DNA of 64,000 nt from Paraphysomonas bandaiensis (taxonomy: Eukaryota; Protista; Chrysophyceae): assembly GCA_965644295.1 (NCBI GenBank), contig CBFFRP010000357.1, positions 62,001-126,000 on the forward strand, read 5' to 3'. Below the pieces are notes generated by a model that made no database searches, was not told the DNA's origin, and saw only the letters and a list, made by a program, of their open reading frames with translations. The position numbers and the translations under genes were made by a program. Each line of letters begins with the position of its first letter. Within the stretch, counting starts at the first letter, position 1. Of this stretch, positions 1 to 64,000 are shown one piece after another.

Positions 1-505
1 ACTTCTATATAAGAGAATCCATAAGAAGGTACTCCGCAGTTGCCGTTCAGGGCGAATGTCTTGTATCTTGTATCGATATTGCAAGTCATCTTCATTACCT
101 ATTATACGCATTTTATACGTATTTACCTGACAGCTCTATTTGTAGCACCACGAGTTTAAAGTCTTGCATGGTGTGAGTTTGGCGGCAGAATACACCCACC
201 CAATAGAGAGTCTACTCGGAAATATAATCCCTGTATTGGCAGGTCCACTGCTGCTGGGAAGCCATCTGTATACATTTTCCTTGTGGCTTTTCTTGAGGAT
301 GTGGAAAGCATGTGACGCACACTGTGGTTATGCATTTAAGTGGTCACCTTTCGGCTTGTGCTTTCCTCTAAATGCTGCAGTTCGACATGATTTTCATCAC
401 GAAACTGGGCTGGGGTCATATGGGTCTTTTTTCATTTTTTGGGACACACTATGTGGGACTGATGCTGATTATTTACAGAGACAAGCAAAGATTAAAGCTT
501 CATGA
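1..505 (+). CDS. Sterol C4-methyl oxidase (ERG25/SMO-like, fatty acid hydroxylase superfamily), copy 1, 5' part outside the window
   Basis: Exon end 1-28, GT-AG intron 29-145, exon 146-505. Splicing rebuilds YKRIHKKHHEF; AEYTHPIE, DAHCGY and HDFHH motifs follow. Same sequence as 6290-6794. Confidence 0.9.
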
Positions 506-966
506 TTTATGCAGTATGCCACAAAAAATAAATCTGTATTCCTGAATTGAAAGAGCAGACGGTAAATATACAAAATTACCTAATGTAAATTGAGTAACAA
601 CAGAAATATGGTCGGTATAAATATAAGAAGCACTGCTCTATTGATATGTTATTTACGATATTTTGATTTTTTCCATGTATGCAGTGGAGTTTCTAGCAGG
701 TAACTTCACATTAGCGATTAGCGCAAGTAATAGTACTAATTTGCAATGTTGAGTACTTATCGAAAGCTTAGAACAGTATGGCTTGTAGCTTGTAGTAATG
801 CAATACACTTTACAAAATTCAAGTAGTCGTTTCTATTCCATAACTATTGTTATTATTGAAAAAGGTGAGTTTCGTTTCATGTTGTCACATTTCTTTTTCG
901 TTAGAATGTCACCAGTCTCCAGTACAAATTTTTAGTACTGGTATGAAGTATTCGATCACTCTAAAA

Positions 967-2695
967 CAGGGATAGGGAACAATATATTGCAATATATTGT
1001 AAAATATATTGATTGGTGGACTGGTCAAATATTCCATCAATAGTGTTTCTGTTAATAGAGCTCACAATACTATTGCAATATATTGCAATCAATATTATGA
1101 TAGTCATATAAGAGAAGATCCTCAACTGTATGGTGCAAAATATACGCCTCTGTATACAAATATCCGGAAAATAAGAAAAAAAGCCTATTTTTGATGTTAT
1201 TTTCTATTTTTTATGTATCGCCAGCTCAAACAGCACTCTACACCTCTCCACATGTATGTACAGTACTTCTCTTAATATAGTATATATATCCTATAGTGAC
1301 AAGAAGAGACAACTGAATGATGAGTGCATACAAGAGTAGGGACATTTACCGCTGTTTTTGGAGTCCGGTCGAAGGTGTCCCGAACAAACACGAGTGTAAA
1401 ATCTGCGGACGTAAACGACAACAGAATATTCGGAATGGATACAACAATCTAAAGGATCACACTTTCTCTCATGATGTGTGGGAGGAGACATTGAAGAGGT
1501 ATTTACGGGCTGTCTGCACCAATGGTCCCATGGATGCTTTTGTTCTGCAGCCTTCAGACAAGGCGAAAACAATTTATGAGTGGGTGGAGTGGATTGTCGA
1601 GGAAAATCTTCCATTAAATTTCTGTGAGAAGAAATTAACTAGAAATAAGACTTCTTTGGGTAAGATAACTACAAAAACACTGAAAAAATATATGAGACTG
1701 TTGGAACTGAAGCTACGTGATATGATTAAAGATGCGTATAAAAGATCATGTATTAAAAATTGAAGACTTACCGCTTGCAGTTACTGATATGATTCCTACT
1801 CCTCGACAGAATACCGAAATAATCGCCCTTGTAGACGACCTGAGGAAGTTTGAAAGCGTCTCGAAATTGCTTCAAACTGGAGGATCAAGTCAAGTGAATC
1901 TTTATGAATGCCGGAACATATTTGATGGCTTATTGAGGGACTTTAGGCCAAAGTATCCACTATCTGCTTTACAGAAAAACAGTCCCATTGTTAATGATCC
2001 GAATTTCGAGAATGGAATTGCAAAACTCCAAGCAGGCGAAGAATTGGACTTGACAAGATCTGAGAAAGATGCTGTTAGAATATATCTCCGTTCAGACAGT
2101 GATTATTGCAACAATACAGAGGATGATGAAGCTGAAGTTGGCTATGCGGAAAAAATTCTTCAATCAGCTCAAAAACTTAAGAAGCGAAAAGTTGAAATAT
2201 CTAAGTACAGGTGCACGAGTCATGTAGTATGTACTTCCAATACGTGTGAACGCCTGTTCAGCGCAGCAAAACTGATTATATCAGTGTTGCGCAAACGTAT
2301 GCATCCTACTACACTTAATATGCTGTTGTTTCTGAAAGCTAACCGACAGTTGTGGCCGGATGCAAGCATATTTCAATCAATATTGAATGAATATGGTGAT
2401 GATGATGTCACCGATGATGGCTCAGAGGATGAGTATGAGGAAACTTTTAATTAGTTAAGAGTAGTGGGTTTGATTATCAAGTGACCTTAGACCTTATAAA
2501 ATATGGCAAGTACTAAAAATGAAAACTACGGATGTGTTTACTTACTGATTAGTCATACTAATATATTGCAATATATTGTACAATATATTGCAATATATTG
2601 CAATAGTATTGTAGGGCCGGTTTAAAAAATCCATCAATACTATTGATGGAACGCTACCTAACAATAGTATTGCAATATATTGTTCCCTATCCCTG
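967..2695 (+). mobile_element. hAT-superfamily DNA transposon, internally deleted (non-autonomous), copy 1
   Basis: TIRs cagggatagggaacaatatattgcaata / tattgcaatatattgttccctatccctg. 8-bp TSD ctctaaaa at 959-966 and 2696-2703. Subterminal CAATATATTG repeats. Empty site at 16422-16429. Confidence 0.95.
1317..2454 (+). pseudogene. hAT transposase remnant: BED zinc finger (1317-1763) joined out of frame to the C-terminal dimerisation region (1732-2454)
   Basis: ORF1 has CKIC...NLKDHTFSH (BED-like). ORF2 has TSNTCERLFS...LRKRMHPTTLNMLLFLKAN (hAT C-terminus). The central catalytic region is missing. Confidence 0.85.
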
Positions 2696-2835
2696 CTCTA
2701 AAAGTCAAATAACATTTTCCTAGCTAAAAATAACATTGTTCTATATACGCGATCTGGATTTTTGTCCTGCACCATTACTTTGGCCATCACATTCACGATG
2801 ACATCTAAAACACGAGGTTACATAAAAAATACTCT

Positions 2836-3026
2836 CTAGTTCAACCATTTTGGTTTCGACTGGTCAGGGGATCTCTTTTTAACTTTTTGTTGCATTGCAG
2901 CTCCTGACTTAAAGCAGGATTTTGAACCGTTCGTTCTACTGTTTGGAACAGCAAAATTGTTGCTCGCTGGTAATGTAGCGGCACTTGTCTTGCCACTTGC
3001 TGACCTATCCACTGATCTATCCAATG
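2836..3026 (-). pseudogene. Truncated 3' end of the NT-C2 gene (duplicate of 16562-16752)
   Basis: Identical to the end of ORF 16562..17212 (LDRSVDRSASGK...SKPKWLN). Identity stops at ...ctatccaatg (3026). Confidence 0.9.
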
Positions 3027-4367
3027 GGTATTGCACTGCCACATGTCGTAGGAACGTTGGTACGAAGCCTAAACCCTACGTTATGCTGGGAAATCAATCT
3101 TTTTTCGATGATTGCACATTTAAAGAGATTCAAAAACCCTGCAGGGAGTTCTGTCGCAGTGATAACACGATCGCCCGCGGGCCGTCATTGAAGTGTCTTA
3201 ACACAGTGTGGTCGGAGTGTGACCATCATTGCAAGCAGACTCGCATGGTCGCCACAGGAAACGAGAAGAAATGTAAGATGAAGAAGGAAGTACGATCTTG
3301 CACCACCGACAACTGTCCAAAGAACTTGGAGGACTTTTTTGTGCTAGCGGACTTGAAATTTTGGTTTCCACCTGTAGTGCCACCTGGCAAATGGGACAAG
3401 ATATATGAGGAGGATCTATTCACTGCTCTATCAAAAATTCTGGAGGTACGTTATGTTGCGATGATTACGTACTTGTTTCGAATTGTTGTATTTGCTGGGT
3501 TAGTGTTATATCTTTGCAAATGTGCATCGTGAGATTAGATTGCAACATCGTCAATGCGTGCTGCAGTTGTTCTTATTTATCATTAGGTGCCTGTCGGCAA
3601 TATGGACTTGTTAGTGGATATGGAGGCTGATAGCAGTGATAGCTCATTTCGTCGACTTTCTTATAAGCGGTTCGTAAAACTCCAGCTTCAGGTCTTCATA
3701 TCACGCGCGGCATATCCCCGCGTGGAGTACTTCAACAACCAAGTGCAATACGTTTTGGATATTTTGAATCTACCCAGTCTTAAATTCGGTGAGCTGGTTA
3801 TGCCAATATTGAATGAAATTTGTGCAGAGCGTGACGGAGGTCGTGTTATCCGTTATGCAGCTTTGTTTCCCGAGGATATAGTGGTTCAACGAGCAGTGGC
3901 GCTCCCTATGAGTAATCAACGCGATCCTTTCAACATTCCTAATGCCGTACCGTCCGCAACTACCACTTCTGATTCTGCCGGAGGACTGTCGATGAACGAA
4001 TACTTTCTTATCGGTATTGCTCTAGGCGCTGTGGTGATAATGATTGTAGTATTGGTGATGTACTACCGCCTAAAACTGGAGCATGCTGCACTGGCAAAAG
4101 ACAAGTCCATATCTGGTGGGACATCTATGGTGCAGATGTGGAACAGGTGAGTGCATGTGTGTATGCCCATCATGTTAAGAATACTAGTGTTGTGTTTTTT
4201 ATGTTTAAACTCCTGTCCACAGGCTTAAAGCAGCAGACAGTCGACGTACCACACGGGCCAATCCTCAGATGTTTCCCTCTGCCGATGCTGGCAGTAGTCG
4301 TGGGCTAATGGCCGCCGCAAATGACGATAGTGACGACGAAAATGACAGTGAGTTTGGTCTCAAATAG
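3027..4367 (+). pseudogene. 5'-truncated 3' half of a type I membrane protein gene with Cys-rich, thrombospondin-1-like repeats
   Basis: Exons 3027-3445, 3587-4146 and 4223-4367 splice in frame via GT-AG introns. WSECDHHCKQTR...RSC motif, single TM (YFLIGIALGAVVIMIVVLVMYY), acidic tail. Starts abruptly at the duplication junction. Confidence 0.75.
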
Positions 4368-5572
4368 GACAGCTTCTTACGCAAATGTAATTGTGTGTTT
4401 TGCGCAAAAACTTCGCTGCGTGTTCAATCAGTAGGTGTGGCGTAGTAATATTAGATTTGAGTTTAATCAGAGAAGTATTTCCATTGAATAATAATTGTTT
4501 ATTGCTAGTACAGAAGTTTGTACAGAAGGAGACAGGTCTTCTGGTATGCTTTGTACTTTATACTTTATACATCTCAATAATACTTAGAAATTATATAGAT
4601 GTGCATAATATAAAAGTAGGTGATAGGTGAACATTGTTTTCCTTAAGATACACAATTCACGAAAGTATTCAGCATGATAAGCTACTAGAATCTAAAATAT
4701 TAATTATAGACAGGATATATTAAGTGTTAGGTCACTAGGATTGTACTATCTTCAGCAGTACAATAACCCGAAACACACAGCAAAAACGTGAAGTGGGTAG
4801 AGGATAACGTAGTCACGCCGCTAGATCTCCCTTCTCAATCTCCCGATTAGAATCTTATACATTCTTCTATATACCTGAGCAATGTTGCATTGGTTTGACC
4901 TCAATGATGTAATGTTTTGCTAGAAATATGCATAATTGCTTTATAAGTTCTTTACTAAAAGTTGACTAATTCAAATCATTTTTAATTTAGTCTAAACCAA
5001 GTCTATTTCAACTGCATTGACTGGATTCAAATTAATATCCATTTCTCGCTTAACTTCATACATTGCAACTACATTGACCCTTCACATTCGAAATGTGTTC
5101 CTAATTATAATGTATGTCTTATGTTACCAGGAAGAGTTGCCCATTTAATATATTTGATATTTCCATGCTAGGATGAGAGTGTTTCACTTATCTCTAAGAG
5201 ACTATTCTCCTTTGAAGCAATGGTTAAACAGGGTGGTGTTCCAGAGGCCTGGAGCACTGTAGAGCATATGATGTAGTTGACACATGCCTGTGTCAGTACA
5301 CCCTCTATCACAAGCTTATCATATCATCACATCATCATAAGCTTATGATGCAGCAGAGAGACAGCACGCTTGAAGCCTGTGTGTCCTCTAGAGTATCCAA
5401 GTGGGTTTTCAATGACCTCTTCCGCTTCATTTGAAGGGTGTTCAAACCATCTTGGTGTGTCTGTGTGTCGCTTACTTATATCACTCATAGCAGTGTATGA
5501 CCTTACAAAAGATACATACACACCAACTATCGTACCGTATCCTACCACTCATCAGAAAAACAATAGGGTTTT

Positions 5573-5833
5573 ATACATACATACATACATACATACATAC
5601 ATACATACATACATACATACATACATACATACATACATACATACATACATACATACATACATACATACATACATACATACATACATACATACATACATAC
5701 ATACATACATACATACATACATACATACATACATACATACATACATACATACATACATACATACATACATACATACATACATACATACATACATACATAC
5801 ATACATACATACATACATACATACATACATACA
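5573..5833. repeat. (TACA)n microsatellite, ~260 bp, just upstream of sterol oxidase copy 2
   Basis: Perfect tetranucleotide array read directly from the sequence. Confidence 0.99.
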
Positions 5834-5867
5834 GTACATATGATATGGATATGTATGTATAGCACTC

Positions 5868-6794
5868 ATGGTTGTTCATATTATATCTACAATGTCGGCA
5901 TCTCTCTATCAAACTATATATACATCTTTCCAATCAAATCCTCAACTCTTCTTCACTCTTTGTGTATGTGTCAGTCACACTCTGCCTGTATTACTGCATC
6001 AGTTGTTCCTCTCGTTCATAAGATACTTCCATCTGTTCAATGAGTGTGCTATCCAGCCAGGAAAGAGTCCTTCATATGCATTAGTCTCTCAATGTATAAT
6101 CAATTCTATTTTAAATCATTTTATTGTCATTCCAATCTTCATATGGCTGACATATCCGTTACTGTCTGATGTCCTTCTCATGTCACCAGAAACACTCCCG
6201 AATACATCAACAATCATATGGCACTTAATAGTTTGTATGCTACTGGAAGATTTCACGTTTTATTGGTCTCATAGGACACTGCACCATCCACTTCTATATA
6301 AGAGAATCCATAAGAAGGTACTCCGCAGTTGCCGTTCAGGGCGAATGTCTTGTATCTTGTATCGATATTGCAAGTCATCTTCATTACCTATTATACGCAT
6401 TTTATACGTATTTACCTGACAGCTCTATTTGTAGCACCACGAGTTTAAAGTCTTGCATGGTGTGAGTTTGGCGGCAGAATACACCCACCCAATAGAGAGT
6501 CTACTCGGAAATATAATCCCTGTATTGGCAGGTCCACTGCTGCTGGGAAGCCATCTGTATACATTTTCCTTGTGGCTTTTCTTGAGGATGTGGAAAGCAT
6601 GTGACGCACACTGTGGTTATGCATTTAAGTGGTCACCTTTCGGCTTGTGCTTTCCTCTAAATGCTGCAGTTCGACATGATTTTCATCACGAAACTGGGCT
6701 GGGGTCATATGGGTCTTTTTTCATTTTTTGGGACACACTATGTGGGACTGATGCTGATTATTTACAGAGACAAGCAAAGATTAAAGCTTCATGA
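5868..6794 (+). CDS. Sterol C4-methyl oxidase (ERG25/SMO-like), copy 2, complete, 2 exons
   Basis: Exons 5868-6317 and 6435-6794, intron 6318-6434. His boxes WSHRTLH, HKKHH and HDFHH, plus AEYTHPIE and DAHCGYAFKWSP. The start could instead be the ATG at 5892. Confidence 0.9.
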
Positions 6795-7255
6795 TTTATG
6801 CAGTATGCCACAAAAAATAAATCTGTATTCCTGAATTGAAAGAGCAGACGGTAAATATACAAAATTACCTAATGTAAATTGAGTAACAACAGAAATATGG
6901 TCGGTATAAATATAAGAAGCACTGCTCTATTGATATGTTATTTACGATATTTTGATTTTTTCCATGTATGCAGTGGAGTTTCTAGCAGGTAACTTCACAT
7001 TAGCGATTAGCGCAAGTAATAGTACTAATTTGCAATGTTGAGTACTTATCGAAAGCTTAGAACAGTATGGCTTGTAGCTTGTAGTAATGCAATACACTTT
7101 ACAAAATTCAAGTAGTCGTTTCTATTCCATAACTATTGTTATTATTGAAAAAGGTGAGTTTCGTTTCATGTTGTCACATTTCTTTTTCGTTAGAATGTCA
7201 CCAGTCTCCAGTACAAATTTTTAGTACTGGTATGAAGTATTCGATCACTCTAAAA

Positions 7256-8989
7256 CAGGGATAGGGAACAATATATTGTATTGCAATATATTGTAAAATA
7301 TATTGATTGGTGGACTGGTCAAATATTCCATCAATAGTGTTTCTGTTAATAGAGCTCACAATACTATTGCAATATATTGCAATCAATATTATGATAGTCA
7401 TATAAGAGAAGATCCTCAACTGTATGGTGCAAAATATACGCCTCTGTATACAAATATCCGGAAAATAAGAAAAAAAGCCTATTTTTGATGTTATTTTCTA
7501 TTTTTTATGTATCGCCAGCTCAAACAGCACTCTACACCTCTCCACATGTATGTACAGTACTTCTCTTAATATAGTATATATATCCTATAGTGACAAGAAG
7601 AGACAACTGAATGATGAGTGCATACAAGAGTAGGGACATTTACCGCTGTTTTTGGAGTCCGGTCGAAGGTGTCCCGAACAAACACGAGTGTAAAATCTGC
7701 GGACGTAAACGACAACAGAATATTCGGAATGGATACAACAATCTAAAGGATCACACTTTCTCTCATGATGTGTGGGAGGAGACATTGAAGAGGTATTTAC
7801 GGGCTGTCTGCACCAATGGTCCCATGGATGCTTTTGTTCTGCAGCCTTCAGACAAGGCGAAAACAATTTATGAGTGGGTGGAGTGGATTGTCGAGGAAAA
7901 TCTTCCATTAAATTTCTGTGAGAAGAAATTAACTAGAAATAAGACTTCTTTGGGTAAGATAACTACAAAAACACTGAAAAAATATATGAGACTGTTGGAA
8001 CTGAAGCTACGTGATATGATTAAAGATGCGTATAAAAGATCATGTATTAAAAATTGAAGACTTACCGCTTGCAGTTACTGATATGATTCCTACTCCTCGA
8101 CAGAATACCGAAATAATCGCCCTTGTAGACGACCTGAGGAAGTTTGAAAGCGTCTCGAAATTGCTTCAAACTGGAGGATCAAGTCAAGTGAATCTTTATG
8201 AATGCCGGAACATATTTGATGGCTTATTGAGGGACTTTAGGCCAAAGTATCCACTATCTGCTTTACAGAAAAACAGTCCCATTGTTAATGATCCGAATTT
8301 CGAGAATGGAATTGCAAAACTCCAAGCAGGCGAAGAATTGGACTTGACAAGATCTGAGAAAGATGCTGTTAGAATATATCTCCGTTCAGACAGTGATTAT
8401 TGCAACAATACAGAGGATGATGAAGCTGAAGTTGGCTATGCGGAAAAAATTCTTCAATCAGCTCAAAAACTTAAGAAGCGAAAAGTTGAAATATCTAAGT
8501 ACAGGTGCACGAGTCATGTAGTATGTACTTCCAATACGTGTGAACGCCTGTTCAGCGCAGCAAAACTGATTATATCAGTGTTGCGCAAACGTATGCATCC
8601 TACTACACTTAATATGCTGTTGTTTCTGAAAGCTAACCGACAGTTGTGGCCGGATGCAAGCATATTTCAATCAATATTGAATGAATATGGTGATGATGAT
8701 GTCACCGATGATGGCTCAGAGGATGAGTATGAGGAAACTTTTAATTAGTTAAGAGTAGTGGGTTTGATTATCAAGTGACCTTAGACCTTATAAAATATGG
8801 CAAGTACTAAAAATGAAAACTACGGATGTGTTTACTTACTGATTAGTCATACTAATATATTGCAATATATTGTACAATATATTGCAATATATTGCAATAG
8901 TATTGTAGGGCCGGTTTAAAAAATCCATCAATACTATTGATGGAACGCTACCTAACAATAGTATTGCAATATATTGTTCCCTATCCCTG
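7256..8989 (+). mobile_element. hAT DNA transposon, internally deleted, copy 2
   Basis: Same TIRs; TSD ctctaaaa at 7248-7255 and 8990-8997. Has a 5-bp insertion in the left terminal region. ORFs 7611-8057 and 8026-8748 translate identically to copy 1. Confidence 0.95.
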
Positions 8990-9129
8990 CTCTAAAAGTC
9001 AAATAACATTTTCCTAGCTAAAAATAACATTGTTCTATATACGCGATCTGGATTTTTGTCCTGCACCATTACTTTGGCCATCACATTCACGATGACATCT
9101 AAAACACGAGGTTACATAAAAAATACTCT

Positions 9130-9320
9130 CTAGTTCAACCATTTTGGTTTCGACTGGTCAGGGGATCTCTTTTTAACTTTTTGTTGCATTGCAGCTCCTG
9201 ACTTAAAGCAGGATTTTGAACCGTTCGTTCTACTGTTTGGAACAGCAAAATTGTTGCTCGCTGGTAATGTAGCGGCACTTGTCTTGCCACTTGCTGACCT
9301 ATCCACTGATCTATCCAATG
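9130..9320 (-). pseudogene. Truncated 3' end of the NT-C2 gene, second duplicate
   Basis: Same sequence as 2836-3026 and 16562-16752. Confidence 0.9.
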
Positions 9321-10650
9321 GGTATTGCACTGCCACATGTCGTAGGAACGTTGGTACGAAGCCTAAACCCTACGTTATGCTGGGAAATCAATCTTTTTTC
9401 GATGATTGCACATTTAAAGAGATTCAAAAACCCTGCAGGGAGTTCTGTCGCAGTGATAACACGATCGCCCGCGGGCCGTCATTGAAGTGTCTTAACACAG
9501 TGTGGTCGGAGTGTGACCATCATTGCAAGCAGACTCGCATGGTCGCCACAGGAAACGAGAAGAAATGTAAGATGAAGAAGGAAGTACGATCTTGCACCAC
9601 CGACAACTGTCCAAAGAACTTGGAGGACTTTTTTGTGCTAGCGGACTTGAAATTTTGGTTTCCACCTGTAGTGCCACCTGGCAAATGGGACAAGATATAT
9701 GAGGAGGATCTATTCACTGCTCTATCAAAAATTCTGGAGGTACGTTATGTTGCGATGATTACGTACTTGTTTCGAATTGTTGTATTTGCTGGGTTAGTGT
9801 TATATCTTTGCAAATGTGCATCGTGAGATTAGATTGCAACATCGTCAATGCGTGCTGCAGTTGTTCTTATTTATCATTAGGTGCCTGTCGGCAATATGGA
9901 CTTGTTAGTGGATATGGAGGCTGATAGCAGTGATAGCTCATTTCGTCGACTTTCTTATAAGCGGTTCGTAAAACTCCAGCTTCAGGTCTTCATATCACGC
10001 GCGGCATATCCCCGCGTGGAGTACTTCAACAACCAAGTGCAATACGTTTTGGATATTTTGAATCTACCCAGTCTTAAATTCGGTGAGCTGGTTATGCCAA
10101 TATTGAATGAAATTTGTGCAGAGCGTGACGGAGGTCGTGTTATCCGTTATGCAGCTTTGTTTCCCGAGGATATAGTGGTTCAACGAGCAGTGGCGCTCCC
10201 TATGAGTAATCAACGCGATCCTTTCAACATTCCTAATGCCGTACCGTCCGCAACTACCACTTCTGATTCTGCCGGAGGACTGTCGATGAACGAATACTTT
10301 CTTATCGGTATTGCTCTAGGCGCTGTGGTGATAATGATTGTAGTATTGGTGATGTACTACCGCCTAAAACTGGAGCATGCTGCACTGGCAAAAGACAAGT
10401 CCATATCTGGTGGGACATCTATGGTGCAGATGTGGAACAGGTGAGTGCATGTGTGTGTTAAGAATACTAGTGTTGTGTTTTTTATGTTTAAACTCCTGTC
10501 CACAGGCTTAAAGCAGCAGACAGTCGACGTACCACACGGGCCAATCCTCAGATGTTTCCCTCTGCCGATGCTGGCAGTAGTCGTGGGCTAATGGCCGCCG
10601 CAAATGACGATAGTGACGACGAAAATGACAGTGAGTTTGGTCTCAAATAG
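9321..10650 (+). pseudogene. 5'-truncated TSP1-like type I membrane protein gene fragment, second copy
   Basis: Same exons as 3027-4367. The last intron is 11 bp shorter. Confidence 0.75.
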
Positions 10651-11855
10651 GACAGCTTCTTACGCAAATGTAATTGTGTGTTTTGCGCAAAAACTTCGCT
10701 GCGTGTTCAATCAGTAGGTGTGGCGTAGTAATATTAGATTTGAGTTTAATCAGAGAAGTATTTCCATTGAATAATAATTGTTTATTGCTAGTACAGAAGT
10801 TTGTACAGAAGGAGACAGGTCTTCTGGTATGCTTTGTACTTTATACTTTATACATCTCAATAATACTTAGAAATTATATAGATGTGCAAAATATAAAAGT
10901 AGGTGATAGGTGAACATTGTTTTCCTTAAGATACACAATTCACGAAAGTATTCAGCATGATAAGCTACTAGAATCTAAAATATTAATTATAGACAGGATA
11001 TATTAAGTGTTAGGTCACTAGGATTGTACTATCTTCAGCAGTACAATAACCCGAAACACACAGCAAAAACGTGAAGTGGGTAGAGGATAACGTAGTCACG
11101 CCGCTAGATCTCCCTTCTCAATCTCCCGATTAGAATCTTATACATTCTTCTATATACCTGAGCAATGTTGCATTGGTTTGACCTCAATGATGTAATGTTT
11201 TGCTAGAAATATGCATAATTGCTTTATAAGTTCTTTACTAAAAGTTGACTAATTCAAATCATTTTTAATTTAGTCTAAACCAAGTCTATTTCAACTGCAT
11301 TGACTGGATTCAAATTAATATCCATTTCTCGCTTAACTTCATACATTGCAACTACATTGACCCTTCACATTCGAAATGTGTTCCTAATTATAATGTATGT
11401 CTTATGTTACCAGGAAGAGTTGCCCATTTAATATATTTGATATTTCCATGCTAGGATGAGAGTGTTTCACTTATCTCTAAGAGACTATTCTCCTTTGAAG
11501 CAATGGTTAAACAGGGTGGTGTTCCAGAGGCCTGGAGCACTGTAGAGCATATGATGTAGTTGACACATGCCTGTGTCAGTACACCCTCTATCACAAGCTT
11601 ATCATATCATCACATCATCATAAGCTTATGATGCAGCAGAGAGACAGCACGCTTGAAGCCTGTGTGTCCTCTAGAGTATCCAAGTGGGTTTTCAATGACC
11701 TCTTCCGCTTCATTTGAAGGGTGTTCAAACCATCTTGGTGTGTCTGTGTGTCGCTTACTTATATCACTCATAGCAGTGTATGACCTTACAAAAGATACAT
11801 ACACACCAACTATCGTACCGTATCCTACCACTCATCAGAAAAACAATAGGGTTTT

Positions 11856-12228
11856 ATACATACATACATACATACATACATACATACATACATACATACA
11901 TACATACATACATACATACATACATACATACATACATACATACATACATACATACATACATACATACATACATACATACATACATACATACATACATACA
12001 TACATACATACATACATACATACATACATACATACATACATACATACATACATACATACATACATACATACATACATACATACATACATACATACATACA
12101 TACATACATACATACATACATACATACATACATACATACATACATACATACATACATACATACATACATACATACATACATACATACATACATACATACA
12201 TACATACATACATACATACATACATACA

Positions 12229-12258
<30 letters not shown>
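11856..12258. repeat. (TACA)n microsatellite, ~400 bp, interrupted by a transposon (remainder at 14983-15008)
   Basis: Perfect array. Its left and right flanks match the flanks of the 5573-5833 array. Confidence 0.99.
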
Positions 12259-12263
<5 letters not shown>

Positions 12264-12517
12264 GTTACGACCCGTGAGAAAAATGTGCCAGTCGATGAAC
12301 TGGCAGTGCCAGTTCATCGACTTGGTGGGTTTTTGAGTGATAGTCAAAAACTGCCAGAAAGTGAACCCGTCAGTGAAGTGGCTTATCCAGCCGTGTTTTT
12401 TTTCATTCCACCCACATACCATCGTAAGATATCGCTCGTAGTTGATGATTATCGCTCAATGCAACAGCATGATAGTAATATAAGTGCTACATATATCGTT
12501 GTATCAAACAAGAAGGA

Positions 12518-13593
12518 ATGACATCGGTGGTTAAAACTGTCTCATCAGGGAGCACTGTACGACCAGAAGTTGCATCGTCAGTAGACGACAACACTAGATC
12601 TATCACTGATTCCATTAAAATTGAAGAACACAAACGACTGTTCTATCTGAATGCACAAAACGCTTTCGCAAATTCAATTAAAATTTTCTCTCAGTCGAAA
12701 TACCTTGAGATCGTCGAGTCGATGAAATCATTTGACTCCAAGCCTCATAGGAACCGCTCCTGTCTAGACTACCGATGGCGGAGGTCATATATTCTGCTGC
12801 TGGTTCCTGATGATAAAGGTGAAAAAGTAATTTTGATCCGAAGGAAAGATCACAGCGATGAAACTCAAGTGAAGGGAATGAGACGACTTGCTTATATTGA
12901 CACTATTCGGTATTGCCATGTTGAAGAGGGAGGTCATCCTGGACCTAGGGGAACCCACGAGGCTGTTTGGACAACATTCTAGAAGAGGTTTTAGTCACCT
13001 ACCATTCTCAGAAACGTTTCTAGCCAAAATCCAAACAGAAGAGGATCTAGAAGAGCTTGTAGCTATGAATAATGTTATCGAGGGCCATGAACCAGAGAAA
13101 TGTACAGTTGTGGCTTCAGCGAATGAGTCTGTAAGCAGTGAGTGCCTCACTAGCTGAACAAGGCGAAAGGATGAAAAGATTTTCCACGTCTGGCACTCCA
13201 ACCGATGAGGCGGAACTCCTACAGGTGGGTAGTGTTGTTTTAGTCAAACCACATCAGGTGGACCGAGGACAAGTTGATGAAATTAGGTTTCCAGCTGTTG
13301 TTGTTGAGGTTACCCCCAATGAATTACTTCGTCTGTACGCTCCCGGGGGAGTTTTAAACTCGTGTTATAACCGATCAGATCTGATTCACGAGCCGAATAA
13401 GACCCCTGCTTCATACCAACGTCATCTTGGAAACTATGAGAACTGGAGAAATTCGAAGACTATATCAGAGAGAGAAGCTGCAACTATGCTTTCTCCATCC
13501 CTTGGACAGGGGTTTAGTAATTGTAGTTGCAAGGGTAAGTGCAACAGTAGTAAATGTGTGTGCAAGAAGAATGGATTGCATGAATCTTATTAG
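12518..13593 (+). pseudogene. Fragmented integrase-type transposase (KRBA2-like)
   Basis: Half of the HHCC zinc motif (IRYCHVEEGGHPG), then QGERMKR...VGSVVLV...VDRG...AVVVEV...GVLN and the C-terminal GQGFSNCSCKGKCNSSKCVCKKNG Cys cluster. Split over three ORFs with no DDE core visible. Confidence 0.75.
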
Positions 13594-14139
13594 CAACTAG
13601 TGATATATAAATCGCTATTTATTAACATCATCAGTACATCAGCTCTAAGTATTTTAGTAGCTATTTACCTTAATATTGTGTCCACTGTCTGCAGATGATG
13701 ATGATATACTGTCTGCAGATGATATATGTAATGAATAGAGTGTAGAAAGCCTATCACATAATAGTCATATTATTGAGTAGATCTTGATTCATATAGAGTC
13801 GATATTCATAATAATTGTACATATTCAAACATGGAATATGTACAAGCGAAAGCATATACAATAGAGAGGTCATAGTATAAAATAACCCGATAGCTGGTTA
13901 CTACAAGTAACATGAATATTATTTGCTACTAGGAGTGATATAAACTAACATCACTAGTACATCAGTTATAACTAATGTAATCAGTTGTTATCGTACAGCC
14001 TATAAGGAGTATCCGCTGTCATCATATATGTAATGAATATAGAGTATCATCTGTACAATAGTACTACATTAATTAAAAACATCAGTATATCAGTTATAAG
14101 TAATTTAGTCACTATTTACCTTGTTATCGTGTCCACTGT

Positions 14140-14694
14140 ATGGGGAAGTGGACCAACTAATGTCCCCCAGGGACACAGCACTCTGCAGTTGATGTAACGC
14201 ACATACTGGAAGAATTCCTCACCACGGGTTAATGGCACCGTCGAAGATTCGATGCGAACTTACTCACAGACATTGGTCCAAAGCTAGGAGATATTACAGA
14301 CCCCAACCACCAATGGGACCTACATCAATACATCCTCAGGCGAGACAGCACGTACGCTACACAAACGCAGCGAGACCCGCAGTATTGGACCCGCAGTGGA
14401 ACGAGGCTCCCACACAAACTCCATCCAATCCGCACCCATGACTCCCCTAGCACTACATCACTTTCCCAGACCGCATACGCGAAACGGTATACGTCTGGAA
14501 CAAATCCTATGCAATGGGAAGAAATCGAGTCAAAAGCAAAACCGGGAATGACCAGACAACAGCTGCCGCATGCATAGACTGTAGAATCACCAACCAGAGA
14601 ATATGACAAACCAAGTTAGTAAGACTATAGATATATACATAGCTTCTAGTCACAACCGTTCCCATGTAAAAATAAGATATTCTTATGTCTTATC
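14140..14694 (+). mobile_element. Putative 5'-truncated retroelement (non-LTR-like) 3' end nested in the Ginger element
   Basis: Abrupt switch to C/A-rich sequence. The last ~80 bp resemble 58167-58241 (ttagt.ag.ctat.gat.tata...caaccgttc.catgtaa). No RT motif or TSD seen. Confidence 0.45.
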
Positions 14695-15042
14695 CATGCT
14701 CTCATGAAGAAGGAAGTAGCACTGAAGGGGGATACAGATATCTATCTTGATACTGAAGGCTGGTAGGCTGGAATAGCATCTTGTGGGCTAATAATCAGGA
14801 GCTCTTATGATTCTAGTTATGAGATGCTGTCTGCTGATATCATACGCTGGGAATCCGAGTGGACCTCCTGTATACTTGACTGTATTTCCCGTATATCGTT
14901 TCCTTTCAACATCATCAAACCAGTCGATGAACTGGCACCTGCCAGTTCATCGACTGGTTTATTTTTCTCACGGGTCGTAACATATACATACATACATACA
15001 TACATACAGTACATATGATATGGATATGTATGTATAGCACTC

Positions 15043-15969
15043 ATGGTTGTTCATATTATATCTACAATGTCGGCATCTCTCTATCAAACTATATATACAT
15101 CTTTCCAATCAAATCCTCAACTCTTCTTCACTCTTTGTGTATGTGTCAGTCACACTCTGCCTGTATTACTGCATCAGTTGTTCCTCTCGTTCATAAGATA
15201 CTTCCATCTGTTCAATGAGTGTGCTATCCAGCCAGGAAAGAGTCCTTCATATGCATTAGTCTCTCAATGTATAATCAATTCTATTTTAAATCATTTTATT
15301 GTCATTCCAATCTTCATATGGCTGACATATCCGTTACTGTCTGATGTCCTTCTCATGTCACCAGAAACACTCCCGAATACATCAACAATCATATGGCACT
15401 TAATAGTTTGTATGCTACTGGAAGATTTCACGTTTTATTGGTCTCATAGGACACTGCACCATCCACTTCTATATAAGAGAATCCATAAGAAGGTACTCCG
15501 CAGTTGCCGTTCAGGGCGAATGTCTTGTATCTTGTATCGATATTGCAAGTCATCTTCATTACCTATTATACGCATTTTATACGTATTTACCTGACAGCTC
15601 TATTTGTAGCACCACGAGTTTAAAGTCTTGCATGGTGTGAGTTTGGCGGCAGAATACACCCACCCAATAGAGAGTCTACTCGGAAATATAATCCCTGTAT
15701 TGGCAGGTCCACTGCTGCTGGGAAGCCATCTGTATACATTTTCCTTGTGGCTTTTCTTGAGGATGTGGAAAGCATGTGACGCACACTGTGGTTATGCATT
15801 TAAGTGGTCACCTTTCGGCTTGTGCTTTCCTCTAAATGCTGCAGTTCGACATGATTTTCATCACGAAACTGGGCTGGGGTCATATGGGTCTTTTTTCATT
15901 TTTTGGGACACACTATGTGGGACTGATGCTGATTATTTACAGAGACAAGCAAAGATTAAAGCTTCATGA
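15043..15969 (+). CDS. Sterol C4-methyl oxidase (ERG25/SMO-like), copy 3, complete
   Basis: Exons 15043-15492 and 15610-15969. Translations are identical to copy 2. Confidence 0.9.
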
Positions 15970-16561
15970 TTTATGCAGTATGCCACAAAAATAAATCTGT
16001 ATTCCTGAATTGAAAGAGCAGACGGTAAATATACAAAATTACCTAATGTAAATTGAGTAACAACAGAAATATGGTCGGTATAAATATAAGAAGCACTGCT
16101 CTATTGATATGTTATTTACGATATTTTGATTTTTTCCATGTATGCAGTGGAGTTTCTAGCAGGTAACTTCACATTAGCGATTAGCGCAAGTAATAGTACT
16201 AATTTGCAATGTTGAGTACTTATCGAAAGCTTAGAACAGTATGGCTTGTAGCTTGTAGTAATGCAATACACTTTACAAAATTCAAGTAGTCGTTTCTATT
16301 CCATAACTATTGTTATTATTGAAAAAGGTGAGTTTCGTTTCATGTTGTCACATTTCTTTTTCGTTAGAATGTCACCAGTCTCCAGTACAAATTTTTAGTA
16401 CTGGTATGAAGTATTCGATCACTCTAAAAGTCAAATAACATTTTCCTAGCTAAAAATAACATTGTTCTATATACGCGATCTGGATTTTTGTCCTGCACCA
16501 TTACTTTGGCCATCACATTCACGATGACATCTAAAACACGAGGTTACATAAAAAATACTCT

Positions 16562-18264
16562 CTAGTTCAACCATTTTGGTTTCGACTGGTCAGGGGATCT
16601 CTTTTTAACTTTTTGTTGCATTGCAGCTCCTGACTTAAAGCAGGATTTTGAACCGTTCGTTCTACTGTTTGGAACAGCAAAATTGTTGCTCGCTGGTAAT
16701 GTAGCGGCACTTGTCTTGCCACTTGCTGACCTATCCACTGATCTATCCAATGACACGTCAGCGGGGCCATCAATTGCATTCTCAGAGGACGGAAGCTCAG
16801 CCAAAACCTTTTCTGAAGTATCTGTAGATAACTTTGGCGTATGATTCATCAAAAGAACATTCACAGCATTGTCCATGCCAACATCCTCAGTATCTCCCGG
16901 TGCCAAGCCCTCCTCATCATGTGGGAGAGGATCAGCCGAACCCATGCGCACGAAGTTGCTCCCACCTCGCTGACTATCAAACAGTGCACAGAGTGATGCT
17001 AAGCAACCGCGCCGTTGGCGCTGGTCTGCTTCCTCAGCCTCCTCCCGCTGATTCTGTTGAGTACGCTCTAGACGTGCTTGCAAAGCGAGGACTTGATTTT
17101 TCTCCATCTGTAACGCAGCTGCCAGCGTCGCACATTTAGATTCCGAGCTACACAGATCTGATTTCGCCGACTCCAGCTGCTGCCTGAGAACTAAATTCTC
17201 CTCCTCCAACACCCGGACGTCGTCATTTTCCCGCTCATAGCATGCTGTGAGTTTTTCCTCTGTTGAAATAATATATCATTGTCGAATACCAAAGAGATTT
17301 CTGTAAACGAGATACCCACCTTCCCCTATTGCTGGTACCAGTGGTTTCGCTTTTTCTCGACCCCCTGTCTGAAACTTGATACTACTGCTACTGCTTGAGG
17401 AAGAAAGCGAACGATCTCGTTGTGCCTGCTCTTGCTCTAAGTCATCCTGCCGTCATTATATCAGACGACTAGTCATAGGACAGGCTGAAAAATTAAGCTC
17501 GCATATACGACAGGCATAGCACACAACATACCACAAGGCCTTCTGTATAGTACGTGACGCTCTCTCCCATCTCTGAGTCTGATGCAATGCTTGCACAATC
17601 ATCAGCAGTGCCCTGGAGCAAACAGAGTCATTGCTATATATTATATATTCTGTACTCTCTTGTGCACTATACTTACTACACTAAATATTATAACTCACAT
17701 TATTTTCCAGTTGCCGTGCGGATATAGTTACATCAAGCACCACACCCTTGTCGACGCATTTGGTAAGCGGAAGCAGCTCGTTAGTTTCACCGTACAGCTG
17801 TGCGTAAGTGTGCAGAGGCAACACGGCTATCCCTAGCACCTTGTATGTCGTGTCTGCGCTGCATTTTTCCCTCACCACTAACCGGCCTGCCTTCTCCTAC
17901 ATTTATATAATGGTTACATAAGCTGATATATATATGAGAGAGCTCACCAGAAAGTTATCACTGCTATCCTGATATAACGTGGCCACCACTGAAAGAGTTT
18001 GTTCGAAAGACGCTTCACTAGTACCATTTGGTAAACTCTGAAGATCTGCATCTCCAGTGGACTCAATCTTTCTTCCTCTCTCAAAACATACACTTAATCT
18101 AGCTCCAGGAGCCACACAATGACTGTACTGTGCAGTGATCTTATGAACTATAATACCGTTACATCATCATTAGCATCATGCATCTCATTACCATGTATGC
18201 GATATATGATCTTAACGGATTTAGTTCCTCGTCTTTTATTAAGCTTAGCAACTTTTTTCAACAT
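16562..18264 (-). CDS. NT-type C2 domain (EEIG1/EHBP1-like) plus coiled-coil protein, multi-exon
   Basis: ATG at 18264 (MLKKVAKLNKRRGTKSVKIIYRIH). Later exons give LSVCFERGRK...FEQTLSVVATLYQD and KVLGIAVLPLHTYA, typical of NT-C2. The last exon is coiled-coil (ORF 16562..17212). Internal exon borders were not all resolved. Confidence 0.75.
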
Positions 18265-18605
18265 GTTAATAGTGTTATGTGTGTATGTATGTATGTATGT
18301 ATGTATGTATGTATATGTGCAGGGGCTCGACGATATGTATGTATATGTATGGCTGTAGCTGCTGATGATGATGATAATAAGAGGGGGAGAGAGATCAATA
18401 GATGATCAGATGATCAGGTAGTTGATGTCAATTGCATTAGATGAAGATGGTTGAAAGTGTAAGGGGCTTTATGGGGGATATTTGCAGGCTCTGTGTATCT
18501 TAAACACACATACAGCAGTACATACTCATACACAGCTATATCCCCACCAGACAGGTACATGTACCTCCACATGTAACATATCTATCCTCTATACAGCAGT
18601 ACATC

Positions 18606-18808
18606 ATCTACATATACTGCATACTGCTGTACGTTTCCAGCAATATACTGCATTTACACAAGTACGAATACAGCAGTACAGGTATGTCCAGCTGTAATAC
18701 ACCACTACACAACACCTCTCCACACGTACGTATACAGTCGTACATGTATACTACTCTACAAGTACACGACAATGTTGTATGTGGTCATATCTAGATATGG
18801 TGGACATG
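18606..18808. repeat. Diverged direct repeat, copy A (partner 25270-25541)
   Basis: Shared blocks atctacatatactgcatact, tacacaagtacgaatacagcagtaca, acacctctccacacgta, gtacatgtatactactctacaa and tgtggtca...tggacatg. Confidence 0.8.
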
Positions 18809-19160
18809 GATATGAGAGAAGAGAGCGCAGTATACGGTATAGCAGTACATACATACTGCTGTACTGCTGTGTACAGTCCACAGCCTGAAGATCATCACTA
18901 TGAGTGGCCACTAGTATCATACTAGTGGTATCATGTATCATCCTACATCCACAATAGTGTATCATACAAGTGACATCAACTCTTTATAACTCCATTGTAT
19001 GGGATAACATTATCATTATCCAGGCAGAGAACCCATTGAATGTTACCCCATATAATAGACATACATGTTTGCTGGTTAGATTATATATATATAAGGCCCT
19101 CCCATACACCTCCTTCTCTTCTCTCTTATATATGTTTCTGTATATGTTTATGTATATGTT

Positions 19161-22100
19161 ATGAATCTTTTCATTCGCTGTGTATATCTGTGTACCAGTT
19201 TACTTATTTTTCTATTGATAACACTCACAGTTGCCACACAAGAGGAAGCGCTGTGTGATTTTATTGAGGCAACTAATGTTACCTCCAAACGGTCTGAGTG
19301 GACTTGTGCGGATGTGGGAAATAAATGCACTTTTAGTGGAGTTACCTGTACAGGATCAGATATAACCAGAATATTCGTATATGATGATGGGATATCAGGA
19401 TCTCTCCCCTCATCTATCGGTGATATGACTTCGTTGACTTATTTGGAAATTGGTCGCAACTCTCTCGTCGGCACTCTCCCCTCATCACTGGGTCAGCTGA
19501 CTTCTCTTGTTGATCTCAGTATATCTTACAATTCCTTAACGGGCACTGTCCCCTCATCATTGGGCCAACTGACTTCTCTTAGTTATCTCTTTCTACATGG
19601 CAATTCATTTACGGGTACTGTCCCCTCATCATTGGGTCAGCTGACTTCTTTTAGCTTTCTCTATCTACATGAGAATTCCTTTACGGGTCCTCTACCCGAC
19701 TCTTTTTCCAGTCTATCTAAATTACAACGTCTAAGGGGTGAGGACAATATGTTCACAGGTGTCTACCCTTCCGAGCTATGTACAATGACGAAATTAACAA
19801 CATTCTACCTCACACAAAACACTTACCATGAATGCTTCAGGCCCACATCTGCACCAACTTCTTTCCCTTCAGTACAGCCATCTGGCCCTACAGGACAGCC
19901 ATCTAGTGAACCAACTGGACATCCATCTAGTCAACCTACAGGACATCCATCTGGTCAACCAACAGGACAACCATCTGGTGAACCTACAGGACAGCCATCT
20001 AGTGAACCAACTGGACAGCCATCTTGTCAACCAACAGGACAACCATCTGGTGAACCTACAGGACAGCCATCTAGTGAACCAACTGGACAACCATCTTGTC
20101 AACCTACAGGACAGCCATCTAGTGAACCAACTGGACAGCCATCTTGTCAACCAACAGGACAACCATCTGGTGAACCTACAGGACAGCCATCTAGTGAACC
20201 AACGGGACAGCCATCTTGTCAACCTACACGACATCCATCTAGTGAACCAACTGGACAGCCATCTTGTCAACCTACACGACATCCATCTGGTGAGCCAACA
20301 GGACAACCATCTGGTGAACCTACAGGTCCGCCATCTAGTGAACCAACTGGTCAGCCATTTGGGATCCCAACAGGACAACCATCTGGTGAACCTACAGGTC
20401 AGCCGTCTAGTGAACCAACTGGACAGCCTTCTCTGATCCCAACAGGACAACCATCTAGTGAACCTACAGGACAGCCATCTAGTGAACCTACAGGACAGCC
20501 ATCTAGTCAACCAACAGGACATCCATCGGGCCTTACAGGGCTACCGACAATTAGCCTGGAAGAGTCAGCACTGTGTGATTTTATTGAGGCGACTAATGTT
20601 ACCTCCAAACGGTCTGAATGGACTTGTGCGGATGTGGGAAATAAATGCACTTTTAGTGGAGTTACCTGTACAGGATCAGATATAACCAGAATATTCGTAT
20701 ATGATGATGGGATATCAGGATCTCTCCCCTCATCTATCGGTGATATGACTTCGTTGACTTATTTGGAAATTGGTCGCAACTCTCTCGTCGGCACTCTCCC
20801 CTCATCACTGGGTCAGCTGACTTCTCTTGTTGATCTCAGTATATCTTACAATTCCTTAACGGGCACTGTCCCCTCATCATTGGGCCAACTGACTTCTCTT
20901 AGTTATCTCTTTCTACATGGCAATTCATTTACGGGTACTGTCCCCTCATCATTGGGTCAGCTGACTTCTTTTAGCTTTCTCTATCTACATGAGAATTCCT
21001 TTACGGGTCCTCTACCCGACTCTTTTTCCAGTCTATCTAAATTACAACGTCTAAGGGGTGAGGACAATATGTTCACAGGTGTCTACCCTTCCGAGCTATG
21101 TACAATGACGAAATTAACAACATTCTACCTCACACAAAACACTTACCATGAATGCTTGAGGCCCACATCTGCACCAACTTCTTTCCCTTCAGTACAGCCA
21201 TCTGGCCCTACAGGACAGCCATCTAGTGAACCAACTGGACATCCATCTAGTCAACCTACAGGACATCCATCTGGTCAACCAACAGGAAAACCATCTGGTG
21301 AAATAACTGGACAACCTTCTGGTGAACCTACAGGACTATCATCAAGTCAACCTACCGGACAACCATCTGGTCAACCAACTGGACAGCCTTCTCTGATCCC
21401 AACAGGACAACCATCTGGTGAACCAACAGGACAGCCATCTAGTCAACCTACAGGACATCCATCTGGTCAATCAACAGGACATCCATCTGGTCAACCAACA
21501 GGACAACCATCTGGTGAACCAACTGGACAACCTTCTGGTGAACCTACAGGACTATCATCTGGTGAACCTACACGACAACCATCTGGTGAGCCAACAGGAC
21601 AACCATCTGCTGAACCAACAGGACAACCATCTGGTGAACCTACAGGACAGCCATCTGGTGAACCAACTGGACAACCTTCTGGTGAACCTACAGGACTATC
21701 ATCTGGTGAACCTACACGACATCCATCTGGTGAGCCAACAGGACAACCATCTGCTGAACCAACAGGACAACCATCTGGTGAACCTACAGGACAGCCATCT
21801 AGTGAACCAACTGGACAACCTTCTGGTGAACCTACAGGACTATCATCAAGTCAACTTACAGGACAGCCATCTCGGATTCCCACAAGACAGCCTTCTGCTG
21901 AACCAACAGGACAACCATCTGGTGAACCTATAGGACTATCATCTAGTGAACCAACTGGACAGCCATCTCGGTTTCCCACAAGACAGCCTTCTGCTGAACC
22001 AACAGGACAACCATCTGGTGAACCTACAGGACAGCCATCTAGTGAACCAACTGGACAGCCATCTGGGATCCCTACGGGACAGGAGTTCGATACACCTGAG

Positions 22101-24804
22101 GACTTCCATGCTGTACCATTGGTTGTATCGTTCTTCGGGGCAATTTGGGGCATGGGATTCCTTGCGATGTGTTATATGTTTTCAATGTCAGCGTATGGTT
22201 CCTATAGTGAGAAATTAAAATGTGCGGCAACCCGAGTCCTGACCTCGATAGTACTTCCCAAAAAGTAGTTACCACGGATTCGATGAAAATGCGACTTCAT
22301 TCATATGTAAAAGAAGCTTTCCCGGCAGTGTACGACTCAGAGTCGCCGTGGAGTCGATTGTGGAGAGAGCTTAAGAGCCATCATCGTTACATAGCTTTAG
22401 TTCTCTCGAAGGACTATACGAATACAGTGAACCACAGAATTCGAGTGTTGCTGCACCTGTTAACGACACTTTCTATGCTGATGTTTTTCCTGGCGTTGTT
22501 GTATGACTCAGAGGTAGTTGCATTAATTATCACCATCCAACTATATTTATAATATATAGTGTTTTTCGTAATGCTAATGACATTCGTATAGTACCCAGAA
22601 GACAATGGAAAATGCGAGGCTCATATCACTGCCTCACAGTGTGCAACTGAGAAGTCAATGCTAGATTCATCCCAGAGAGTGTGTCAGTGGGTTGAAGATG
22701 ACGATACGATTGGGGGCTACTCGTGTGTATTTGTTAGCCCTAAGATTACTCTGAAGGTACATAAAGTCTCTTTTCCATCTTAGCATTGATCTTTACATCT
22801 CGTCTGTATGTGTTCATTAGGCTATTATGATTGCCTCTGTTATATGCTCCATTTTCACCACGTTCGGAAATGCAATTATCGATTTTATATTCGACATTCT
22901 AGCTGCTCCCACTGCATGCTACTCTAGGCGAAATGCTGTTGAGCGAATAAATAGTCAAATCCAACGGCGTGTGGCTCCATTTGACATACGAGAGTCCGCC
23001 ATGAATACTAATTTATATGATCAGTTTAGGAGTAGTGTGGGGAGGAAGAGAAAAACGTCGTCTTTCATAACGATTGAATCCGCACGTCACTTGCCATATT
23101 CTTATATTGCTGCCCAGCAGTTGGCGTTATCTTCGCTTGGCAGTATCGTCGCAAAAGTAAATTCAGCCTTACAAATCATTGAAAGTCGTTCAAGTCGTAG
23201 TCAGCGCTTAAACAGAAATGTGGATACGAGTAGTTTCCAGTCCTATTACGGCCTCTGTCCCTTAAGCCAGTGGTCTAAGGGAGTGAAAAGAGTGGCAGCA
23301 ATTCCATCGACTATTCTATCCATCTCAACGGATGATTTATACACAGACCTGTGCAGCGATATTACTGAGCAAATGAGATGCCTAAGAACCGCTGAACAAA
23401 AGGATGCATTTGTGATGGCCTGGTGGTATGTATAACGTTATATTTGTTGCGCTTATAATGTGTTTCTTACGGGCCCGTTTCTTCTTACAGCTTAGCAAGT
23501 AATGATCAATTTGAGCCAGAGTATGCGAGCATTATTGAGAAAACCCTGAAGGAACACTTTGAGTTTGTAAAGAAGGAAGTGGTTCTGAAGCGAAATATAT
23601 TGAATGAAATCGAAGACATATATATTGGTCTGGAGCTGCTCCACATGTTTGTGCTGGATGTCCTCGGAAGAGGTAAAAAACGTTCATATGTTGCACATGC
23701 GATATTGCTATCTTCACCGCAATAAATGTACTTACCTACTTGGTGTATGTAGCTTCACCGGCAGCCAAAATATTTGAGACGAAGTCAGAGGAAAAGTGAG
23801 TGGACTATGATGCGCTAATGAACCGTTGCTGATATCTCATATTTGCTCTGTGGTTGTTTTGCAGATTTCGCCACACATACGTTGTTTCGAATTTTGTAAA
23901 AGGCACTGTGTGGGCTTTGGTTTTGCTGTTGAACCTCTGCTTTATTTTTTACTCCATGTTACGAGGTCTGGGACGAGGACTCGAGTGGCAGATGATGTTT
24001 CTTTTTGCTTGCATTTTGCAATTTCTACTTGAGATTTTGCTGTATGAGACATCTGAAGTCGCCATAATTCATTTTGTCATTCCAAGTTTAGTATGGTATG
24101 AAGTTATGGCTGCTCAAGCTGCACTCTATAATGCAATTGAAAGTATCAGCAATATATCAGAAGAAACGGACGACCTGATACTGGATACGCCTCAGTATAT
24201 GTTTGTATCCGTAAATGTTGCCAAATTTTTCCCGCATCAATTGGAGAGTGCACTTGTGCGGTCCTATCACAGCCTTTATCCGGGTGCACTGACTAAGAAT
24301 TGGAAAGACAGGAGTAAATTTTACTATAGAAGTGGTGTTGTGGTTCCTTCCGGTCAATCTTATTCGAGACGTTTCTCTGTGATAGCTCTGCTATCTCTCT
24401 TGGTTCAACAACTCGGCGCAGTGCGCAGCACTTGGCAGCGCATGATCATTCATCTTCTTCAGCCACTCTTTGTAGTATCTCTGATCATGACGTGGCAATA
24501 TGTATGGCTTCATCCCATATATGTCATTGTTCTACTGCTACTTGCAGTGTATGTCGGATACCGTTATCTCTCCTCGTGGAAAAATCAGGCTGAAGAGCGA
24601 ATTTCAAATAAAGTCGGCCAATGCCCAGCATTGGTGTCACCAGCTGCTTCTTGTGTTCCTGGAGGAGGGAACGCACCGTCTGAAAGTCTGAATACTGACA
24701 GTGCTAATGTAGCCACTGAAGAGGGACACAGTCCCAGTCACCTATTCAGCAGTGACCCTATCCATCAACTAAACAATATAAGCCGGTGTGATCAAGAAAT
24801 CTGA
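19161..24804 (+). CDS. Cell-surface receptor-like protein: signal peptide, 2x(plant-type LRR + P/S/T/G/Q stalk), multipass membrane C-terminus
   Basis: Hydrophobic N-terminus, LxxLxLxxNxLxGxxPxSLG repeats, PTGQPS arrays and a TM near 22115-22185. Downstream exons (22269-22513, 22592-22756, 22821-~23424, ~23491-23672, ~23864-24804) encode more TMs. A frame break lies near 22207-22268. Confidence 0.8.
19850..22080 (+). repeat. Coding 12/24-bp minisatellite arrays (PTGQPSxE) at ~19850-20545 and ~21170-22080
   Basis: Repeated cc[at]ac[at]ggaca[ag]ccatct units encoding a mucin-like stalk. Confidence 0.95.
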
Positions 24805-25269
24805 TAGAGTGGTTTTACCAGGTCTTGTGAGTGAAAAGTAGATATATGATATAGCATTGTGTGACGATTTTGATATGCGTCATTTTACTGGAACTGTGAG
24901 TTGTAGGTAGAATATATGAAAGTTATGATATTGTGGAAGCTTAGACCCCATATATCTGCAGGAGAAAGTTAGATTGAGAAATATGTAGTGGTGTACCTGT
25001 GTATAGGTCTACAGCTCGTATGGTACACACGTGTATATGTACATGTTTCTTGTAGTACACATGGTACATATATGAATACGTAGGGGGGATTGTAGTGCAT
25101 GTAGGAGACTGTCTGAGCGGTTTGGGAGTATGATAGGAACTATGCTATTTCCGGGGGCGCTGTAAGGGTTGTAAAAAATGGTGAACTATTTTCTACAGGA
25201 TTTTCCTTATGATCTTTGTGGTTCCAGAACCAGGCGGGAACTAGGTCTACAACCCTCCGCTAACTTGTG

Positions 25270-25541
25270 ATCTACATATACTGCATACTCCTGTACATAT
25301 CCAGCAGCAGTATACTACATGTACACAAGTACGAATACAGCAGTACATGAGTGTATGTCCAGCAGTACATGTAACACCCAACACAGTGTTGCATATGATA
25401 CACCAGTACACTACACCTCTCCACACGTAGTACATGTATACTACTCTACAATGTATACTGGCACATATAATACTGTATACTGCTGTATGCTACACATACT
25501 CTGTATATGACAATGTCGCATGTGGTCAAATTATGGACATG
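25270..25541. repeat. Diverged direct repeat, copy B (partner 18606-18808)
   Basis: Same blocks in the same order, with extra internal insertions. Confidence 0.8.
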
Positions 25542-26261
25542 TAACGTCTCTATGCTCTATGCCACACATAACACATATCATATGCGCATTCCTCTTTCAT
25601 ATACCCATAGATATGTGCAACATGAGCATATCTGTCTCATATAATATTATCCATACATAGGCGTGTGGATGACGAGTTTTTATATGTTTTTTTTTCATAT
25701 GTTCAGCGTGAGAGGAGTTTTTTTGCGTTGTGGAAAGAGGTGCTGACTGCAGCACAGTGTGACGGGTTCTACCTTGGTGATATCATGATGATAATATCAT
25801 AGAATAATACATACATGTTCATGATTACAAACCATTAGTAATGTGTGTTTCTAGTCCGTTGTGTGCGTGTTTGTTTACGATCTCTCTTTCGAGAACATAC
25901 ATCTTGCCTGCTCCACATATTTTAGGTTGACAAAATAGATGTCAAGTCATCTGATTAATATTTTAAGCGGTATCAGTAATTGACATTAGTGCGGTTAAAA
26001 CTTATATAACTGTACTTGAACTTACACAGCATTCAATTAGTAAAATTATAAATCATTCATTGATATTCGCTAAATTTATGTAATCTCTACGACAAATCAA
26101 TACTACCAGATCTTAGATAGGAATGATCTTATACGGTCAAACTATTTCAGTTTCTCTTAGCATATACGTTTACTTAAAATCTGCAATTATTACGGGATTG
26201 AATATACAAAAGATAATCTAAACAAAACCACTCACTATTACAAAGCAACAGTTTATCCCAT

Positions 26262-29200
26262 TTACTTCGCAATCACAAGAAAGTTATACAAATCCTTCGC
26301 TGTTGCTCGGTATTTAGGGTTTCGCTGCAAGCACATACTCAAAAGCGTTCGCAGCCAGCGCCCCCATTTTAGAGGTAACGCAGTGCTAACGGCTTCAAAA
26401 TCGATTACCTTCCCATCGTGCACATTCAAATGTAGTCCTCTCGTCGCCCATGTGTACACGCACAGACCAAAAGCCCAAACATCGCTCTTATCTGTTATCC
26501 GAAAACCCCCTGCCTCAGGTGGTGCTGTTACAGAATTGCCCCAATCCGCGCGGCCTTCAGAGAACTGACAGCCTACCTTTCGGGGATTGTGAAAAAACCA
26601 GAAATCGCCTAGTTGGTAGAGCGGTTTATCAGCAAGCCTAGTTGTTTTCGTCTGAACGGACTGGGGTTGATCAGATTCCAATTGTACCGACACCGCCATA
26701 CTGTGATCGTCGTCCAACGTTAGTGAGCCTTCTGCATCTAAAAGCGGAAGATCAGAATGGGATTCTGATTGAGCTGTGGAAGTAGATGTATTTGTCGCCG
26801 GCGGATTGGTCGTCGCCGTCATAGTGTCCTCATCATCACTATCTTCGTCTTTAGAGTCGTCATGGGATTTGGTTTTCACCATCACACAATCAGGGTGAAT
26901 ATTTCTGTGAATAATATCCGCTCTACATAGAAATGCGTTAAAATATGCCATGGCAAACAAGAATGTAGATCTAAACAACACCTGTGAAGAGCTGCGAGGG
27001 CGCCAGTTACTTGAATGAGGGCAGTTTTGAAGTCCGCATCAGTAATAGCGGACCAATTCTTAATCATATGCTCCATCATGGAGATGGCCTGGAGCTTTTC
27101 ACAACATATCATCGCTACCCGCTCGTCCACGGTCGCGTGTCCAGTGTACGAGAACCCCAGCACCTGAATAAAATCTCAAAACTTTCACTGCAATATGGAG
27201 AGCATATATATACTGCATGATTAATATATATACTGCATGATTAATATTCATATATATAGGCTCAGCTATCATGGGAAAGGTTACCTGGTGAACCGAGTAG
27301 TCAATCACTCGAATAAGATTAATGTGAGGGTTGCCAAGCATAAATGAAATTTGTCTCGATAACTCCTGCATAAAAACAATTGTTACAATACGTACTTCAT
27401 TTTTATCGCCAGTACACTAACTTCTTCGTCTTCATCATACAGTATGGGTATACTGATAACATCAATCTTCTGGTGTGTACCAGGGTCCTACAAACATGGA
27501 ATTACACAGTGTTCGAAGACTGAATATAATCAAATCCCACCTCGCACATAGTTATACTTCCTCCCCCATGCATAGGGGATCCCATGAGAAATCGCGCACG
27601 CCCTAGTATTGGTGGCGGCTCTCTGATTCTCTCAATTAATCTCGAGAACTCCCTCTCAAAATAACGCTAATAGACACAAAGCAATTAAAACTAATGCCAA
27701 CACACATCAATAATATACCTGCTCATCCACATATGGCGCTTCCTTCTTGTTGCATTCTTCACGCAAGTATGCCCTCATGGTAATTTCTTCCCTACATTAA
27801 ATGCCTCACATAACATGCCTCACAAAAATATGCATCTTACCGAAACATGCATTTTCTTTCAACTTCTTCGGCTTGTCGAAGCACATCAAACACCTCCATG
27901 TGATACCCCACCATTTTCTGAACACAACACTAGAGTCAGACTCCAGCAAAGAGAGATACTTGCATTAACGTATTGGCATAAAAAAAATCAAGCATCAGTT
28001 CATCAGAGAACATCCCACATACACAACATGATGTGATATATTAATACGATCAAGGCAGCATTCTCACCTCCAAGTTCTCTATAACATGAGCTCCTAGTTT
28101 AGTTGCAATAGCAACTTGACCAACAGCTTTCTTGAACTTTGTGCGTGCTACAGATTCCCTTTTCTTTACAGCCGAAACAGTTGCAACTGCTGATCGGATA
28201 TTCTCTACACCCTGCCCACAGTCGAGCATCTTATCTATTTTATCCCCAACTGACTGCTCTTGATGCACGTTGGTTACCCTCACAGTAGTCTTCGGGATGT
28301 TATTCTTGGCAACAAACCCTCCACCTGATAATAACGTGCAATTAGATAAAACATACAATCACGAGACTTGAATCGAGATACCTGTCAGCGGAGTACCAGC
28401 AGGCCCCCGATTCGGTATGTCACTGTCTGTCCATACTGGCGGCAGTTCAAAAATCGCTGTGGGGTCATTTTTCCAGTCAGGATCCACTGTACATGGTTTT
28501 ACCGATGTTTCCCCAATGGTTACATATGTACGCTCGAATACGCGCTTATTATTCTTTTTCACCATTCCTTTCCAGCACACTTCACACATGGGAGAACTTT
28601 TATCTACCTTATCTACTGCAGTCATGTGGGTAGCTTTGAATATCTGTAGCCGCCATGTACTTGGTAAAAGATATTGCTCCACCTCCCTTACGGCTGTAGC
28701 CTCAGTTCCACTCAACGCGATAGACCCCCTCCCACCACGAGTAGAAGCCCGTTTGGACAATATTAGTTTATGTGGATCGGGTGCATCCTCCGGAATATTG
28801 ATTCGCATATCAGATATTTTGGTTGGAGTTAACTTCACAAACACAGAGCCATGAATCTGCATTTTCTCCTTCCCAGGAAGAACGAAATGTTTATTCGTTT
28901 TAAGTTCAAATGCGCGGGCACCCTTCGGGGGATGAGTGATGAAGCTCTGAGGAAGTAAGACATATCCCAGAAAATCCGCCTTTTCATCGAAAACATAGTT
29001 CCAAAATTTGAGTAATATCTCATGAGGATGCTCGTCAAAGACTGTTCTGTTGGCAGGATTTACCTCGTCTTCTTCTTCACCAGCTGTGGCAATCTTCGAT
29101 GTCAGACGGGATAGCATTTTTTGTGGTGGACCAGGAGTGAGGGAATCATCGTCGTCATCCTCAACAAGTTCCTGTACAGGCAGAATACTTTTACCATTCG

Positions 29201-32200
29201 GGTCCACAGGAGCAAGTCCTGCACGGATAATATAGTCCGGAAGTGGTGGCATACTGCTCTCTTCTTCTCTTCTCCGGTCCCTATCCAATTTCTCGATCTG
29301 CTTCACAATCGAATCAAGTATGCGGGCCACTTCCTTCTTATCAGGTGGTAGATTAGGAAACAAGCGTTCTGAGGATTCCATACTGCGGTATGTTCTGTTT
29401 CCAGTTCGAGATGTAACAGTGGATCTGGCAGAACGAAAACTTTTATCGTCTCCCGGAAAAGAGAGCAGCGACAAGGAACCGGATTGGAATGAAATGTCGT
29501 CATCCATGGATATATCATCCACATCACGATTCTCTGTCAGTGCTTCCTGCTGAAGGGCTTCTATTCGTTGTTGGCGTTGCTTTGCGATCAATTCCATGTG
29601 TTTATCTTCCAGTTCCTGTCTGATACTAGCCTCGTATTCATCTCGCGCGGCTGACATTATTTTCTCGATGTCATCTTCACGAGATTTCTCTGCTTTCATA
29701 TGAGATTCTAGCCAGTCGCTGTACGTTCTCTCCCGACAGACAACACAGTAAGGCACATCACCAGGAATTTTAACGTAAAGATGTTGGTGGGCATATAACC
29801 ACGCTTTTTCCCGCTTCGCTCGGCGTTTAGCCGCAGCTTTCATTCTCTTAGCGCGTTTAGCAGCCTCCTCTGCAAGGCCTTCCTGCATCGCTTTCTTATA
29901 GGCTTCCGCCTCTGTCATATCCGCCGCAGCCTTTTCCTCCTGTTGTCGCCGCAATGCACGTCGATCTTTCTGTTTCTGATTCTTCTTGTTGCGATCCTGA
30001 GATTTATCCTCATTCTCCAGACGCATTGTCTCCCGGGCCTTGAAAATAACGGGACCAATTTCGGCATTAAGCTTAGCAAATTGAATCATCTCGTCCCTAT
30101 AAATCAGTTAAACACATAAATAACCGAACATCACACCCACAAAAACACCCAATACCTCGTAATTTCTCCAGGTTTCATTACAGGGAATTGGCGAAGACAT
30201 TCGTAGAACTCAATGTGGTTAACAATATTCTTAAACCACGACAACTGACGGAAAGTTTCCATGTCCTGTACACAACAGGTGAGAATTAGAAGCTAAGATC
30301 GCAGACACGCACATCATCAGTGAACTTCCGAATGGGCTCCGACATTGAGGAATACTTTTCCATTTCCTCCGAGGTTTCCATCGTGACGGCGCCTGAGCCG
30401 GATTCGACTGACGTCGCGTCCTCCAGAACCCCCCCAGTGGCAAGTGACTCAAAAGTGGAACCATCTGTAGTCGGTATCGATGAAGATGACACACCCTCTT
30501 GTTCTTCTCGTAGCCGCTTCGCACGCTCCATTTGCAACCTTCGCTTTTCTTTCCGCAAACGTTCTTTCTCCTTGCGATCCCGTTCCTCCATTTTTTTCTT
30601 CCAATTCTCATCAAAAAGGTATCTGGACTTCGCCAGCAATAAATACTTCATCGCATCCTCGTGCGGTACGGGCTCAGCGACGTTCTGACTGGCATGAGTG
30701 CTGTCCCTGCTCAACCCCGTCGTATCACTTACCATGGACATATCATCACTGGCCTGTTCCTTTTCCATTTTATCCTCTTGGTGCCTGCGGAGCATATTTT
30801 GCCATAATTTTCTCGTCATTTTCTCTTCGTGGATAAGGTGTTTCCTTGCAGTCGCTCGTTGGGCATTGACTGATTCTCTCAATGCTGCAGATGCAGTAGA
30901 GCTATTGGCCTTGGCCGATTCTTCCTCGATTTCTTCCAAACGTCTACGTACTTGTTGTGCTAACTGCTGGCTATCTTGGCGAGACTGCTGAAGCAGCTTG
31001 CTATACATCCATGACTTTTGTTGATCGTAGCGTTTCCGCATCTCAGCTTCCTGTTTTCGAAGTTCTTTCATCTGAGTAGCTTTCAATCTCGCCTCTTTCA
31101 AGATCATAGCTTCCTCTTCCTTCGCTTCTTTCATCCATCCCTTGAAAACTTCCGGTGTGATCTTTGTGATGTGAGGGACAAGCAAATCTCCATCCTTTTC
31201 CGCACGTTCATCGCGGGCCAGTTTTTGCTTCGCCAGCTCATATATCCGCTTAGTAGTTTCGTACTCTTTCAGTGCCCTGTATTGAGCAAGTCGCAATCGT
31301 TTTCCATCCACTAAACCGTGCCGCATTTCGTCGTCATATTTTTCTTTGTATAATCGCATGACACGCTTGCACTTTTCGACATCACGTTTCGTGAGCTCTG
31401 ACATGTTAGGCCTGAATATTGTGGTCTTTCCATCCCCACTGATCTCTTGACCTAAATCATCAACATTGAAGTCCAGCAGTGGTCCTTCATCTAGTTTAGA
31501 GGGGGGATGAATCAGTCCCATGAAAGTTGTTTTCTGAGCCTCAGTAAAGGTGTCCACCGGATTAATTACAATAATTCCACCCTTTAGGCGCCCTTTGCTT
31601 TGCCCACCTACGTACTTGTCAGGCTTCATAGTCTTCGTGTTATATCGAAAAAAAACCGGTGAAATAAAGTGAACCCATAGATGTTCCCACCCAGTAAAAT
31701 TCACACGTTTCTTGAATGCTGGTTTGAATCGAACATCAACAATATTTTTAGTCAGCGACCCCATATGCAACTCAGACTCCAGATCATATACTTGTTGCTG
31801 AATAAACGCCGCAATGTCTTCAGCTTGGAGTTCACGCAAATATATATGTTCCATCAACGTGCTATCCACATGAACCAAGAAGGTCACTTCACATCCCCGA
31901 ACAACATTGGCCTGTACTTCATCTCCTTCATCGAATATTTGCAAGTACTCGTCGTAAATATCGTACGGACTATCCCCGTGGCGCTCCACAGCAGTCAACA
32001 TATAACCCATCATCTCATTTATTATATCAGCTTCTGTCCTGATAGCTAGTCCATTACCACGATCAGAATCACATACACTGTGGTCATCTTTGCGCTCATT
32101 ATGCGCTTCTTCCCCATCATCTAAAAACAATATAATACATCCTAATAAAGTAATGCAGATTGAGAGTTCGTATGTTACCTTGCCGTAATTCTTTGCTGTC

Positions 32201-35200
32201 CGAAACTTCCACTTTTGGTACGACATTCTTCCGTAAATTTTCCAACGATAAGATTTCGTTCCCGTCCATGTCAGTCAAAGGCGGTCTGCGTTGTCCCTCG
32301 AGGTCACTCTCCGTCAGGCCCGTTTCCTCAATGTCTTTTATCATAGCCTGCTCCTCCGTATCCAAAAGCGTTCGAATCTGTGAAATCATCTCCCGGTTCT
32401 TTGACTCCTCCTCCGACGACTTTGCCGCAGCACCAATCGCAGCAGCCTCTTCTGCAACTGACATTCTTCTGACTGCAACATCCACATCTGAAGTTTTTTC
32501 ATTACTATGTTCCTTGTGCTCAGTCACATCACCATTGGACTCCTTTGCAGATTTCGAACACTGCTTTGACTTGTGTGCCAGCTCTTCCGCTACAGGTGCG
32601 ACCTTGCTGATGACCCCTTTTAGGGCGGGCCCCACGTACATTTCAGCTATAGCGGAAAGTTCGGCCTGCTTCTGACGAATTTTAGCCAGACGTTTCTTGA
32701 GTATTGACACACGTGTATGTCCTTTCAATTGCAGGGTCTGAAGAATACGAAGACGCTTCTGCCGTCGCTCTTCTTCTGTTAATTCACGAAGCTCCCGTGC
32801 CAGCCAATACTTCGGATCACGATTGATCTCGGCTGGGTTCGTGATCCCGAACTTCGTATACGTGACATTTACAGGAGTGCTGGGATTAAGATCAATGCGT
32901 CTTCCATCCAGCATAACCACACCAGGTACCGAACCAACTGATCTACACTGCATGCCATCTTCCAAGGGAAAGTGATCTATATTCCCAACAGAAGAAGCAT
33001 CATAAGAGGGCATCTCAAGATGACTATTAAGTTCCAGAGAATTGCTCACAGCAGTAGAATTATGGTCTTTCTCAGGGGAACTTGGAGCTGATACATGGCC
33101 GAGACTAGGTGCCGGTGAATCGCCACTGGCATGTGACCTCAGATCAACCCCTACAGGGGCAACCGACGCTTTGCGGGCAGCGGCTTTGAGTCGCTTCTTT
33201 CTTTGCTCCTCCGTCTCACCCCCCACCCGGGCGATGAACGCATCTTCGTCTTCACCGTCCAACATCTCCTCGTCTTCAATATTTTCGTGAACACCTACTT
33301 GTTTGTTCACAATCGCTGTATCGGCTGATTTCTTGTCTTCATTATTGTCTGTCCTTCCGTTCACATTGGCTCCAACACTGCAAGTACTTCCATCTTCAAT
33401 AGACCCACCGCGACTCACACTCCCAACGCTACTTGCCGTACGGGCTCGCTTTTCTTCCATGCGCTTCACCAGGTCAAGCGTCTTCTGCCATTCTGCTGCC
33501 TGACGACGACGTTCTTCCTCTGCTAGTCTTTTTTGTTCAATGAAATAATCTTCTTTCGCTTTTTTTCTTTCTAAAAGTCGTGGATCATTTTTCTCTAGTC
33601 TTTTTATCTCTTCAATTCGGAAAAACTTCGCAGGAATACATGCCGCAGTAGATATCTCGTCAATTAATTTCTCCTCGAATTTCACCCTTCGAGAGTTGTC
33701 GAATATATCCTTAACTTCAGGGGTAGCTGCGTCATTCCGTCTATCTTTCAAATTTCTCCATATGGTTTTTGTCAACGCAGAAATCTGATACTTGGACAAA
33801 GCATTCTCAACCCCTGGAGGTGGTGCACTAGAAGTGGTCGATACAGGTGGAACAGGGGGTGGTTTATTCGCTTTAGTTGTTAGTGTGGAATTGGAGTAGT
33901 CATCAGGTTTTTGGCTAGAATCTTCCTCGGACTCGTCGTCAGACTGCATGCGCCCACTTCCATCATCCCCAAGAGTGTTTCGTTGAACAGATTCTTCATA
34001 TGCAGCATAATTACCGCTTGTGTCACCATTTCCAGGTACAGTATTCCTTGCTTGCGATACAATTCTGCTTTCAGGGCCACCCTCTGTCATATCATCGACA
34101 GCATTATCAATACTAGCATTGTCTTTCGATGTAGGATTCTCATAACTATCCGTATTTCCGTTATCTGACTCATGTTCCTCAATTTCAGCATTTTCTCTCA
34201 CAGCACTGCCAACGGCACTCATATCTTCATTTTGTGTGCCGTTTCTGCTATTCGCTCCGTCCTCGGTTTTAATATCTTGTCCAACATTCTCTGTATCATC
34301 AATACCGTCCAGATCAGCATCAGATTTTTTTTCATCCCTATCGGTCTTCTTAGATTCTTCAATACCGTCGAGAACGTCCTCCTCTGCAGTTTGGCTAGGA
34401 CTATCAGCTCCTCCCTCGGTGCGATTGGTCCCGTCTGAATTAATGACATTGTCTGCGGCATCAGCATCTTGGGGATTACTTCGCATATAACTACCATCAC
34501 TGTTTTCAACTGCTGTCATAGGTGCATTTTCTGAGCCACTATCAACAACAGGATCAGACGCGGAGTTCGGTATATTAATGTCACTTTCACCAATATCTTT
34601 GGTAGGACCATTTATACCGACACCTTCGTTTCTATCAGCACTGCGCTTATCAACCTCACTACGTGGACTACTTCTACCATGAGTAGGGGTCATAACATGC
34701 TCATCCGACGCAGCATTTCCAATCTCATTGTTATTACCTTCTTCAGCCACACTAGCAAGGGCATCTACACTGCTAACGGCGGGCCCACTGCTTCGATGTC
34801 CCCCCACAACGCCACCACCAGCCAATATTGAATTACTTAGGACGCTGTTGTCCATAGTATTGAGCGAAGACGCATCGTCTATCCCCTCTTCTTCGTCTTC
34901 AGAGTCACCATGTCGCATGTATTCATCATCTAGAGCCACTTGTTTGCGAGCTCGCGAGTATAGATCTAGCTTTTCCCGAGCATACCTATACTTCGGAGGT
35001 TTCCGGGGTGTGGGCGGTTTGTCACCGTGGTGATCAGCCATCAAGCTTACGATGTCTTTCTGTAAATGAATGGCGGGATCATACCATTTAGGAGGCGGTA
35101 CACGTTCATACAGACTAGGAGGTTCCTCTAAAAGCGTAACGGTCATGAACACACAGTCAGGGTGTGTTACGGGGACAGGATTCATATTTTCCATTTTAAT

Positions 35201-37417
35201 AGTCGCCATTCCTTTCCTTCGTAGAGCTCGCATCTCTTCCGCTGCCTTGGCGCGGGCCTCCTGTTCCCGTTGTTCCTCAGATTTCTCTTCCTCCTCCATC
35301 TGATGCATCATGGCCTCCAGGGCTTGCTCTTCCTTGGATGGTGGAAACACGCGACGGTAAGCAGCATTAAGGGTCTCTTGTACAGTTACCAGAGTGCCCC
35401 GGGGATCTCGCAGCGCTTTTATCAAACCGGTGGCCCCCTTCACGCAGCGTATTATTAAACTATCGCATAAGTATACGTAGGACACTGCAACGACAGCACC
35501 GTGTAGTCCATACCTGTACTGCTTTCGTTTTCGCCGAATCCATAATAACTTTCTTGTCAAGAGCTTTGATTTTCAAAGGAATTTCCATTGCCCTATTCCT
35601 TAGTCCCTGAGCTAAGTGATGAGCAGCGAGTTTGGGATCTTCTTTAGCCAGTTCCATGAGCTCTTCAAATTTCTCCTTCACTGGTTTATTTCGAATAGCC
35701 ATTAGCGCAGCTGTTTCTGCATCCTCTCTCATCTTTTGAAGCAGACGTTCGTTCTCGTGAATTTTGAGAAGATTCCAAGGACGAACGTTAGCTAAAACGA
35801 AGCCGCTCACTGTTACAGTGCAGTTGTCGTTAAAGTCGAGGTCAGTGATAACCGGAATGCCCTCACTATCATCTTCAGCGGCAGCATTTTTTATGGGTTC
35901 TAACGGTTCCAGTCGAAACCCTCTGCAGAAAGCTAGTGAAAACAACGTGAATGACCAGTCATATATAACTCACTTGGTGCTGGGGTGCCAGACAGCTCTC
36001 TTTCGATCTCTCTCAGCGATCTTTTCCTCCCATTTTTTCCTTGCATCTCGACGACAAATAGTGTCCACAATATGGAACAATGCGTCTTCAACCTGACAAA
36101 AATATATCGATGACTACAGCTACCAACAAGTGTATTACGGAGAAACCTGTTCAAGCTCGTTCGGCTGGCTGCTGCGACGTTCAACCTCAGCCTACATAAA
36201 ATATCCCATACGTCAACATCAGGAACGATCGCAAATATGTGTCATCCTACCGCAACACGCTTCTCAAATTCCTGCTGAACTCTGAATCTTCGTCTCCTCT
36301 CTTGTTCGTCCTCGCGATACTCCCAACCGGAGAGATCCTCTCTACAGAGTAGCAACTTTATACCAACAATTATATAAGACTTGGAAACTAGCATACCTCG
36401 GTGTCAGTCTCTCTAGGTTGGAGTACTTGTCCTGCCAAATCTAAAGGAAACTGCGTCATATACGACAGACACATACCCAATACGCATGCACACGACAGTC
36501 ACACACAACATGCAACTATAAGGAATACTTCGAAAAAAATCATCACCCACCTCCCCGGGTACGAAACTAGTCATTTGCTTTGTGTCTAGGTTTACGTACA
36601 CGACTTCACCATTAGGTCGAGTTTTGCGAACCCATGGGTGAGGAGGGGCGAAAGGGTTAATGAGAGTGGCAAGCTCAAGTTCCTCCTTTTCCTCTTCAGT
36701 GAGATCTGCAGCCGTCAACTCATCATCATCTACTACAAATAAAATATCCGGTAAGTGATAGCAAATACATATGCAGTATATGCAAGAGAGATAGCATCTA
36801 TTCTCTTGGGAATAAGACCTCTCAATCGAGATTATTAGAGAAAAGCTCGTGATATACAACACATACGCTTACAATATACACATCACAAAAGACTTCAATA
36901 CTTACCGATTTCGTCTTCCAGAAATTGGGCATCCTTTGCTCGCTGTCTTGCTATTCGGTCCAGGTAACCCCTACTCGTGTTGGACCTCTTCAACGGTGCC
37001 CGACCAGAAGCAGAAGTGCCAGAAACCTGCGCCAGTCGAAAAGCAATTAATTTTTCCTTTGTAGATTCCAGTTTATACACTCGTGGCATCTCTGTGAATG
37101 GATCAATGACGCTTTGGTAGGACTTTTTCGCAGTCTGAAAAACTTCGTCCGTAGCATGCCACTTGCTGTTGTCTTTGGCATACTTCGTCTTATCCGGTTC
37201 CAAGTCAAATACCTTCTTGGATACAAGATCAAGCTGCACTCGTGGCTCCGCAGTTGGAAGTTCGAGTTTAGTAACAACATGACGAGATGTGATAGAGGTT
37301 ATTTTAGGGTCAGGTTTGTTTAGTATGGCAGCTATCGAGTTATCTGCAGTGTAACTCTAACATTATTCTACTTAAACATGACGCATCTATAGTTCATACC
37401 TGAATACTCAGAGTCAT
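26262..37417 (-). CDS. Giant multi-exon protein: WW-like domain, acidic/coiled-coil core, C2-like domain(s), C-terminal kinase-like domain
   Basis: ORFs 36895-37239, 36413-36862 (PHPWVRKTRPNGEVVYVNLDTK), 35460-35945, 32117-35560, 30286-32226, 28359-30089 (WRLQIFKATHM..VDKVDKSSPMCEVCW), 28050-28358 and the kinase exons (HRNIHP, LGDFW, APPE, KSDVWAFG) can be linked by short GT-AG introns. The start at 37417 is approximate. Confidence 0.7.
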
Positions 37418-37772
37418 GTGTAGTGTCTGCCATATTATCCGAAATACAGTGAATTGATTACTTCAGCAATAGACAGACACTGTAGAGGAGTATTGCCATC
37501 TGGCAGGGGACCGATCCAAGTTCCAGACTATGTGATATGGAACAGAATAAAGGTGACCACTCTATATAAGAGTCTGTGTATAATACTGAGAGCTAAACTA
37601 ACAACAAGCTCATATAAATTGACATACTTTCACTTCATTTGACTTCTTTTCATTATAGTGTTTGATTTCCTCCAGAAACGGCGAGAGTACACTACCCGTA
37701 TATTATATACATCTCCCGTATGTTGTCACACCACCCGTACTGACCCTTCGTTCACTTCTGTATGGTGTACGG

Positions 37773-38075
37773 TGTATGTATGTATGTATGTATGTATGTA
37801 TGTATGTATGTATGTATGTATGTATGTATGTATGTATGTATGTATGTATGTATGTATGTATGTATGTATGTATGTATGTATGTATGTATGTATGTATGTA
37901 TGTATGTATGTATGTATGTATGTATGTATGTATGTATGTATGTATGTATGTATGTATGTATGTATGTATGTATGTATGTATGTATGTATGTATGTATGTA
38001 TGTATGTATGTATGTATGTATGTATGTATGTATGTATGTATGTATGTATGTATGTATGTATGTATGTATGTATGT
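37773..38075. repeat. (TATG)n microsatellite, ~300 bp, between divergent genes
   Basis: Perfect array. Confidence 0.99.
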
Positions 38076-38182
38076 GTGTGTATAAGTACTAAAGGTTTGT
38101 AGATAGGTACATAGGAGGTATGTGTGTATCTATCTATAGCTATATATGTATAGGGTGGTGTCAATAGATCATAGAATGAGAC

Positions 38183-38644
38183 ATGATGAAGTTATATATA
38201 TGGGATGTAGTTAAGCTGCTGTCTGTTTATACTGCAGGCAATCATTTTCTTTTCCTGGTCACTCGTAAAGGAGGTGGTTTACTCCTTCATACGGTCTTAT
38301 CTGGTCCCCTCTCCCCCTCTTTTTATCTTATATACAGCATATGGTTTCTTGTTCACAGGCTAGCTGATGTATGCAATCATATGGCCTTTATATATATATA
38401 TCCTTATCGTGTGGATCACTGGATTGCTCTGATTACGCATGTGTGTAAGTATAGCGGGCATCCTGTTCTCTATTTGGAGCGCAGTAAGTTATGGCACTGG
38501 TCAATAGCAGATTTCATTGACTGTTTCGCACATTCTCTTTCTATGATATTTTTTTTTGATTGGCGATGGTCTTTACTTGGAATTTTAATGAATATTGCTG
38601 CCAGATATCATCTAGAAGTTGTGTGCCGATCGCGGCCTGAATGA
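38183..38644 (+). CDS. Hypothetical small membrane protein
   Basis: 153-aa ATG-initiated ORF with several hydrophobic, aromatic and His-rich segments, just downstream of an array. No family recognised. Confidence 0.5.
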   Translation: MMKLYIWDVVKLLSVYTAGNHFLFLVTRKGGGLLLHTVLSGPLSPSFYLIYSIWFLVHRLADVCNHMAFIYIYPYRVDHWIALITHVCKYSGHPVLYLERSKLWHWSIADFIDCFAHSLSMIFFFDWRWSLLGILMNIAARYHLEVVCRSRPE

Positions 38645-39715
38645 GTACGCGTTCTCAGGATGCGTCTAATAACACTTGGAATTCGTTTTGTCCAGGCGGC
38701 CATACACGAAGCGTAGTACAACGAAAATTCACTTTGCAGTGCATGAAACTATAAGATTTTCCCCCTGTTACTTGCTTCGTCTACCACTAACACGAACAGT
38801 TTTGACGGCACTTGGGTCAAGTACTTCCGGGTAGTATTCGTGGAGGAATTACTACTAGATGTGGGAACTCACCGTAGAAAATAAAGTGGTCGAGTATTAT
38901 GAAAAAAATTAGGAAAAATGCTTTTCTTTTTTAATTACGCAACGCTTCTCATTACAACAGTCGTAATACGCTGCGTATGTTGAATATTAAATATTTCTAC
39001 ACAAATCGTTATATTGTAGCTGGGAATGTCAAAGCGACGATATATATAGGGGAATATAGGGGATAGGGACATCAAACAATCGTTTAGGTCACTCAACTTC
39101 TAGCAGAATCTCTATTAATCGCAAGAAATTCAATTATTACAATTTTAAAAATATATTAAAAGTGGAATATATCGTTAATATGTTCACCCGATATATTTGA
39201 AGCATATATAGATACCGTAGAAAGCAAGAATATCGACATATTTTTGGCTTCCTACATCTCGTAGCTGTCAAGTGGAAGAGAAGCGATATATAGATTTTAT
39301 ATAATCTTTTCTCCAAGTGTATATAATTAGAGTTATAATTTGAATATTTGAACAACGCAAGCAATAGTACACCATTATATTGCTTGATTTGAAGTTATTA
39401 TAATGCATTATATCAAGTTTGATATAACTATTCGAAAGATATTGAGATAAATTGATGATATGTTTTGATAAAAGACTGTGCGAGTTGCATTCATACCGCA
39501 GATGTTAATTAGAGAACTAGTGCAGCGTGCAGCATATTTTCAAAAGTAATTCTTACGTAATATTAACCAAACACATACTACAAGCTACACACTAAAGTAA
39601 CTGTGGCCTTAATAAATTTCACAGTGGAAGGATTGCTTTGCACAATATACCACGGACGTAAACTAAAAGTGGACATAAAAACTAAAATAGAATATAAAAT
39701 TCTGTGCCATTTCAT

Positions 39716-42700
39716 CTACATAAGAAGTGTGGTGCCCACACGCGACATCACCAAGCAAACAATCCAATTCATGACAATTATTCCCACCAACTCATATCCA
39801 AAACTAATCGGTAGCGATTTTATGTCGAGGTCGTCTCTAAGAAAATCATCTCTGCCGAATATTTGATATATAAGATAACAACCTTGTAGCACGAATGCAG
39901 CCACATGAAGACGGTTCGAGTACCATGGCATTCGAAAAGGACGGTCGATTGTGGCTGTAACAGACGCGATCATGATCTGTGCCAGGCCCATGTCAGCGAT
40001 CACTGACGACTCGTAAGAAAATGCATGCGTCACTGGCTCTCTATCCCCTAACGTAAACCTGTGGTACCATTCGTGCCTGGACAGAGCCTTGAGGGCAATC
40101 ACTTGAAAACCGCAAAAGCATATCACTTGAGATATAAGTGTGAACACAAAATATGCAGTAAAGAACCGCTCAGGTGGGAGCTGTTTCTCGAGTGACGGGT
40201 GCGGAGGAGTGTATGATATCGCAAGCCCAAGAACGAGAGAAAAGAATAGGTCTTGCACTAGGTAAGTGTAGTCACCCATCTTAAGGGCGTAGTAGTACAT
40301 CATGATCAACGAAAACAAACCAATAATAGCATAGTATATGTTGAACAGCACAAGTACATAAGCGGTAATAAGGGAACATCGCCCTTCCTTTATAATGTCC
40401 ACAACTGCCCCTGGAGTCTGAAGACGAGAAGTTACAGGCGCCGCCACGCTCGTCTCTACTTCACACAAAGAGACGCCAACTACAGCCGCTCGCAGTGCAG
40501 CCATGTCCTATACGCAAAAGTAAGCATCACATTGAGCATTGCAGCGAACAGTCGTACATTGGCTCCGTCACCGCAAAACAAAACGTGATTTATTCCACTT
40601 GAGAAGTTCTCGCCGGGGCATATATACGTTTTTTTTTCTAGCAAGCCCGTCTCCATATCATTGTCTACATCACCGCTCATAAAATTATCTTGGGAAGCTT
40701 GTAGCTGTTCTACTATGTACTGCTTATCGGCTGGCTTCATTCGGGCAAACACCTGTGTACGCCGCACGAAAGCGCTAAGAGAACGCGGAAACTCCGTTTT
40801 AACAACTTCCAAAGCGTTTCCTGTAACTGCTATCTGGAGATTACGATCTTCCTGTACATGTAACAAAAATTCACATAAATCCTCTTCAATTAGATGTCCA
40901 GTGGGATAATGGTTAATGACTATAGTTCCTCCAATAGTGTCAATTACGTGCACATTAGATTCCCTGAGGAGTGAGCAGTCTTGTGCGATAGCTATAGCAG
41001 TGTATATGTGATCTCCAGTAATCATATTACAATGTATGTCGGCCTGACGAAGAGTGTTTATCGTCGAAATAGTATCCTGTTTGAGTGCATTTGATAAAAA
41101 AACAAGACCTAAATACTCCGAGTCCTTCTCCAATTGAGCCTGAGTGGCTTCCATCAATATCGACAACTCACTATTTGAAGTTATTAGGCGATAGGCAAAA
41201 GCAAGCACCCTGAGTCCGCTCCGAGAGAGCTGTGCGAGGGTGTCGGCCATGTCTAATGGCAATGATGAAGGCTTCACAAATTTCGCCACAGCTTCAGGCG
41301 ATCCCTTTGTGAAATATATTATTGACCCGTCCGGACGTCGAACGAGAGAAGATGACTTCATCTTGTCGGAAGAAAACTCGAAGTGTTTGAGAATTTCATA
41401 CCTCCGAATTGCACCAGTCATAGCATCTGTTTTTGTGACATAAAGTGTATCTGACCCTAAATACGGCGAGAGCATAAAGCCCGACTCTCTCAATAACTCG
41501 AGCTCCAGTACATCCCCCACAGGAACGTTATTTATGAGAGCAAGCCCGTGACAAGTGCCCATTAGCTCAATACATAGAAGCGGAAAAGGATTATCCAATC
41601 CGTCGGCCGGCCTAACTTCCACGGATACATTTAGCCCATTGGAGCTCAACAGGTGAGAGGGCAAAGACATACCCTTGAAGTGAAGCTTGTCCTCAGTGAG
41701 GGTTCCCGTCTTGTCAAAAGAACACGTCGTCACGATTCCAGCCCAGTTTACCCTATTGCTCTCAGACACGAACACATTGCTGTTGGTCAGTCGCTCAATA
41801 GATATCCCCGTAGCTACAGTGAGACAGGCCGTCATGGCAGGCGGAATGGCAAAGGTAAGTGTGTCCATATAGTATAAACTAATTTCACTCCAGGCTACAC
41901 CATGTTTCTTCAGATACACTGCACTCCATACATAAAGGCCAGTTGAAACAATAACCATAAGCAGGATCACCCACAACGTGTCAGAGAAAAAGGTCAGAAA
42001 TTTGTCTCTAGGGTTAAGTAGGCTCGCTACCAGCTGGCCTTTCGCAGAACGAAAACCCGTTCGATATACGACAGCCATGCATTTTCCTGCCGATATTGTA
42101 TCACCAGCTTCCCCCTGCGTTGCAAAGACTACTTTAGTACCGCAGAAGAGGATGTGGTTGGGTCTCCTGTTGATCTCTACTTCATCATCAGAGGTTTTTG
42201 ATGTCACAAACACTGTGTCAACATCAAGTGGTGTTTTGTTCACAGGCACGCTTTCTCCAGTCAACATCGACTCGTCCACGCTCACCCTGCCCGAAAGCAG
42301 CACTGCATCACAGGGCACCATATCACCTTCAGTCACAACAATTCTATCTCCAGGAAGCAATTCTTCATTACTCACGTCTACCAACTCTCCAGAAGGACTA
42401 ATAAATTGAACAGTATGTTTCTCACCTGCAAGCTCATGTAATCGCTTTAGGTTGATCATTGTTTCATTGGTAGTCAAGTATACTGCCCCTCCTGTTATAA
42501 GTAAAATAACAGCAGAATATTCAATATAATCTTCTGCAATCCACACTGCCACTGCAAAATACTGAAACAAATAGAAGGGATGTAGCAGTGTAGCTGTGAG
42601 GATATCCCAATAACATACAGGGGGAAGATGCATTGTATTGAGACCATACTGAGCTTTAATAACATCACGAGAGAGTGACTGATTGTGTTTATTCTTTATA

Positions 42701-43050
42701 TCTGTGTGTATATACGAAGAGAAGTGACGAGGAACATCAGATATAGATGTAACTCTCCAGTCTGTATCATGAGATGCCCATAGTCTTACTGACCCTATCT
42801 GTATAGCTATAATCCATCCTGATATACAGTTATGATGTTCAGGTATAACAGATATCCATTTATCTTGATATATTAATACAGTGTCAGAGTCTATAGGGTT
42901 ACATGGGGATGTGAGGAGATACGCCTTAAGAAGAGGTGAGATTACACACATAACATACACAATTCCTCCACTGAAAACACACAGCAACACATAGACTACC
43001 AACATTAATGGAGTATGTTTTCTCCATGATACTGGAATATTCTCTCCCAT
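39716..43050 (-). CDS. P5B-type P-ATPase (ATP13A-like, putative polyamine transporter)
   Basis: PFYLFQ, DESMLTGES, DKTGTLT, KGSPE, MITGDH and FARMKP motifs. A 50-nt intron (40508-40557) joins CGDGAN to DMAALRAA. Confidence 0.93.
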
Positions 43051-44530
43051 ACACTAGTTGGGATCCAAGGAGACTGCTTTCATATCTTCAATGAACTCCT
43101 ACTATGACATCACTGAGATCATCATAGAGGGAGTATCATACAGCATCATGGTGTATATATAGGCACCATATGGTGCTGCAGATATCATATGGCTCTATCC
43201 ACTTATGCTGTAGTATACTTGAGAATACAGATAATACCGTAACGGTATCATTCCAACGATCATGTGTGATGGTCTTTGCAATGGATGCATAACTATACCA
43301 CAATTCATACCATTCCTACAGATAGTTCTACCATTCTCTACAATTGAGTTTAGTGTAGAAATGCAGAGTGAAGTAAGACATTATTAATGTGGACATAATA
43401 TGAGGTGTTAGTAGTGTGTGGGTACATGAGAGGGCATTTCCAGTACTCTACAGTGGGGTGAGTATCACTAAGTAGGAATTAATAGTAAAGTAGGATGTTA
43501 CAGTAAGAGAATATATCATTGTATATGGTTGTGCATTGTAAGAGGAGGGTAAGTTGTTTGTGATGAGTTTTAGCTTCAGTTGTCAATTAATATCTGCTAC
43601 CAGCCTGCTATGATTTATTAAATTGTTTCCATAGTCCTGTTTGCCCCATTCCGAGAGCGTACCCTAGTAAAATGCTAGTGCTGATTTTTTCTTTGCATAG
43701 ATTTTTATTAAAACCCCGGCGTATTCTTTCTATGTCGGCACCAAGCAAGCCCTAGCTAGATCTACACTATACTTGCATTGCCCATATATGATTACGAGAA
43801 ACCCCGCGCATTCTAGGGGAGGAGGGGGCTCAGAAAATGCCATGCTAAGCCTATACTGAGTCATGCATGATCACAAGAAGCTCCTTGCAATCTTTGTTAG
43901 GTGATAGGAAGGTGAACCATTACATATTACATATATAAGTCATGCATTGCTGTGAGTAATCCCCCGTAGCTAATCTATGTGAAGGCGAACGCGTTTGGGG
44001 CGGCAACATAATCTGCGCATGATCTATGTGCTCAGCTACGTTGATACACGGGTTGGCGGGTGGTAGAACTAGCGCAAAATCTATGTGTTATATGTGGTGT
44101 ATCAGCAAGCCTACATCATCAGAATGGGGCACTGTTGAATGATATAAAATGTTACTGCATGATGCTTCAACATGAGTACATATTTTACCGAGCGCTCTTA
44201 TGCACCAGACTTGTAACAGTATCGCAATCACATCAAAAAACTATTGAATTAGAGTTACTGTAATAATTAATGTAGTCAATACTTCATAACTGTCGGTATT
44301 ATACTTCATATTTCTGAAGACACACAATTTCGAAATATTTTCATTACAGTTTAACCGTAAGTATCATGATCCCTACAAGTGGAATTCACATACAGTATGC
44401 AGTACGTATTGTCGAATTTCCTTTCTTACGTACTTGATCCGTGATACGGCGATGAACTTACTGTACAACACAAAATCGCGACACTTTAATTTCTGACGAG
44501 AACACAACTCTAATAAATTCTACATATATG

Positions 44531-45520
44531 TCACGAGTAGCACAACGAGAACAAATTCCTTGTTTGGGGTCTCACGATCTCTAGCATCAGCTCTTTACCT
44601 TGAAAACCTTCCCTTGAATCGCCTAACTCTTCACAGAGATCTTTGTGCCATTTGTTCAGGTAACGACACTTCTCGCCGTGTTGGACAATAACCGCTCCAG
44701 CCGGCGACGAATGCGTATGCCTGACCTTACCACGGCTGTTGTTAAGGGTGTCTACCGCTGAGCTCATCATATCCTTGCACTGAGTTAAAGAAGCCATAAG
44801 TGATATCTCCATCAGCCCATTAGAGGTCAACTTGGTGCCTTTAGAGGTAAGCCAATGGTGTATGCGAACGAATGATAAAATACATTCGGTAAAACACCGA
44901 CAGAATAGTGCACCTTGGTGGCATCCCAACACCACATCCTCCTCCACATAGCAGTCTGGTGGATACGTTGGCAACACAGGTGCATGAAATGCCAGGTCTG
45001 GCAACGGGATGTAGGGATAAAGCGCCAAAACGCTATCAATATTTCTGCAACGTGACAGATCCATGGCGGAATTTGCAGTTGATAGACCGAAGACATCGAG
45101 GTATTGAGACGCGCTGATGAGATTTCCTGGCACTGGATCGAACAGTAGAAGGTTTACTTTTAATGAAGTCGATTCTATCCTTCCAAGCAGTTGAGCAAGA
45201 TATATGACTGCGATGCCACCCCGGCTGAGTCCGACTGCATTGACAGTTACATGATCACCACGATATAATCGTTCATCCACACACTCCTTCACCTCTTCAC
45301 ACTGGCTCCATAGACCAGTTGCAAAAACAACACCCATGAGTCCATTAGTAACTCCACAACCATCAAAAGATATCTTGAGGCTCCTGGACTCTGATGCAGG
45401 AGACAGGTGCACATCATCAGCATCTGTGATAGAAGAAAACAGACCGATTTGCGTTACGTGCGACGATAAGGGGTTGGCGGTCCCTTCGAAGTAGACGGTA
45501 AGAGTGGTGTGTTGAGTCAT
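44531..45520 (-). CDS. Intronless alpha/beta-hydrolase-like protein (DUF2235/Tle1-like motifs)
   Basis: 329-aa ORF with FEGTAN, nucleophile elbow GLSRG, LLLFDPVPG and GCH. Confidence 0.7.
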   Translation of the reverse strand: MTQHTTLTVYFEGTANPLSSHVTQIGLFSSITDADDVHLSPASESRSLKISFDGCGVTNGLMGVVFATGLWSQCEEVKECVDERLYRGDHVTVNAVGLSRGGIAVIYLAQLLGRIESTSLKVNLLLFDPVPGNLISASQYLDVFGLSTANSAMDLSRCRNIDSVLALYPYIPLPDLAFHAPVLPTYPPDCYVEEDVVLGCHQGALFCRCFTECILSFVRIHHWLTSKGTKLTSNGLMEISLMASLTQCKDMMSSAVDTLNNSRGKVRHTHSSPAGAVIVQHGEKCRYLNKWHKDLCEELGDSREGFQGKELMLEIVRPQTRNLFSLCYS

Positions 45521-45607
45521 TGCTGACTGTACATACCTAATGAGCTATATGCCACATATATACTCTACACACAGTACATACAAGTGCAAGATACAGCACA
45601 AAGCCTT

Positions 45608-46041
45608 TGTATGTATGTATGTATGTATGTATGTATGTATGTATGTATGTATGTATGTATGTATGTATGTATGTATGTATGTATGTATGTATGTATGTAT
45701 GTATGTATGTATGTATGTATGTATGTATGTATGTATGTATGTATGTATGTATGTATGTATGTATGTATGTATGTATGTATGTATGTATGTATGTATGTAT
45801 GTATGTATGTATGTATGTATGTATGTATGTATGTATGTATGTATGTATGTATGTATGTATGTATGTATGTATGTATGTATGTATGTATGTATGTATGTAT
45901 GTATGTATGTATGTATGTATGTATGTATGTATGTATGTATGTATGTATGTATGTATGTATGTATGTATGTATGTATGTATGTATGTATGTATGTATGTAT
46001 GTATGTATGTATGTATGTATGTATGTATGTATGTATGTATG

Positions 46042-46071
<30 letters not shown>
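45608..46071. repeat. (TATG)n microsatellite, ~460 bp, between divergent genes
   Basis: Perfect array. Confidence 0.99.
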
Positions 46072-46072
<1 letters not shown>

Positions 46073-46155
46073 TGTATGTGTGTACGTGTGTACGTGTGTA
46101 TGATTGTAGATAGGTACGATGGATATTGAATAGGAGTGTTGTTCGGTCGTATTGT

Positions 46156-47616
46156 ATGGAGGTGCATATAGAGAGCATGGATTCCCCTGGTGACAACGAC
46201 TCACACTCCTCTACTTCTCCCCATTCTGTCCATTCTGATGAACTCAATGAGGGTGATGCAGATGAGTGTTTTGTTAAACTCTTTGCACAGGGTGACAGTG
46301 GTGCCAGCAAATGGTTCTGTGCATCAGATATCTCTGTATTGCCTACTGCGATATGTATGAGGCTTTATAATGCATGCTGTTCTCATGTGTATGATATTAA
46401 TGAAAGTAAATTGGAGTTTCTTCTTGATTCTTTAACACTGCTTGCAAAATTCCATTCGACTGAATGTGTCCGTCATATTGCATACGAGAACGATCGTGCC
46501 AGTGATATACTACGAATGTGCTTTCGACTTCCAAGCTCTGCAGAAGAGGCTGCCGTATTGTTTAATCCAGAGTATCTTGCACTTGTTTTTGAGATTGCCT
46601 CTTCTATTTTTTCCTACCACAACGAGCAATCGTCCACAGAAAACATAGGAATTATTGACGTGAGCAACGCTTATCGATATTTGTCGTGAGATCTTAAGAG
46701 TTGTTTACAGGGTAATTTACGCTGCACTTGTGGCAAAACACTTTCTGAATGCATACTATCTCCGTTCTCTGACACTGAAGTCATTACTATTGTGGAGAAT
46801 TTAGTGCGATTGGTACTAATGCAGTCTGCTCTACCGTCTTTGCTTACCATAACTTGGTGTTTTACACACCACATTTTGCATTCATTACATGGTCCCTCGT
46901 TTTTGACTTTATGGGGTCCTCTGGAGTGTTTAACTGAGTCAGGGATACCAGTGGGTGAGTCAGGGGGGCATGATAGTGGGACAGATATATACCCGCTCTT
47001 GATGCTCTCGAAGCGGAATGGGCGTACCGGTCTACACTGGGCTTTCTTAAGTGCTTTCTCTGTGGCTACGTATTCCACATCTATTGGGAATGGGGCAGTT
47101 GCGAGGGATATATACTGGGGACTGCTTAGGGTGTTTATGAGGGGGCATTGCACCGGAAATAAGTGCAGTAAGGTTATAAAAGCTAATAGGAGACCCCGTG
47201 TAAGATCTTATGAACTATGGGAGATTTCGTTCAACGATAAACTTGTTCTATGCTCTGCTTTGCAATTCGTTATTACAGGAGCGTCCCGAGACAACGAGAT
47301 GAGCTCTGACCCCCTTCATGCCTATGTTCGCAGACACTGCGTATGTATCCTAGCTACGTTATTCGAGATATTAGATGATGCACTGTTGATGTACACCAGC
47401 CTTCAGTCAGACTTTGTATGTGAAATGTGTATATCTGTATTTGACATGGTATCAGAAGAAGGTCACTCACGTATATTTATTTTAGATTGTTGTAATTATT
47501 TGTATCCACTGTATAATAGACTTGTAGACATTGAGTGCCCTTCATCTGGAATATCCTCCTTGATTTGCAAATTGAGGGATGTAATTATTCTGTGTAATAA
47601 TGACGTACATACTTAA
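46156..47616 (+). CDS. Hypothetical helical protein, 2 exons
   Basis: A phase-0 intron at 46660-46710 (GTGAG...ACAG) joins ORFs 46126..46689 and 46792..47616 in frame. No family recognised. Confidence 0.7.
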
Positions 47617-48521
47617 ACATTGCCTTTTGGTAGAGATCAGTTTGTTTTCGATTTAGTTCCGTCATTCTAAAATATCGCTTACATTTGACTTTCAGAATCC
47701 CACTATTCTGTAACACTAAAAGAGGCCAACCCTTGATGTATACGTTATTCTTCCAGATTCGAAGTCATTGTATCAAAAAACTATGAATAAACTGTTATAC
47801 AATTTGTTGTTGTAGTTAGGGAGCAGGCTCTTAGTGGGAACCACATGCCACATGCTAGAGACTAGAGATTAATGTACTTCGAGCATACATTATGTGTAAG
47901 ATACGGTGACGCGTATGTTGGTTGGGTTCCCGCGGAACACTCAAGTCATAAAAAACAGGATAGCGTATACTTGGTTTATTGTGGGTGGGTTCAGTGTACT
48001 TGGATTGTTGCAAGCAATTTCTATGTTATTGCTGTACTTGAGTCTCATGCACTGCATGTATATGCATATATAACCCATTGCAAACCAAGTACCAAATTAT
48101 CCCGATAATATTACAGGAGAAAGTAAAACATAAGTTTGTTTTACTTGAAGATTTTGCAGCTGTGCTGTGCTGTGAGTGTCTAGCTGCTCTTAAGATACGC
48201 AGAATCTAACTGTTACTCTCCACAGGTATACGCAACTGTATTCGTGTATACACTCTGTAGTTCAGCAGTTTGAATATTAACTGTGGTATGGTATACCGCC
48301 GTATACCATATACATGTACACAGCAGCAGCATACACACAGCAGTCTAGAGCAGCATCTTCCTACAGATGTATATATAAGTTCACCACTGCACATGTACTG
48401 TACATATATATCTACAGGTCCAACAGCAACACATATGCATATATAGTTCACAATCAAAGTCATCACTACACCAGATCTCTTTCCTTTACACTCATAATAT
48501 ACTAGAAGCTTCATAGGTACC

Positions 48522-49166
48522 ATGCCGTATAAATCCCCTAAGAAAGCAATGAAAAATACGGGCAGTAAGAGTAAGGATCAAACCCACTCCCCTCGCCATC
48601 TACTTAAAACCATGGTATCTGAAGGTAATAATAGTAACTCCCGTGCAAAGCCAAATGGGGATCCGAAACAATCAATGAGAGGGTTTTTAAGTGACGGCAG
48701 TGCCTCGAAGAGCAGCAATGGTTCACGGGATGCTAAACATATCATGAAAAGCTTTGTTCAAAAAGGTGCTGACAGTGATACTCATAAGTCACCTATGCAA
48801 CTTGATGATACAGCATTTTCTCGTGACTGCTACCTGAAACTTATGAATCACCCCGCACTGTCGCAATCCTATGTCACTATTGTGGATAGAACCCTCACAC
48901 TAGAAGTATTCGCCACGGACCATATACAGAAAGCGTCTCTCAAAAACACAGTTACACATAATAAACGAGTAAATAGCAAGTGTGGTGAAGAAATAAAAGA
49001 TAACGATGAGTCTTCATTACACTGGTGGAGGGCGTTAGACAATTGTCTTTATATTGCAAATATAGTTGTGAGTCTCTGTATTGTAGCTAGTGTTGTGGCA
49101 TTGGTGATGTTATTGTCGTTGAATCACAGCTCTGGTACTTGGTTAGCAAGTTTTATACGCGTTTGA
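48522..49166 (+). CDS. Hypothetical protein with a C-terminal transmembrane anchor
   Basis: 214-aa ORF with a polar K/S-rich N-terminus and hydrophobic IANIVVSLCIVASVVALVMLL near the end. Confidence 0.65.
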   Translation: MPYKSPKKAMKNTGSKSKDQTHSPRHLLKTMVSEGNNSNSRAKPNGDPKQSMRGFLSDGSASKSSNGSRDAKHIMKSFVQKGADSDTHKSPMQLDDTAFSRDCYLKLMNHPALSQSYVTIVDRTLTLEVFATDHIQKASLKNTVTHNKRVNSKCGEEIKDNDESSLHWWRALDNCLYIANIVVSLCIVASVVALVMLLSLNHSSGTWLASFIRV

Positions 49167-49595
49167 TTCCTTAATTAACGGTAACTCGGGAGAGCCTTGT
49201 CAGACAGAGTTACAATGAAAGGTTCTATGGTTATTGTGTGTTCAGGTATATATATTATATATTGTGGTTTTAGTTAAATAACTGATTTGTTAATGCAATA
49301 TTTTACAATATACGCTATTGCTAGGGTACCTTACTGAGGGACTTGTAGGGCTACTTTATATTGCGCCACCACAAATCCCCTTCAATGTAATGGTACTTGA
49401 ATTGAATTCTTCATATGTAGTAGTTAAGCTAGCATTCACAGTAATGGGAAATCAACCTTCCCATCATTTGAATGGATACTACCCTAAATCAAACATATTG
49501 CAACTGAAAATGAACTCACCGCCATATGTGTCACTACATTATACTATTAATATATAACAATAAAAGAAGTAGACTATGATTTACACTAGATTCGA

Positions 49596-50624
49596 CTACT
49601 GTAACTTGAGTCCAACTACTTCTTTTACAAGATTCGGAATAAGTGTAATAGCGTAGAGCGGGTTATTTCGGAAAAATGAGTACGGCACGAATTCAAATAC
49701 GGATAGTGACACTGCAGTTATATTCGGTAGATACTCTACACGGTGCCAGGTCCATGTAGGTACATAGAGAATGTCTCCCTTTTCTGTGATGACTTCATAA
49801 CGAGGCACACCAGAGAGAGCATTTGGGTCCACTGGGTCAAGAGAAGAATAAAAGTATGCCCGACCATCTGGAGACACAGTTGGTCGGAGAAGATGAGAAT
49901 ATTGAGGTTCAACTAAGGTCCATGTCTTTCGACCTTCAGTCTGCACTACCAGATTCGCTATAGGCTCACAGTGCATATCAGTGCGTGTTGTACTTGCCAA
50001 ACCACCAGTGCCTGAACCACGACTCATAAATACCGGTGACGTAACAGTAACCCCAAGCGCCCGCCAAATGCGGGTTCGCGTCTCACCGAATACATCTCTC
50101 ATCCATTCAATGTTTTGGTCCACCAACCTATGAATCACATTTGGGTTGCTGCGTACGATTTTTTGAGATCCAAATTTCTCAACTCCTCCGGACAATATAT
50201 TACGAACAACCGTAGCCAGTGGCCCTTTGGCATCTGGAACTGTATTATGTTCGCGCGCATCTCTGAAATAATCAATCACTAGTTCGCCTAAAGGAGGCGA
50301 CAGCATATCATCAATAGACAAAACGTTCTCTACTGATGCATTTTTAATAAGAATCGGCTTTGAGATATCAATACCACTTAAATCCTCTCCTATCGTATAC
50401 AGAGGGATGGGAATAATGTTATCTGAAGATAATAGAGAGGTGCGAGAGTGCTTGTTCTCCCATGTATACCATATCTCTCTCTCCCGTTGAGACATATCAT
50501 ACCTGCCGCTGCCCACCACTGATCGGATGCATTGAATCAATGACCACTGAGCGGAGTCAGTGAATAACAGCCACGCGAGAAGGAGAGTTGATAAAGATAC
50601 TGCTATCTGCAGGCGTATCGACAT
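49596..50624 (-). CDS. JmjC/cupin-8-type 2-oxoglutarate Fe(II) oxygenase with N-terminal signal or anchor
   Basis: TDMHCE...VQTEGRKTWTL...GDILYVPTWTWHRVE gives an H-x-E...H triad. Confidence 0.85.
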   Translation of the reverse strand: MSIRLQIAVSLSTLLLAWLLFTDSAQWSLIQCIRSVVGSGRYDMSQREREIWYTWENKHSRTSLLSSDNIIPIPLYTIGEDLSGIDISKPILIKNASVENVLSIDDMLSPPLGELVIDYFRDAREHNTVPDAKGPLATVVRNILSGGVEKFGSQKIVRSNPNVIHRLVDQNIEWMRDVFGETRTRIWRALGVTVTSPVFMSRGSGTGGLASTTRTDMHCEPIANLVVQTEGRKTWTLVEPQYSHLLRPTVSPDGRAYFYSSLDPVDPNALSGVPRYEVITEKGDILYVPTWTWHRVEYLPNITAVSLSVFEFVPYSFFRNNPLYAITLIPNLVKEVVGLKLQ

Positions 50625-50685
50625 GTCGTGCGCCGAATATAAACTATGATATAGATCACAAGCCTGTCCGTACCTATGGACACTT

Positions 50686-51037
50686 TATGTATGTATGTAT
50701 GTATGTATGTATGTATGTATGTATGTATGTATGTATGTATGTATGTATGTATGTATGTATGTATGTATGTATGTATGTATGTATGTATGTATGTATGTAT
50801 GTATGTATGTATGTATGTATGTATGTATGTATGTATGTATGTATGTATGTATGTATGTATGTATGTATGGCTGTATGTATGTATGTATGTATGTATGTAT
50901 GTATGTATGTATGTATGTATGTATGTATGTATGTATGTATGTATGTATGTATGTATGTATGTATGTATGTATGTATGTATGTATGTATGTATGTATGTAT
51001 GTATGTATGTATGTATGTATGTATGTACGTATGTATG
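50686..51037. repeat. (TATG)n microsatellite, ~350 bp, between divergent genes
   Basis: Array with two small interruptions, near 50870 and 51028. Confidence 0.99.
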
Positions 51038-51217
51038 GTCTATGCTCAGTGCTTGTGGTGTGGTGTGATGTGTTAGGGTATGGTATGTATACTGTGTAGA
51101 GTGTGTATGGCGCACTACATGCATATATATATATACACAACTCGTTAAGTAGTGCTGTTATTATTATCCATTCGAACTCATATATACAACACAGCGAGCC
51201 TTGCTACCCGCTATCCC

Positions 51218-51831
51218 ATGATATCATCATTTCGTCGATCTTTTTCACTCCGCATACCAGGCTTATCATGCCGTCTGATGTCCTCAGAGAAAGAAGTTAT
51301 TCCCCGCTTCACTCACATAACACAACCACAGCATATCACTGTACCTGAATCAATCGCTCCTATTGTCTCTCTTACTACTGCAAATGCTAAAGAAAAAGTA
51401 ACTGCAAAAAAACGTGAAGTGATGAAGAACTTTCAGATGCACGAGCATGATGTGGGATCCTCTCCAGTGCAGAGTAAGCAACCCTCGTACTGTTTAATAG
51501 CAAAACAATCTAATACAACTCCCAGTTGCTATACTCACAGAAAAAATTAATGATCTTGCTAGACACTTTGCTGTTCACAAAAAGGATAAGAGTGGCCTGA
51601 GAGGATTCTCGGTACGTATATAATAGTGACTTCGTTACGGTGTAAGTCTTGCCAATGTTGCAGGCTATCATCCAAAAACGTAAGGCTCTTATGAGACATC
51701 TTAAGAGGAATGACTTAGAGGCATATAAGAAGGTTGTAGTTGGGATGAACTTACATGCAGAGGCCCTGAAAATTCAGAAAGACGATTCCAATGGACGTGC
51801 AGTCAAATTGACCAGAAAGAAGTCTCGTTAG
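51218..51831 (+). CDS. MRPS15: Organellar (probably mitochondrial) ribosomal protein uS15, 3 exons
   Basis: Exons 51218-51473, 51526-51611 and 51664-51831 give [35 protein letters not shown]...KRKALMRHLKRNDLEAY. R/S-rich presequence MISSFRRSFSLR. Confidence 0.9.
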
Positions 51832-52371
51832 ACATGTAGACCGCAGATGGTGAATGCATTTACGGAGAAGTGGAGTGTGGACAGTAGTTTTTCTTTACTA
51901 AGATAATATAATTTAGTCTTACATGATTCCGCACGTAGCAAAACACATGAAATGGTATGTCTGAAGCTTTGTGCAATTTCTGGTGAAGAGTGTAGAGAAT
52001 GAATGTAGCACACTAATAGTGAATTGACAGAGTACTTATAGGCACTATGCATAAAACACATATAGAAGTCATGATGGTGATACAAAACCTCACGATAATC
52101 CTCATGCTAGTTCACTTGTTTAAGCGATAATCAACAATCAACTGCACTGATTTAATTCAATATTCTAGATGTAGTACTATCATGTACCAGAGAGGATTAT
52201 TATTACTCAATAACATATAGATAGTAATCGAGGAAAGAAAACTTTTTACTTGATACTCCTAAGAACAGAAAGGGTGTGCCTTATAAAAGCTTTGGTCTCC
52301 AAGATTGAAACGGTACGCTACAATTCACGATTGTCGACAGTACTTTGCTACATACTAAATATGACTATTTC

Positions 52372-53792
52372 TTAGATATTAGCTGCGTTGTCTTCTGATG
52401 GTTCCCTGGCCACTACCGCATTATTGCTCTGCTTGCATTCGTCACGGGAGGGTGATTCAGAGGGCACTTGAGAATATTGCGCTGCTGCAGATGAAGCAGC
52501 TTTTTGATTTCCTTGCAATTCTTCATCTGAACCAGCATCATCATTGCCGGACTTCGCCATCTCCTCATCCTCACCATCTCCTGGAGATATCTGCGAGCCA
52601 CTAGCTCCATTAGCAGGAATTTCTAGCTCAGATCCGCCCCCAAATGATTCATTTTTCTGAGAAAAATCAGGGTAAAACGTCTCCATCATAAATCAACACA
52701 CCTTTTTGGCTTTCATATCTCGTTTCTCGGCAGCCTGCTGTTTCTTTTCCCTTTGCCTCTTGGATTCGAGCACTATGAAGTCGTACGTAGTTATACCTTT
52801 GTACACTGTGTGGAGTTATATTAGACATTTCGCATGGAACATAACCACAGTGGTTTTTGCACCAATAGCAACATGACAAAATGTAAAGCCAACCATATTC
52901 ATGCTATTACCTAGCATGCAGTGAAATCCGGCCAGCTGGTATATAAGTCCCACTAGAAGTACTAGCACTGCGACCGAAAGTATAAGCAGAGCGATCACGC
53001 TCCACATGCCAAGAGTGCTCCTCAAGAGTGCAGAAGATGATACTGCATATCATACAACAAGAGTAAGAATACGCGAATAAACACATACTTAAATCACGCA
53101 AAGAGATAACAACTGACACGTAGAACGCAGCTGAAATACGATTCAGCACACAGTACATGCGCATTCTACTAACTTCTATCCAGGAATCTCCCTCGCGATG
53201 TAAATGATTCCACTAAGAAGTAGATGGAGAAAAATAGACAAATCGTAGTCATGACCCCCACTCCACCGACCAAAATTAGAAAGTACCTAAGTTTAGGCAG
53301 TTCACATACAGCAAATATCATGACAAAATTAAACGTACTTGTAATTTTTCTCCCCAATGCATGTGTTTAACCATTTACAATGATGATCGAATCGTTTTAC
53401 ACACTTATCGCAGAATCTGCAATGCTTGCTCGTATTGTGCCTGTTATTTATTTGAACATCAATACAATGTTACACCACAGCCTGTGTACTTACACATTAA
53501 CCTCGCAGAGATAACAATACACATCTGAATCGCAGTGCGCTGCATCTTTCGTCAAAGAGTCGTCCGCCGGGTCAACAGCACATGTTACATATCCTGCCCA
53601 GGCAGATACTATGGATGCTACAATAAACACTACTGTGATGGGGACTATTACTGCGTGAATTCTCCACATTAGAGGCATTATAAATAAGAAGTAATGGAGT
53701 AGAATCACAGGAAACAATAACCAAGTCGCAACTTGTAATGGATGATAAGGATATTCCAATCCATTTATTCGACGTTCATCTCCTGAAGGCAT
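52372..53792 (-). CDS. DHHC palmitoyl acyltransferase, multi-exon
   Basis: The exon at ~53342-53441 reads [32 protein letters not shown]-terminal [14 protein letters not shown] plus TMs; acidic tail. Confidence 0.93.
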
Positions 53793-54504
53793 ATTAATGA
53801 TAAGATCTACAGGTACACAGAGCTATAAGTCGTTTGTCATATATAATAACTTGTATTGATTGAATATAATAGAGAGATAGAGCCACCGTTATGATTGTAT
53901 ATAACAGTTAACGCATACTTGTGTTGGCTCTCAACTGTTGCTGTATCAACACTAACATATTACTTTATGTTGTGATGTACTTGCTCTATGGTCATATGCA
54001 GTACATTGCTGTCGTCTCGGTCCAAATACAAGTAACACACCACGTACAGCAGTACATGTCCAGTACCACCATATACAGCAGTACTCCCCAAGAGCCTACA
54101 GATGTATGCCATATGGCTATACTGTATGGTATATGTGCATCTACACCATCTACATCACAACCACCTACAGTACCTCCCACCTATCCGTACCTGGCTACAT
54201 ATACACACACTATCCCAGTACAGTCTATATATATCTACCTCCTACATATACAGCAGTGTATGATAGAAACTAAAAACTGAAAATACGTGGTGTCTATTGG
54301 ATCCATATGTCCACTACGTGTTTTGCCGTTTCAAAGTACTGTACAGCAGGAGTGGGTGTGTGTGTATGTTCATAGGCTCCTGCACTCTGATCGGATCTGT
54401 GTCGCTAGTTACTGTTGATCTCTATATAAACTGCTCTTCCAATAGAGTGAATAGAGTATTAGAACAACAAGTGTGTGTTTATGATATGGTGATATTAGAA
54501 TCGA

Positions 54505-57296
54505 ATGCCTAATGCTGTAGTTCCAATAAACAACGAATTCGTAAGTTAACTATATAGTGATGCGTATACATGACTCGGCTGATATATATATACTCTTATA
54601 GATGCAGGCGTTACAAGTCGAAGAACCCCATCATTATGAGCGACCAAAGCGCCATCATAAATCCATTAAGAAGAGAGTATTTGAGTTTATGGACTCTGTG
54701 CCGATGCAATTGTTTCTTGGAGTGCTGCTGGTGCTGTCCCTCTTCTTACCTGATATATGGATATTGAGCAACGCGTCTTCGGACTCTGATGCAGCTCTAT
54801 TCTCTGTATTACTGGCTGTATTTATAGTATTTATATTAGAAACTGTCATCTTAACGGCTGTTCAAGATGATTATTTCTTGAGTTTCTTTTTTTGGATGGA
54901 TTTTATCGGTACACTATCGATAATTCTCGATATTGGGTGGATCGCAGACTCCTTCATGCCCGACAATACTGCCGCACAAAAGGGCTCGCTTCTTCGGGCT
55001 GCAAGAGCTGCGAAACTTGGGGCTCGTTATGGGCGTCTGATGAGGCTCTTAAAGTTGATGCGTTTCTTTAAATTCCTCCCTTGCTTCAAACAAGAGGAAG
55101 ATGCTGAACCCGAGCCCACAATGTCTGCTGTGCGGAAGGTCTCCTCTGAGCTGTCATCAGTTCTCTCTCGTCGTGTGGCCGCACTAGTTATGCTTATTGT
55201 TATTGTAGTCCCTTTCTTGGACTATAATATTGTAGACAAAAGCGTGGATGCTTGGTTGACTAATTTCAGAAGAGTGGCTTTCGACAATACAACCACCACA
55301 GAAGACCTGGACAGCATGGCGAAAAAGTTTCGTCGCTTTTATCACACTGAAGCCCTTACTCCTTTACAGCTTACAATAGAGACTTCTCATTTGCCTCTGT
55401 TCAATGAGCACTATTCTCAGGGTTACAAGCTTAGAACGGACAATAAGGTCCTTTACGAAACGAGTTACATCGACGACGACGAAAAGTACTGGGTGCGCGT
55501 CAAGATGAATCGCACTGTTATCCGCCAGTGGGATGCGTTTTTTGGAATAATGCTCATTATCCTTGTCATTGTTGTACTGGTTGGGTTTTCTGCTTCATTT
55601 CAGAATTCTGTCGACGTTCTAGTGGTTGTACCTCTCGAGAAGATGATGAACACTCTAAGACGCAGCGCGACCGCAATGTTGAAGAGCATGCAGGCCATGG
55701 ACAAAGAAGATGAGGAAAATATGATGGGTGAGAATAGCGACCTGGATCAAGAGCTAGAAACCGCTGTTCTCGAGAAGATGGTGGAGAAGTGTGAGTAATT
55801 TTTCTGTCGTTAAATTTGAAATTTATGACATTATTCGTGCAGTGGCCAGAATTGTAAAACACGTGACCAACGATAACGATTTGGTAGTGGACGAAAATGT
55901 GGATAGTGCAGTGGCAAGTTGGCTCACCCAGAATTACGCTGGTGGCGCTGCGAGAAAGCGCAGTGCTATTGTGAAGGATCACTTGGATTTATCGGATGAA
56001 GAGCAGCAGAATAAACTCAGGGACCTTCACAAAACTGTAGACCCGAAGATCGTGAATAGCTGGAATTTTGATGTTTTGAAATACGATTATGACCAGCTAT
56101 TTGAGTATAACCGATACTTGTTTGATGTTTTCAATGTGTTCGCTCAATTCGACATCCCAGTAGATGTGATGAACGCCTTCATGCAGGAGTTGTCGACAAG
56201 GTACATCAAGGACAACACTTACCACAACTTCCACCATGCATGTGATGTAACGCAAACCACCTACCGTCTATTGATGGTCTCCAAAGTTCATATTGCTTTA
56301 AGTGATTTGGAGGCATTTTCTATGCTCGTTGCGGCTATGGGACATGATGTGGGGCACCCTGGAGTAAATAATGCATTCCTGGTGAAAACCCGCCACGACC
56401 TGGCCATGCTTCACAACGACAAATCTCCGCTAGAGAATATGCACTGCTCACTCCTCTATGAGCTTTTCCGTAGGCCGGAGCTCAATATAATGGTAGGATT
56501 ACCGGATGCTCAGTGGCGTGAGTCCAGGAAGATTATCTTGTCACTTATCTTGGGGACAGATATGGCCCACCATTTTGATCAAGTGTCTAAGACTCAGGTG
56601 ATGTGCTCATTGCAGCATACGTATTATATAGTGTAACTCGAATATATTAATATACCTTTTCGTTTATCTCACTATGCGTGTAGCTATTTCTGGAGGTCAA
56701 TGGGGAGGATGTGAAGAAGTTTTGCTATGGACACAAGGACACAATTGAGTGCTTTGGAGAGGAGAAGAATAGAATTTTTATCATGGAGCTCTTTCTGCAT
56801 TGCGCCGACATTTCGAACCCCTACAAACCCTTTGAGATATGTGCACAGTGGGCAGATCTAGTTTCGCAGGAGTTCTTTTCCCAAGGTGACAAGGAGAGAG
56901 CCAGTGGTATGGACGTCTCTCCCATGATGGACAGGGAGACATCTAATTTGTTTAATATGCAAATGGGTTTTATTGAGTTCGTGGTATCTCCTCTTGTGAA
57001 TAGTAAGTATCTTTGTACTTTATGAAAATGTGTAATCGGCGCCCGCAGCTGTTGTAACCCTCTTCCCACCGCTGAAGGAAACTGGCGAGATGATGCTCTC
57101 GAACTACATCCAGTGGGGTGAGAAGCGCAAGGATGAGATTCGCGGGACAGTCGACATGGCTGCTGACAAGAAGGACGAGGAGGTGAAGAAAGTGGATGAT
57201 CGCATCAGTAAATTTAAGGATAAGATGGCTTTCCTTAGTAACATCGTCGAGGCTAAACGAAAGCACTCCTCAGGGAGTTTGGCCTCCAATAAGTAG
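54505..57296 (+). CDS. Voltage-sensor-domain membrane protein fused to a class I 3',5'-cyclic nucleotide phosphodiesterase
   Basis: Exons 54505-54540, 54602-55790, 55843-56597, 56684-57002 and 57049-57296 splice in frame. S4-like RAARAAKLGARYGRLMRLLKLMR. PDE motifs YHNFHHACD, HDVGHPGVNN, LENMH, TDMAHH, HCADISNP, EFFSQGD and QMGFI. Confidence 0.92.
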
Positions 57297-57589
57297 ATAC
57301 AGGAGAAAGTACAGAACGCTAATTTTCGCTTATAGCAACAGCTGTCGTTTTCTATCTCATTGGATGTTTGGATATCGCGTACGTAAGGACCACCTTGTTT
57401 CATCAGTGGTCACAGTACGCTTGTGAGTGTGTATGGCTAACATGAATTCACCGAAGGGTCTTTAGAAGCCTGTGTTACCTCGCAAGAGTGTAGTGTAGGC
57501 TCTGGGCACATTATTCTTTGTGAAATAAGTTGAGAAGATAAATATAAAAAATCATGGTAGTATAAAGCAATTTGTCCAAAGTGACACTA

Positions 57590-58241
57590 CTTATACGTGT
57601 CCCTCATATACCACACACAAGCACTAGGCTATGAGTGGGCAGTTCCACGCCCTCGAAAAAACCATCACCTCTAACCTGCTCCCCCTATATGATGGAGGGC
57701 TCCGCATGCTTCGAAATAGGGGACTCAGACACCACAACGCAGACACGGCACCGGCAACACCGGTCACGACACACTCACAGCAACGCCAGTCCCAGGAAAC
57801 TCACCCGACACCAAAAATACTCCAGCTACTCCAGGCGACATCCACCCCAAGAGTTATACCCTCTACAAGAGTCCAAACCCGACAGAGGCAAGCGCAACCA
57901 CTCCAGAAACAACTCCTCCTTACTTGTGGCCGAAACCCCACCTCGACAACCAGCACCATCTCCACCACTGACTTATACTCTCATATACATCTCGCCCCAT
58001 ACACCCCTCACATATTACATGGAACAGGCCCGCCAGACACATTGCCCAAAGGTAGACTCCCCGACTAACCTCAATACAAGGGCGGTTGGACCATAGTCCT
58101 CGCCGCGATGCACAAGCAGTCCCGAGACGGTTGCCCGCCGTTAGTAGTATATAGCAAGTCCAGTTATTAGTTAGTCTATGGATGTATAACTAGTTTCTGT
58201 ACGCAACCGTTCTCATGTAATAATCAACTATCCTATATATC
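57590..58241 (+). mobile_element. Putative 5'-truncated retroelement (non-LTR-like) 3' fragment
   Basis: Strongly C/A-skewed segment ending in the motif shared with 14616-14694. The left border is approximate. Confidence 0.45.
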
Positions 58242-58508
58242 AAAGAATACAGTAGTAGCTAACCGTACTATGAGTACGAATGAAATGATAGCTATTGTAG
58301 TACTGAAACTGAAATATATTAACTGCACAAGATAGTGACGATTTAAGATCGTACTTGAAATGGTTGGTGTAGTAAAGATAAATCGAGTTGGTGAATGACA
58401 ATGAATGATGAATGATATCTATTATAATTTATAATTTTCTGTTTAACGTGTTTATCTAAGCTTTCATACTAAGTTCAACTACCAACTACTAATTATGTTG
58501 TTTTCTAA

Positions 58509-58850
58509 CACAGATGATCAGACTGCGGACATATTTACAAAATCATTGTGTGGTGTGTAATATGAGAAGCATAGAAATGTGTGTGGCGTGACTTATTGGT
58601 CGAAGTATACAGAGGAGTGTAGATGAGCAAGTGACGATTAAATCGAGAACATGGGAGATACCAAAGACTAGCTAAGTCTTATTGGTGGTAATCGTAACCA
58701 CTTGAATAACAATGGTATTACGATATGATATTATAATAGATATAAAATACATTGGTTATGAAGAATGCTACACCAGTTGCAATAAAATTGATGCCATTAC
58801 GTTATCATGGTCATAATATATGTCTTAATAATATATGTTTGTCGCCTACA
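58509..58850 (+). mobile_element. Ty1/copia retrotransposon 3' remnant: RNase H end, polypurine tract, putative 3' LTR (58618-58850)
   Basis: Translates as TDDQTADIFTKSLCGV*YEKHRNVCGV. Then agaggag directly before TGTAG...CTACA, which contains TATAAAA and AATAAA. Confidence 0.75.
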
Positions 58851-58979
58851 GTGTACATAAGTATACTCATGTTCTTTGAATGCAAGATATCTGGATTATA
58901 AATATAGTCGGGGTTTCGAAAAGTCACGTGTCATACTGGATGGAGGTCGACATATCGCATAAAATCGTTAGACAGGTAT

Positions 58980-59867
58980 TCAAGGTTCCCGCTCCCCAGT
59001 AACCACTCCGATCAGCCTCTTACATGTTTTCACATAGGCATGACCCACCTTAACACTCGCTTGATAAAATCGCGGAGCAAAGTCGTGGGAGAGAGTATCA
59101 ACGTTTTTACCCATCCTACACCACAATATATCAGAGTAGGTCATGCACAGGAGACTATTCCATCCAGTGACAATATACAATACTAGTAGTCCTCACAGAC
59201 CACTAACATCGGGGTATACACTTCATACGTGCACTATACAAGACTTATACCTTTGTAGCACTCTGTCAAAGAGTTTAAAATAATTATCAGGGCTGAGCAC
59301 TGAATTATCGGAATCCATTACGCGTCCATATTTACGTTCTAGTATACCCCTTGCATTAGTGTCCTGCTCTTGACCATTCTCACTCTGTTCTTGGCTACGT
59401 GCTCGTTCTTTCGCAAAAGTACCAGCAAAAATAATCTCAAGTGATTTGCCTGGAAATATATAATGTGTCTTCTCATTTGTTTTGGGGTCCATTGCTTTCG
59501 CCCACATGGATGTCCTGTTAACCCCAATAACACATAACAGTCATATCATTCATACTACATACCCAAATATAACACTCATAGTTGGTAGTTTCGGTCCCTC
59601 TCTAACTGGTTTTGGTTTGGCTGGTAGCATTTTCTTTAATTCTTCTTTCTCGATCTTAACATGCTGCGATATGCTGCATATACACACACATGTATGTATA
59701 TATGAGACACAGAGAGATACACAGCAACACATCACCTACCCATAACACTTTGGTGCTTGTTTCTTTAATCCATCAGCATCAGCATATGCGATCAGTATAC
59801 CTGAACACTTTGCACATATGAATGATTCGTGTTTCGTCTGTGATTGTTTGTTATGAACCCGTTCCAT
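58980..59867 (-). CDS. Hypothetical protein, ~4 exons
   Basis: ATG at 59867 (MERVHNK...CAKCSG...KCYG), with GT-AG introns linking ORFs 59550-59735, 59223-59507 and 58980-59180. Confidence 0.6.
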
Positions 59868-60115
59868 GATTAGATAGTCCTATACATCAATCAGTTGAAT
59901 GCTCATTGAGCATTGTTACTGTGGTGATATGTGTGTATGATGGTGGAGTTGAGGGCGATATGCAGGAAGGAATGTGCATTGAGAGTATGTGTATATGTGT
60001 ATATGTATGTATGTATGGAGAGATGAGTGTATGTGTGTGTGTACAGAGAGTGGAGGGAAGAAGAGGGTTCTGCAGTTCCATACAGACATTCTACAGAGAA
60101 TTCCGTACAGTACTT

Positions 60116-60280
60116 CTGGGGGTGGTTTTTCATCGATTTGTTCATTGTTTATTTCATTGAAAAATCATCGTTTTTTCATTAAAACGTCAATTTTTTTCAC
60201 TTTTCACTGAAAAAACGATGATTTTTGGATGATATAAATGATAACAACTCGACGAAATCGATATGCACAACCACCCCCTG
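60116..60280. mobile_element. MITE-like foldback element
   Basis: Outer inverted repeat c(t/a)gggggtggtt...atcgattt / aaatcgat...aaccaccccctg and inner inverted repeat aaaaatcatcgttttttca / tgaaaaaacgatgattttt. No clean TSD. Confidence 0.55.
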
Positions 60281-60309
60281 TTCCATACACTGTGTGATAG
60301 TGTACCTCT

Positions 60310-60627
60310 ATACATACATACATACATACATACATACATACATACATACATACATACATACATACATACATACATACATACATACATACATACATACATA
60401 CATACATACATACATACATACATACATACATACATACATACATACATACATACATACATACATACATACATACATACATACATACATACATACATACATA
60501 CATACATACATACATACATACATACATACATACATACATACATACATACATACATACATACATACATACATACATACATACATACATACATACATACATA
60601 CATACATACATACATACATACATACAT
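60310..60627. repeat. (TACA)n microsatellite, ~320 bp, between divergent genes
   Basis: Perfect array. Confidence 0.99.
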
Positions 60628-60687
60628 GCATGCATCGGATCATATAGTTCATGGACTCAGATAGTCATTCTATTATGTGGTCATAGG

Positions 60688-61665
60688 ATGGATCAAGAAA
60701 TTATCTCTCTTCTACATGAACCTCATCTATACACATGGTTAGAAATCGCTTTCTTAATCGAAGGCAAGAGGCCTCTATTGCATATTGATGAGTTCAATAC
60801 AGCAGCCAGAGAGGCTTATGTACATAATAACAGTAATCTACAAACAGTTTTAAATATTAAAACCAATTCTGATATATCAAATAATCCACAAATTGTATCA
60901 TTTGTTTTGGGTAATTTAAAGAAGAAAAAGAAAGTGAATTGTTTGGGTACTGCACTGGTTGCTTATCTGATAGCTCATGCTAATGGTATTGGTTGTACAA
61001 TGCATTGCTCTGAATCTCATAGTTGGATTGAGACAATAGATGGTACAAAGATTGATGTATTGAGTAATATAAAAGCTGCGCAGAAATCATCACTACCTCT
61101 ATCGATATATGAAAATTGTCGACAAGTGGATTCGTTTGGCATGTGTATGCTGATAATAACTAATGACAACTCCCTCTCGGATGAAATGGAGTTTAATATT
61201 TTGCACCATTATAGAGATAAACTTAAACATTCCTGGGAATTCTCGAAGTTATTTTCATTGGGGGTGGAGTATAATCATCCTGATGTGGGACTGTCGTTGC
61301 TAGACCGTGATTCTAACAGCATTGAGCTCAGTATTCTACGGACCCTGTACTACATCAATGAGGAAGAAGATATCCAATTGTCATTAGAGCAAATGAATCA
61401 GTTACTGCATATGGTGACAGAACTTTGTGAGCGATGCAATATAAACTCGGACATATTTCTGTACCCGAAATCTAGTTTAATGTTCCTGGCTGAGGAGTTT
61501 GTGTCCACGTTTACGGGGCAGATGGAGGCTGCGTCTGGATATGAGGATTGGACTGAAGCCGCGGCATGCATATGTAAAAAGTACCTCCCAAGCACATATG
61601 ACAAATTTTACAAAGCATTACCATGTCTTAGCGGTAAGCGTAGGAGAATAGAAAAGAAACAGTAA
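60688..61665 (+). CDS. Menin-like / transglutaminase-fold protein with basic NLS-like segments
   Basis: 325-aa ORF. VNCLGTALVAYLIA...MHCSESHSWIE...KIDV resembles the menin block LD[SC]xGVAFAVV...HLALSEDHAW. KKKKK and GKRRR basic clusters. Confidence 0.6.
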   Translation: MDQEIISLLHEPHLYTWLEIAFLIEGKRPLLHIDEFNTAAREAYVHNNSNLQTVLNIKTNSDISNNPQIVSFVLGNLKKKKKVNCLGTALVAYLIAHANGIGCTMHCSESHSWIETIDGTKIDVLSNIKAAQKSSLPLSIYENCRQVDSFGMCMLIITNDNSLSDEMEFNILHHYRDKLKHSWEFSKLFSLGVEYNHPDVGLSLLDRDSNSIELSILRTLYYINEEEDIQLSLEQMNQLLHMVTELCERCNINSDIFLYPKSSLMFLAEEFVSTFTGQMEAASGYEDWTEAAACICKKYLPSTYDKFYKALPCLSGKRRRIEKKQ

Positions 61666-62312
61666 ATCTTGCTTCGTTGATAATTATTTTATAATTTTTA
61701 ATGTTTCGTTGTGAATTGTTATCCTATTCCGAGAAATTTGAACTTCTTGTTGGGGAATTTTTTCTAGCCAGTTAGTATTTATGGGACCCTCCTTCACTAC
61801 GGCAAAATAAAGACTTCGGTAACAACGTAACAACAATTTGATAATTGAATTGGTTGTTTTTGCCGTATACTTATTAAGGTCTCGTATTCATGCTTACCAG
61901 GCAGAGCTTAGTACGTTTAACGAGGTTAAAGTTGAACAATTGTAGTTGATAATTGATAACGTCAATTACACATACACTTATCAGGCGGTGAGGAGTATCA
62001 TTCCCTTATCTAAGTATATCTAAATGAATATATACCTGAGCTTTAAGCGGATGGGTGAAATCGATATAATTCATGGCGTATAGGGTGTAAGTTATGATGC
62101 TATGATTATGTTATTATGAATAAATATTTCAGTATACTTATAACATAAACACATAACAGCATATTTTAAAAAACGTCATTAAAAATATCGATAAATTCAG
62201 TGATAATCAGTCATGAGTGCAATACATCCTTATCCGAGTATTCCACTTGCTCATGAGTTATGTGGGTATAAGCTTGCATAGAAGGTAACGGTTATTGTAA
62301 TGCTACAGCATC

Positions 62313-63548
62313 TTATCGACGAAATCGACGATTGTGAGACTCCAGTATGCCTGACACAAGTGGACTGAGGAAGTCCGTATCAGCAACAATACTGCAGTAG
62401 TCGCAAACGTCGTCAAAAGGAGAAACAGAACAATGAACGTGAGCATCAACTGCAACTCCCATATAGGCTGTCACATAAGTGTGCAAGCCCACATTCACAG
62501 ACACAATAGAGGTGGATTTCCTTTTGTTGAATTCATAAAATCTGTTCTGGACACGCAACACTACGTCCTTACCATTTAGTGTCACCTTCACCGGAATTTC
62601 ACGGCCTGTTCCAAATAACATGGCGGCATCATCACAACTAATTGACGAATAGATATGGGAGGTATTTGTGACCAAAGTGATTTCGTTCTCAGTAAGTCTT
62701 CGACGACGCCGTGAGGATGATGAAGTGGATAGTTGGTGAATAACGGGGGACAAGCATCCATCAACATTGTTGTTATAACACTCTCTGGGGAGGAGCACGA
62801 TGTAACTCTCTCCCTCGAAACTAGGTACGTGGGGAACTGCAACAAATGCAACCAGATCGTTATCAAGTATGTTAGAGGAGTACCCTGAACAGTCAAAAGG
62901 GCGTGATTCAATCTCAGTGCCCTCTTCTGATGTCGTAGAAATATCTACCACTGCTCTGCGAGTACCGCTGTTTTGAATCCTCCAAAACTGGTCGTTAAAT
63001 TGTGACGCAGTTTGCTGAGCAACGATGGAATATCCCTGATCAATGAATTCAGACAAACCATCACACGACACCGTGCCACACATATAAGATGTCAATCTTC
63101 GACGAGTGTTCAATTCGTTAAGTGTTTCCACCGAATAGTATGGTTTGTCCAACTGTACTAAGTTATCCTCTGTCATGCCACATTGAACTGTTTCCCCTGT
63201 GGATGATGATGTCAGAGTGTTTCCTTCAATAACAGTATCTTTGGACAATTGTACAGTTAAAACTATTACAAGAGTTAATATAACGATAAGTAAAACAGAC
63301 ACTACTCCGAGTAACTTCGATAGTCTCTTAAACTTCAGTTTATCTTTCTGATCTTGTACTGCACCTTCAAGAACTTGAATCATTTCATTCTCATCAATTA
63401 TTCCATCACTATTAATATCATATTTCTCTATTGCCAATTTAAGAGATGATTTCAATGATTCTAATTTAAATACATAGTCATCTCTTCCACTTAAATCAGC
63501 ATCCTCTTCATCTCTTATCTCAACAGTTTGCATCCTTTCATGCCTCAT
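62313..63548 (-). CDS. EF-hand, single-pass membrane protein with RRL motifs
   Basis: EF-loop DINSDGIIDENE, TM LLGVVSVLLIVILTLVIVLTV, RRRLT and RRRRRLT motifs, Cys-containing C-terminal part. The start is placed at the ATG at 63548. Confidence 0.75.
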   Translation of the reverse strand: MRHERMQTVEIRDEEDADLSGRDDYVFKLESLKSSLKLAIEKYDINSDGIIDENEMIQVLEGAVQDQKDKLKFKRLSKLLGVVSVLLIVILTLVIVLTVQLSKDTVIEGNTLTSSSTGETVQCGMTEDNLVQLDKPYYSVETLNELNTRRRLTSYMCGTVSCDGLSEFIDQGYSIVAQQTASQFNDQFWRIQNSGTRRAVVDISTTSEEGTEIESRPFDCSGYSSNILDNDLVAFVAVPHVPSFEGESYIVLLPRECYNNNVDGCLSPVIHQLSTSSSSRRRRRLTENEITLVTNTSHIYSSISCDDAAMLFGTGREIPVKVTLNGKDVVLRVQNRFYEFNKRKSTSIVSVNVGLHTYVTAYMGVAVDAHVHCSVSPFDDVCDYCSIVADTDFLSPLVSGILESHNRRFRR

Positions 63549-64000
63549 TATTACAATGCAATATATAATTAAAAGAAAAGAGGGTATGTCATCTAATATA
63601 TAGGAGCTCTCCTCTCTCTCTCTATGATAAGATACGACTGTTACTGCAGCATATAGATATCTATATCTATGGAGCTTGAAGTGCAATAAATCATCATGAA
63701 TTGGTGCTTGGTGCGCTATAACTAAAATATACCAATTTTTTAGTTTTATAAAGTACATCAATACTAAAACCACATATTTTCATTATAAAAACCACATATA
63801 AAAAAAATATCGCAGTTTTAGTCTACTGCTGTATTTTACACATCAAAAACCATAACAGTAAAAAACTGGTAATATTCAGCCCATAGTATATAGTGTATGT
63901 ACAGCCATGTACGGTATATGAGATGAGGGTGTTCTATCTTAACACATGCATCCATAGATATCACTATTGTAATTGAAATGAAGCCCATCTGTACCTCATA

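What the first reader, a model, noticed from the sequence alone, without database searches (positions are those of the whole stretch)
54505..57296. Candidate voltage-sensing cyclic-nucleotide phosphodiesterase (S1-S4 module fused to a PDE)
Seen: one cleanly spliced ORF with four N-terminal TMs. These carry acidic counter-charges (LFLPD, FILE, FWMDFIG) and a periodic basic S4 at ~54995-55066 (RAARAAKLGARYGRLMRLLKLMR, 8 basic residues). A fifth TM, a ~100-aa loop, a sixth TM and the linker LVVVPLEKMM...LETAVLEKMVEKL precede a class I PDE domain with all metal ligands and the invariant Gln. No GYG filter is visible. Established: this six-TM layout and linker resemble the ion-channel-like adenylyl cyclases (ACalpha type) of Paramecium, Tetrahymena and Plasmodium. 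Voltage sensors can also gate enzymes, as in the Ciona voltage-sensing phosphatase. Inference: the same sensor chassis here drives cAMP/cGMP breakdown rather than synthesis, forming a membrane-potential-controlled off switch. I know of no characterised example but cannot search for one.
Basis: partly seen in the sequence, partly recalled or inferred. Interest (0 to 1): 0.92.

Follow-up and report, generated by a model that had tools for sequence, protein, structure and literature searches.

The report
Voltage sensor fused to phosphodiesterase
A marine flagellate, and many other protists, make one protein that joins an intact voltage sensor to an enzyme that destroys the messengers cAMP/cGMP; I found no study of this pairing, and it may let membrane voltage switch these signals off directly.

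Summary
Confirmed. A five-exon, 848-aa Paraphysomonas gene. RNA contigs show all four introns spliced, and one contig spans sensor and enzyme. A transcript-derived protein (MMETSP1103) matches exons 2-5 at 99.6-100%. S1-S4 folds like the Ciona phosphatase voltage sensor (Z 12.0). The S4 arginines and counter-charges are 92-100% conserved, and the class I PDE keeps every catalytic residue checked. The membrane module is homologous to ACalpha-type 'ion-channel' cyclases. In a tree of that module, PDE carriers and cyclase carriers fall on opposite sides of one branch (SH-aLRT 100). Sensor-PDE relatives occur in ochrophytes, dinoflagellates, prasinophytes and Perkinsozoa. New here: there is no pore. 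TM5-loop-TM6 models as a small alpha/beta domain resembling bacterial Cache sensors (Z about 8, tied with an unrelated fold), followed by HAMP-like helices. ACalpha's claimed GxG pore motif sits at the fusion joint and is absent from all 185 long PDE members. Best reading (0.6): a voltage-regulated PDE; voltage control is untested. No description found in open-access literature, apart from one unremarked supplementary row. The scan noted a sensor-PDE earlier on another piece of this genome (s1-439122).

The parts
54505..54540 (+). Exon 1 (12 codons, start ATG)
   Evidence: orthologue P0234 begins with the same peptide start
54541..54601 (+). Intron 1 (61 nt, GT..AG)
   Evidence: joint in runs X1 and X2
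54602..55790 (+). Exon 2: whole membrane module (S0, S1-S4, TM5, loop domain, TM6, two helices)
   Evidence: 100% identical to P0315
54698..55069 (+). Voltage-sensor domain S1-S4; S2 Phe/Glu at 54830/54839, S3 Asp at 54899
   Evidence: AF2 pLDDT mostly >90 in S1-S3, about 70-80 in S4; VIA Z 12.0 to Ci-VSP sensor 4g7v, 131 of 136 residues; conservation
54995..55063 (+). S4 with 8 basic residues, three-residue period with one break at a conserved Gly-Ala
   Evidence: first six basic positions 92-100% identical in 82-86 homologues; highest-conserved region of the family
55151..55219 (+). TM5, continuous with an amphipathic S4-TM5 helix
55241..55510 (+). About 90-aa loop domain (2 helices, 4 strands), by topology extracytoplasmic; Cache/PDC-like, not a pore loop
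   Evidence: model pLDDT 92.5; dCache/PDC Z 8.1 over 128-135 of 146 residues, tied with ribosomal uS3 Z 8.8 over 88; no K-channel pore listed
55514..55600 (+). TM6
55613..55865 (+). HAMP-like element: helix 1 with invariant Pro, acidic variable connector, helix 2 (spans intron 2); region of Pfam PF26726; fusion joint shared with ACalpha
   Evidence: no Pfam HAMP hit
55791..55842 (+). Intron 2 (52 nt, phase 1)
   Evidence: joint in 4 runs of 4 studies
55843..56597 (+). Exon 3: linker and N-terminal half of class I PDE (Tyr/His 56220-56237, HD 56343-56348, Glu 56433, His 56442)
   Evidence: Pfam PDEase_I E 4e-46
56598..56683 (+). Intron 3 (86 nt)
   Evidence: joint in 4 runs
56684..57002 (+). 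Exon 4: PDE C-terminal half (metal Asp 56807, Asn 56816, invariant Gln 56960, Phe 56969)
   Evidence: Pfam E 2e-29
57003..57048 (+). Intron 4 (46 nt)
   Evidence: joint in 4 runs
57049..57296 (+). Exon 5: end of PDE, C-terminal helices, stop
   Evidence: 100% identical to P0315 residues 756-836

Best explanation
A membrane-bound class I cyclic-nucleotide phosphodiesterase whose activity is set by membrane potential. Shown: one polypeptide; S1-S4 sensor fold with conserved S4 charges and charge-transfer residues; no pore; intact catalytic site; module shared with ACalpha-type cyclases. Inferred: S4 movement is passed through the conserved S4-TM5 helix to the TM5/TM6 pair. In a dimer, the two helices after TM6 form a HAMP-like four-helix bundle that repositions the two PDE domains, as N-terminal dimer helices regulate other class I PDEs (own knowledge). 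The likely role is to shape cAMP/cGMP pulses in flagellar behaviour, opposite a voltage-linked cyclase. Substrate is probably cAMP or both. Polarity is unknown; the long S4 with a mid-helix Gly break recalls hyperpolarisation-activated sensors (speculative).
For: Single spliced transcript. Best structural match of S1-S4 is an enzyme-coupled sensor, Z 12.0. S4 and S3 are the most conserved regions, 0.78 and 0.76 against 0.61 for the PDE domain, and the two post-TM6 helices match the PDE's conservation (0.62, 0.68). All 67 aligned full-length members keep 7-11 basic S4 residues. 82 of 88 long representatives carry a PDE. 11 of 12 strain differences are synonymous. The Paramecium cyclase responds to hyperpolarisation (PMC12414865), and an oomycete sensor-cyclase sits on a flagellum (PMC12223298).
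Against: No functional data exist. The stretch between the second helix and the PDE core is poorly conserved (0.32), so tight coupling is not evident from sequence. No dimer or full-length model was made. The HAMP-like label has no profile support and the connector is long and variable. Voltage control of recombinant ACalpha itself is unproven (PMC10651576).
Confidence: 0.6

Rival explanations
1. A receptor-PDE: the main input is an outside ligand, ion or pH sensed by the Cache-like domain and passed through TM6 and the HAMP-like helices as in bacterial sensors; the voltage sensor only tunes or gates this.
For: TM-domain-TM-two-helix layout; many chemoreceptor and histidine-kinase sensor domains among the fold matches; Atlas matches to kinase/HAMP sensor clusters over this half, TM 0.47-0.57 by the match; invariant Asp and Arg in the loop domain.
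Against: The loop domain is the least conserved folded part (0.32); Z about 8 is tied with ribosomal uS3; no Pfam Cache hit in 82 members.
Confidence: 0.17
2. The membrane module only anchors, targets or pairs the enzyme (for example with an ACalpha-type cyclase in the flagellar membrane); the PDE is constitutive.
For: Many protist PDEs have transmembrane regions with no defined regulation (PMC10865986); variable linker before the PDE.
Against: An anchor does not need S4 arginines and counter-charges kept at 92-100% across lineages.
Confidence: 0.15
3. The protein conducts ions (through the sensor as in Hv1, or as proposed for ACalpha) and the PDE is a secondary or flux-controlled domain.
For: ACalpha was proposed to carry a K+ conductance with a GXG motif after TM6 (PMC3283738); some sensors conduct ions (PMC10651576); S1 has a conserved acidic residue.
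Against: No pore fold between TM5 and TM6; no TxGYG-type filter in 221 PDE-bearing sequences; the ACalpha GxG motif is in 117 of 121 long cyclases but 0 of 185 long PDEs.
Confidence: 0.08

Closest known systems
ACalpha-type voltage-sensor adenylyl/guanylyl cyclases (Paramecium, Tetrahymena, Plasmodium ACalpha; Phytophthora PPTG_13136/13761)
   Same: Homologous module from S1 to the second post-TM6 helix; predicted-structure TM 0.71-0.74 over about 350 residues; same C-terminal position of the enzyme.
   Different: Class I PDE instead of class III cyclase; no GFGxAG motif; separate branch in the module tree.
Voltage-sensing phosphatase (Ci-VSP/TPTE)
   Same: S1-S4 sensor (best structural match, Z 12.0) in one chain with an enzyme, no pore.
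   Different: VSP links S4 straight to a PTEN-like domain; here two more TMs, a loop domain and helices intervene, and the enzyme is a PDE.
Rhodopsin-phosphodiesterase of choanoflagellates (own knowledge; I recall PDB 5vyd and 7d7p, hit, as its catalytic domain)
   Same: Membrane sensor fused to a class I PDE through dimer helices.
   Different: Light sensor (rhodopsin), unrelated membrane domain.
Bacterial TM-Cache-TM-HAMP sensors
   Same: Layout and approximate fold of the TM5-to-linker half.
   Different: No sequence-level support; preceded by a voltage sensor; eukaryotic PDE output.
PDE4 and apicomplexan transmembrane PDEs
   Same: Catalytic domain closest to PDE4 among solved structures (E 3e-55); membrane anchoring as in apicomplexan PDEs.
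   Different: No sensor module in PDE4; a review of apicomplexan PDEs never mentions voltage or ion-transport domains (PMC10865986). I did not align their TM regions.

Membership tests
Class I cyclic-nucleotide PDE (PF00233) | Pfam score above cut-off | tested here: met
   158 and 103 bits for exons 3 and 4, cut-off 24.8
Class I cyclic-nucleotide PDE (PF00233) | Metal ligands, catalytic His, invariant Gln and Phe clamp | tested here: met
   All present and aligned to PDE4A; invariant or >=90% in 67 members
Class I cyclic-nucleotide PDE (PF00233) | Hydrolysis and cAMP/cGMP preference | not testable with these tools
   Asn equivalent to PDE4D N321 is kept, but cGMP-specific PDE9 also scores E 5e-47
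Voltage-sensor domain | Four-helix S1-S4 fold | tested here: met
   Z 12.0 Ci-VSP, 11.3 Nav1.7, 10.5 Kv4; Foldseek gave no E<=1e-3
Voltage-sensor domain | Periodic S4 basics and S2 Phe/Glu, S3 Asp charge-transfer residues | tested here: met
   (alignment to Nav domain IV S4)
Voltage-sensor domain | Pfam Ion_trans above cut-off | tested here: inconclusive
   19.6 bits against cut-off 25; 29 of 82 members hit, best E 2e-7
Voltage-sensor domain | Gating charge movement | not testable with these tools
   Needs voltage clamp
ACalpha-type cyclases | Homologous six-TM module and linker | tested here: met
   Cyclases among exon-2 hits at E about 1e-25 to 1e-27
ACalpha-type cyclases | Class III cyclase domain and GxG motif after TM6 | tested here: not met
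Six-TM voltage-gated ion channels | Pore helix and filter between S5 and S6 | tested here: not met
   Alpha/beta domain instead; no filter motif
Cache/PDC sensor domain | PAS-like alpha/beta fold between two TMs | tested here: inconclusive
   Z 8.1, tied with uS3; no profile hit
HAMP domain | Post-TM helix starting at Pro, connector, second helix; dimeric four-helix bundle | tested here: inconclusive
   Pattern present and conserved; no Pfam hit; dimer not modelled
Voltage-sensing phosphatase | PTEN-like phosphatase directly after S4 | tested here: not met

The most novel reading that the evidence does not exclude
The module is a voltage sensor grafted on a two-component-style receptor (TM, Cache-like domain, TM, HAMP-like helices) with swappable outputs. 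Protists use a cyclase form and a PDE form as a push-pull pair that turns voltage, possibly together with an outside ligand, into cyclic-nucleotide level. ACalpha would then be a voltage-sensing enzyme rather than a channel, its 'K+ pore' motif being the helix-to-cyclase joint.
Probability: 0.3. Interest if true: 0.92.

Novelty: new variant of a known kind. Interest (0 to 1): 0.8.

Why it matters
A 2023 review that draws all proteins reported with a voltage sensor has no phosphodiesterase (PMC10651576, zero mentions). A voltage-controlled PDE would be a third class of voltage-sensor enzyme after the phosphatases and the ACalpha cyclases, and the first for messenger breakdown. It is widespread in flagellated plankton. 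It also makes an old question testable: whether ACalpha is a channel or a voltage-sensing enzyme, since the PDE form has the same module without the claimed pore motif. It could serve as a tool for coupling voltage to cAMP/cGMP in cells.

Tried and rejected
Gene-model artefact or two separate genes: rejected by RNA joints, one bridging contig and full-length transcript proteins. Pseudogene: rejected (no stops, 11 of 12 variants synonymous). K+ channel pore: rejected. Sequence search of exon 2 against PDB gave nothing; profile searches gave only weak Cav/Nav/Kv sensor hits and noise for the loop. Foldseek gave no significant hit. No phage match. No NCBIfam match. A prokaryote scan with the PDE-family pattern found no relative (one exact pattern only, weak test). 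Ten paper searches found no description of a sensor-PDE; subscription journals are mostly not covered. A loose motif count suggested PDEs with the GxG motif; a stricter profile-based recount showed none. The exons were joined only inside scripts to check frame and map coordinates. No full-length or dimer structure was predicted.

Full report
Gene and host. The locus is a five-exon gene on the + strand, 54505-57296, encoding 848 aa without internal stops. RNA contigs from four studies show introns 2-4 as GT..AG joints; intron 1 is seen in two studies. One 2355-nt spliced contig runs from 54425 to 56978, i.e. from before S1 into the last part of the PDE. Contigs cannot show expression level, and two of the four runs are only guessed to be RNA, but spliced joints do not arise from genomic DNA. 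Database protein P0315 (MMETSP1103, taxid 36769 = Paraphysomonas, a chrysophyte) is 836 aa and matches exons 2-5 at 100, 99.6, 100 and 100%. Of 12 differences between window and RNA contigs, 11 are synonymous. The fusion is real, transcribed and under purifying selection.

Enzyme. Exons 3 and 4 score 158 and 103 bits on Pfam PDEase_I. The closest solved structures are PDE4 catalytic domains (E 3e-55). The catalytic His, the four metal ligands, the Glu/His of the second metal site, the invariant Gln and the Phe clamp are all present and nearly invariant in 67 full-length members. Substrate preference cannot be read from this.

Sensor. An AlphaFold2 model of exon 2 (mean pLDDT 85.5) gives an N-terminal helix, S1-S4, TM5, an alpha/beta domain, TM6 running into a long helix, and a short second helix. 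S1-S4 aligns best to the Ci-VSP voltage sensor (Z 12.0, rmsd 3.5, 131 of 136 residues), then Nav, CatSper, Kv and Cav sensors. By sequence the signal is weak: Ion_trans 19.6 bits, below cut-off. The first six S4 basic positions are 92-100% identical among about 85 homologues, and the S2 Phe and Glu and S3 Asp are 99-100%. S4 and S3 are more conserved than the PDE domain itself. That is the main argument that the sensor works.

No pore. Folded alone, TM5-loop-TM6 is confident (pLDDT 92.5). No channel pore domain is listed among its matches. The best are ribosomal uS3 (Z 8.8, 88 residues) and bacterial dCache/PDC sensor domains (Z 8.1, 128-135 of 146 residues), with many more chemoreceptor and kinase sensors below. 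This is a tie at a middling score, so 'Cache-like' is a lead, not a result; no Pfam Cache or HAMP family hit any of 82 members. After TM6 come a conserved helix with an invariant Pro, a variable acidic connector and a second conserved amphipathic helix, a pattern like HAMP domains (own knowledge). The Atlas structure search also returns kinase/HAMP sensor clusters for this half at TM 0.47-0.57 by the match.

Family. Exon 2 matches 2140 clusters at 50% identity. Of 88 long proteins among the best hits, 82 carry a PDE and 4 a cyclase. Named PDE carriers: Ochromonas danica, Ochromonadaceae CCMP2298, Epipyxis, Chattonella, Polarella, Cymbomonas and Pyramimonas; an Atlas cluster of 279 PDE + PF26726 proteins is commonest in Perkinsozoa among few with records. 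Most members are unnamed environmental sequences, so the range is a lower bound.

Relation to ACalpha. PDE and cyclase forms align from S1 to the end of the second helix and diverge right there. Whole-module predicted structures match ACalpha clusters at TM 0.71-0.74. The GFGxAG motif, the proposed K+ filter after TM6 of ACalpha (PMC3283738), lies at that joint: present in 117 of 121 long cyclases, in 0 of 185 long PDEs. An unrooted tree of the module alone (85 rows, 365 columns, quick IQ-TREE LG+G4) needs one label change between 51 PDE and 34 cyclase rows, SH-aLRT 100. This fits a single old effector swap, but the tree has no root, rows were thinned at 55% identity, 22 cyclases were drawn at random, and the two sets came from separate searches. 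Direction is not shown. Cyclase forms also exist in Poribacteria genomes.

Literature. PMC12223298 describes sensor-cyclase proteins in Phytophthora, notes the missing pore helix and flagellar location, and has no mention of phosphodiesterase in its main text. Its supplementary homologue list holds one row, Saprolegnia SDRG_11877, auto-annotated as phosphodiesterase and not discussed; I could not check its architecture. PMC10651576 lists known sensor-bearing proteins with no PDE. Direct phrase searches returned nothing. The architecture is visible in databases as PF26726 + PF00233 but appears undescribed in the open-access library; subscription papers were not searchable.

Mechanism and verdict. 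Most likely (0.6) voltage moves S4, the movement passes through the S4-TM5 helix and TM6 to a dimeric helical bundle, and this sets PDE activity. Steps after the sensor are inference. Rivals are a ligand-driven receptor-PDE (0.17), a passive anchor (0.15) and an ion-conducting protein (0.08). It is not a member of ACalpha, VSP or the voltage-gated channels, but is built like ACalpha with the opposite enzyme. The scan noted the same design on another piece of this genome (s1-439122); I did not see that sequence and do not count it as support. Novelty: new variant of a known kind. Interest 0.8.

Noticed in passing
L002:3719-6424, L003:3806-6415, L005:3743-6424, L004:103-2520: Bacterial ACalpha-like genes (voltage sensor, same module, GFGEAG, cyclase motif) in three Ca. 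Poribacteria MAGs on 74-122 kb contigs and one unnamed bacterium; in L002 the gene lies between a sugar-binding protein and an ABC permease, and the others show a similar ORF layout. They form one well-supported group in the tree.
   Followed up: partly
P0156 (L006:132-6869), P0161, P0204: Three divergent 2245-2345 aa proteins join cyclase domain(s), ankyrin repeats, the sensor module and a PDE in one chain; P0131 and P0199 have ankyrins before the module. Hosts unknown.
   Followed up: partly
window 55109-55789 (Atlas search): About 380-aa Spirochaetota Ion_trans clusters resemble the module by language-model features (0.84-0.88, lead only); possibly an enzyme-less form.
   Followed up: no
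window 55076-55087: A Leu-Pro-Cys-Phe motif just after S4 is 70-93% conserved in close homologues; possible acylation site.
   Followed up: no
window 53490-53792 (-): Divergently transcribed neighbour that looks like the start of a DHHC palmitoyltransferase by eye; this exon alone had no Pfam hit.
   Followed up: partly
window 49596-50624 (-): 342-aa JmjC/Cupin_8 protein with a hydrophobic N-terminus.
   Followed up: partly
window 60688-61665 (+): 325-aa ORF with no Pfam match.
   Followed up: partly
window about 50690-51070 and 60230-60630: Long (ATGT)n-type microsatellites that produce spurious ORFs.
   Followed up: no
window 56949-56979: RNA contigs break at a 31-mer of higher depth near the invariant Gln, suggesting a paralogous or allelic PDE transcript sharing this word.
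   Followed up: no
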